This document shows positions 1-64,000 of a DNA stretch of 64,000 bases, one piece after another. The notes beneath the pieces are model-generated. The model was not told the origin of the DNA, did no database searches, and saw nothing but the letters and a program-made list of their open reading frames with translations. Within the stretch, counting starts at the first letter, position 1, and each line of letters opens with the position of its first letter. Position numbers and translations under genes: made by a program. Origin of the DNA: Eledone cirrhosa (lineage: Eukaryota); the NCBI GenBank assembly GCA_964016885.1, contig OZ024741.1:303800001-303864000 (forward strand), in the 5' to 3' direction.

Positions 1-134
1 ACACCTTACACTTATATTTTACAAATTATTATAATTAGTCTTTTTTATTTAGTTAACATATAATTAGTATTTTACTACTGAGAACTTCATAATTTTATTT
101 CCCTTTTGCAGCTCTCTTTTCCTAAAATTAGTAC

Positions 135-435
135 CTATAAGTATACATATAAACTATTTTAATTTCCTGTTATGAATCTAAATTCCTTGTAGTCTATATA
201 AGTTTGTTATTTCTCACTAATACATTTATCCCCAACAAATTTTTTCATTCGTTTTTAACAACATTCTTTAATAACATCTAACTCTTATTTATCACATCTA
301 TATGAATTAATATAAATTTATCCCTATAAGTATACCTATCAATTAAATTAATTTAATTTCTTGTTATAGATCTAAATTCCTTGTGTTTTAAATAAGATTG
401 GTATTTCTCACTAACACATTTACCCTAAAATTTTA
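135..435. repeat. Imperfect direct duplication, ~110-bp unit with ~188-bp period
   Basis: cctataagtatac...tctaaattccttgt...tatttctcactaa-acattta occurs at ~135-245 and ~323-435. Confidence 0.7.
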
Positions 436-732
436 TTCTCCTTCGATTTTAACATTAGCATTATTCTTTAATAACATCAAATTTTCGTGTACCTTTCACC
501 GGTTTGACCTCTTTTCAACCCCAAGGTAATCTTTTCATTCAAAGTATTCTTTCTATTCAAAACTTAAGTCTGCATTCCTCTACCCCTAAATTAAATTTCT
601 ATTACTACTATTCTATCAACTTGACCACTTACTACTTTTCTATTGGTCAATTCAAAACCTGTTCCCAGACAGAGCTATTATATTAAATCTTTGTTGATTT
701 TTTTTCAATAAACAAATATCATCATTTCTGAA

Positions 733-910
733 GGCAGTATCAGTAGAGGGTCGGACGCCATGCTTTCCAGCATAGTTACGTCCCTTTACGATCTGAGTTC
801 AAATCCCGCCGAGGTTGACTTTGCCTTTCATCCTTACGGGGTCGATAAAATAAAGTACCAGTAATGCACTGGGTAATTGCTGGCCTTGTGCCTAAAGTAG
901 AAACAATTAT
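733..910 (+). mobile_element. Nin/Deu-domain SINE (representative of ~25 copies in the window)
   Basis: B-box-like GAGTTCAAATCCC followed by GCCTTTCATCCTTACGGGGTCGATAAAATAAAGTACCAG (Nin/Deu-like core) and tail GCTGGCCTTGTGCCTAAAGTAGAAAC. Other approximate copies: 4130-4270(-), 5130-5430(- x2), 5925-6062(-), 6455-6600(-), 15988-16305(+ x2), 18290-18462(+), 23368-23555(-), 24860-24997(+), 25500-25668(-), 32255-32450(-), 32515-32665(+), 33935-34030(-), 34400-34550(-), 39045-39580(- x2), 47757-47945(+), 50086-50265(+), 62795-62955(-), 63745-63815(+). Confidence 0.85.
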
Positions 911-1094
911 TTCTGAAGACAGCATATATATGTGTAAGTATGTATATTTCCTCTGATAGTTTGTAAAATGTTTACATAGAACTATATGATATACATACCA
1001 ACACACACGCATATATATCCTAGAAACGATCGTAAAATGATGAATTTTTTAATATAAGGAACTGTTTCTTTGTTTTTATTCATTGTTTTTATTA

Positions 1095-1127
<33 letters not shown>

Positions 1128-1131
<4 letters not shown>

Positions 1132-1410
1132 AAACTTGGACGGGAACAAAAACAGAGAAGCAGTACAAACGAAGGTTTATTAGGTTCACGCTCTTGAGAG
1201 TGGGAGTGGTGGGGAACGACGTTTCGGGCATAAGCCCTTCTTCAGGAGAAAAGTGGGTGGGAAGAGCTTCCGAGGGTGGGGGGAGGGGGGAGAGACATTT
1301 AGAAAACGGTGGGGCGAGAAAAGGGAGGAAAAACGGTGGAAGGGGTACAAATAAAAATAAAAATAAACATAAAGATAAACAAGCGGTGGAAGGGTGTGGG
1401 GCGTGTAGGG
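1128..1410 (-). mobile_element. Penelope-like pseudo-LTR fragment ending in (TA)n
   Basis: Carries a minimal HHR and abuts (TA)n at 1097-1127. Homologous to 57633-57920(-), 58945-58997(+) and 36961-37025(-). Confidence 0.7.
1218..1246 (-). ncRNA. Minimal hammerhead ribozyme (PLE-type, probably dimeric)
   Basis: Reverse complement reads CTGAAGA-A-GGGC-TTAT-GCCC-GAAA-CGTC. Palindromic ACGT helix III and GUC cleavage triplet. Confidence 0.75.
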
Positions 1411-1483
1411 GATATATATATATACTCAATGGGAACGTAAGAAAGCCGAATTCCAATATCCCCCTTTAATGTTGTATAATTAC

Positions 1484-1527
1484 GTAATACCTATTTCTGT
1501 GGTCGACTTACATCATCAGACTATTAC
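1484..1527 (-). ncRNA. Hammerhead-like motif (degenerate)
   Basis: Reverse complement GTAATAGT-CTGATGA-TGT(aagtcgacc)ACA-GAAA-TAG-GTA-TTAC, followed by a short tail and (TA)n. Confidence 0.45.
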
Positions 1528-1705
1528 ATAAGACAAACGGCAACGACATCAAATGTTATGAACATAAACGATTTAGTTAAGTAAGCTTTAATGTGTTACA
1601 GCAAACTTTATACTAAGTGGAGTTTCATAGTGATATCGGTTTTTCGGTCTATTTCCTCGCATTTCATGTGTTATTGACACACCTTTTTAGTAAGTATACT
1701 CTATA

Positions 1706-4120
1706 GAATGGTTACCCAACCTGGGCGATACGCCCATCGGTGGGGGGAGATTGGAAATGTTGAGTATTAAGAAAGAATTTTAACATATACTACCCGAAAT
1801 AAATATTTAAGGGATATATGCAAAGAACTTGTATTAAAAAAAAACAAGAGGCTAAATGGGAATAACTGGACCTCGTTCTTAGATGATACAAATATCCCCG
1901 CAAATAATGAACATTTTAGTGTTTTCTGTAGATTTGAGAAGGGTCATTAACATTCAAATAGTTCTTAGGTCGAAATAATATTTTTTACGGATATATATCA
2001 GATAAGTGAATACCAAGAACAACATTGCCAGTAAAATTAAGAAGTGACCTCGGGATAAACTCGCCAACGCCGTCAGCATTGAGACATCGCACATAAATTT
2101 GACACAAGTGATGACTTTTAAGAACTCTAATGACAGGCCATAGACAAGGAGGCGCGGACGTCAATGCTAGACAAAATATAAGAATCCCAAGATGGTAGCT
2201 GTTCACAGCTCTATGCGCATGTTCATTCGCTTCTCCTGAGAGCAGTCAATTACCCATGTGTCTTGTGTGCAACGAAACTTTAAGCAACGAAGCCATGAAG
2301 CCTTCACGCTTAAAGTATATATTCTAATCTTGCTGACCAGAAGGAAACACCATTGTCATATTTCTCACAACTTAAGACTTCATTCGAAAAGCGAAAATCG
2401 TTGATCTTATAATTTCAGATAGCAATTATGCAGCAGAATAATGGGATGATTGCGTGGTACAACATTGCATTACTGGTCGCAAAGACCGGTAAGTCCCACA
2501 CTATAGAAGAAACATTACTTTGAACTATTATTGAAGAAGTTCTCTTGATCCTAACGCATAAAAGGCCTGACACAATTACGAAGACAATTCTAATAAGTAA
2601 TAACACAATTTCTCGACGTATAAATGAAATGGCCACAGACGTAAAATATAAGCTCATCCATAATCTCCGGAGTTCTGAATTTTCCATAGAATTTGACGAA
2701 TCAACAGTTGTGGGAAGCTCAATGATGGTTGGTGTCCGTTTTTTAATGAAAATATTCAACTTTGTGAGCAGATAGTGTTCACTGATCAATTGTTGCTTGA
2801 CTCAAAAAGTTCGTCTGATTTGAATTTATTGAAGCTATTTTTTTTATTGAACATAACATCCCATTGAACAATTTTGTTGCCTGCTATGGTACGTAAATAT
2901 AGAGGTTTCTTTTCTCTTAAAAATTGAACTTTCGAATTCCAACAGTTCACTGTGTGGCTCAACGGCAGCATTTAAAGGCAAAAAATATTCACGGAAGTCT
3001 TAGTGATAAACTGCAGTTAGTTATTAAAACTGTTAACAAGGCTAAATTCGAATTCTTTGTCTGAACGAAATTTTCGTCAACTGTGCCTTATTAATGATGA
3101 TGACTATGTGAAGATATTGTACCATACTAAAGTGCAACTGTGTTGTCTGTTTTGTCAAACTTTTTGATACAATATTAAATGTTTTAAAACATTCCGCTAT
3201 CCACTTCTCTGATTGCTGAAAAATGTGATAGTTTTTACCCTGGTGACATATTCGCCAAGCTAAATGATCTCAACTGTAAATTGTCCAGCTATCCCTTCGT
3301 TTCTAAATTAACGATATACAAGATGAACATTTCAAGACGTCAACTCCACTAATTTCAACTTGAAAGATGAATTGGTTGATGAGGATGTCATTACATATTG
3401 CAATCATCTGCAATAATTACATAGTGACATGGTACAGCGATTTCAGGATATCATCACATTGCCTGTTCCAGTTTGGTATAACAACCTATTTGAAATCCAA
3501 GTAATTGATTGTGAAGACAATGTGCAGGAAGAATTGATAGACTTACAAAATGACAATGATGCCACAATGCGGTATCCGTTTCAACGTAAACATGGCTTAT
3601 GGTATCATCAAATATAGTGACATCTTATCCCAATCCATGCAAATACTTCGATTTTGCTTGACTTCCCAATATCCTACTTGGTAGAAGCTGGCTTCAGTCA
3701 TGTTAATACCTTGTTATCTGAAAGTAGAGATAGGCTGGATATAACCAAGCGAGGAGACTTGCGGTTAAAGACGGCTAATTTTAAACCCAACGTGTTTACG
3801 CTAGCTGTGTCACTCCAGACACAGTGGTCACATTGATGCTATATAAACATTGTATGTGTGTGTGCCACAATACTTCATGTTACCACTTTTAACATTGCTT
3901 TCAATAAAAAAAATCTTGTAATGCAAAAATGTTTATTTGTATTGTTTTGTAAGGGTTAAAATATTCGTAACAGTTTGTTATTGGTTCATGAAGTGATTCT
4001 TTAGGATTGTTATAGTTTTTATTGTCTGAAAAAGTGTCTATCAGGACATTTTCCCGTCTCTAAATATTTACTATACAGGTAGGCGACAGGTACCTATAGC
4101 ATAAAAAGCTTATCCACCTC
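1706..4120 (+). mobile_element. Decayed hAT/Buster (Charlie-like) DNA transposon
   Basis: TIR-like TGGTTACCCAACCTGGG at ~1709 plus the transposase relics listed next. Right end uncertain. Confidence 0.7.
2250..3836 (+). pseudogene. Buster/ZBED5/SCAND3-like hAT transposase relic
   Basis: PMCLVCNETLSNEAMKPSRLK (BED finger), YNIALLVAKTGKSHTIEETL, SNNTISRRINEMA, FSIEFDEST, FPISYLVEAGFS...RDRLDITKRGDLRL...SH*. Many stops and frameshifts. Confidence 0.9.
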
Positions 4121-4312
4121 TTTGATGACTTTGCCAACTCAGTGCCATACACTAGTACTTTATTTATCTACCCCGGTAGTATGAAAGGCAAAGTTGACTT
4201 TGGTGCAATTTCAACTCAGAACAATATAAATATCACAAGTTATTTCGTCCTTCCCTTTAATACTTCAACCCATTCTTGGCTGCTATTTCTAGCAGTTCAA
4301 GCGACGATATAA

Positions 4313-4351
<39 letters not shown>

Positions 4352-4799
4352 TCTCTCTCTCTCTCTCATTTTCTCTCTCACCCTTTCTGTTTCTCTCTCA
4401 CTTTCACTTTTTCTCACCTACTCTCTTTCTCTTTCACATTCTCTCTCTCATTCTCTCCCTCTCACACACACTCTATCTATCTATCTATCTATCTATCTGT
4501 CTTCCTATCTCTTGTTGACTCATTGCTCTGTTCAATTCAATTGGGTCTATCTGAGCGGGATAAGATTAGCAAACTTTAATTGAATGGGTGTGATGATTAT
4601 GATGATGTTGGTGATGATGGTGTAGGTGGGGTGGGGGTGTAAGTGAAGGTGCAATTGAAGGAGTAAGGTGAGGATAGATCATTGCTTATAATAAAAAAAA
4701 AAGAACGTCCTTTCTTTTGTTATTGGAAAGATTAAAAAAGTAAAGAGTGATGCGATGATCTTGAGCTAAAGAGGCATCTTCAAAGAAATAATTATAATA

Positions 4800-5120
4800 A
4801 TGGTTTCTTTGATTGGCTACAAGGGGCCGAGACATTGGCGGGACAATACAGGGGAACACAAAGCGGGGTTTGTATCGAGTAAAAAAGGGTCGAAATTATC
4901 AAAAACAATTAACGTATCAGTAAACTTCTAAAATGAAAAAAATCCCAATAGGTGGGAGGCGGGGTGGAAGAGATCACCGACGGTCATTCGGGGCGAAAAT
5001 CCCACACAAAGTCCTGTATCACTAAAGGCATTGAAAGTGCCCTCGCCCAGTTTCTATCTAAGAAAAGCATATTTGAATAAAAAAGAAGTGAGGGAGGTCC
5101 TGCCTGTCTGTCAGTCTTCT
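4800..5120 (-). mobile_element. 5'-truncated 3' end of a Tx1/L1-like LINE
   Basis: Reverse complement tgtattgtcccgccaatgtctcggccccttgtagccaatcaaagaaa resembles the 3' UTR end at 14410-14453. Confidence 0.45.
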
Positions 5121-6062
5121 AGAAATAATAATTATTTCTATTTTTGGCACAAGGCCAGCAATTATCCCAGTGCATTACTGATACTTTATTTTATCGACCC
5201 CGTAAGGACGAAAGGCTAAGTTAACCACGGCAGGATTTGAACTCAGACCGTAAAGGGGCGTAACTCTATGATGCAAAGCATGACGTACGATCCTCTAGAA
5301 ATAATGATTTCTAATTTAGGCACAAGGCCAGCAATTTTTGGAAGGTGATTAAATTGTCGCCAGTACGTAATTTTATGGACTCCAGAAGCATGAAAGTTAA
5401 AGTTGACCTCGGCTGGATTTGAACTCACATTCGAAAAATAAATGATGTTAAATAACAAATAAAAACAATAATTGCTATTTTCTTTTTTTTTTGTTTTGTT
5501 TTTCTTTACCTTTCTGTAATTTTCCTCTCTCTTTAACATTTGTTGGCGCCCAAATATTTCACCTGTTGCCGTGTGTCGCCTGCTCGAAGGACAGGTGTGT
5601 TATATCAACTACTTCCACCACTATCACCTCCACAACTACCACCTCAGCTTAAACCACTACCCCATTGCACCACTATACCAGCACCACCACCATTCCACAC
5701 ACATACACACACTAATAAAGATTTCTTTTGACGAGACACACGACCAATTATCGTTATTGATTAAAGTCATTAAACACATTAAACAGCCACCTCCCCCACA
5801 GCCCTTCCTGCCTTCGCAATCCCCGCAGCATATGACTGATAACCTATTTTGTCAACCCGAGTCGGATGAAAAGAAAACAAAGAGAAAAATAAACAACAAT
5901 TATTGTTTTTTGAGTATGTAATAATTATTTTTAATATTGGCACAAGGCTAGTAATTTGGTGGGGGGGGGGGGGTGAAAAGTCGATTATATCGACCCTAAT
6001 ACTTAACTGGTACATTATTTTATTGGCCCCGGAAAGATAAAAGGCAATGGTTAAGCTCGGTG

Positions 6063-6450
6063 GTAGTGACGTAGCTAGAGTGTGTGCCGCTCAGGGCGGC
6101 CTTTCAGTTTGTCGCGAAACTGGGCCCCACAAAAAATACATATTGCTCAGTGACTCATTCTTATATCGTTTTTGAATTTGTTTAGCAAGATTTCTTATCT
6201 GAAAGCGTGTGTTGAAACAGATATTGTTATACTTTGGGAGGGCCATGATGCCAATAAAAACACACGTACCTGTTGGGTTTCACTTCAATTTATTATAAAT
6301 TTCCGGTTGGTTGGTTCAATAACCGGATGGTTGTTTATATATTGTCAAACCTCCTCAGTCACTGGGTTTCTATTTTGTGTCTCTCCTTTGTTCTGCCCTA
6401 CACTATCACAATTGCACGATTTCTACATACATTTCGGCTCATGCAAAGAT
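6063..6450 (+). mobile_element. hAT (Tip100/ZMYM1-like) left end and TTF-finger relic
   Basis: TIR-like AGTGACGTAGCTAG. Frameshifted YKFPVGWFNNR/WLFIY...GFLFC resembles the TTF-type zinc finger. Confidence 0.4.
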
Positions 6451-6662
6451 GGTAATAATTGTTTCTACTTTTGGCACAAGGCCAGCAATTATCCCAGTGC
6501 ATTACTGGTACTTTATTTTATCGACCCCGTAAGGATGAAAAGCAAAGCTAACCTCGACGGGATTTGAACTCAGAACGTAAAGGGCCGTAACTCTATGCAT
6601 AATAAGGTATATTGGGCAATATTAAAAGAAGTGCAACAAACATTATTTCTCTCTTCTGGTGG

Positions 6663-6664
6663 TG

Positions 6665-6696
<32 letters not shown>

Positions 6697-6840
6697 GTTG
6701 TGATGATGATGATGAATGATGGTGAGGAGGAAGACGACAACGACGACGAAGACGAAGACGAAGATGATGATGATGATGATGATGACGACGATGATGATGA
6801 CGACGATGATGATGATGATGATGACGACGACGATGATGAC

Positions 6841-6875
<35 letters not shown>

Positions 6876-6915
6876 CGACGATGATGATGATGATGATGAC
6901 GACGACGATGATGAC

Positions 6916-6949
<34 letters not shown>

Positions 6950-7130
6950 GTCATGATGGTGATGATGATGGTGATGGTGATTATGATGATGATGAGGAGG
7001 AGGAGGAGGAGGAGGAGGAGGAGGAGGAGGAGGAGGAGGATAGTGGTAGTGGTGGTGGTGGTGATGACGACGATGATGATGATGTTTATGACGATGACGA
7101 TTATAACGATGATGATTATGACGATGACGG
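6663..7130. repeat. Compound (GAT/GAC/GAG/GGT)n trinucleotide microsatellite
   Basis: Direct reading; yields spurious poly-D/E/H/M ORFs. Confidence 0.95.
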
Positions 7131-7304
7131 TGATCCGATCGCGCCATAAGAAGAAAAAAAACAATTGTTTAATCTGCCGATCAAATGTTCTGTCTATTAG
7201 AACACTTAAACTTGAAGCTACGTACTTGACTTGGCACTTAACTTTACTACCTTACCTGTAGAAGAGATAGACTGACTGATAGATAGTGTGACTGTGTGTG
7301 TGTA

Positions 7305-7335
<31 letters not shown>

Positions 7336-7512
7336 TGGCGATGGGCATGTATAAGGCTGTGATAGCCGGGGTCGGGGAAGGAGGTAATGGGGAATAGATA
7401 GATAGATAGAAGAGAAAAAAGAAAAAGAGTGAGAGTGAGATAGTATTCTTAGAAGACAACTAAGACAGAGCGAGAGAGAGAGAGAGAATAATATATATAT
7501 ATATATATATAT

Positions 7513-7578
<66 letters not shown>

Positions 7579-8353
7579 GAGGGGGGGGGGGACTGATGAA
7601 AAAGAGGAGAGTGAAATGGTGAGGAGGGGGATGAGGGAATGTGAAAAGATAGCAGATCACGTCTTGGTTATAAACATATCTATTATTGAGTGTATATCTC
7701 TTGTCTGTGATTAGATAATCATAGCCTGGCTGATTGTTTAAGAAGTTAGATTCGTATTCATTAGGCTGTGTGTTTGATCCTACTGCGGGTTCGATCCTCA
7801 CATACTCAGTGAGTGAAATCGGGGAGACAGAAATTATTTGCAAGCATGTCAGATGGACTGTACCTATAATTCAATGGACAAACTTTGTCACACATAGTGT
7901 CACGCTGAATCTCCCTGAGAATTATGTTACGAGTGCACGTATCTATGGAATGCACGTTAACTTCATGAGCAGGCTGTTCCGTCGATCTGGAACACTCAAT
8001 CAACAACAACATCAATGCTAAATTTAGGCATAATCTCTTGCTGTTACAAGTTACTATTTGTTTAACTTACGCCACAATGGCCCCAAGAAGTAATTCCTCT
8101 CCTTCATCTTTGGTACTTTTTTGCATTTGACCACTTTCATCGTTTCTGTAGTGATTTTTATTAATGCATTTAGAGGGGTGGTGGACGTATTTCTGAATGG
8201 AGGGTGGGTGGAATGGGTCAATTTAGTTGTAGTGATTAGCTTAGCTCTTTGCACTTTAAAATGGTAAAAAAACACTTCGATAGGAGATAAACATAACATG
8301 TACAAAAATTGTAGCATATATCCAAATAGATGAGTGTTTTGGTAGTTAGGGGA

Positions 8354-8718
8354 GAAATAAGTATTAAAATCTACCCCTCTCTATATCTACTACACGACAC
8401 TCTCTCCCAATTCCCCTCTCTATATCAATCAGCACCGAACTATCCCCCTTTTCTATATCTACCATACAACACTCTCTCTCATTTCCTCTCATTCTATCCA
8501 TCACTACCAAACTCTCCCCCTCTCTATATCTACCAATATCTCTCTCTATCAATCCTCTCACTCTACGCATTACCACCAAACTCTCCCCTTCTCGACATCA
8601 ACCATACAAAATTCTCTCACAATCACACGCTCTATATCAATTAAATCCAAACTCTCTCCCTCTCTATATCTACTACATGGAATTCTCTTCCAATCTTCCT
8701 CTCTATATCAATTACCAC
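8354..8718. repeat. Degenerate CT-rich ~40-bp minisatellite (left part)
   Basis: Recurrent ctctctatatctacca...aaactctcccc units; resumes at 14455-15022 after the LINE. Confidence 0.7.
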
Positions 8719-8919
8719 TTGAGATAGACGTGAATTACTTCGCTCCGGACTTTTACGGATTATTGTAAAAAAAACTGTGAGTTCATTGCTCAATTTAATA
8801 GTATTGTTTAGTTTAACCCCTTGCCTGGGCCTTCAGACGTTGAGTCAACTAATTTTCGCCCCTTTCTAGGGCGAAATTTTTATTTTCATCTCAAAACTGT
8901 GTAAACTTGGTAGTCAGCA

Positions 8920-9972
8920 ATGGATGCCATTTCCACCTCGCACACTGTCGTGAGTGCCACGCCCACTAAGAAAAGTGGTGGAGGGAAGGTAGGAGTACAA
9001 AGCTTGCAGCATTCCCCCCTCGCATTATCGAAAAACGTTGAAAATATTGAAACCACGAAACCAAACCCGGTAAATAATACCAGCACCAACAACAAGAACA
9101 ATGGCAATAACACCACAACCAACAACTGCAACAATAGCAACACAAAGGAAAACATGAACAATATTACCAACAGTGACAACAACAACAGCAACAAAAAAGA
9201 CAACACCACCAAAACAACATTCGCACATACTGTAAAATAAACGAACTATATACGCCAATAGACATAACAAATGCTAAACAACTATTACAAGACGCAAAAC
9301 AATTCGTGATTTTTTGGCGAAAACGATGCTTTTAGCATCAATTCTCCACAGGAATTACTTAGAGAGGCTGTCCTGAAAACTGTGGTTTTCAGGACAATAT
9401 CGAACGAAACAAGAAAACCAGCTCAATTATCACAAAATGAAATTGAGCTGGTTCTAAAAGATGCAATGAAGGACATAACCTTCGTACAAAAGGGTAAACT
9501 GTTTGGTAGCATTTCAGTGCTAATGAACAACCAGTCAACAGCACAAAAGTACACGGTATCACCCATTGTGTCCCCCCGCTTCACTTTTTTCCCCACATAC
9601 AGGGGAAAAAGGACACAAAGAATAAAAATAATGAGTATCACACCAAATGTAAATATTTGGTGGATACTATGTGGAATCATTGACTTTGATGAAGACAAGA
9701 TAATTTCAATAGGAAAGTCCTCCGGAGGTGTATTTGGAGGGACCAGCGTAGAAGTTCTGGTGCAAATGAGCCCAGAACGAATAGCGAATATCCCACAACG
9801 CGTGCCTCTGGACGGGCTAACTTATATAAACATTTCAGTGGAGGGAAGGCGGCCGTCATGTTACCACTGCTTAAGCAGGGGTCACCTGAGGGTGCCTGTC
9901 CTCAATTAACGAGTCAAAAAAAAAGGCTCTTCTGCCAACCCCGAACACAACACAACCACCACCACCTCCACC

Positions 9973-10006
<34 letters not shown>

Positions 10007-10742
10007 CCACAACAGCACGGAAAAATAACAACACAAAACACTGTTCCACCCAACCCCTCCCCACCTAAAACAAATACAAAAGCAACCACAACAAAACCCC
10101 AAAATATACCCCTCCCCAACAACACGGAAGAGGACTCCGTATCAACGTCACACAGTGACGACGAGGGAGAACCCTTTCAACAGGTGAAAAGGAAAAAAAA
10201 AGGCACCACATTAACAAAAATGCTACAAACACACAACCACCAGCACAAACAGAACAAACATCACAAACAAAAAAACCCACCGCTCCCCAAAACATAACAC
10301 GTACTACAAAGCGCAAACACGCACAAGAACAACAAACAAAAACAAACACAACACAACAAAAACTCTATACATACATTAACAAGAACAATAAAACGTTGAT
10401 GAAAGCGATAGAAAATAACCCTTCGGTGAAAACCGAAGGGATCATTTTCACCTACGCAGCGAACAAACCGCACCTAATGATGATTAGGGTCCCAACGGAA
10501 ACCTATGTAACTTTGAAAAACAACCATCCAATGCATGTGGGGACCAACTGCACCAAACCACTTAACAGCGTCCTGTTGAGATGTTTCCCCACCCCCACAC
10601 AGACACCCACACCCCACCAAACACCTTAATCCCACCACACACTGATGTCCTCACCCCATCACAAACCACCACCCCACCAAACAACCCTTCCAACACCCCC
10701 ATGGAAATTGTGCAGCCTGGTCCCCAGGAGACGAAGAGGTAA
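8920..10742 (+). pseudogene. LINE ORF1 (gag-like nucleic-acid-binding protein), disrupted
   Basis: TTFAHTVK N-terminal motif, RRM-like region and ISVEGRRPSCYHCLSRGHL (CCHC knuckle, frameshifted). N/T/Q/P-rich linkers. Confidence 0.8.
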
Positions 10743-10784
10743 GTAATTTCCTTTCCTCTTCCTGTTTAACTCTTCAGCACCAAC

Positions 10785-13700
10785 ATGGCCAATATAAGAG
10801 TTGGATGTGTGAATGCACGCAGCCCGTGGATGTCCTGGAAACAGGGCAAACTCTTAAATGACCTCAGGTCGCACAGAGTGGATGTAATGGTTATTTGCGA
10901 GTCCAGGATCAGCAGCGAGCGCCAACTGGCCCCCATCTTCGACGACTTTGAGATATACGCATCTCTCTGTCAGCCAAGGGGTGGGGGTGGGGTTGTCGTT
11001 CTGCTGCGAAAATACCTGGGTCTTGCCACACAGAAGGTACACCTGGACCCGGAGGGTCGACTGGTGGTTTTAGACGTCGGCAGTGGTGAAGGTGGGGCTT
11101 TCAGGCTGGTGGCAGCGTATGCCCCATCTGGGACACCGCGACCGGACTTCCGACGCCTGGAGAATTTCCTGGGAACGTCTCGCTCCTTGTTTTTAGTGGG
11201 GGACTGGAATGGTATCCTGGATGCACGTTGGGACTATGTAGGGGCATATCCCGATAGAGGGGGTGTAACAGCCTCAAACGATTAATCGGCCGATTTGATC
11301 TGGCCGATAGATATCGACTAGATTTTCCGACTGTGCCACTGTGGACGTGGACTAATCTCAGCGGAACATCTAGGTCGTACCTAGATAGGTTCCTAGTTAG
11401 AAATAAGGATAGGGATATATTAAGCTGTCCACGAATGTTCATGGTTGACTATTCGGATCACAAGTTGGTGACCGGAGTGGTCAACCTTGATAGAACTCAT
11501 AGACAGGGACCCGGTTACTGGAAGCTAAACTTGTCTTTACCGACAAACAAAGCTTACAGTAAGCGGATTAGTACACTAGTTAAGCAGCGTTTGACGGGGG
11601 CAATTGTCAACAGCAGGTGGTGGGGCTCTCTCAAGAGAGAAATTAGAATAGAATCGATAGGTTTTAGTCGGGAATTAGCATCAGATAGGAATTGAACTGA
11701 AAGGGAATTAACAAATAGAGTAGAAGAAGCGATTAGGAGTGGCAACGTGGCCAGCATGCTGGCGTCAAGAACGGCCCTAGACCAGTTCTTTGATGCGAAG
11801 CACGAGGGATGCGTTGTCAGGAGTAAAATACGTGCTCTGGGTAACGAGGGAGCCAAAGCTGTTAGCTGGGACCGAGTGACAGAGGCAAAAAGTGGAAACA
11901 AGTCCACGATTCCGTCTTTGAAGGACCAGGATGGACGCGTGATCCTTGAACCTGAGTGGATGAGCGCGGCCTTTCAACGGCGCTTTGCACGACTGTTCGG
12001 GAGGGGCAGCGGGCCGGGTGGGGCCATGGATTTCGGTCCATACCTCGACGTTCTGGCGCGGCTCTCGGACGGAGAGGCGACGTCCTGCGAGAAGCCGATT
12101 TCAGCCGCTGAAATAGGGGAAGCCCTGAGCCAATGCGGCAAACGCAAATCTCCGGGTCTCGATGGTCTACCATACGAACTTTATGTAGCGATGCCGGGCT
12201 TGTTCTCCGGTCTCCTCGAGGCGGTCTACTGCAACTGGTAACAGAACGGGAGAATTCCCAGTTCTGTGACCAAGGGCGTAGTCACGCTGGTGAGGAAGGA
12301 CGAGAACAAGGGGAATGACATAGATAACTTCAGGCCCATAACTCTGCTAAACACAGAGTTAAAGATTTGGGCCAAGGTGTTAGCGAAGAGGTTGGCGCTT
12401 GTCGTCGGGAACCTGGTGGGAGAAGCACAGACATGCGCAATCCCGTCCAGGTCCATACACGACAACCTCCACCTCATGCGATACATCGTAGAGAGGGTAG
12501 GGAACGAACCCGGCTTTGGTGAGGCCCTGATCAACTTGGATCAATCTAAGGCGTTTGATAGGGTTGACCATCGGTACCTGGATGCGGTGCTCGCGGCGGC
12601 AGGCTTCGGACCCGTTTTCAGGGGCTGGATTGCTGCAATGCACAGCAGCAACACCTGCTCGAGGGTCAAGGTGAACGGCTACCTCTCGGAGCCGTTCCAA
12701 ATTACGCGATCCATCTGACAGGTATGCCCTCTCTCCTTCCTCCTGTATGTGCTGACTCTCGAGCCACTACTGCGGAAGCTTGAGCTGTTGCAGGGCATCC
12801 CCTAGGAACCAGGATTGCGGAAAGCGGTGTCAGCCTACGCCGATGACGTGACAGTAATGGTGTCGTGCGCCTCGGAAATCGGGCAGATCGGCACCTTACT
12901 GGATGAATATGAAAGGTTCACAGGAGCCAAGCTGAACCGGGACAAGTCCGTCGGTTTGCAACTCGGGAAGTGGAGGGGCAAAACGATGCCCTCCGACGAC
13001 ATCGTCGGACGCTGGACGGAGGGACCGGTGAAGCTGCTCGGGGTCTGGTTCGGACCGGACGTCCAGGTGGAGAATAACTGGGACGAGGTAACGGGCAAGG
13101 TGTTTGCACTCGCCCAGAAGTGGGCCGAGTGCAAACTATCCCTGAAAGGTCGAGCGGAGGCGGCGAACGCTTATATAGCGTCCGTCATCTACTACCGCTT
13201 GACGGTCGTGCCTTGCCCAGAGTAAACACTCGCCAAAATGGAGCGCGCGCTCTTCCGATTTCTTTGGAAGAAGCGGGCTCCTTTGGTGCGAAGATCCATC
13301 TGCTGTCAACACCCTTCGAACGGAGGGCTGGGGATGCCGTGGCTGACGATGCGTAGACACGCATTAAGGCTACGGCACCTCCAGGTATTCCTCACCGGTC
13401 ACGCCGGTGTGGGCCCTGCTTGTGAGGCGAACCTTTCCGAGACTCGTCTAACTCACCGAGCTGGGTCAAGCAAAGACCGAGAAAAGTGGGCGACTGGCAC
13501 ATTGAATGTGCCCAGGCGCTCACGGCCCTCTGGCAAGCGGATCCGGCAATCAGTGGAGACTCAACCTCAACATTCTATAGAGGGTTGGTGCGCAGTAAGT
13601 GCGACGACGCTCTCGGAGAGGCTCTGGGCATGGAGGAAGACGAGCTGGCCAGTCTGTTCGGTAGGACGTTTGGCCCGGGACCGATGTACAACTTCCAAAA

Positions 13701-14211
13701 GTCCCTGGCTTGGCAATGTTACCGAGGAGCTCTACCCGTTCGGGACAAGCTCTACAGACACGGGCGCCCGGGTAGGGACCCCTCGAAGAAGATCTGTCCG
13801 AGATGCGTGCGTGACGAGGAAACCGTCGCACACGCATTCGTACACTGCCCGGGCGTTGCTGACCTGTGGGGCTATGTGGAACGACTACTGTCGCGGGTGG
13901 GACCAATCCGGTTGACCACCGAGAACATTGTCACGATCAAACCGCCTCCCCCTTTCAAAAACGAAGGAGAGGCGGTTTTCCTCTGTATGATAGCTATGGC
14001 GAAAGAAGTTGTATGGTGGACAAGGTTGAAAGGGCTGAGGTCAGACACCTTTCTCTCCGGCCAACAACTGGTCTTTTTTTTCAAGTACCACTTTAGAAGA
14101 AGGATCAGAATGGAGAGAGAGGTGCTCTACCCCAGAAAGTTTTATGAAAGGTGGGTGAAAGTAACGAGAATGGCCCGAGTGAATGGGCCTTCTCTTTATA
14201 TCAGCCTGTAG
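10785..14211 (+). pseudogene. LINE ORF2: APE endonuclease + reverse transcriptase + zf-RVT, disrupted
   Basis: EN: CVNARS, ICESR, VGDWN, SYLDRFLV, SDH. RT: KSPGLDGLPYELY, FRPITLLN, LDQSKAFDRVDH, AYADD. C-terminal CPRC...ETVAHAFVHC. Stops at ~11695, 12241, 12718, 12804, 13225 plus frameshifts. Confidence 0.95.
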
Positions 14212-14454
14212 GTGAGAGAGGAAAAGAATGAGAAGAGGAAGGAAGCACCCGCTCTTTGTGCTCCTGAAGAGGAGGGTTGCACATTTTTTCGGGGGTGTGT
14301 GCGACCTATCTCAACGCCCATCTATATTGAGGACATCGATTATTAAATTTAATTTGTTATATGTTTTTTACACGTCTTTTTAAATGTATGTAAACTCCCC
14401 CCCCCCCTTTGTATTTGTCCCAATCTTTGATGGCCTGGTGGTAAATAAATAGAA

Positions 14455-15022
14455 ATTTATATTTACCTTACAACACTTTCATTATCCCCCTCTCTATATA
14501 AATTTATACCAAACTGTTCCCCTCTTTATATCTACCACACAAGCCTCTCTCTCATTCCCCTTCTCAATGTCTATAACACAAAACTCTCTCTCAATACACC
14601 TTTCTATATCTACCATTCAACACTCTCTCAATACACCTCTCTATATCTACCATACAGCACTCTCTATACATAATCTCTCATACAAAACACTCTCATTAAT
14701 CCTCCTCTCTAAATCCATTACCACCAAACCCCTGTCCTCTCTATATTTACCACACGGCACACTCTCCTTATCCCGCTCTTGATATCCATGAACACCAGTC
14801 TCTAACCCTCTCTGGTGTCTATCACACAAAACTCTCTCACAATCCCCCTCTATATATCTGCTACCACAAAACCCTCTCCTTCTCTCTATCTATTTCTACC
14901 CATCTCTCCCAATCACTATTTCTATCTACACTTATCTCATCCAATAACTCTCTCTATATCAATCACCATCAAACTCTCTTCCTCTCTATATCTACTTCTA
15001 TATCTACTACACCACATTCTCT
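14455..15022. repeat. Degenerate CT-rich minisatellite (right part)
   Basis: Same ctctctatatctacca units as 8354-8718. Confidence 0.7.
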
Positions 15023-15029
15023 TATTAGA

Positions 15030-15990
15030 TCAAGGCGAGCAAGGAGAGCAAAGAGAGCAAGGAGAGCAAGGAGGGCAAGGAGAAGGAGAAGGAGAGCAAG
15101 GGGTGAATGGGAGTAAGGAGAGCAAGAAGAGCAATGAGAGCACTGAGAGCAAGGGGAGCAAGGAGAAGGAGGGCAAGGAGAGCAATTACTAGAGCAAGGA
15201 GAGCAAGGAGAGCAGGGAGAACAAGGAGAACAATGACTAGAACAAGGAGAACAAGGAGTAGATCAAGGAGAGCAAGGAAAGCAAAGGGAGCAAGGAGATC
15301 ACTGAGAGCAAGAAGAGCAAGGAGAGCAAGGAAAGCAAGGAAAGCAAAGAGAGCAAGGAGAACAAGGAGAACAAGGAGAGGAGAACAAGGGGAGCAAAGA
15401 GAGTGAGAGACCAAGGAGCGCAAGGAGAGCAAGGAGAACAAGAAGAACAAGGAGAGCAAGGAGAAGGAGAAGGAGAGCAAGGGGTGAAGGAGAGTAAGGA
15501 TAGCTAGAAGAGCAATGAGAGCAATGAGAGCAAGGGGAGCAAGGAGAAGGAGAACAAGGGCGTGAAGGAGGGTAAGGAGAGCAAGAAGAGTAAGGAGAGC
15601 AAGGAGGAAAGTAAGGAGAGGAAGAGCAAGGAGTAGATCAAGGAGAGCGAGGAAAGCAAAGGGAGCAAGGAGAGCAAGGAAAAAAAGAGAGCAAGGAGAG
15701 CAAGGAGAAAAAGGAGAGTAAGGAGAGCAAGGAGAGTAAGGAGAACAAGGAGAGGAAAGCAAGGAGAGTAAGGAGAGGCGAGCAAAGAGAGGGAGAGCAA
15801 GGAGAACAAGGAGAGGAAAGCAAGGAGAGTAAGGAGAACAAGGAGAGCAAGGAGTGCAAGGAGAGCAAGGAGAGCAAGGAGAGCAAGGAGAACAAAGAAA
15901 GCAAGGAGAGCAAGGAAAGCAAGGAGAAGGAGAGCAAGGAGAGTAAGGAGAGCAAGAGCAAGGAGTGCAAGGAGGAGTGCAAGGAGAGCT
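15030..15990. repeat. Purine-rich 9-bp satellite (GAGCAAGGA)n
   Basis: About 100 degenerate copies of gagcaagga, with higher-order duplicated blocks. Confidence 0.9.
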
Positions 15991-17186
15991 GAGTTCAAAT
16001 CCCACCGAAGTTAACTTCGACTTTTATCCTTCCAGCCTGATCAAATAAGTAGTAAAGTACTGGGGTCAATTTAATCCCCTCAAAATTTCTAACCCTGAGC
16101 TAAAATTAGAAATCAATATTTTATGTATGCGGTGAATTGTCAGTCGGACGCCACGCTTTGCAGCACAGAGTTACGGCCCTTTGCGGTCTGTGTTCAAATG
16201 CCCCCGAGATTAACTTTGCTTTCATCCTTACGGGGTTGATAAAATAAAGTACCAGTAATGCACTGGGATAATTGCTGGCCTTGTGCCAAAAGTAGAAACA
16301 ATTATTTTATATATTTTCATTTCTTATAAAAAAGTTCAATTGACATCCTGGGTGGTCAGATCGATTCTTTGAAGATCAATATCACTTTGGGGACGATCTC
16401 TGATTTAAAGCCCCGCCAATTCTAAGTCCGGTGGTTTATTCACATCTCAATCAGTTTATGCTGTTGAATCTGTTGTTTATCACTCGACTTTGTCAAGTCT
16501 AAACATCAAACAGAATATTTACTAAGACATTGTAGTACATTTCAATGTGTATTTGTAGCAGATCGGCACTATTAAATATATGATTCCCACTTGTCAGTGG
16601 GTATGAATACAGTACTGGAGTCGGTTCTTCCTCTATAAATCTGCCACACATTCTCTCTCTCTCTTTCTCTGTTTCTCGCTCTCTCTTCAGCTGTGTTCAG
16701 ATATGGAGAGGGAAAGGCTCCGACAGTTTTAAAAGCACGCCTTGCTCATGCTTACTTGACCTTTCATCTTTCCAAGGTTGTAACAAAAATACTGGATTTG
16801 ATGTGATCTATTAGAATAGAGTGCTCCAATATTGCCGGCTATTGTTCAAAACAGAAACAATAAAAAAAAATAGTAGACTATAGTCGAGTTGACCTTTGTA
16901 CATTACTAGTAATTATGCCATTGAAAACTGAAAAGGTATGAATCAACTCTATTGTGATTTGAACTCAGACATTTGATGTATCAAAGTAGCGGCTCTTACC
17001 TATGTGCAGGAATTTCTTTAGCAGCTGTATTTAACTAAATTACTCGAGAACAGCGCTCAAGAGACAACATTCCTGTGTCTATACTTACAAACCCCACTCC
17101 TTTCATTACATTGATTATTGTCGTAATCCAATAATTTCTAAATAAGAGCACTTAATGCGTACTTACATACACAGACAGACAATATA

Positions 17187-17229
<43 letters not shown>

Positions 17230-17504
17230 ATATATATATACACATACACACACACACATATTCACACACATGGGTGTGTATGTATGTGTATATATATCCG
17301 GCATCTGGTTAAGTGGCCATTATCGATAAAAGGTACCTGCAGTCACCCACGCTCCCATATTCCACCTAGCACTATCAAATGATAATCTTAATTATCTTTT
17401 GTTGATTGGCGCGTAATAAATGCCATAAAAACAATAGCTTGCGTATATACATACTTACGCACGCTCCGCACCCACAAACACAGACACGTGCGCGCCCAAA
17501 CACA

Positions 17505-17611
<107 letters not shown>

Positions 17612-17629
17612 ACACACACATAATTATCT

Positions 17630-17747
17630 AATATAGAAATGGCTTCTACGAGAATAAAACTGTTTGATTCTTATGAAATCATCAGGTGTCCCTAATGATT
17701 TCATAACAATGAAACAGTTCTAGTCCTGTAGAAGCCATTTCTTTATT
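17630..17747. mobile_element. Palindromic mini-element with head-to-head degenerate HHRs
   Basis: atggcttctac...aaatcatcagg|cctaatgatttc...gaaacagttctagtcctgtagaagccat. Same family as 29528 and 37081. Confidence 0.75.
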
Positions 17748-17772
17748 GAATAAGGGTGTTATTTATAGAGAA

Positions 17773-17910
17773 GAGCGTAGCTCAGTGGTTAAAGTTTCGG
17801 ATTCGCAGTCGCCAGGTTGTGAGTTTGGTTCTTGGAGCAGTGATGCGTTGTATTTTTGAGCAAAGCACTTTATTTCAGCTGTAGAAATACGTTGCGACGT
17901 CCCTGGTAAT
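17773..17910 (+). mobile_element. tRNA-derived SINE (second family), degenerate
   Basis: A-box TAGCTCAGTGG, tRNA-like head, then tttgagcaaagcactt core. Confidence 0.55.
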
Positions 17911-18519
17911 AAAGAAAGGCCATGTTCAAGAAACGTTTACACACACACATCTCCATCTTTGTCTTGTATATGGCTTTTCTTTATTTCCTTTTTTCCTGTC
18001 ATTTCTTTGCTCAAGCACACTTCTCCTTGTCCTCCTCTTTCACTTTTTGCTATATTTCATCAGCCTGTCACCCACCTTGTGGATTGTCTCTCTGCTGACC
18101 ACTGGCCGCTGGTCTCTGTCCTCTGAGGCATTTTTGCCCATCGCTGTCTTTGACAGCTGTTTTAACGGCTGTCCTAGCGCTGACTTTTCTCAGTTTTATA
18201 TCTATTCAAATACTCTCGCTTCGTCTCGATCAGAGATAACATTGTTTTAAATCGATTTATTTCACATTGTTTTTAAGTAAAGTAAGTAAAAGGTGGTGGA
18301 TAGGCATTATCGGAAAAGAGTCAGACACACAGCTTCGTGATATAGAGTAACGTTCTGAGTTCAAATCTCGCCGGGGTTAGCTTTGCCTTTCATCCATACG
18401 GGGTCGATAAAATATAGTACCAGTCAAAATTGCTGGTCTTGTGTCTAAATCAGAAACCATTATTTCAAGTAAATTCCTCGGGTAAGGAGGCTTTCTCTTT
18501 TGAAGTATACCTCTTCCGC

Positions 18520-18860
18520 GCTTTTTTTTTGTTTGCGTGGAGTTGGCACCTAGCATTCCTTTTTTTGGCTTGCAACGCTGGCTGCAGTTGTTGTACCTGT
18601 AAGACCAGCCTAGCCCATGGATGTTATCCAACCATCGTGTTGTCCCGTAAAATCTGTCCAGCGATTCTTTCCTGGGACATTCAAACCACATGCCCATATT
18701 ACCGGAGCTGTGATCTCTCAATTCGGAGAAGTGGCGGCCCTACTCTCTGATCTCCAAGCTACGCGCTCTATCGACTAACGTTACTCCAAAGACCTTCCGG
18801 AGGAAAGGGACCCCATTTCAGCTGCTTGTATTCGCGATCGTATTCTTTCGGACCGAAATA
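18520..18860 (-). mobile_element. RTE-clade LINE C-terminal fragment
   Basis: Reverse strand YGHVV-MSQERIAGQIL / TTRWLDNIHGLGWS, typical of an RTE ORF C-terminus. Confidence 0.55.
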
Positions 18861-19248
18861 GGGTTCCTGCGAATTGTCTTTGAAGTAACGTTATTGTCAT
18901 TTAAATTTACATTCACTCCTCATAATATTTGGTTCTTGTCAAACCACGTTTTTTTCTCTGTTTATGTGTTTGTGTTCAGCTCTGTCTGTTAACAAAACTT
19001 TCATCGATGTTTATTATGCTGCAATAGACAATACACAGCTACATGAGCTGTAACCATCACGTCTTTGTTTCAGGCATTGTATACACTGAAAAACATTATC
19101 CAATGTATCCTTTACTTAAAATGGTAGAGTATAACTTAAAACATATTTAGCTATCGTTTTTAGCGGATCTAACGATCATATAGATATTTCCTTAGTGATT
19201 CAAAGGTGTATTAATTTTTAACATGGGCACAATGATGAGAGAATCGTT

Positions 19249-19335
19249 TAAATCTACTATAGTACTTATTAAATCTACTATAGTACTTATTAAATCTATT
19301 TTAGTACTTATTAAATCTACTTTAGTACTTATTTT
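19249..19335. repeat. 21-bp tandem repeat x4
   Basis: taaatctactatagtacttat repeated four times. Confidence 0.9.
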
Positions 19336-20586
19336 ATTAAACCAAGGAAGACCAAAAGAGGAAGTTGATCCTAAAAAAATGGACTTAAACTTAATTAGAT
19401 ATTACACTGCTGTATTTTTGTGCGGTGCTCTACCGATTGTGCCACTTCTACTAGTATGGATGATAAAGAAAACCATAATAAAGACAGGGATATAACCATC
19501 TGATACGACGACCACCACCACTGTCATTATGATCAGCTCAAACATCCAACATCATCATTATCACCACCACCATCAACATATTATCGTCACCACAACCAGT
19601 AACCTCAATATTGTCACCAACTCTACCACTGCTATCATCATCATCATCGTCAACACTTCTACTATCACCAGCATCATCACCATTACAATAACAACCATCA
19701 TCACCACCACCAACACTACAACCAACTGCAGCAACACCATTATCATCACCAACATCACTACCATCATCATCACCAGCATTTCCATCACTGATATCATTGT
19801 CATAGTAATTTATATTCTTGCTCTTCGTTCTCTTCCTCCTCTTCCTCCCCTCCTCTTCCTCCCCTCCTCTTCCCCCTCCTCCTCATCATCATCATCCAGT
19901 TCTTCATCGTCATCATCATCACCATCATCCAAATTCTTTCTTCTACTCCTCTCCACCTCCTACTACAACTCATCGTCCCTCGGTTTCAACTCCTGTTACT
20001 TCTATTCGTAAAGAAAGAGAGAAAGAAAGAAGGAAAGAAAGATAGAAAGAAAAGAAAGAAAAGAAAAGAAAGAAACAGAGAAAGAAAGAAATAAAGAAAG
20101 AACTAAAAGAAAAGAGAGAAAGAAGGAAAGAATAAAAGAAAGAATGAAAGAAAGAATGAAAGACAGGAATGAGTGAATACAAATAAAGAGGAAACCGCGA
20201 ATGGCCATTGCAGTAGTCTCCCCTTCGTTCTTCGTTCTTCGATATCACTAATTGCAGTAGGAAATACAATTAACGTGTATTTGGTGTAGACGTAAAGAGG
20301 GAAAGGGTAGGTGGGTCTATTTGCTGAACGTGACCCCCGCCGCTGGCACCAAGCAAAGCAAAAATGCCCACCCGCATTTCAACTTTCTTTCTTATAGATT
20401 TCTTTATATTTGGACTTCCATTTTCTTCTTTTTTTTTTTAAGGTTTGTTTGTTTTTTTGTTGGGTGGTGGTGGTGAGAGGTGGGAGTTGTGTTTCTTTTT
20501 CATTGGTTGTTAGTTTTATAGATTTATGGAAGGTGTGAGATCCGGATGAGGAGAAACGGCTGTCCAGCGTGTTTGTATACATACAT

Positions 20587-20661
<75 letters not shown>

Positions 20662-20664
20662 TAC

Positions 20665-20748
<84 letters not shown>

Positions 20749-20853
20749 ATATATGCATTCATGCATACATACATACATACATACATACATACATACGTGT
20801 GTGTATGTATATATATATACATACACACATACATACACATGCATATGTGTATA

Positions 20854-20957
<104 letters not shown>

Positions 20958-21050
20958 AAAATGTGAAAGTCCCAAAGGCAAAACTTATATGTATAGTTGA
21001 GAAAATTGGGCAAATTATCTTAAGAGACGAAGGCAGTGGACAATAGAAGC

Positions 21051-21089
<39 letters not shown>

Positions 21090-21259
21090 AGAGTTAAACA
21101 AGGTTCAATGAATACATCAAAGAATGAGTTTTACAATAGATTGGAAGCACTCAACATTAAAAATGTTTTCCAGAGTTATTAATATTAATTCAAAGTATTA
21201 ACAACTACCTTGATTGAATCTTAACCATCTACCATGTCAGGGTATGTCATGGATCATTT

Positions 21260-21326
21260 TATTTTATCTGATGAGGACGTACTGTTGAACTTAACTCAGT
21301 ACCTCTGAAATATGTATAATAAAATA
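21260..21326 (+). ncRNA. Type I hammerhead motif
   Basis: TATTTTAT-CTGATGA-GGACGTACTG...CAGTACCTCT-GAAA-TATGTAT-A-ATAAAATA; helix I is perfect. Confidence 0.65.
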
Positions 21327-21418
21327 TAATTGATCACAAGAATATCTATTTTGTTAATATATATATATATATATACGATATTAACAAATGGAAACTATAT
21401 TTATAAAACCATATTTAT

Positions 21419-21480
21419 TTCATTATACATATTTCAAGGACACCAAGTTAAATTATGGTTTGCTTTCATCAGATAAAATA
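21419..21480 (-). ncRNA. Type I hammerhead motif (same family, opposite strand)
   Basis: Reverse complement TATTTTAT-CTGATGA-AAGCAAACCA...TGGTGTCCTT-GAAA-TATGTATA-ATGAA. Confidence 0.6.
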
Positions 21481-22709
21481 TAATATAGAGCAGTTTTATA
21501 AATAACATACCCTTAAAGAATGCAACCATTACTGTTGGAAGCTCCCGGATATATATATATATACATAAATCGACATCCCATATAAAATATGTATGAGGTG
21601 TGAATCATGATTTGAATGACTTCGTCAGGTGGTGCTAGAAATTAGACATTACCAGGGCCTAAACCTATCAACGTTATCAAAGTTACAGAAACAGTTACAA
21701 AAGGTGATCAGGTGATGTTTCCATCTTAAACGTTCTCATGGCTCCATTATAGATAACATTAAAAGTTGATATGTGAAGAGTTATGGTCATAAACTCTAGT
21801 GATGTTCTGTATTGCTCTGACCATTTTATATAAGAGTGTGCCCGTGTGTGTGTGCTAGTGTATGTGTGTGAGTGTTTGAGTGTGCGTGTATGCGAGCTCG
21901 CGCGCGCGCGCGCGTGTGTGTGTGTACATACGTATTCTGGGTACACTTACGTATAGTTCTTAGATGAGCTTTCAAGTTACTCTCGGGTCTCGAATAATCG
22001 TCCACCCTCTTTCCCCGCTTATTAATTTTTCAGATTTTTTCAAATCCACCCCGCTTATTAAATTTTACTAGTCTATCTCCGGCGAAATTTTATTTTAAGT
22101 GGTAGCATTCCTGCGACAATTAATTTTCTTTAGACATTACAAAACATTATGTGATAAAAAAAAGTACATTACGAGAAATCCCATACGTTATAAAATAAAT
22201 ATGATGAGTTGGGGGTCTCAATATGTAAACTAAACGACTAATTCTGGTTTTTTAAAAAACATACTTTCTTTCTTTCTTCTTTTCTCTGTTTCTTTCTTTC
22301 TCTCTTTCTTTCTTTTCTTTTCTTTCTTTCTTTCTTTACGAATAGAAGTAACAGGAGTTGAAACTGGGGGACGATGAGTAGTAGTAGGAGGCGGAGAGGA
22401 GTAGAAGAAAGAATGTGGTTGATGGTGATGATGATGACGATAATGAGCTCGAGAGTATGTTATGTTTCATGCTCTTTATTCTGCAAAAAACTAGAATAAG
22501 TAAATTTAAAGTTCATGTGTTTTGTAAGAGTTGTACAATAATTATTAAAGTCCTTTACTGAAATCATTATATTGATCCATCACATAATACGACAGCGATT
22601 TGTTCAACTTTATTGGATCATTAAATAAATTTTGTAAACATTAACAAATTTTTTTTACAGATTAATGTGTCACTTTTAGTGGTGGGGAGAATCAGTTTAT
22701 TTATGTATC

Positions 22710-23365
22710 AGATCAGGTCTCTGCCTGCTGCTGGAACCACGTAGGCCAGTCCAACCTGTTTCGTGGTCGGGTGGTCGGTGACTAAACCGACTCCCCCACC
22801 AGGCCCTGTTTTGATGAGGTGGGGAAGTGGAAAGCCAGCAGCACAAACAAGAGCTGTCAAAGAGCGGATGAATTCCAGAGTGAACGGCCACTCACTCCAA
22901 CTGTGGATTAAATAATAGCCTCAACAATCTGCAATTAGCCAAGCATGGTGAGTACAGTGACACCCCTAGAAGTTAAACACCATGACCTTGGCTTGTCACT
23001 GAACATATAGCTGCGGGGATGAAGTCGGTGTTATGTGTATAACACAAGCACGTAGCATTGCCATCTTTATGTGTAGATATTACTTCACAAGTCCCACGGC
23101 TGTGGAGGAATGGTAACGTGTGCAGACCCGACTGGTTAGAAGCTCATAGTCACAAATCTACATGTGGGTGGCTCAAGTCTTATCCTAACGTTGCTGCACT
23201 GTTAACCTGAACAGCAACATGCTTCGGTAGAGTCTTGAGCATCTGAGTATCCCTTTTTGGGGGATGTACTGCTCACTCATACCACATGAGAAGGGTCTAG
23301 AAAAGCTGACCTAAACAAATCATGTGCAGTCATTAAACTGGTTCGCAGCCTGCAGTTGGTGATGA
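22710..23365 (+). mobile_element. RTE-related non-autonomous element or 5' UTR relic
   Basis: Shares caacctgtt..tggtcgggt.gtcgg.gactaa.cc and caaag.gcgga.gaa...aacggcca blocks with the 45593/48101 elements. Confidence 0.5.
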
Positions 23366-23611
23366 TTAATAATTGTTTCTACTTTTGGCACAAGGCCAGC
23401 AATTATCCAGTGCATTACTGGTACTTTATTTTATCGACCCCGTAAGGATGAAAGGCAAAGTTAACCTTGGCGGGATTTGAACTCAGATCATAAAGGGGGG
23501 TAACTCTATGCTTCAAAGCATGGCGTCCGACTCTCTACCGATACTGCCAATCCACTAATAATAGCAGAGAATTCATTGGAGATATGATCGTATCCTGTAA
23601 AAAGGTGGCAG

Positions 23612-23671
<60 letters not shown>

Positions 23672-23988
23672 TCGTTCTCTCTGTTTCTCTTACTTTCTTT
23701 CGTCCCCTCTGTCATGTCAGTTAACACCTTCTCTCTACTGACCTCTTCCTCGCACTTCCACTCATTCACTCTCTGTTTCTCCCCTTCTTACTTCCTCCCG
23801 TTCACTACGAAAACGATTTTCCTTCTTTCTAACATCGGATTCACTAACGAAAGGTCTAATTCTTACTCGCTCATATATTCACACAGCTTATGCTGACAGA
23901 ATAACCATGTCGCTTGTGTTTCCTTCCATCTTCGGTTAGCTTTCCCCTGTGTTGTTTACTTGTCTCACTCGCTTTACGCGTTTCAATT

Positions 23989-24089
23989 GTCCTAATAACT
24001 TATTTTAGTTATTGTCGCACCAACGTGAGGTATATGATTTTTAATGCGATGAAATACCAATGATCGTTGGCAAATCACTGATGGGGGAC
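23989..24089 (+). ncRNA. Non-circularly permuted hammerhead-like RNA with K-turn (copy 1; core A9->G)
   Basis: GGTAT-A-TGATTT ... TGCGAT-GAAA-TACC ... AAATCA-CTGATGG-GGGAC; helices covary with the 44369 copy. Confidence 0.6.
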
Positions 24090-24139
24090 TCATTTTATAA
24101 CATATAATCCATGTGCAACCATGCAGTATTCTTCTCCCC

Positions 24140-24214
<75 letters not shown>

Positions 24215-24300
24215 CTGCCACTTTATCCCCAACAACCTATATATATATAAGGTGTTCGGGATAAATTTGATAGAGTCAACATTTCATCGAATACACACAC

Positions 24301-24359
<59 letters not shown>

Positions 24360-24360
24360 A

Positions 24361-24454
<94 letters not shown>

Positions 24455-24714
24455 ATTCGATAAAATGTTGACTAATCAGGGTTGCATATGCAACACACCG
24501 ATCAGTGAACGATACTGCAATTATATTTACGGACTCGACGTCATGTGTTTTCTTCCAAATATAGTTTGTTAGTCTGTGACGGAGTATATGTACAAGAGAA
24601 CGGACCTTGGCAATGAAAACATCGTAGTGGACGTTCCCTTGTCTTCAGCTTGTATTGCATTGGAAGCAACCTTATTGCATAAGATGCTGTCTAACGATGT
24701 ACGTTACTGGTTGC

Positions 24715-24769
<55 letters not shown>

Positions 24770-25307
24770 TATATATTACACAAAGAGAAATGTGTTACAC
24801 AGTGAGAAGTGTGTAAAGAATTATTACAAGTGATTTTACCGTTACTGTATAGGGAACAATATAGTTACGTCCCTTTACGATCTGAGTTCAAATCCCGCCG
24901 AGGTTGACTTTGCCTTTCATCCTTACGGGGTCGATAAAATAAAGTACCAGTAATGAACTGGGTTATTGCTGGCCTTGTGCCTAAAGTAGAAACAAATATC
25001 AACAGGTAAGCAATTAAATAGAAAAAAAACAGATCAGAATCAAATCTCTGGATTGGAATTTTAAATCACAAACCTTATAACTATATTTTGCTGATACGAA
25101 CCTAGTTTTTCGTTTCACCACTTATATGTGTCACCACCTATATGTGTAGAATAACAGTCCAACATGGATCATCAGTCAGCAAAATGCGAGACTGAATCCT
25201 GCACATCTAACCTTCAAAGCTAGAGAGATTGCAAATAGACACGCGGGCCAGAGTGGGCGAAATCACGTGTTATTCGAATCAAATAACGGCTCTCATATCT
25301 TCCCCAA

Positions 25308-25422
25308 TCCAGAGCTCAAGCCGTTTCGACGTCGGGGTCATACTTTCTCCTATTACCCACTCTACTACCCTAAGTAATGAGTACCTGGTGCGTTATGCAT
25401 CTGGTTCCCTACAACTCCTTCG

Positions 25423-25424
<2 letters not shown>
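25308..25424 (+). mobile_element. Mini-PLE end with shared 3' tail before (TA)n
   Basis: gagctcaagccgtttcgac|gtcggggtc...tattacccactctactaccctaagtaatgagtac...(TA)n. Confidence 0.7.
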
Positions 25425-25482
<58 letters not shown>

Positions 25483-26149
25483 GGGACTAGTTGCGTCAAT
25501 AATTATTTCTACTTTTGGCACAAGGCCAGCAATTATACAGTGCATTACTGGTACTTTATTTTATCGACCTCGTAAGGATGAAAGGCAAAGTTAACCTCGG
25601 CGGAATTTGAACTCAGAATGGCAAGGGCCGTAACTCTATGCGCCAAAGCGATACTGCCAATCCACCGTCAATAATGGCAATTCTAATGTTTCACATGTAT
25701 TTAATTTTTGTAGTCCAGGATTGGTATGCCATATATACCAGGAATACTGAATATATGAACATTCATGCAAAATGGGAAATTTGCATTTTGAGAAATTAAT
25801 GAGAATCCCTATTGTTAATGTTGATTACACGTGGAAGTGATTAAAGATAAAATGATATTTTGATAATTTGATAATTTATTTCTAGTATACTATTACATAA
25901 ATGTTCAGCATATAGATACATATGTCATACAGCATTAAATGTATAAGAAACAACTATGTACAGGTACACATGTAGAAGTTAAAACCCAGAACTTTGTGTT
26001 TGGAAAGCGAACTTCCTGGCTGAGATATGGAATGTATTGTGTGCCTATATATGTGTGTTTCTGAGTTTGTAAATTGTAAAATCCCCTGACGGATACAAAC
26101 ATGATGTATTATTATGGTTTTTTCTGAGAATTATCATGTATACATAAGG

Positions 26150-26800
26150 TTGTTTTCAGCTTTGTTGCACAGAACTACAACTTAGACTTCACTGTATGCT
26201 TGGATCGGTGCAGTTAAGCATATTTTGCTGAATTATGGATGAGTTTTGTAGACCAAGCTCCATGTTATTGGAGTACGTGCATGATCCCTGACTTTGTAGA
26301 CGAATTGGAAAAACAATGTGGACTTCACTTAGCCCTTAAAATAAATCAGGGTAGATGGTGATAATATTGGCTTTTCAGTGCATTTGCAGTGGGTCATGTG
26401 CAAGTCCTATTTGTATTCTCTATTTCAGCCTATATATCAAAGCTTTGGAAACGAAAGATCCTCTGAGTAAGCTGGTGGGAAGTATCTTGCAGTTACAAAT
26501 TGGTTATAGGAAAGAAATGTGTATAGGTGTGTGTTTTCAGGTGTGGCCTATGATCTGACAAGCATTGTTATATAGGCAGAAATAGCTGGTCTTAATATTA
26601 TTGGTGTTGAATAGTTTGTCATATTTGTCTATAATGGGAAATTTATTGACAATATTAGTAGCTATATTCATGTTGAACGTTGGGTCACCTTTCTTCTTGG
26701 TTTTGTCTATTACATATGTGGTGGAGTTCCCTGTGTAGCTCTTATAGCTAACACGTCTTTATATTAGGGATTCCACCTTGTTAAAGAAAAACTCCTGAGC
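26150..26800 (-). pseudogene. Old Penelope-like (Naiad-type) RT-thumb/GIY-YIG relic
   Basis: Reverse strand PTFNMNIATNIVNKFPIIDKYDKLFNTNNIKTSY, ICNCK...KALIY, LKSQYYHH aligns by eye with the 41746 and 59085 elements. Confidence 0.65.
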
Positions 26801-26984
26801 CAAAGTTAGTAATTTTGCAGCCATAATATGAATGAGAGTATCCGATCAAATCACAGACAGTGAAAGCTTTAACAGGATTGCCCACTATTGCTAGCTAAAA
26901 TGGTTTAGTGAGAAGCTAATAATAACTAAGTTACAGGTGACACTTAAAGAATTGCCATCATTGAAGTGATACATTCTATTGATG

Positions 26985-27130
26985 AACACACTGGCTAACA
27001 AAATAGAAAAGATTCTGGATTGTAACAAACCACGGAAACAGACAGGCTTCATGCGACTTTTCCATTAGTGACCATACATATATTAACCAATTAATTGAAA
27101 AGCACCAGAAGTACTATCTACCACTGTTTC
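26985..27130 (+). pseudogene. RTE-like reverse transcriptase fragment
   Basis: LANKIEKILDCNKPRKQTGFM...DH.YINQLIEKHQKYYLP. Confidence 0.55.
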
Positions 27131-27899
27131 GGAGTATTGCAACTACTCCCGCCTCTATTACATCCTGCAAGTGCTTTTACAAACTAAGAAATTACGGAAG
27201 TGGTGGTATTTCGTTGTAGCAGACGCATGTGATACCTTGACTGCAGCAACGAAAGCTTTGGCGTCTGTTTGTGGTTTCATGAAGTTCAAGTCTTAACCTG
27301 CAATGGGAGAGAAAATGGGGTGCAGAAAGTAACAACATATCATATTTTATTAAAACAAACACTTGTGCAACACTGAGTGCACTTTGCTAAAAGTGGGGAG
27401 TCATTAAACTAGTAACAGAGGAAATTATAAATAAGATAGTCATGGACAACAAACACGGTGGGTTTCAAATAAGATTTATGTGGAGCCCTGTGCATTTAAA
27501 TACACATGATCATATTTATACAATTGCATACATACAAAAACACGAATGTTCAGTGAACTTCCTGAACCCACCCTTTGACAGCGACAAAAATCCCACTCGT
27601 CAACAAACACACTGTGTGTGGCTGTTGGTTTTATCACCGATTATCCGAACATTAAGTGTGTGTGCACGTGTGTGTATTTGCATATGGGTGTGCGTGCGTG
27701 TGTGTGTGTGTATATATATACATATTGGTGTGTGTGTGCATGTGGGTGTGTTTGCCTGTGGGTGTGTAGTGTACTGTAACTTGGTAAAGAATATCCAAAA
27801 TTGTGAGTACACTCACTGAGGATCTGGGCACTGTCTCAGTGAAAATCTGAGTATACCGAAATAACACTAGATCATGTAATAAATATCTATATAAATATG

Positions 27900-28111
<212 letters not shown>

Positions 28112-28239
28112 CGTGTGTGTGCGTGCGTGTGTTATACATTAAATATACATATATACATATGCATATAAAATCAGGGTCTAGCAAATAGAGAAAAAGTTTT
28201 AAAATAAATTTTAAAAAATTCGCAGTACTTACTATATGT

Positions 28240-28321
28240 GCCTTTACCGCGGTTTCATGCTCCAGAATAAACGGAAAATCCAAGAGAATTTCCATTGAGA
28301 AGGGAGCAATCTTCAGAAGGC
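28240..28321 (-). ncRNA. Type I hammerhead with extended helix II
   Basis: Reverse complement GCCTT-CTGAAGA-T-TGCTCC...GGAGCA-T-GAAA-CCGCG-GTA-AAGGC; palindromic ACCGCGGT helix III. Confidence 0.8.
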
Positions 28322-28512
28322 TCTTCTCCCTCGGATAATATAAAATTCCCGAGTTCAAATCAGAAACTGACGCCATACAAAACCATTCCCAAAATGAGAG
28401 CAAATGATGAATGGAAGAAATAATTCTGTCTGGTGCCGTGTGCAAAGACAAAAAGCAGGGTGGACAGTTTGTGATTTGAACTCGGGAATTTTATATTCTC
28501 CGAGGGAGAAGA

Positions 28513-28594
28513 GCCTTCTGAAGATTGTTCCCTTCTCAATGAAAATCCGCTTGGATTTTACGTTTATTCTGGAGCATGAAACCGTGGTAAAGGC
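28513..28594 (+). ncRNA. Type I hammerhead with extended helix II
   Basis: GCCTT/AAGGC helix I, CTGAAGA 28518-24, GAAA 28578-81, predicted cleavage GUA after 28589. Confidence 0.8.
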
Positions 28595-29462
28595 ACATAT
28601 AGTAAGTACTGCGAATTTTTTTTAATTTATTTTAAATCTTTTTCTCTATTTGCTAGACCCTGATTTTATATGTTCTGGCTTGTTAATTTATTAACCCGCC
28701 ATAGAACCACATTGGCATACGGTTGGATAATACTTGTTCCCCTATATGTATTTTTTACACGTAGGAATTCATACTTTATTATTACATATCCATATATACA
28801 TATTTAAATAGATATTTATTACATATATATATATATACATATATATTTATACATATTTACATAGATATTTATTACACGATGTGTATGCATATATATATAT
28901 ATATAATATAAAAAGTCCAAGAGTCGGAGTCCAAGGGTAATCCAAGGGTAATCCGAGGGCAATCCAAGGGTAATCCGAGGTTAATCGAAGGGTAGTCCGA
29001 GTGAATAAATATATATATATATATATATGTCCAAAGGCTCTGATACCATCAACACTATAAACACAGAGCTGTCATATCTAAGAACTGACTAACTGCCTAA
29101 TGAGGTCATAGCCATTCAATGGCTATCATCAAAATATATATAGCAGTAAATAAAGGATTATGAGTTCATGCAATTGACTTATGTTTCGTAACTATATATA
29201 TACATATATATATTCAACGAAAAATATTTTTTGTTGGATCGACAATCTGAGGAGCAGATCGATGACAGAGTCGAGTCCATAATTTCTATGGATGACTCAG
29301 AGCTAATCATCTGTGAAACGTGCGTAACAGGTCGATATACAATAAAAGAAAAACTAAATACATGCGCACGGAACTGCATCGTTTTGCTTTATATATACAC
29401 TGTGCCTGTGCAATGACTACTTGTTATGGTACCTTTACCAGTAATTCACTGAATCACATACA

Positions 29463-29527
<65 letters not shown>

Positions 29528-29529
<2 letters not shown>

Positions 29530-29694
29530 GGCTTCTACAGGACTAGAGCTGTTTCATTCGAAGGAAATCATCAGGGCTTTCCTGATGATTTCCTTCGAAT
29601 GAAACAGTTCTAGTCCTGTAGAAGCCATATTATCTATATTAAATATCTATACTCTGCTATGCACTTACTGTGGTTACCTCCGATTGAACCCCCG

Positions 29695-29697
<3 letters not shown>
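29528..29697 (+). mobile_element. Palindromic mini-element (29528-29628) with HHR on both strands, plus tail
   Basis: GGCTTTC-CTGATGA-T-TTC(cttc)GAA-T-GAAA-CAG(ttctagtc)CTG-TA-GAAGCC at 29575-29626, mirrored upstream. Confidence 0.8.
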
Positions 29698-29765
<68 letters not shown>

Positions 29766-30066
29766 GGAAAATGTTTAACCCCGACGGCAGAGCTCAAGCC
29801 GTTTCGACGGTAGTTACATATAAGTGCATGTAATTATATCTACCTTTGCACATAAATATATGTGTACATGCATTTTCTCTTTTTTCTTTTTTATTTTGCG
29901 TGTATGTGTGCAAGTATGTCGTCAACGTAGTGCTGGAAATGAGGCGTGAGAATGAGCGAGAGGAAGGAGGGGGTCAGATAGTCGTAGAAAAGAGAAGCAA
30001 AGGAAAGAGAAATATATAAGAACAGGGAAATTGTATAGCAGAGTACTTATCTATCTATCTACCCAT

Positions 30067-30180
<114 letters not shown>

Positions 30181-30271
30181 CGTGTGTGTGTGTGTGTGTA
30201 CGCGTGTGTGTGCGTGTGTGTGTATGTGCATTCATACATACATATACATAAATATATACATATATATATAA

Positions 30272-30320
<49 letters not shown>

Positions 30321-32787
30321 TATACATGTACATACATATATACATACATACATAATACATACATACATACATATACATGGTGAGTAATAGAGAGGTGAAT
30401 ATAATAGTGAGAGAATGGAGAATACAGTAACTATATAAGGGAACACGTGCAAGAACAATGCAACAGCACGTTTAGTAATATAGAGCCGTTACGTGGCTGT
30501 AGTCTTGTTTTCTAAGGGACAATCTTTTCACCAGTGTCTCGGCTTAATGTAACGTTTGTTATTGTTGCATGCATTTTTGTGATTTTAGGCCAGCGTCTTG
30601 AGCGGTCGTTTGGGACTCAACGAATAATGGACGCCATTATCCTTTAACAACAGACGGACTGACAGAGGGAGAAAAATAAGCTTTATTTCTCTATTTGTAG
30701 TAGGGTGAATTGTTGGCTGGGAGAGAAAAGGTGAGTGAGTATTTCAAGTACGAGTGTAGCATGGATACAATTTGCGGTAATTTTTGACCTGTTTTATTTA
30801 ATTATAAGCTTTGTGTACTTTTCCAATGAGCAGACGACCGCAGAGTTGTTGGCGGATGATTTGTCTGTACGTAAGATGATCAGGCTAAACAGTGTGTTGG
30901 TTGGTGAATAAACGAGTTGTGAATGAGTTAAATTCTGTGGTCAGATCAACTAATCAGTGAAATGTTTTTTTTCTATTTTGTTTTCTTTTGTCCAAGTAAC
31001 AGTGTATGTGTATTAGTTTGTGTACATCTTCTGTGTTTCTGAATGTTTATATGTATTCTCACATGTTTGTGAATGGTTGTATATATACATATCTATATTT
31101 ATAAAGTGCATAAATGTATATGTACGTGCAAAATAAGGCAACTGACATTCTATCCATGTATTCGTGGCTAGAAAATATGGATTTAAATAGGAAATAGAAA
31201 GCCCAACTAACATCACAATTGTTCAAAACCAGACTTGTTACGAACAAACATGTACACAAATAAAAAGAAAAGGAAACTGTGATTGATTTTTTCCAATGCT
31301 TTTCAAAATCAGATATGTTCACAGTAGGTTAAATATGGCGATTAAAAGAATATATTTGAGGTTTAACTAATATTCTTTAGTTGGGCAAACAAAGGAGACA
31401 ATTTCAAACGTGTGTAACTTATTAGGTTTCATCAGGGGAAGTATGGCATTCACCTTTGCTTGCTAAAAATGTAGTAACTAGTTTGCAATATAGAATGCTC
31501 ATTAAATCATCAACAAATGGCACCGAAAAAATATCAGGACTTGATTGATCACTTCCTTTCCATGCTGGTCACCGTCGAGACATCTGGTGTCCTCGATCCA
31601 CGATCTGCCATTTACCGTCACAAAATTGGAAATAATGCATCCCGCCTGCAGAAGGAGCCCCATGAGGTATAGTGACTGATGCTTCTCCGAGGCAATGTCT
31701 TTGCCAACGTATTCACGGGACGCAGCTGAGACAGACCACATAAGACTGCAATGTAGAGTCTCCGCTCTCGTCCCCCTTTCCTTCATTTTGGCTATTTAAT
31801 GCTTTGGCTATTTAACGCTCTTCGTTGTAGCTAAATTATAAATTGATTCTTAATATCCTGTAAAAATGAAATGAATAAATAATTAAATTAATAGATAATT
31901 AAATTATAAAAGTGCACTGATTGCATAAATAAATTTAGCTAAATTGGAAATAACAATCAAGTCCACACTATGATTAATTAAATGTGGTTAGTGTCACATT
32001 ATATTATTAATTAATCTTATCTCCCTAATACTATTTAAAAACTATGATAAAGTATTCACTGTATGACTACAAAATACCCCGCAGAGAATAGCGGAAAGCT
32101 AATATACATAGCCAAGAACCACGAACGAATCAAAAGAATTGTTCTTTTATCACCCAAATAGAGAAAGGACCTTTAACACGCCATGGAGTCATAGGGACAA
32201 CGTCTGCCCGACGGCATGTCTTGGGCATTTTAAACTATCCTTCTCTAGGCTGGAGGGCGACCGATTTCTGCCAGACAAAGATGAAGAGAAAGAATCGACC
32301 GTATTACTGGACTGGTGCTATTTTATCTACCTCGAAAGGATGAAAGGCAAAGTCGACCTCAGCAGGGATTGAACTCAGAGCGCAGTCAACCGAAACGATT
32401 GCTGAGACATCCTTAATCCGATGCCCCAAACGACTCTGCCAATTCGCTTCCTTATCTACCAAAGAAGCCAACAAATATAAAACACGATTAGGCAACGATA
32501 GTTCTTATAACGGCGGATAGAATGCTTTGCGGTATTCGTTCCGGTTTTCTGCACTATCTAAGTTTAAATCCGGCAGACATCGACTTTGCTTTTCATCCTT
32601 TCGAGGTCGATAAAAGAAGTACCAGTCCAGTACTGAGGTCGATTCTATCTCTACATCTCTTTCTCACGTCTTTCTATCACTCTTTTTCCTTCTCTGGCAG
32701 CAATCTGTTGTGTCCAACCTGGAGAGATGGTCTCCGCCAGTTTTGAAAGACGGCCTCAGTTTGACTCCATCAGGATTTATGAATCCA

Positions 32788-33224
32788 TGCATACATACAA
32801 ACTTAGATACATCCATACATACATACAAACTTAGATCCATCCATCCATACATACATACAAAGATACATCCATACATACATACAAACTTAGATCCATCCAT
32901 CCATACATACATACAAACTTAGATACATCCATACATACATACAAACTTAGATCCATCCATCCATACATACATACAAAGATACATCCATACATACATACAA
33001 ACTTAGATCCATCCATCCATACATACATACAAACTTAGATACATCCATACATACATACAAACTTAGATCCATCCATCCATCCATACATACAAAGATACAT
33101 CCATACATACATAGATACATCCATCCATCCATACAACCATCCACCCACCCATCCATCCATACATCGATACATACATACATACATACATACATACATACAT
33201 ACATACATACATACATACATACAT
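32788..33224. repeat. (TACA)/(TCCA)-based ~30-bp minisatellite
   Basis: acatacatacaaacttagatccatccatccat units. Confidence 0.9.
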
Positions 33225-33480
33225 GATGGCTGCAAACTCTGTCAGATTGTAGAGTTTGGTGCATTTTTAGGCTATGGCCAGCCACGCGATGCTGCAACAT
33301 ATCCTGAACAAGCAATGCCGGTGCTTTGAAGGTTTTTTTTAAAGTGGGGAAAGGCCTTGCAGTCGACCAATCCCACTCTCAGAGCATCGAAAACACTACC
33401 CGGAAAGGAGAACTGGTCAACATCATCGGATGTTTCCGTAGACGCAGGTTTTTTTTTTTTCAGAGTTTCCCTTTCTTAGA
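33223..33480 (-). mobile_element. RTE-associated short element, 3' part, with (TATG)n tail
   Basis: Reverse complement ends gcagccatcat(gtat)n and contains gagagtgggattgg...cctttccccactttaaaa, shared with the 45593 and 52134 elements. Confidence 0.6.
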
Positions 33481-34222
33481 AGGGTGTTGTGAGAACAACG
33501 GGAGGTGGGGGGAGGGCTTTCATTCTCAGGTAAAAAAAAAATACATACAAGCTGTTCATGAGAGGTATATTCTGAACCCTCGGTGCTCCTTACTGTTGCC
33601 CACGACTCTCTTCCTACATTTCCTCTTTACTGTCGCTGTTACATATGACCGAGGAAGAAGTTCAACAAAATGTAGGGAGGGAGGGGTGTAGTCAATTAAA
33701 TGGATGTCAGTACTTTACTGGTACTTTATTTTATCGATACTGGAATGACGGTGGGGGCACTGGATGGCACGACCACCATGCTTCTAATTTTAACTAGTGC
33801 ACCCTCAAATTTAAAAAAATAGAGTTTATAATAAAGAAACACCCCGAAATACGTTCCTTACGAAAGAGTTCCCAGCCAGAATATTCTGAAGCCACTACTA
33901 CATCCACCCCACAACAATCTGGCGACGGACCAGTGGAAGGGTGAATGACAAAGTTAACTACGGTGGGATTTGAACTCCAGAACGTAAACTGTAGCAACTG
34001 AATACTTCAGGGAATTTTGTCTGATATTCGAACCTCATTAAACTGCTACGCTCGGATCCCAAATAACATTGGGGAGTGGAATAAGCTGAGGAGGGGACAT
34101 CGTCAATTTTTCTAGGTTGTCTCCCTTGATTTTTTAAAAACTAGAATTAGTTGTTTAGTTTACATATAGAGACCCTAACCCATTCTATTCATTTTATAAT
34201 ATATAGGATTTCTGGTAATGTA

Positions 34223-34390
34223 CCGGATTTCCCGGCGTCAAACACGCTACTTTTTTCCTAAAATAAGTCTCAAAAATCTACCATGCGCCCTGGAGGCTGA
34301 AGGTTGTTTATTATTCTTTTTCAATTTTTTGGTTATCAAAATTAGGGTGCGTCCTCGAGGACGAAGCGTCGTCGGCGCCGGGAAATACGG
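34223..34390. mobile_element. Tc1/mariner-superfamily (pogo/Tc2-like) MITE
   Basis: TA|CCGGATTTCCCGGCG ... CGCCGGGAAATACGG|TA: terminal inverted repeats with TA target duplication. Confidence 0.75.
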
Positions 34391-34733
34391 TAATTACTAG
34401 ATGAAAGGTATAGTTGACGTTGAAGGGATTTGAACTCAAAATGTAAAGAGCCAGAACAGTCACTGCAAATTATTTTCTCCGATGCTCTACCAATTCTTCC
34501 AATCTACGGTTTTCAAAGACTATAATATTGATTTATAATTTAGGCACAGGCCCAGAAAGAAGACTTTAATATTGACAACATCACGGGTCACTTGACACAT
34601 ATTTTGTTAGTACAAATTGGGTGGTTAAAGGAAGATAAAAGAAAAATAATTGAAAACGGAAGGTTTGAGTAATTACAAGAGCATTGTTTAGATTGAAAGA
34701 TATACATATATATATATATATACAGTATATATA

Positions 34734-34828
<95 letters not shown>

Positions 34829-35085
34829 TAGTAGTAACTATAATAGGAGGTATTGGTGTAGTGATCATTATGTGAGAGAGGTCGCCCGGGCAGACAAACA
34901 TAGAGAGATTGAAGCAGAGAGATTGGGGGGGGGGACCAATTAAGCAACAGCCCAGTTATTGTGGTGGGGGAAATGAAATATAAAGAATTAAAGGAAAAAG
35001 GAAGAGAACAAATAATATAACAAATGGGAAAGAAAGTATTTATTTAGATATTTGGGTAACACGTAGTGTGAAAAAAATGGTAGAT

Positions 35086-35175
<90 letters not shown>

Positions 35176-35228
35176 GAAGAAAAGGATAGATATATAGATG
35201 GGGAAGAGGAGAGGGAGAGAGAGAGAAC

Positions 35229-35345
<117 letters not shown>

Positions 35346-35429
35346 AGAGGTTAGACGGAGTGAACGACAGGGAGATAAATAAGAATATACATGTAAAATA
35401 GACTGAAAAATAAACACTAAATTGAAGAC

Positions 35430-35469
<40 letters not shown>

Positions 35470-35511
35470 CATATATATATCATATATATATATATATATA
35501 TATAGGGCGTT

Positions 35512-35588
<77 letters not shown>

Positions 35589-35707
35589 CTGTGTGTGTGT
35601 GTGTGTGTAAATAGGGCGTTCTTTTTCACACACCCTGTATATATATATTTTGAATCTAGCTGTCGAAACGGCCGGAGCTCAGCCGTCGGGGTCCTGACTC
35701 TTTTCCT

Positions 35708-35833
<126 letters not shown>

Positions 35834-36599
35834 AGGGGGCGATGAACTATCAAGTGAAGCGAGTGGCTAACCAGCAAGACAAACACACTGTGTTGCTTTT
35901 TACTGATTTAGAAAACACGATAGTAAGCATCTAAGAAGACATCAAGTGACGTGCATTATGCCGGTGCACGTGTGGAGTATATATATCCGGGAAATTTTGA
36001 AGTACGGAGAAAGAAATACTCATTTCATTGTTCAAAGAAGACCCCCGAAGCCACTAACATTGTCTTCTCTAAACACACAAACACAGGGCGGTGCCACTTA
36101 TTGTGTAACACATCATTGTGTAATGATATCACAAGCTTAACTAACCCACATCGTTTGCTATTAATGTCAGCAAGTGTATTTTTTCATTATTGCAGACGAC
36201 AAACATATCGCCGCATATTATTTAGCATTTACTGTCCTGTATTGAGATGTACAAACAACCTAACTCCTCTGCACTCTGTCTAACAATTTTCTATTCTCTC
36301 TACCTTTCTCAGCCTTTCTTTCTCTCTCACTCTATATTTTTTTTCCTTCTTCTTCTTCGCCCGTTTTTTTCTCAGCCTCACTTTCATATTTCTTAAATTT
36401 TGTTTTCAAATCCATATTTAATAAAAACACCATGTTTTTTTTTTATTCATTCTGACGACTGAAAACAGATCTAGCATCTGCTTTCAAGAAACTACTGGTA
36501 AATGAAATAATTATCTTATGTTGTTTATTACATAACTAATAAGCTCTGTAGCCTACATAGAGCACTCTTTTTTCCTGTACCTTCCCGACGGAATTACTT

Positions 36600-36672
<73 letters not shown>

Positions 36673-36679
36673 ACACGCG

Positions 36680-36728
<49 letters not shown>

Positions 36729-36789
36729 AAATGTATGAAATCCTTGGTACAGTTAGGTATATTTGAAAAAAGAAAAAGAATGACTTCAC

Positions 36790-36903
36790 TTGTAGTTCTA
36801 AACAATTTAATTTTATAATATTATAATTTTACAATTTTGTTTTGTAGATCCACAAAACCAAATTGTAAAATTATAATATTATAAAATTAAATTGTTTAGA
36901 ACT

Positions 36904-36907
<4 letters not shown>
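36790..36907. repeat. ~118-bp AT-rich near-perfect palindrome between (TA)n tracts
   Basis: ttgtagttctaaacaatttaattttataatattataattttacaattt...aaattgtaaaattataatattataaaattaaattgtttagaactacaa. Confidence 0.9.
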
Positions 36908-36963
<56 letters not shown>

Positions 36964-37080
36964 AAAAATTGAACAGGGACAGAACAGAGAGGCAGTACGA
37001 CAAATGTTTATTAGATTCACGCTCATATATTGTTATATATATATATATTGTTATACAAAAAAAAATTATATATATATATA

Positions 37081-37311
37081 TTAAAATGATTCTTATAGGA
37101 CTAGAACTATTTCATTCGTAAGAAATCATCAGGAAAGCACTTTCCTTGTGATTACTTATGATTGAAACAGTTCTAGTCCTGTTGAAGCTATTTCTATATT
37201 AAATTTTGTATATTTTGTATATACTCTATTAATGTATTGAGTACTTCACTTACATATGTTACACCCGATTGAACCCGGGACTCACATATCTTTTAGCACC
37301 TAACCGTGCCC

Positions 37312-37315
<4 letters not shown>
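37081..37315 (+). mobile_element. Palindromic HHR mini-element (degenerate) plus tail
   Basis: Same family as 29528; tail gtattgagtact...cccgattgaaccc. Confidence 0.7.
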
Positions 37316-37354
<39 letters not shown>

Positions 37355-37438
37355 ACAAAGGAATTGTGGTAAGGAACCAGATGGACCATAACGCACCAGA
37401 GTACTCAATACTTAGGGTAGTAGAGTGGGAAATAGGAA

Positions 37439-37471
<33 letters not shown>

Positions 37472-37482
37472 CATATATATTA

Positions 37483-38330
37483 AAGTGGCACAAAGTTTTC
37501 AAAGAGGGCCGAGAAAATGTTGAAGATGAACCTTGTTCTGAAAGGTCAATCTTCTCAATAAATGGACAAAATGTGGAAGTGGTACGAGTGGTGATGGCGA
37601 AAGATTGCCGATTGACTGAATGCAAAAGAAACTGGCTTGGATAAAAATGCTGTGCACAGAATTTGAATGGGCCATTTGCATATGCGATTGATTTGTGCAA
37701 AACTAGTGCTCAAACACTTGTCTGTGGAATAAAAAGCGAACCGGTTGGAAATTTGTCAGGATTTGCTAGGAAGACTCAAAATTGAGCCAAATTTCTGGAG
37801 AGGAATCACGGGTGTTCGAGTATGATCCAGAGACAAAAGGGCAAAGTGAGGAGTGGCACTCGAAATATTCTCCTCCTCCGAAGAAAGCACACTTGTAAAA
37901 ACTGATTATCGTTTTGTTTTGTTTTTTCGATAGCAAGGACAGTTAATCACACCTTCTGCAAAGATGTCTTGGAACGAGTCCGAAAGCGCATTGCAAGGGG
38001 TTGGGTACTGCACCACGATAACATACCTGCTCACACAGCACTTTCAATTAGAGAATTTCTGGCGAAGAAAAATATTTCCACACTTTCACATCCTCCCTAC
38101 AACTCAGATGTAGCTCCGTGTGATTTCTACCTCTTCTCTAAGTTGAAATCGAAGCTGAAGGGTCATCATTTTGGGACTGTGGAAAATATACAAATAATTG
38201 TAACTGATGAGCTAAGAACACTTAGAGAAAATGACTTCTGTTACTTCTACGATCCATGGAAAAAACGTTGGAACCACTGAGTGACTTCCCAAGGGTTGTA
38301 TTTTGAAGGAGATGACTTGAAATTTCATGT
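37483..38330 (+). pseudogene. mariner (DD34D) transposase relic
   Basis: KWHKVFKEGRENVEDEPCS, AKLVLKHLS, VFEYDPETKGQSEEW, LHHDNIPAH, HPPYNSDVAPCDFYLF. Confidence 0.92.
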
Positions 38331-40246
38331 CCATCTAATATACATTTAAATAAAACATCAGAACTCTTACAGATGATCGTGGTACTCCACGAGAAAGAAT
38401 TCAATGTTAAAACAGAGTATTATTATATAATTACATTTATTCATAATTTTACGAAATGACTACTGTGTTTCAGTGATACGTGTATTTGATGAAGTTTAAC
38501 GATTGCACACTTTGTTGAAACACCATGGCCATGTTATTATTATACAATACTCTGTTTTTAACATTGGGGTCTTTCTTATTTGTGGAATAGTACAATTACA
38601 AGATAGGCTTACTGTGTGTGTCTGCGTGTATGTGTGTGGGGGGGGGGCGTGTGTGTGTGTGCATGGAGAGAGAGAGGGGGGTTGAATATGCATGTATTTC
38701 CTCATTGAATCGAGAGGTTTTATATTGGTATAATGAGAAAGAACATTTACGATGTTTAATGTCGTAAAGATAAGCACCATAATCAACACTCCAACGTTGA
38801 ACCACATCACATGTATGTTTTTAGAGGAGTTCATCCGAACTATAGATCAATTGAAATGTTTTATGCCCATGTAAATCATAAGGTAACCTTTGTTTTGCTT
38901 TGCTTTTTGTTGTTTTTGTGTGTGTGTGTGTTTTGTGTAAAATATCGAATTACCAGCAACTACGAGATACACTTTATGTATACACATCCCACATACTAAG
39001 AGACCAGAACACATTTAGAGCTTTCATATCTTTCGGACCCTATAATCATTTCTAATTTAGGTACAAGGCCAGCAAATTTTAGGAAAGGACAAAGTTGATT
39101 AAATCAACCTCAGTGCTAGACTGGGACTTCATTTTATTCCTGAAAGACAAAATTGACTTCGGCGAGATTTGAAATCAAAATGTAAAGAACCACAACAAAT
39201 ATCTCAATAACATTTTCTCCGACGTTCTACCAATTCTACCAAGTTACCACCCTTTTGAGACCCAATATTGACCATCCAAATTGAATGACTTGAAATTCGA
39301 ACTTGGAGAATAAACTGTTGGAGTCCGACGCTCTAAGGATATCCATAATATTGATTTCTAATTTAGGCACAAGGCCAGTAATTTGGGGAAAAGAGAAAAG
39401 TCGTTTCAACCGACTCCTGATACTTAATTTATCGACTCCGGAAATTTGAAAGGCAAAGTTATATCGGGAGATTTTGAAATCAGAATGTAAAGAGCCAGAA
39501 TAAATATTGTGATGACATTTTCTCTGACACTACCAATTCTGGCAATTCTTACCAATTCTTACCAATTCTGCCAATCTACCACACTTTTGAGGTCCACATT
39601 GAGTGAGCTGAAATGCAGAAGAAACAAATTTAGTATTTACTAAAAAAAAAAATCAAATAGATAGAATATCCAACAGACCAATCAAAAGAAGTCGTTAACC
39701 CCTGACAGAGATGTTTGATGACATCAGTTTCGACTTTCGTTCCTGAGCTAAACTTACCATCATTTCGATAATATCGGTGACCAATGATATAAGGGTATGA
39801 ACTATACCAGAAGGATTAACGCATATGTGATTAATTACCTTCTTCTTCTTCTTCTTCTTCTTCTTCTTCTTCTTCTTCTTCTTCTTCTTCTTCTTCTTCT
39901 TCTTCTTCTTCTTCTTCTTCTATATATATATATATATATATATATATTTAAACAGTGAAAATTATGTGCCATTAAATTTAGTGTTGAATAATAACTATTG
40001 TCTGTTGAGTCAGTTAAGAATATTGAGCAACAAATTATGGCAATGTAACACTTCTTTTGACACAAACAACATTTTTCGACTATATTGTTCCTCTCCTCCA
40101 AGCAAGAAACTGTTCTAACTGGGTTAGGGTTACGCTATGTCATGTTGTAGGTCACAAATAAATTCTAAACGTTTAAAATAGTCCGAAACATACTCTGCAT
40201 GAGTATGTATACATTATGATTCAAAATTATCAATCGAATTTTCACC

Positions 40247-40292
<46 letters not shown>

Positions 40293-40959
40293 GTGAGGTT
40301 TTTTTCACAAAATGAAAAAATAACCGAGGTGTCCTACACGAGTGGAAGTATAAAGAAAAAGGGATGAAATCGAAAATGCAACTGAAGTCTTATTTTTTTT
40401 TTAAATATATATATTTATTTGGTTCCTTTACCGGTTTCGCAGTTCTTCTGCTTTTCAAAAGGTGAGTTGAGATGGAGGGTCTGTGGTTTTTCTCTATATA
40501 TATATATATAAATTCTACATTTTTTAGTGCCATCTACTGTGTTGAATCCAATTGTACCTTCGAATCCAATTGTACCTTCGTATTTTGCAGTGATGCTTAG
40601 TAACCCCAGCATGAACCTATTTGTTAGCTATCTCCAATCCCCCTATTATTTTTTTCTGTTTTTTTCTGGTTTTTTTCTGTTTTTTTTTCTGTTTTTTTTT
40701 TCTGTTTTTTTTTTCTGTTTTTTTTTTGTTTTTTTTTTTCCTGTTTTTTTTTTGTTTTTTTTTTTTTTTGTTTTGTTTTTTGTTTTTTGTTGTTTTTTTT
40801 CTGTTTTTTTTTCTTCTGTTTTTTTCTGGGTTTTTTTCTGTTTTCTTTTCCTGCTTTTTTTCTGTTTTTTTTTTCTGTTTTTTTTCTGTTTTTTTCTGTT
40901 GTTTTCTGATTGTTCGTGTGACTAAGTTATTGGGTAGGTTATACTCAATACGGTATTTG

Positions 40960-41010
40960 CTGAGCTCTGATGATTCCTATCTAAAGGTGAGGATGAAATA
41001 TTGTTAATGA
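40960..41010 (+). ncRNA. Hammerhead-like core (degenerate helices I and III)
   Basis: CTGATGA-T-TCCTATCT(aa)AGGTGAGGA-T-GAAA, followed by AATAAA and a tail to (TA)n. Confidence 0.45.
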
Positions 41011-41158
41011 ATAAAGACTGTTTGGGTATGTAAGCGTCCTTTGGTTTCTTTTGCATATAACGGCTCTGTCTATGTACATTGAGCTAACACAATACTGCAA
41101 TAATACAGTACGGTGAGTAGGTGTTTATGCACATACGCTCCGAACTTTACGTAAATAA

Positions 41159-41234
<76 letters not shown>

Positions 41235-41240
<6 letters not shown>

Positions 41241-41413
41241 AGATTCAGGACGCCAATGGCTGAGCTCCGGCCGTTTCGACAGCTGGATCCGAGCTGATCC
41301 AGCTGTCGAAACGGCCGGAGCTAACCCACTGGGGTCCTGAATCTTTTCATATTACCCACTCTACTACCCTAAGTATCGAGTACTCTGGTGCGTTATGGTC
41401 CACCCTCTTTACT
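41235..41413 (+). mobile_element. Palindromic mini-PLE end (half-HHR) plus shared tail
   Basis: 116-bp hairpin around cagctgtcGAAACGGC, then tacccactctactaccctaagtatcgagtact; embedded in (TA)n. Confidence 0.8.
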
Positions 41414-41431
41414 ATATATATATATATATAT

Positions 41432-41561
<130 letters not shown>

Positions 41562-41608
41562 AATGAATAATAACAGGTAGACATCATAAAAAGGTAATTT
41601 ATTCCGTG

Positions 41609-41720
41609 TGCTTACAAGTGTTTCCACGGTGGTACTGCAGCCTAGTTCCGCTACGTGCAAATTCACAAGTATTTGCAGAACTCGAATATCCAATGCTGTG
41701 ACCACTGTTTCCTCAGAGCA
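41609..41720 (-). ncRNA. Type I hammerhead with long helix II (inverted pLTR copy)
   Basis: Reverse complement of 43261-43372. Confidence 0.75.
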
Positions 41721-41745
41721 GAATGGTAAATGTACAATGTAAAAA

Positions 41746-42756
41746 CGCCTATCGTCTAACTCTGATATTTTTAGTGAACATGCTGAATACTACAATAATG
41801 CATTAAGGAATGCTGACCACCGGGATACAATAGAATACATCGATAGTAATTTCCACAACACACATAGCTCTACACGTAATCAAGGTATACGTAACCGGGG
41901 GACTAAAACACAAGCACACACACACGGTACTACCAGACATACTAATAATAGAAGATCACCACCAAATAAATCACGTTGTAGAAAGTATATCTGGTATAAT
42001 CCTATTTTTAATGCCTCGATTAGTACAAAACTATCTCTTTCATTCTTTAAATTAATCAATAAACACTTCCCTAGTTCCCATAAGTACAGCAAAATTCTGA
42101 ACTCTAAAACTATTAGACTATCGTACTCCACGGCACCTAACCTTGAAGCATACATAAAAAAACTTAACTTAAGGCAATTAAACAACTCTACAAAACAAAA
42201 CATTTTAGTAACAGATGGGCAGAACGCAATATCTGCCTCCCAACCACTAAATGGGAGACGGGTATTACACAACCCACCTGTACCGCTATCACAACCTATC
42301 CATGGTATACCCGCTACCCACAACAAAGAATGTAACTGCCATCTACCTGAAAGATGTCCATTGCAGAATGAATGCCTAAAGTCCAACATTGTTTACCAAT
42401 GCACGGTTGAATCGAACGACCAGAAATGGTATTATATCGGATCTACCACCACATCGTTTAAATCTCGCTGGTACCGTCATCGATTCTCAATCAAACATCC
42501 GAATCACTGTTTTGTGACCACGCTCGCCAACAAGACCTGGCAACTCCGTGAACACAACCAACAGTTCACCTTAAAATGGGATATACTTTCCAGCGCAATT
42601 GCATATCGGAGTGGATCGAAGTACTGCAGGTTATGTAACCTTGAGCTATTTTACATACTAAAATCCAAAAACAAACTACTTAACGATAGAATTGAACGAT
42701 CATTATACTGCAACCACAAACTAAAAGCTAAATTCTCTCACTATAAAATAACTTAA
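41746..42756 (+). CDS. Uninterrupted C-terminal ~336 aa of a PLE ORF (RT thumb, CxC linker, GIY-YIG endonuclease); lacks its 5' end
   Basis: Open frame RLSSNSDIF...IWYNPIF...KHFPSSHKYSKILN...CNCHLPERCPLQNECLKSNIVY...YYIGSTTTSFKSRWYRH...CRLCNLE...LLNDR...CNH*. Confidence 0.88.
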   Translation, partial: RLSSNSDIFSEHAEYYNNALRNADHRDTIEYIDSNFHNTHSSTRNQGIRNRGTKTQAHTHGTTRHTNNRRSPPNKSRCRKYIWYNPIFNASISTKLSLSFFKLINKHFPSSHKYSKILNSKTIRLSYSTAPNLEAYIKKLNLRQLNNSTKQNILVTDGQNAISASQPLNGRRVLHNPPVPLSQPIHGIPATHNKECNCHLPERCPLQNECLKSNIVYQCTVESNDQKWYYIGSTTTSFKSRWYRHRFSIKHPNHCFVTTLANKTWQLREHNQQFTLKWDILSSAIAYRSGSKYCRLCNLELFYILKSKNKLLNDRIERSLYCNHKLKAKFSHYKIT

Positions 42757-43260
42757 CATTCGAACCCGTAACTACAACACCACTTTCTAGCTAACAACCT
42801 TCTCTTCCCCCCCCCCCCCCCACACTACAAGACAATACACTGCTTATCACTATACATGGTAACTCAGTACAATTCCTAGATTACTACTACAAAACCAAAA
42901 GTTCACTCACCACATATACTTTATCTGTCCCCTCTCTACCTATATATATCTCTCGACATCCATTACACTCTCTCTCTCTCTCACCTTTGACCTACCTCCC
43001 TCTCAACATCTATGAACCTGCCCTCTGGGGCAATAAATAATTCCGACCTCAACTATCTACGCATCTCTCCAAAAGTAACTAATAAAACCCCTACCATAAC
43101 ATTTTGATTAAGATATCTACAAGCCACTCTCTCCTACTTCTCCAACCCCTGCATATCTTTCCTTCTCTCTCCTTCTTCCCTACTTTTCTCTCTTCCTGTT
43201 CCACTCTATCTTCCCCCAACAACCCCACTTAAGGGTTTTTACATTGTACATTTACCATTC

Positions 43261-43372
43261 TGCTCTGAGGAAACAGTGGTCACAGCATTGGATATTCGAG
43301 TTCTGCAAATACTTGTGAATTTGCACGTAGCGGAACTAGGCTGCAGTACCACCGTGGAAACACTTGTAAGCA
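43261..43372 (+). ncRNA. Type I hammerhead with ~85-nt helix II
   Basis: TGCT-CTGAGGA-[AAC A GTGGT..CAGC..AGTTC TGCAAAT/ATTTGCA GAACT..GCTG..ACCAC C GTG]-GAAAC-ACTT-GTA-AGCA; predicted cleavage after 43368. Confidence 0.75.
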
Positions 43373-43564
43373 CACGGAATAAATTACCTTTTTATGATGT
43401 CTACCTGTTATTATTCATTCTTTATATACACTCCGGAATACTGAAGGACCAGGAACTAAGTTTCTTGAACAATTCTTCCATAACTCGTAGAGTAACCTCT
43501 TACCGTACGTCAACCATATCCAGTGTAGTGATTAACCATCACTACATCTTGGATAATCCTATAC

Positions 43565-43666
<102 letters not shown>

Positions 43667-43879
43667 TAACAGATTAAAGTTTAAGCAAAGAATCGGTGCT
43701 TTCACCCTTAACGGGATCTTCTGAAACTAACAAAGTCAATCTGTGAACGCAGAAGTGAATATTTCAAAAAACGTTTCAACCGGGGGAAGACAGGAAGACG
43801 ATACATTGGTTCGTGGAAACGTTCCCTGGCAAAAAGCGTTTTGGCTTGTTTGTCGGAAGTTGTGACACCGGGTGGACCA

Positions 43880-43937
43880 GTAGTACCGTTGATAGGGGTC
43901 GAAACTGCCAAAGTTCATCTCAACGGCCGAAGACCTT
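43880..43937 (+). ncRNA. Compact non-circularly permuted hammerhead-like motif (mutated core)
   Basis: GTAGT-A-CCGTTGA-ta-GGGGTC-GAAA-CTGC...TCAACGG-CCGAAGACCTT. Confidence 0.5.
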
Positions 43938-44033
43938 GTTTTCTCAACGGCCACCTTGTTTTCGTTTATCGTCTCTTTGTTAATTATTCTAATTTTATTT
44001 TATACATACATACACACACACACACACATACAC

Positions 44034-44104
<71 letters not shown>

Positions 44105-44149
44105 TATACATACATATATATATGTATATATATATATATATATATATAC

Positions 44150-44182
<33 letters not shown>

Positions 44183-44368
44183 CATATATATATGTGTATC
44201 GAAATTCTTTCCTTGCTCACATTTCTACCAGGTTCGATGGTCTTTCGTCTCTTGTTCACGATTTCACAGAGTTTATATTCATAGAGATCTGGGACTTGTC
44301 TATTTCTACTCACTTTCCGTTGCTTAAACCCTTTTTGTTGTTACTCTAGCGTCCCCCTTTATTTACGT

Positions 44369-44470
44369 GTCCCAACGACTTTTTTTAGCCGTTGTTCGCA
44401 CCAACCTGAGGCATATGGCCCTTAAAGCGATGAAATGCCGAGGACGGTTGGAGGGTCACTGATGAAGGAC
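44369..44470 (+). ncRNA. Non-circularly permuted hammerhead-like RNA with K-turn (copy 2; intact core)
   Basis: GGCAT-A-TGGCCCT ... GCGAT-GAAA-TGCC ... AGGGTCA-CTGATGA-AGGAC; predicted cleavage after 44415. Confidence 0.65.
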
Positions 44471-44486
44471 TCACTTTTTCATATAA

Positions 44487-44886
<400 letters not shown>

Positions 44887-45592
44887 AGTATATTTTCCAA
44901 CATATGCGTACAGATGTACACTAATGCTAGCAAATACATAAGTTATGTCATAGTACCTAGGTGGTTCAATGCAGGAGGATGCAGAACAATTATATGAAAG
45001 ACGTAAAATAAGAAAATTTTAAAAATTAAAAATTAACTTACTTACTAAAATTTTCACTCCAACTAATTAGTTTTTGTAATGGGATAAAGATAGTTACGCA
45101 ATGTAACCATCGAGAATTCATTACATATATATATATATATATATATTCCGTAATATTTTAAAATGTTTAAACGTTAACTGAATGACCATTGAATACCGGT
45201 AGGTGGAGTGTATAAATATATTTTATATAGAGAGATTTGTGTGTGTGTGTGTGTGTGTGTGACAGAGAGAGAGAGTATTATGTGCGTGTGTGCGTGCGTG
45301 TGTACCTGAAATAGAGGAAGAGAGAGAGAGAGTCAGACAGAGAAAGAGGGATTGGTTGTGTTTCTATGTGTATACGCATTAGTTTGCATGAGTGTGTCTG
45401 TCTGTATCTGTGTGTGTAGGTACTTGTTTTTACGTTCATATATTTGTTCTTTAATTCTGCATACACACATACAGCCATACACACATACACACATGTATGT
45501 CCGTATGTATGTACGTATATAAGTATGCATGTGTGTATGTATTCATGTATGTATGTAAGTATGTATGTGTGTATGTATGCATGTATGTGTGT

Positions 45593-46127
45593 ATGTCGGG
45601 TCACTCTTAAGTGCTACTGGTATACTGATAACATGTAACCCAGTACAACCTGTTGCATGGTCGGGTCGTCGGCGACTAAGCCGGCAACCCCACCAAGTTT
45701 ACTTGGTGAGGAAGGTGACTTTGGACACCCTGCAGGACAAAAAAGACAAAACCTGACAAAGGGCGGAAGAACTCATAAGAGTCAACGGCCATCCAAAAGT
45801 GTGTAAATATGTATATAGACATGTACCGCGCGGTTAAACCACTGTGAGTGAAGGACCCCTAGCCTTTGTCAGGGCATTCTTCTAGGAGAAGGCAACTCAG
45901 GAAACTGGGATAACTCCGATATAAAACCTGCGGCTCAGTAGTTACTGATGATGTTGATCTTTTCTTCTTTTCGGGTTATAGCTACTGTCGCTCAGAGAGT
46001 GGGATTGGCTCAGTGCACAGTCTTTCCTCACTTTAAAAGATATTCTTCACGATAGAATTAATTAATAATTATTAATAATAGTATATCGTGCAATGGCCAT
46101 ACTCGATAACGAGGGGGCAGCCATCAT
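45593..46127 (+). mobile_element. ~530-bp RTE-associated non-autonomous retroelement in a (TATG)n tract
   Basis: Ends gcagccatcat(gtat)n; near-identical inverted copy at 48101-48616. Confidence 0.8.
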
Positions 46128-46696
46128 GTATGCATGTATGTGTGTATGTATGTAAGCATGTATGTATGTGTGTATGTATGTGTGTATATATGTATGTGTG
46201 TACGTGTGTATGTATGTATAATTCTAGGTTTGGTGTTTACTCGTCTCTCTATGCAAATGTCTGTCTACATCTAAACGTCTCTCATTCTGTGTGTGTGTGT
46301 GTAAGTGCATAAGTGTGTGCGTGTGTATTTGCCTGTGTATGTGTGTGCGTGTGCGTGTATGTGCATGCGTGTATGCGCATGTGTGTATGTGTGTATGTGC
46401 ATATGTGTGTGTATATGTGTGCATGTGTGTGTATGTGTATGTGCATGTGTATGTGCATGTGTGTGCGCATGTGTATGTGCATGTGTGTGTATGTGCATGT
46501 GATGTATGTGCATGTGTGTGTATGTGCATGTGTGTGTGTATGTGAGTGTGTGTGCCTGTGTATTCGTGTATATGCTTGCGTGTATCTGTCTGCAGATATG
46601 TGTTTATGTTTCTCTTTCTCTGAGTGTTTGTGTGTGTGCGTGTATCTGTCTGTAAATATATGTTTGTGCCTCTCTTTCTCTCTGTGTGTGTATCTA

Positions 46697-46795
<99 letters not shown>

Positions 46796-46954
46796 GTGTG
46801 TGTATGTGCGTATGTGTGCGTGTATGTTTCTGCAAATATGTGTTTATGCCTCTCCCTCTCTCTTGCTCTCTTGTTCTCGCTCTCTCTCTCTTTCTCCCTC
46901 ACTCTCTCCCTCTCCCCCCTCTCGCACTCCCCCTCTCACCATATCTCTCTCTCC

Positions 46955-47010
<56 letters not shown>

Positions 47011-47336
47011 ATTTATTCCAGCTAGCTGCTGGTGTCCTGATTGGTCAAACCCAGTTGAGTACACAGAGCAGGTAGAAGGGACGGGAATACTGACTGTGAC
47101 TTTGTATGTATGTATGTATGTATGTATGTATGTATGTATGTATGTATGTATGTTTGTATGTATGTATGTATGTATGTATGTATGTATGTATGTATGTATG
47201 TATGTATGTATGTATGTATGTATGTATGTATGTATGTATGTTTGTATGTTTGTATGTATGTTTGTATGTATGTATGTATATATGTATGTGTATGCGTATG
47301 TATATATATATATATATATGTATGTGTATGCGTATG

Positions 47337-47369
<33 letters not shown>

Positions 47370-47374
47370 ATGCG

Positions 47375-47444
<70 letters not shown>

Positions 47445-48100
47445 TATATACAATATACAATATATATATATATGTATTTATATGTATGTGTAAATGTATG
47501 AATGAGCTGTATGAATGCGTGTGTATGCATGCATGTTTGCATGTATGTATATATGTATGTATGTACGTATGTATGTATGCATGTACGTATGTATTAATCT
47601 ATGTGTACATATACATGTAAACATTTGTGTTCGTGTATATTTGAACGTAATTGTTAATAAGCATACATTAACATATGAATATATGTGTATCCTTCTGGTG
47701 ACTTAGACGTGATTTCGTCTTGAAGCCGCTGGTAGTGCAGGGTTAAGTCAAACTCATTGGTGGATTGGCAGTATCGGTAGAGGGTCGGACGCCATGCTTT
47801 GCAGCAAAGAGTTGCGGCCCTTCATGGTCTGAGTTCAAATCCCGCCGAGGTTAACTTTGCCGTTCATCCTTACGAGGTCGATAAAATAAAGTACCAGTAA
47901 TGCACTGGGTGATTGCTTGCCTTGTGCCAAAAGTAGAAATAATTATATTAATACACACATATATGTGTGTATTGATATACAGACACATATAAGTATTTAT
48001 ACATGTATGCATTATACATGCATGCATTATACATACGTACATACATACATGCTTACATAGATACATACACACATACATGCATACATGCATACCTACGCAC

Positions 48101-48616
48101 ATGATGGCTGCCACCTCGTTATACCATTATTAATAATTATTAATTAATTCTATCGTGCAATTCCTGTGCGTGAAGAATATCTTTTAAAGTGATGAAAGAC
48201 TGTGCACTGAGCCAATCCCACTCTCTGAGCGACAGTAGCTATAACCCGAAAAGAAAAGATCAACATCATCGGTAACTACTGAGCCGCAGGTTTTATATCG
48301 GAGTTATCCCAGTTTCCTGGGTTGCCTTCTCCTAGAAGAATGCCCTGACAAAGGCTAGGGGTCCTTCACTCACAGTGGTTTAACCGCGCGGTACATGTCT
48401 ATATAAATATTTACACACTTTTGGATGGCCGTTGATTCTTATGAGTTCTTCCGCCCTTTGTCAGGTTTTGTCTTTTTTGTCCTGCAGGGTGTCCAAAGTC
48501 ACCCTCCTCACCAAGTAAACTTGGTGGGGTTGCCGGTTTAGTCGCCGACGACCCGACCATGCAGCAGGTTGTACTGGGTTACATGTTATCAGTAGCACTC
48601 AAGAGTGACCCGACAT
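48101..48616 (-). mobile_element. Inverted copy of the 45593 element
   Basis: Reverse complement matches 45593-46127 with few differences. Confidence 0.8.
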
Positions 48617-48907
48617 ATACTTACGTACATACATACATACAAACATACAAACATACATACATGCATACATACATGCATACATACAAACATACATACATGC
48701 ATACATACATGCATACATACATGCATACATACATACATACATACATACATACATACATACATACATACATACATACAAACATACATACATAGTATATCTG
48801 AGTTTTTATTCTTTTGCCCCAAGTGATGTCTGATTGAGCAGACCAAGTGACCGCGTCGATGGTCTCCTATGGTTGAATGAATGTGTATGGGTGACATACA
48901 CACTTAT

Positions 48908-49029
<122 letters not shown>

Positions 49030-49600
49030 CGGCGATGAATTAGTTTTGCGATGCTACCCCTGGAGGGAAATTAGCTAACCAGTGTAGAAAGGCCCTGAGA
49101 AGACCCACTTAAAGATTAAGGTGGTAGAAAAGCCAGGAACCACCATAAAATCCCTGATCATCAAAACCTACCCTTTTACGAAATGTATTATATGTAACCT
49201 ACCCTTTTAGGAAATGTATTATATGTAAAGTAAACCCCCGGATAAACTGTAAAACTAGAAACGTAGTCTATAGCATAAGAGGTACAGAGGGTACTTGCAG
49301 AAACATGACAACAACATACATAGGTGAGACAGCTCGTAGCATAGGTGAAAGGATAGACCAACACTGGGGGGAACTAAAAGGACGAAAAAAACGGTTCAGT
49401 ACTATAAGAACATGCCAGACAACAACACAAGGGTAACATAGACAACATAGAAATTAGAATAATATCTAAACATAGAAATGACCCAGCAGATAGGCAAATC
49501 AGAGAGGCCAGCGAAATAGAACTTAGAAGGCCAAGGCTAAACAGAAAAAATGAATGGAATAACAACAACACCCAAACAAACAACACCCAAACAAACAACA
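49030..49600 (+). pseudogene. Penelope-like (Neptune-like) GIY-YIG endonuclease relic
   Basis: IKVVEKPGTTIKSLIIKTYPF, CKTRNVVYSI...YIGETARSIGERIDQH...RQIREASEI...LNRKNEW. Degenerate HHR-like CTGACAT-TGTTGCA/TGCAAC-GAAA at 49859-49886. Confidence 0.85.
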
Positions 49601-50267
49601 CCTAAGAGAAGTATAAATAAATAAATAAATACATACACAAGCACAATAACAACAAACACATATAAACACACACTAATAAACTAAGATAGAATACAATAAC
49701 CAATACACAGTCACCCAAACACGAACACACATCAAACAAAACACTATACACACACGCAAACGCATGTGCAGAGAAGACAAAAAAAAATAAATAAATAAAC
49801 AGACTAAATAAAGATGGCGTAGGCATACAATACAACGGGAGGAAACATAATAGCACCACTGACATTGTTGCAGATGTGCAACGAAAGAACTTCGTTAGAC
49901 TATATATATGTGTTTGTGTCTATATTGTATCTGTATTTTTTACCGTTGGTCAGTCAATGGTAACATTGAGGACCGAATAAATTAAATTAACCGATATAAA
50001 AGACACAGAAGCGAAAACCAACCAAACAGTGAGTGTGTTCTGTTATTAATTCTTGCAATATTATTACACAAATATGACCCTCCCCGGATTGGCAGTATCG
50101 GTAGAGGGTCGGACGCCATGCTTTCAAGCATAGTTACGTCCCTTTACGATTTGAGTTCAAATCCCGCCGAGGTTGACTCTGCCTTTCATCCTTACGGGGT
50201 CGATAAAATAAAGTACCAGTAGTACACTGGGAAATTGCTGGCCTTGTTCCTAAAGTAGAAACAAGTA

Positions 50268-51134
50268 TCTATAAAAGGCAGATTGTTGTTGTTGTTGTTG
50301 TTGTTGTGTGTGTGCATGTTCCATGTTTATACATTTGCACAATTTCAAACCGATTCGACTCAATGTATGTAAGAAAGTTGTAAATGATCTAACTTAGGTC
50401 ACCGACTATTTATTTATTTTAAACTCACTCACAATTACGGAAATAATCGATAAAACTAAATACATGACGCTTTACCCCTCTAATACAATCCGATCCTCTC
50501 TCTACTCCCCTTAAAATTCGACAAAACTACATACATGCTGCAACTTTCTCTTATACACGCTTAAACTTACAAACTTCCTTTAGGAACGTCGAAGAAAGAG
50601 GAGAGAAAGAAATGAAGGAGAGAGAGAGAGAAGAGAGAGAACGTTTGTTTTTGAGTCGAAACAACAATTATTCAAAAGCAACAGATAAATGTATTCAACA
50701 ACAAAAAATATAGCGATAAATCTTTTTTAAAACATCTCTCAATAATATCCTCTATGAGGTCACTAAACCTGCTAGAAACAGCACCTAACTCTACCCCATA
50801 TCACACCCCTCCCTACTGTCTTAAATTTAAAAAACACACATTAGACAACCATGCAGAACAACTCCGTAGCAGCTCTGTTGTTCGGCTGGCATCGTCTACG
50901 CGCGTGTTGCGCAAGTACTGTGAAACAATAAATTTCAACACTTCTTTGCACAGAGATAATATCCATAGGCGAAACTACAATTGTCACTGCTGGCGCAGCT
51001 CCTGCTTCGGCAGTCCAGGTCTGCAATTCATTCACCCAGTGCCTGGCAGACAAAAAAGTGCTGCCATAAAATGGGTGGTGCAACCTAACTTTAGTAACTT
51101 ACTGACCCCGAGCAACGCCGGGCTTTAATGCTAG
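50268..51134 (+). mobile_element. Non-autonomous Helitron
   Basis: A|TCTATA 5' end, subterminal hairpin CCCGAGCAACGCCGGG, CTAG|T 3' end. Confidence 0.7.
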
Positions 51135-51202
51135 TATATATATATGTCTGTGTGTATTTACATATACATATTTATGTATATATCTACATATATATATATA
51201 CA

Positions 51203-52135
51203 CTAGCAGTGGTACCCGGCGTTGCACGGGACAAGGTTTTGGAACGCGGGCCACCAACAGACCTAATCATGGAAAAACTGCATGCCTGGACAATATGTAA
51301 AGAAAATAAACCGAATACTCTGATGGCTGGATAATCTTTAATATTTTTTCTCGATGAAGCAGGAAAAATGCAGGTTTTCACCTAATGTGGGCCCTAGGGG
51401 ATCAAGAAAATAATTTTTTTTATGTGCATAATATGCCTTGAAATTTCGGGAAAATCGGCTAGACATAACGCCTCAAAAAAGCCCTAAAAAGCTGAGAAAA
51501 TGAAGTTTTTCACCTAATGCGGGCCCTAGGCCATAAAAAAGTTGGATTTTCTTTGCTCACGGTATGAAGAAGAGACTGACTAATACATAGTTACAATTTC
51601 AAGGAAATCGGTCTGTCGTAACGCCTCAAAAAACCCCTAAAAATGTTTAAAAACGCAGTTTTTCACCTAATGCGGGCCCTAGGAGATCAAAACGTTGAAT
51701 TTTTTATGTGCATAACACTCCCTGAAACATAAGTAATACACATGTAAAGTTTGAAAAAAACGGTTGGGTACTTCTCGAGTTTTAGGGATTCAAACTCACA
51801 GACACACACACACACACACACACAGACAGATATCCTCAGGGAAGTGACGTAGTGCAGACAGCCAGACATACAGACAGATATTATAAGGGCGCGACGTTAT
51901 ATGTATGTATCTTTCTAAAAAGAGAAAGACTAAGAATTATAGAGAGAGATCGCTAAATCGCCTAATGCGGTCCCTAGGGCCATGAAAATTTGAAATGTTG
52001 TTTGCTCAGAACACTCCCTGAAATATAAGTATTACATGTGTAAAGTTTGAAAACAGTCGGTTGGGTGGTTCTCGAGTTTTAGGGATTCAAACATACACAC
52101 ACACAGACAGACATCCTCAGTTTTATATATATAGA
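51203..52135 (-). mobile_element. Non-autonomous Helitron with internal tandem repeats
   Basis: + strand ACTAG...CCCGGCGTTGCACGGG and TTTATATATATAGAT ends; internal cacctaatgcgggccctagg units at ~51379, 51511, 51665, 51961. Confidence 0.8.
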
Positions 52136-52435
52136 TGATGGCTGCAACTCTATTTCAAGTAATGCCATCGCTTGATACTTAAGCATGAGCATCACAGACG
52201 TGGCTTTTTAGTCCTGCTAGGGACTTGCCTATGGCCAGCAATATCATGCACTGCAGAAAATATCACATATCAAGCGATGCCTGTGCCTGAAGCTTTTTTT
52301 AAGTGAGGAAAGGCTTTGCACGAGGCCACTCCCACTCTCTAAACATCGAATGCATTTGCGCAAAAAGAAGATGCAGCATTGGATGCAAACGAAGTGGCAG
52401 GGGTTATCTCAGAGTGACCTCCTAGAGAGATGTTT
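52134..52435 (-). mobile_element. RTE-associated short element, 3' part
   Basis: Reverse complement gagagtgggagtgg...cctttcctcacttaaaa, GKSLAGLK-like relic, ends gcagccatcat. Confidence 0.55.
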
Positions 52436-52779
52436 TAATGGAGACTAGAAATCTTTCGCTCCAAAAAAAAAAACAAAAAAAAACAAAAAAAAACACATAC
52501 ATACATACATACATACATACATACATACATACATACATACATACATGATTTCCCTATTAGTAGTGGTTTAAAATACAGCTGTATGTTGCCAACAATATTA
52601 TTTACTTTATATTTTACTGCTATGATCAATTAGTTACATTTTAAAACCCTTGTTCTTCTTGTCGTATGACATATGCACAATAGTTAGAGAGAAAGGTCAA
52701 ACCAGCGAGCCAGACTAAGGTGTCATTTGCAGCATTATGGATTGCCTTCAGGTCACCAGGAAAACGTCTGAGGGACAAT

Positions 52780-54017
52780 CAATACTTTCTGGTCACAGTC
52801 TCCACAGTTACATACTGGGCTGTCTTTCATTTTCCATCGATGTAGATGATGGGCTGTTCTGGCATGTGCTGTGTGAATCCGATTAAGAGATAGCCATTGC
52901 TTTCTGGGGCACCCTTACTGTGAACGTCCGCTAAAGGTTAGAAGGCATGTTGTCCAAACACTTCCGTTTCCTCTCCATGACAAGATCTACTGTCAATTTT
53001 AGATTACAATGCAACTTAGACAAACAACGAGGCTGATCTTCAAAGAGTGAGAGATATATACACGGAAGTATATCACTGATTTGGAATGCGAATCAATGTT
53101 GACAAGACAAAGATGCTAATCCAACCAAGACTTGAATATACGGCCCCAGATGTCGGCACAAATGAGGTTACTCGGTGGAAACTGTCAGTGGAAACAGTGG
53201 AAACAGTGAAAACAAATTTGTTATCGTGATTTCATTTTGTCAAATGAAGAAACATGTGGAAACGACATCAATAATTGTTTCTACTTTAGGCACAAGGCCA
53301 GCAATTTTGGGGGAGGGGAAAGTCGATTAAATCGACCCCAGTGCATTAATGGTGCCTTATTTATCGACTACGTAAGGATGAAAGGCAAAGCTAACCCCGG
53401 CAAGATTTGAACTCAGAACGTAAAAAGCCGTAACTCTATGCCGTGAAGCATGGTGTCTGACACTCTACCGATGCTGCCAATCCACCACCCTGAAAACGAC
53501 ATCAATAATAACATTTAGACGTCCCACAACGCACATGGCAGACGGACACATTGAATCTTTGCTAATCAGTCACACTCTCAAAATGAAAGCCATGATCTTT
53601 AAAGCAGTTACTCTTTCAATTCTGCTTTGTGAGACTTGGACTCTACATCGTCAACATCTAAAACTGTTAGTTAAGTCGCATACTTCAAATAAATTGGCGA
53701 GATTCTATTCCCCCTTTTTTTTCTCTCATTTATGGCATTTATAGTTCTTTCCAATAACGAAGTATCGTCAGGATTGAGACTACAATACTATCGATTGTGC
53801 TGGACAGAACATACTGCCAGAATGAGGGTACTGGACTGCTACGGACTATCCATATTGGAGAATTTATTAATGGCAAATTACCTCGTGGTACACCCAGCGA
53901 TGCTTTAAGGATCAAATATTCTCTGATCCAAGCAGAAATCAACCCAGATATCTGTCTTTCATTTCTCATCGATGGAGATGATGGGCTGTCCTGGCACGTC
54001 TTTTGCGGATCCAATTA
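52780..54017 (+). pseudogene. RTE-clade LINE RT/C-terminal relics, interrupted by a SINE
   Basis: NEADLQRV...FGMRINVDKTKMLIQP; KAMIFKAVTLSILLCETWTLHRQHLKLL; duplicated segment 52820-52886 / 53952-54018. Confidence 0.8.
53276..53493 (-). mobile_element. Full-length Nin/Deu-domain SINE with 16-bp TSD
   Basis: TSD aaacgacatcaataat at 53260-53275 and 53494-53509. Confidence 0.9.
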
Positions 54018-54199
54018 AGGTTCTATGACACTACTGGACAACGACACACACACACACATACACACACACACATGCACACACGCACGCACAAATACACACA
54101 CATACACACACACACACATACACGCAAACACGCACACACACACATCGTCGTTTCCAAAAAGCAACAGGAGTCTATAATTCTGGAATATATATGAGTGTG

Positions 54200-54900
54200 T
54201 ATGTGTGTTTGTACCTGTGCATGTGTGTGTGTACATGTATGTGCGTGTGTGTGTATGTGTGTGTGTACGTGAGTGTGTACATGTATGTGCCTGTGCATGT
54301 GTGTGTGTTTACATGTATGTGCCTGTGCGTGTGTGTGTGTGTACATGTGTGTGCATGTGTATATGTATGTGCCTGTGCGTGTGTGTGTGTACATGTGTGT
54401 GTATATGTACATGTATGTGCCTGTGCGTGTGTGTACATGTGTGTGTATGTGTACATGTATGTGCCTGTGCGTGTGCGTGTGTATGTGTACATGTGTGTGT
54501 ATGTGTACATGTATGTGCCTGTGCGTGTGTGTGTGTGTGTATGTACATGTGTGTGTATGTGTACATGTATGTGCCTGTGCGTGTGTGTGTGTGTACATGT
54601 GTATGTATGTGTACCTGTATGTGCCTGTGCGTGTGTGTGTGTGTACATGTGTGTGCATGTCTACATGTATGTGCCTGTGCGTGTGTGTGTGTGTACATGT
54701 GTGTGCATATGTACATGTATGTGTGTGTGTGTGTACATGTGTGTGCATGTGTACATGTATGTGTGTGTGTGTGTACATGTGTATGCATGTGTACATGTAT
54801 GTGCCTGTGTGTGTGTGTGTTTGTGTATTTGTACCTGTGCGTGCGTGTGCGCGCGCGCGTGTGTGTGTGTGTCTGTAGATGCCTGTGTGTGTGTGTGTAT
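54200..54900. repeat. (TG)-derived minisatellite gtgtacatgtatgtgcctgtgc
   Basis: Direct reading. Confidence 0.9.
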
Positions 54901-55314
54901 ACACGTATGAGTGTATGTCGTTGTCCAGCAGTGTTTACCTTAGAGCTATTGTCCACATCTATTTTCTATCTAAATGTGTTGCCATTTGTATGAATGAGTA
55001 AGTATATCGATTGCAAACAGAGCGCCTTTTCACGGTCACTGTTTTAATAGCCTATACCAAACAAAACAGAGTGGGACCCGAATCCACACAACGACACGTG
55101 CACCCAATCCACACCTCTCTACACAGTAAGGGGGTTGCTGTAGGGTCACAGTCATCAGTTATATTAGGAGGAAAATATAACAAGAAACGAAAACGACGAA
55201 AAAAAGAGCAATCCACGCGCCACTACCATACAAATATAATATAGACTTAGTTTGATGACAGAAACAAAGCAAAAAAGGAAATAATACACATATACATTGT
55301 GCATATACGTGTTG

Positions 55315-55481
<167 letters not shown>

Positions 55482-56049
55482 GAAGACAGAGAGGCAGAGA
55501 CATACAATGAGATTTCTGTAAATACAAATTAACAAACAGCTACAATATTGTAAGGAACCAGTCAAATTGTAAGGTCCTAGCTGGGAAAGAACTATGGAGG
55601 AGTTGTGTTGACATTTTGCGAGGGATAAGGCTAGGAGTGGCCCCTTGTAAGCAATAGTTGATGTTCTAGGTGGCCGTGATGATGACTGCGGGGTAGGGAT
55701 GAAGACTCTCCCCTACACATACACACATTCACGAGATTTCAATAAGACGATGAAGAGAACGACGAGGCCATATCATGCCAGAGTGCAAAAGAAGTTAAAA
55801 CAAACAGTGTATGTGGAAAGGTGTAAGACAGGGGTTGCAGACGGCTATTGTTATGATATTAATTTAATCGAATGTATATAAAGAGAAAGGGGGGAGGACC
55901 CAGGTGGTGGTGGTGGTGGTGGTGGTGGAGGGGGAGGGGCGAGATTGTGGATATTGTGCGTGAGAGAGTGAGTGTGTGTGGAAAAGGAAAGAAAAGGCTA
56001 GTATGTGTATGTTTGTGTGCGCGCGACAGAAAGTTTGTGCGTGAGAATG

Positions 56050-56081
<32 letters not shown>

Positions 56082-56087
56082 ATTATA

Positions 56088-56171
<84 letters not shown>

Positions 56172-56665
56172 ACGTGTATGCGTGTATGCGTGTATGGCAG
56201 AACGGATGGATGTGTCTGTATATACGTCTGTGTAAGGGAAAGAATGGGTGTGTCTGTATAAGTGAGTATGTGTGAGGCGAGATAGGGTGGAGGTGGTCGT
56301 GGAAGGGTTTACTGACTGTAGATTTAGGGAGATTAAGGTCCACTTTGGACAGATTTGTTAAGATGAATGTCAATTTAACCAAAAGAAAAAATAAATAAAA
56401 TGTGCAGGAGTCAGGAGGACTGGTGAGGCAAACTATAGGTGTATTTTGTTAATAAGTTTCGAGAATAGACGGGAGAAAAAGGAATATATTGTTGTAGGGT
56501 ACTGTGGTGGAGTGTGGAAATGGGGAAAGGGACGTGATATACGTGATAACGCGAGTGGAATGAGGAGTGGGCTGAGGATCGCAGATGACTTTAGAGACGA
56601 CGGGCTCAAAAGATATCTCTGCATGTGTTTATATCTATCTATCTCTCATTCTTTCTTTCTTTATT

Positions 56666-56788
<123 letters not shown>

Positions 56789-57051
56789 AGAGTGTGTGTG
56801 TGTGTGTGTATTAACATATATATATATATATTGTTATATTTGGGGAGGGTCATATTGTTAAATATTGCCAGAAATAATAATGAAACACACTCACTGTTTG
56901 TATATATATATATATTATACACACACAAACAAACAAATACAATTTGTGTTTACTCTAGACAAAAATGTATTAACTTCTTGCTCCATTGAGTGCTTTGTGA
57001 CTGTCTCAAAGAATTCGACTAATATTTGCTATATTGCGGCTACAACTTCGA

Positions 57052-57139
<88 letters not shown>

Positions 57140-57291
57140 GTTTGGGTTTTGCTCGTTTAACAAGTCTGATGAGCAGATTGGGACTGGAGTTGGGTCTATA
57201 GCATTAACATGGATACCGAGCCACCCATCTGTGAAACGGTCGTAATTGTGCATAATCAATAAAATCCTTAATGTGAGGGCCTCATTTTGTT

Positions 57292-59067
<1,776 letters not shown>

Positions 59068-59084
59068 TATAGATATATATATAT

Positions 59085-61127
59085 AGCAACAAACTACTAA
59101 CTGAATTTGAAAATGAAGTAATATCTATTATACAAAACATTAAATTTAAAAAAAACAATTTATAGGCCAGGAATACCTTAAAGGCCTCAAGAATAATATA
59201 GACAATCTTGAAAAAACTAAGAAGATCCTCGTTAAATCTGATAAAACTAATAATTTATACGGGATGGAAAAGGACGAATATAATAACCTTATATTGAAAG
59301 AACTCAGAAAAAACTACAAAATAACAACAAATGAAGATCTTTCAACACTAAATAGAGAAGCTTCTGAAATTATTCATAAATTAGGCATCCAACATAGGAC
59401 TGAACCCTTTATACCTAGAAAACCGAAAATTAACCTGAAAGACCACAAAAGAAATTTTGAAATAGAACTACCAGTCTGACTTATAGCACCATCTACATCA
59501 GACTTAGGCATAATTAGTAAATATATATTAGATAGAATTATACTACAACTTAAAGAAAAATCACACCTGAAACTATGGAACGGTACTAACGAAGTTATAG
59601 ATTGGTTCAATAACATAAAATTTAAACATAACAAAAAATTCATTGAAATGGATATTGCAAACTACTACTCTTCTATTACTCCTAGTTTACTTAATAAAGC
59701 TCTTATATATGCATCTAAACATACAGACCTATCTAGTGATGAAATGAATATAATTCTAACAGCACGGACACACTAATAGAATTCAATAATCATCTCTGGA
59801 CAAGAGCCGATACAAAAAATAATTTTGATATCACTATGGGATCACCTGGCGCAAATAACGGATCTTGTTGGTTTATTTATTAACAATGTACTGCATAGGA
59901 AAATGCCAGAGATGACTGCTGGTTTATATCGTGATGATATGCTGCTTTTAATTGAAAACCATAGTAATTGTGAAATTAATAGGTAAAGAAAATCCATAAT
60001 ACAATTCTTCAATAACTACAAACTTAAGTTAGAAATAGAGAATAACTATAAAAATTGTTAACTTCTTAAACGTAACCTTAAACCTTAGCACAGGTCTTTA
60101 CTATCCTTTCCATAAAATTAACGAAAATCTAAATTATGTAAATTTTAACTCTAATCATCCTAGAAGTATTAAGAACACTATTGTCAATAGCGTCCAACAA
60201 CGGATTTCACGTATCTCTGCTAATAAAAATATTTTTGTTGATAAGGCTGAATATTATAATGAAGCTTTAAATAGAGCAGGATATTCGAATAAAATTAAAT
60301 ACATTGATAACAATAACATGGCAAATCACCCTAGTATTAATTATAATAATAATAAACAATTTAACTTAAACACTAAACCAAACAAAAAAAACTATAACTA
60401 AAAATATTATTTGGTACTCCCCCCCCCCCTATTCTCTTTAAGCGTTAAAACACTTTTAGCAAAGCTATTTTTTTAAAGCACTAGACAAATGTTTTCCTAA
60501 AGCCCACAGATACCACTCTATTTGTAACAGACATAATATAAAAATATCCTACTCTACTACTATGAACATAGCACAAAACATAAATAGAATTAATAATAGA
60601 AACTTAAGTTTAAACCCTAACCAAAATTGCAATAATAATAATTATAGGAATATCCAGTATAATAGTACCGTTCCGAGCAACAACAACTCCGTAAAATGTA
60701 ACTGTAGAATCAAATCAAACTGCCCTTTACAAAATAATTGTTTAGTTAAAAATGTAGTTTATAAATGCACTGTTAAAACTAGAGATAATATATTTAACTA
60801 TGTCGGTGCCACGTCTACAGAATTTAAACAACGCTGGAATAACCATAATCATACTTTTAAAAGATCTGATAAAAAATCTTCTACTTCACTTTCACATCTT
60901 ATATGGAACTTAAAAAGCAAGAATATAGACTATTCAATATCTTGGAAAGCCATATTTCGAAAGCACCTGCATACCGAAATATGGCTTTATCAAAATTCTG
61001 TAGATTATGTATCGATGAATTTTTTTATATAATTAACTGTCAAAACTCTATTAATCTCAGAACAGAATTATTTTCTTCTTGCAGACATCGTCAACATTCC
61101 ACGTTCAGAACTATGTTTAATTTATAA
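59085..61127 (+). pseudogene. Penelope-like (Naiad-type) RT + GIY-YIG ORF, frameshifted
   Basis: LVKSDKTNNLY, INLKDHKRNF, EMDIANYYSSI, FDITMGS, GLYRDDML, YVNFNSNHP, CNCRIKSNCPLQNNCLVKNVVY...YVGATSTEFKQRWNNH, CRLC...INLRTELFSSCRH. Confidence 0.93.
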
Positions 61128-62172
61128 TATTCCTTAAACCTTCAAAATGATCTTATCTTCTTTAACAATTTAAAATTTTTAATATTTTAACATCTTAATA
61201 TTTATAAATGGTAATATCTCTAATATTGTAATATTTTCACCTCTCAGCAAAAATTCCTTTAATATATATACATATATATATTTATTTATATATATAATGT
61301 ATGTATATAATTTTTAATTTTTAATCTTTTAATTTTTACATTATTATTTTTCTAATGACACTCTATAAAAACATTTTTAGACGTAGTTTGATAATCATTA
61401 ATTGAAAAATGTATCCTCTTCACGACAGTTTCTTAGATAAACACATCACGTATCTCCTCTTTTGGTTTTTATGATTCTCAAACATTCACACATCTTTCGA
61501 CTAAAATAATTAATTAATCTCACACTTCTTCAAATTCATCGATTAACAAACTAAATTGGAGTTATCTTTCCTTTCTCAGTTATTATATATGAAACTCCGA
61601 TAAATTAACAATATTGTAATACATCTTCAACGCTGAACAAAATATTCAAATCTATCTATTTACATATAACACAAAATCAACTTCCCTCGTAACTCATATT
61701 ATAAACAACTAATAACTGTAAATTATCAATATCTCTTTAACAATTATTAATATATATAGATATTTATACATATATCCTAATACAATATTTCAATAAGATA
61801 CAAACATAATTCTCCATATAAGTATAATATAGGTAAATATTCAAATTTTTCTTCCCCCAAATTAACGTAAATATGTGGTCTTCTTTTCTTTTTCTTTTTC
61901 TTTTTCTTTTTCTTTTTCTTTTTCTTTTTCTTTTTCTTTTTCTTTTTCTTTTTCTTTTTTCTTTTTCTCCCTTTTTCTTTCTCTCCTAATAATACAAACA
62001 TATATCTAAATTTACCCAGCGTCTAAAATAACGGTTTTTCAATCATATACCCAACCTCATTTACATATTCATTAGCATACTCATCCTAACAATTTTAAAT
62101 CCACTATCCAAGGAATACTTCAACTGATAAAGTATGTTCCTTGGCTATGTCAAAATTTATAAACACACTTTG

Positions 62173-62234
62173 TATTTTATCTGATGAAAGCGTACCAAAG
62201 TTTTTGATACCCTTGAAATATATATAATAGAATA
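62173..62234 (+). ncRNA. Type I hammerhead at the end of the Naiad 3' UTR
   Basis: TATTTTAT-CTGATGA-AAGCGTACCAAAG/TTTTGATACCCTT-GAAA-TATATAT-A-ATAGAATA; same family as 21260/21419. Confidence 0.7.
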
Positions 62235-62259
62235 AATATGGTTTTATATATATATATAT

Positions 62260-62533
62260 ATATCACATAAGAAACGGAGAATCAGTGGTGCGACGAATAA
62301 AATTTATTAGATATATTACAATCTGAGGACCTTGCGATTTCAGAGTCAGGTTCGATCATTACATCGATCGTGCCTCGAGCTGGTCGCCAGAGAAACGATT
62401 GTAATATGTCTAATAAATTTTATTCGTCGCACCACTGATTCTCCGTTTCTTATGTGATATTATACTCTGCTCTGTAAAAGCATCGAGTGCTCAAACGGCA
62501 TACCGCTTACGGACGCTTTAAGCATCCCACACC

Positions 62534-62537
<4 letters not shown>
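62260..62537 (+). mobile_element. Mini-PLE: 64-bp inverted arms enclosing an HHR with long helix II, plus tail
   Basis: Arms 62260-62323 / 62397-62460. CTGAGGA(62323)-CCTTGCGAT..GTCGCCAGA-GAAAC-GATT-GTA(62403). Tail actct...agcatcgagtgct then (TA)n. Confidence 0.8.
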
Positions 62538-62613
<76 letters not shown>

Positions 62614-62617
62614 GTGT

Positions 62618-62695
<78 letters not shown>

Positions 62696-63469
62696 GTAAG
62701 GACCACGTATCAGTTGAACTTCAGCCACATTTCGTTAGCTTTTATAAAGTCGTTTTACATCAGTCATAGAAAGTTAAGCAAAATTCGGTGATACTAACTA
62801 CAAGGCCAGCAATTACCCAGTACTTTATTTTATCGACCCCGTAAGGATGAAGGGCAAAGTTAACCTCGGTGGGATTTGAACTCAGCCTGTAAAGGGACGG
62901 AACTATGCTGGAAAGCATGACGTCATACCCTCTACCGATACTGCCGATCCACCGAGCAGAATAACACACTGAGATCCAAGTTGCTAACCTTCCGTTTACA
63001 ATGACAACTTAAATGAGGATTTATATCTCCTTGGTGAAGATATTCATGTAATTTTCCCTCATTTCTCAATTAATCCACATTTTGCCTTTTAAAAAAGATC
63101 CAAGGAGAAGAAAGTTCTTACTACCCAAAAGCTCTTCAGACGCTGCCACCTTACTCCAGGGTTTACAAAGCTTATTTGTATATGCTCCAAACCAGAAAAC
63201 AAAGAATGTTGTTTACCCAGAAGTTCTTACTTAATTTCCTTCAAAATATGTGATAGAATTTATTTCCCCCCATAAAAGTGATATATTTTGTATTTTCATT
63301 TTATATCGTTTTATAAAAGTGATATATTTTGTATTTTCATTTTATATCATTTTTGTATTATGAATTCAGAATTGATTTCATGTACCTCAATTGAACAATA
63401 AATGGAATTTAGAATAACTTATTCCTATATTACATGCTTTGCTTTCTTCTAATATATGAGGACCACTTT

Positions 63470-63501
63470 CATTCCCGGGCAACGCTGGGTACCTCCGCTA
63501 G
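63470..63501 (+). mobile_element. Helitron 3' terminus
   Basis: CCCGGGCAACGCTGGG hairpin followed by CTAG|T; 5' end not located. Confidence 0.6.
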
Positions 63502-64000
63502 TATGTGTGTGTGTGTGTGTGTGTTATGTTCAGATGTAATCGAAGTATTCGACTCTCTCCTTCCCCATTTCATAGAAATTGAAAGCATGGTATTTTTAGT
63601 TGTTTTTTTTTTAAGTATATTTAAAATTATACATATTAAAATGAAACAATTATTTATCCAGATCCCACCACCCAATTTAGAATATGAAAACTATATTGGA
63701 AATAGTATATGTTATATTCAAAACGATAAAACATTTGTTTATGTTTCGAGTCCAAATCCTGTCGAGGCGAACTTTGTCTTTCATCCTTCACAGGTCGATA
63801 AAATAAAGTACTAGTCAAGTATATATGTGTATGTATGGGTCCGTAACTTTTGATAGAGTCGTAGGGGTGCTGTATTGACATACGGCGTTTCTTGGGCATT
63901 TTAAGCCTGGCGGAGCCCATTCTTTTCCAGGCCTGAGTACAGCAGATTTTTTTTCCAGAGAAAGATAGAAAGTGAGAGGGGGAATGAGAAAGAGATATAG

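Follow-up and report, generated by a model that had tools for sequence, protein, structure and literature searches.

The window, by which we mean the whole 64,000-nt stretch of Eledone cirrhosa DNA analyzed (contig OZ024741.1), contains two repeat elements on its plus strand, each inserted in (TA)n and each carrying a predicted hammerhead ribozyme with its three conserved blocks in a scrambled order. The elements belong to two repeat families, A and B, and their predicted ribozymes are called copies A and B. The initial annotation placed both near the 3' ends of pyrimidine-rich units that end in (TA)n; the elements span 23670-24146 (A) and 44200-44484 (B). The features are as follows.

23613-23669 and 24146-24213: TA arrays flanking the family-A element
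23670-24146 (+): family-A element, a 5'-truncated single unit (477 of 533 bp), non-coding, pyrimidine-rich, in (TA)n
23989-24089 (+): copy A, predicted type-SGC hammerhead, position-9 A-to-G variant
23989-24018 (+): copy A splint strand (bridge b, hairpin, bridge a)
23989-23992 / 24086-24089 (+): copy A bridge b, 4 pairs, part of the splint strand
23993-24014 (+): copy A hairpin, between bridges b and a on the splint strand
24015-24018 / 24046-24049 (+): copy A bridge a, 4 pairs, part of the splint strand
24020-24025 / 24065-24070 (+): copy A outer helix
24020-24028, partner 24059-24070 (+): copy A outer-helix 5' strand and non-bulged side of the predicted kink-turn
24029-24033 / 24054-24058 (+): copy A helix III
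24035-24040 / 24072-24077 (+): copy A helix I
24029-24040 (+): copy A block S, with helix III strand, AUA triplet, predicted cut after 24034, and helix I strand
24046-24058 (+): copy A block G, with bridge-a partner, position 11.1 (24050), GAAA (24051-24054) and helix III strand
24072-24089 (+): copy A block C, with helix I strand, heptamer (24078-24084), position 10.1 (24085) and bridge-b partner
24100-24146 (+): Penelope-type tail between alternative 3' ends, with an AC-loop hairpin at 24114-24125
44200-44484 (+): family-B element, 5'-truncated, ending at the short 3' end, in (TA)n
44369-44470 (+): copy B, predicted type-SGC hammerhead, core intact, predicted cut after 44415

The blocks run from the cleavage site to GAAA and then CUGAUGA (S-G-C), an order that is neither one of the canonical types I-III nor a circular permutation. 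A pattern with GAAA before CUGAUG occurs twice in the window against 0.02 occurrences expected, and in a descriptor scan of three arrays plus copy B, SGC was the sole order found within 120 nt. Each of the helices annotated earlier was found in place, and the predicted cut after 24034 agrees with hammerhead numbering. An Rfam search of both elements gave no hammerhead family up to E 10 for either copy, and Rfam matches over the whole window were mostly to microsatellites. Nested folding was discarded as a test of the fold, being uninformative for such a pseudoknot: free energy gives no support because no signal against shuffles appears on the plus strand (z -0.65, -0.95) and copy A, read on its minus strand, folds better than its shuffles (z -3.14). 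The numbers of G-U and A-C cells (16 vs 12) are too close to tell the strands apart, and the strand was assigned from the core letters and the polarity of the elements.

The pairings were said to be kept despite many differences between a second, diverged copy and the first. The two copies are indeed diverged, but they belong to separate subfamilies and are not sister copies. Comparing them over 34 proposed pairs, 23 are unchanged, seven have changed on both sides, three have changed on one side and still pair, and one is broken. When the same 18 changes were scattered at random in 200,000 trials, none reached seven or more two-sided changes and a single trial gave one break or fewer, although this null flatters the fold since the fold itself was derived from these sequences. 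A larger alignment of 15 copies, representing about a dozen subfamilies, combined the two window copies with 13 of 16 medoids, one from each of the groups into which the 164 complete instances (of 189) had been clustered. The medoids left out were the window copy itself, one with a deletion and one near-duplicate; five of the 13 included are single copies. In this alignment, the core letters of which were partly selected by the search pattern, 96.5% of cells are paired and 16 of the 34 pairs show two-sided changes. None of 500 shuffles matched this (a control that leaves relatedness in), and slid controls reached 24–44%. Compensatory changes recur in this larger sample, and this covariation supports the proposal that RNA structure was under selection in the source elements.

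Two-sided changes were found in 5/6 pairs of helix I, 5/6 of the outer helix, 4/7 in the hairpin of the splint strand and 1/5 in helix III. The bridges are 100% (b) and 95% (a) paired but invariant, and since the four-pair bridges hardly vary, covariation within this genome lends the splints no support. As annotated originally they were longer; the four-pair forms are present, but the claimed fifth pairs fail across subfamilies (4/15 and 10/15). Helix II, between blocks C and G, would comprise one covarying direct pair, 10.1-11.1 (A-U, G-U or U-A in 14/15), followed by the invariant splints. A kink-turn consists of a helix, a 3-nt bulge, tandem G-A/A-G pairs and a second helix. The outer region fits this pattern, the letters of the G-A tandem being present in 15/15, 15/15, 15/15 and 13/15 copies, and may bend and bind protein. 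The outer helix would bring the tips of stems I and II together, a predicted geometric role.

At family level the core elements CUGAnGA, GAAA and UH are all present, and position 17 is A or C but never G in the 15 copies. Copy A deviates at position 9, where its heptamer has G (24084). This variant is rare (G in 4 exact copies vs A in 400), so the family core is intact, and the earlier suggestion of a probably inactive ribozyme may hold for copy A but does not extend to its family. In a whole-unit search that did not use the core as query, the heptamer was intact in 25 of 30 family-A loci; of the others, two have G, one has T and two were unparsed.

The host repeats are abundant, with 3,419 candidates for family A in the genome (40 scored, 95–100% identical over the whole length) and 1,932 for family B (40 scored, 99–100% identical). 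Their units, 533 bp and about 96% alike in A, and about 720 bp and 99–100% alike in B, contain no ORF and form head-to-tail arrays of up to nine units that are 5' truncated and end in (TA)n; head-to-head insertions also occur. The core pattern has 13,167 exact matches in the genome, against none for a reversed control. Family B is also present in contigs from four sequencing runs (three organisms). Among 143 pattern-derived instances, 109 have the start of a (TA)n array within reach, and these 3' ends lie 61–68 nt (23 cases) or 105–127 nt (80 cases) past the predicted cut, with six in between. The stretch between the two 3' ends is the Penelope tail. In their two alternative 3' ends, partial tandems, inverted copies and insertion into (TA)n the repeats agree with Penelope-like elements. 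They have the traits of non-autonomous ones, namely tandem units that are non-coding and carry a single ribozyme, 5' truncation, a tail and inversions.

Insertion boundaries were compared with the predicted cut in three samples. A short motif from Acropora Naiad entries, which does not include the cut site, retrieved at least 120 metagenome loci that are called coral-Naiad-like from their likeness, by eye, to the Acropora entries; 23 at contig ends were dropped, leaving 97 insertions. Among these listed loci, 57 of the 97 insertions have their start in the interval from 9 nt 3' to 3 nt 5' of the predicted cut. The 25 nt immediately before this interval contain no start, and the 76 nt beyond those contain 13. 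No Naiad ORF was seen in the 120 listed loci; their pairing stands at 93.6%, with two-sided changes in 4/51 pairs, not above shuffles on that measure. In a mixed-family sample from the Eledone genome, the 15 positions at the cut contain 14/48 boundaries and the adjoining 12 contain none; the remaining 34 are spread over 136 positions (p 1.6e-4 assuming independence, with one event counted twice among the boundaries). Seven of the 14 ends at the cut abut (TA)n and may reflect microhomology. The family-A-only sample (63 loci) shows no such cliff: 8 of 62 resolved ends lie at -11 to +3 and seven in the next 27 nt. The axis coincides with the predicted cut in two of nine head-to-head insertions. 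Most family-A insertions read through the cut, which implies that the productive template would be uncut or re-ligated. Adjacent array units are closer to each other than the family median in 30/34 comparisons, and identity within arrays relative to the nearest outside unit is lower in 11/34, equal in 9 and higher in 14, overlapping loci confounding both counts; within-array identity does not favor a single circular template and does not decide the matter. One metagenome copy (L167; minus strand, around 4501-4553 and the sequence 3' of these positions) begins 5 nt from the predicted cut, on its 3' side. It continues across a 5' start resembling that of Naiads and into a non-coding unit of 400 bp, and may represent a non-autonomous monomer of the coral type.

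Naiads target (TA)n and, in the portion of the original description available to us, are reported without canonical hammerheads, with only 'HHR_core' and 'HHR_half_core' noted and some having a half-core with the other half on either side (Craig et al. 2021, PMC8557442). File S5 of that study holds 54 Naiad consensus sequences, part of which was read by eye in a format where line breaks hide motifs. In this part, nine consensus sequences end in the S-G-C blocks, accompanied by the two splints, a hairpin and an outer helix: Naiad_Ovul, the preceding entry (Naiad_Obim by list order), three from Acropora, and four unnamed passages (parts 9, 12, 12 and 19); three further cases are partial. The octopus entries and family A have, by eye, a common 11-nt hairpin loop and the kink-turn letters. 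The splint sequences differ between Naiad groups and each still pairs, which supplies the support for the splints that is absent within the Eledone genome. Six nematode-region passages of File S5, three of them Nippostrongylus, read by eye as C-S-G with a direct helix II; type CSG is known from two sequences in the accessible text of Eckert et al. 2023 (PMC10085705). No core was seen in the bivalve entries examined by eye in File S5.

The Eledone genome also carries a decayed Naiad-like family (57 matches, DKA-type motifs) related to proteins with an N-terminal GIY-YIG domain and a C-terminal RT. An S-G-C motif lies 3' of the RT in 9/21 Naiad-remnant loci. This form has a GUC triplet, and in 36 copies its helices I and III are 86% and 84% paired versus 5–43% when slid, which is complementarity within one old family and not covariation. 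Its periphery differs from that of families A and B, and U3-A8 replaces C3-G8 in 31/36 copies. The swap is a known working variant of the hammerhead; a literature search for it as such found no report. The old Naiad 3' region (L372:1613-1802, minus strand, and 35 related loci; 901 candidates in the genome) has a hairpin between blocks S and G. Limited searches of this assembly found no young, intact Naiad, although family B is 99–100% identical: four Naiad motif patterns gave 0, 0, 0 and 4 matches, one of which is a decayed Naiad, and a search with that fragment found no homologue. A representative search gave 70 hits. The ribozyme form of families A and B was on no Naiad ORF found in the genome. 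The units themselves have no Naiad ORF (N-terminal GIY-YIG, DKA motif, C-terminal RT) that would place them in the clade, and what we propose from the sequences is that they probably descend from a Naiad 3' end without being autonomous members of the clade. For the autonomous source that the initial annotation presumed, a Naiad 3' end is the most likely candidate from the match in layout by eye, though a young intact copy was not found.

Comparison with known systems is limited to the parts of the cited papers that were accessible. The type-SGC ribozyme HRIMA-1 and its variants (Eckert et al. 2023, PMC10085705) have the same S-G-C order and hammerhead core, a short linker connecting helix I with the side of helix II, and a helix joining the tips of I and II. 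They came from metatranscriptome contigs, with none in the genomes of known organisms, and were shown to cleave, whereas the copies here are genomic and their cleavage is predicted from sequence. Helix II is direct in the published ribozymes; here it consists of a single pair and two splints that flank a hairpin, and a kink-turn pattern links helix III to the extra helix. That connection was hard to reconcile with the crystal structure (PMC10085705), a geometry problem to which the kink-turn would be a natural answer. Naiads (PMC8557442) share (TA)n targets, 5' truncation, partial tandems, inverted copies and a tail with the present repeats, which differ in being 530–750-bp units without an ORF. 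Non-LTR retrozymes (Li, Clavereau, Pollet, bioRxiv 10.64898/2026.07.22.740005) are likewise non-coding tandem units with one hammerhead each and derive from Penelope terminal repeats, but they are defined by type I hammerheads alone, and the available text describes no Naiad-derived or permuted case. The Poseidon element PAc (Frangieh 2024, PMC11167929) resembles the repeats in having two RT start sites downstream of the cut, giving a tail, and these flank an AC-rich stem-loop comparable to the AC-loop hairpin at 24114-24125; PAc differs in its canonical type I hammerhead, C-terminal endonuclease and autonomy.

We read each element as a copy of a tandem non-coding repeat with a scrambled, S-G-C hammerhead that is predicted to cut itself and likely derives from a Naiad 3' end, and we give this a probability of about 0.78. 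Block order, covarying helices, copy number and insertion pattern can be read directly from the genome; for folding, cutting, circles and enzyme we propose the following. The RNA would fold as a multi-pseudoknot in which the upstream strand splints helix II and the kink-turn bends the helix III extension back to the tips of helices I and II. Transcripts of tandem arrays would be cut once per unit by this pseudoknotted hammerhead. A Penelope-type reverse transcriptase acting in trans would then prime at an internal site roughly 66 or 114 nt beyond the cut, inserting the copy at a nick in (TA)n. Short insertions that end at the cut, or folded-back ones, would come from a cut, linear template. 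The 5'-truncated tandems would come from one that is uncut or re-ligated (circular), these last two being about equally likely. Copy A would be slow or dead through its position-9 change in a family that is core-intact.

The fold might instead be a binding or initiation platform for a retroelement protein, with cleavage weak, protein-dependent or dispensable. Such a role would suit the family-A insertions that cross the cut, and it has a precedent in the Poseidon element, where, in the text available, cleavage depended on the protein, insertion was normal with catalytic mutants, and RNA-seq showed no reads ending at the cut (PMC11167929). We nevertheless think it unlikely, given that the catalytic letters are fixed while the helices covary, that the old Naiads of this genome keep U3-A8 in 31/36 copies, and that the metagenome family has a sharp boundary at the predicted cut. 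A canonical hammerhead formed across two tandem units, with S and C from one and G from the next, could be drawn within 800 nt in 2/3 arrays scanned. It is a far weaker proposal, as SGC alone was found within 120 nt, the covarying outer helix ties block S to its own G and C blocks, and in full-length Naiads, from the partial source, the next unit is 3.4–4.4 kb away. Least credible is a box C/D snoRNA-like or other non-catalytic kink-turn RNA in which the hammerhead letters are coincidental. An Rfam C/D snoRNA match points that way, but it is weak (25.3 bits vs a cut-off of 65, E 0.098) and copy B lacks one. The H and K subfamilies have altered box-C-like letters, and helices I and III meet exactly at the NUH triplet.

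A further alternative concerns the mobilizing enzyme and not the fold, and proposes that Neptune-like elements, with a C-terminal endonuclease, move the repeats in place of Naiads, whatever the origin of the ribozyme. In a GIY-YIG search with 150 matches, 46 loci were examined, and the domain was C-terminal in every frame read. These elements are abundant and partly intact, and Penelope-like open frames with a C-terminal GIY-YIG reach 938 aa (L333), 844 aa (L334) and 1,096 aa (L335); their proteins are candidate trans-acting enzymes. The existence of such frames favors Neptune-like mobilization, as does the decay of every Naiad match. Against it, none of 15 C-terminal-endonuclease 3' regions has the SGC motif as its own, those read by eye having canonical-order hammerheads, and the Naiad searches behind the picture of general decay were limited. 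We regard it as a tenable but doubtful account. ORFs beside pattern matches in L127 and L112 had been considered as a source and were set aside; they encode a C-terminal endonuclease and have a canonical hammerhead of their own.

With the self-cutting, Naiad-derived repeat as the preferred reading, this would be a variant of a known but very rare kind of ribozyme, found in a new kingdom at high copy number. A literature search, with subscription papers outside its coverage, found no report of permuted hammerheads in Naiads or animals. A wider claim, which we hold slightly more probable than its negation, is that much of the Naiad clade, in cnidarians, nematodes, arthropods and cephalopods, has SGC and CSG hammerheads as its native working ribozymes, and that these gave rise to tens of thousands of circular-RNA retrozymes, so that the rarest topologies would be among the commonest in animal genomes, with insertion ends recording cleavage in vivo. 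If the preferred reading is right, non-circularly permuted ribozymes would move from metatranscriptome contigs into animal genomes, and it would be solved why Naiads appeared to be without hammerheads when the canonical endonuclease-bearing Penelope-like clades have them. Surveys with type I-III descriptors would overlook the whole class. The role of Penelope hammerheads would become directly testable, because insertion ends can be read against the predicted cut.

Several other features occur in the window. Fragments of C-terminal-endonuclease Penelope-like ORFs lie at 41743-42756 (+), with a GIY-YIG match at E 0.0018, and at 59200-61100 (+); the 3' terminal sequence of the former is repeated in inverted orientation at about 41560-41742. 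Canonical-order (type I-like) hammerhead motifs occur at the ends of other repeats, at about 21255-21325 (+), 25095-25190 (-) and 62165-62220 (+), the second having a 10-pair helix I. A frame at 37906-38280 (-) resembles a mariner-type transposase fragment, and 10770-14211 (+) holds a fragmented non-LTR retrotransposon with, by eye, endonuclease-like and RT-like frames. Long palindromic element ends in (TA)n are found at 41240-41345, 44558-44669 and 62270-62460, and similar palindromes recur beside many of the other loci examined.
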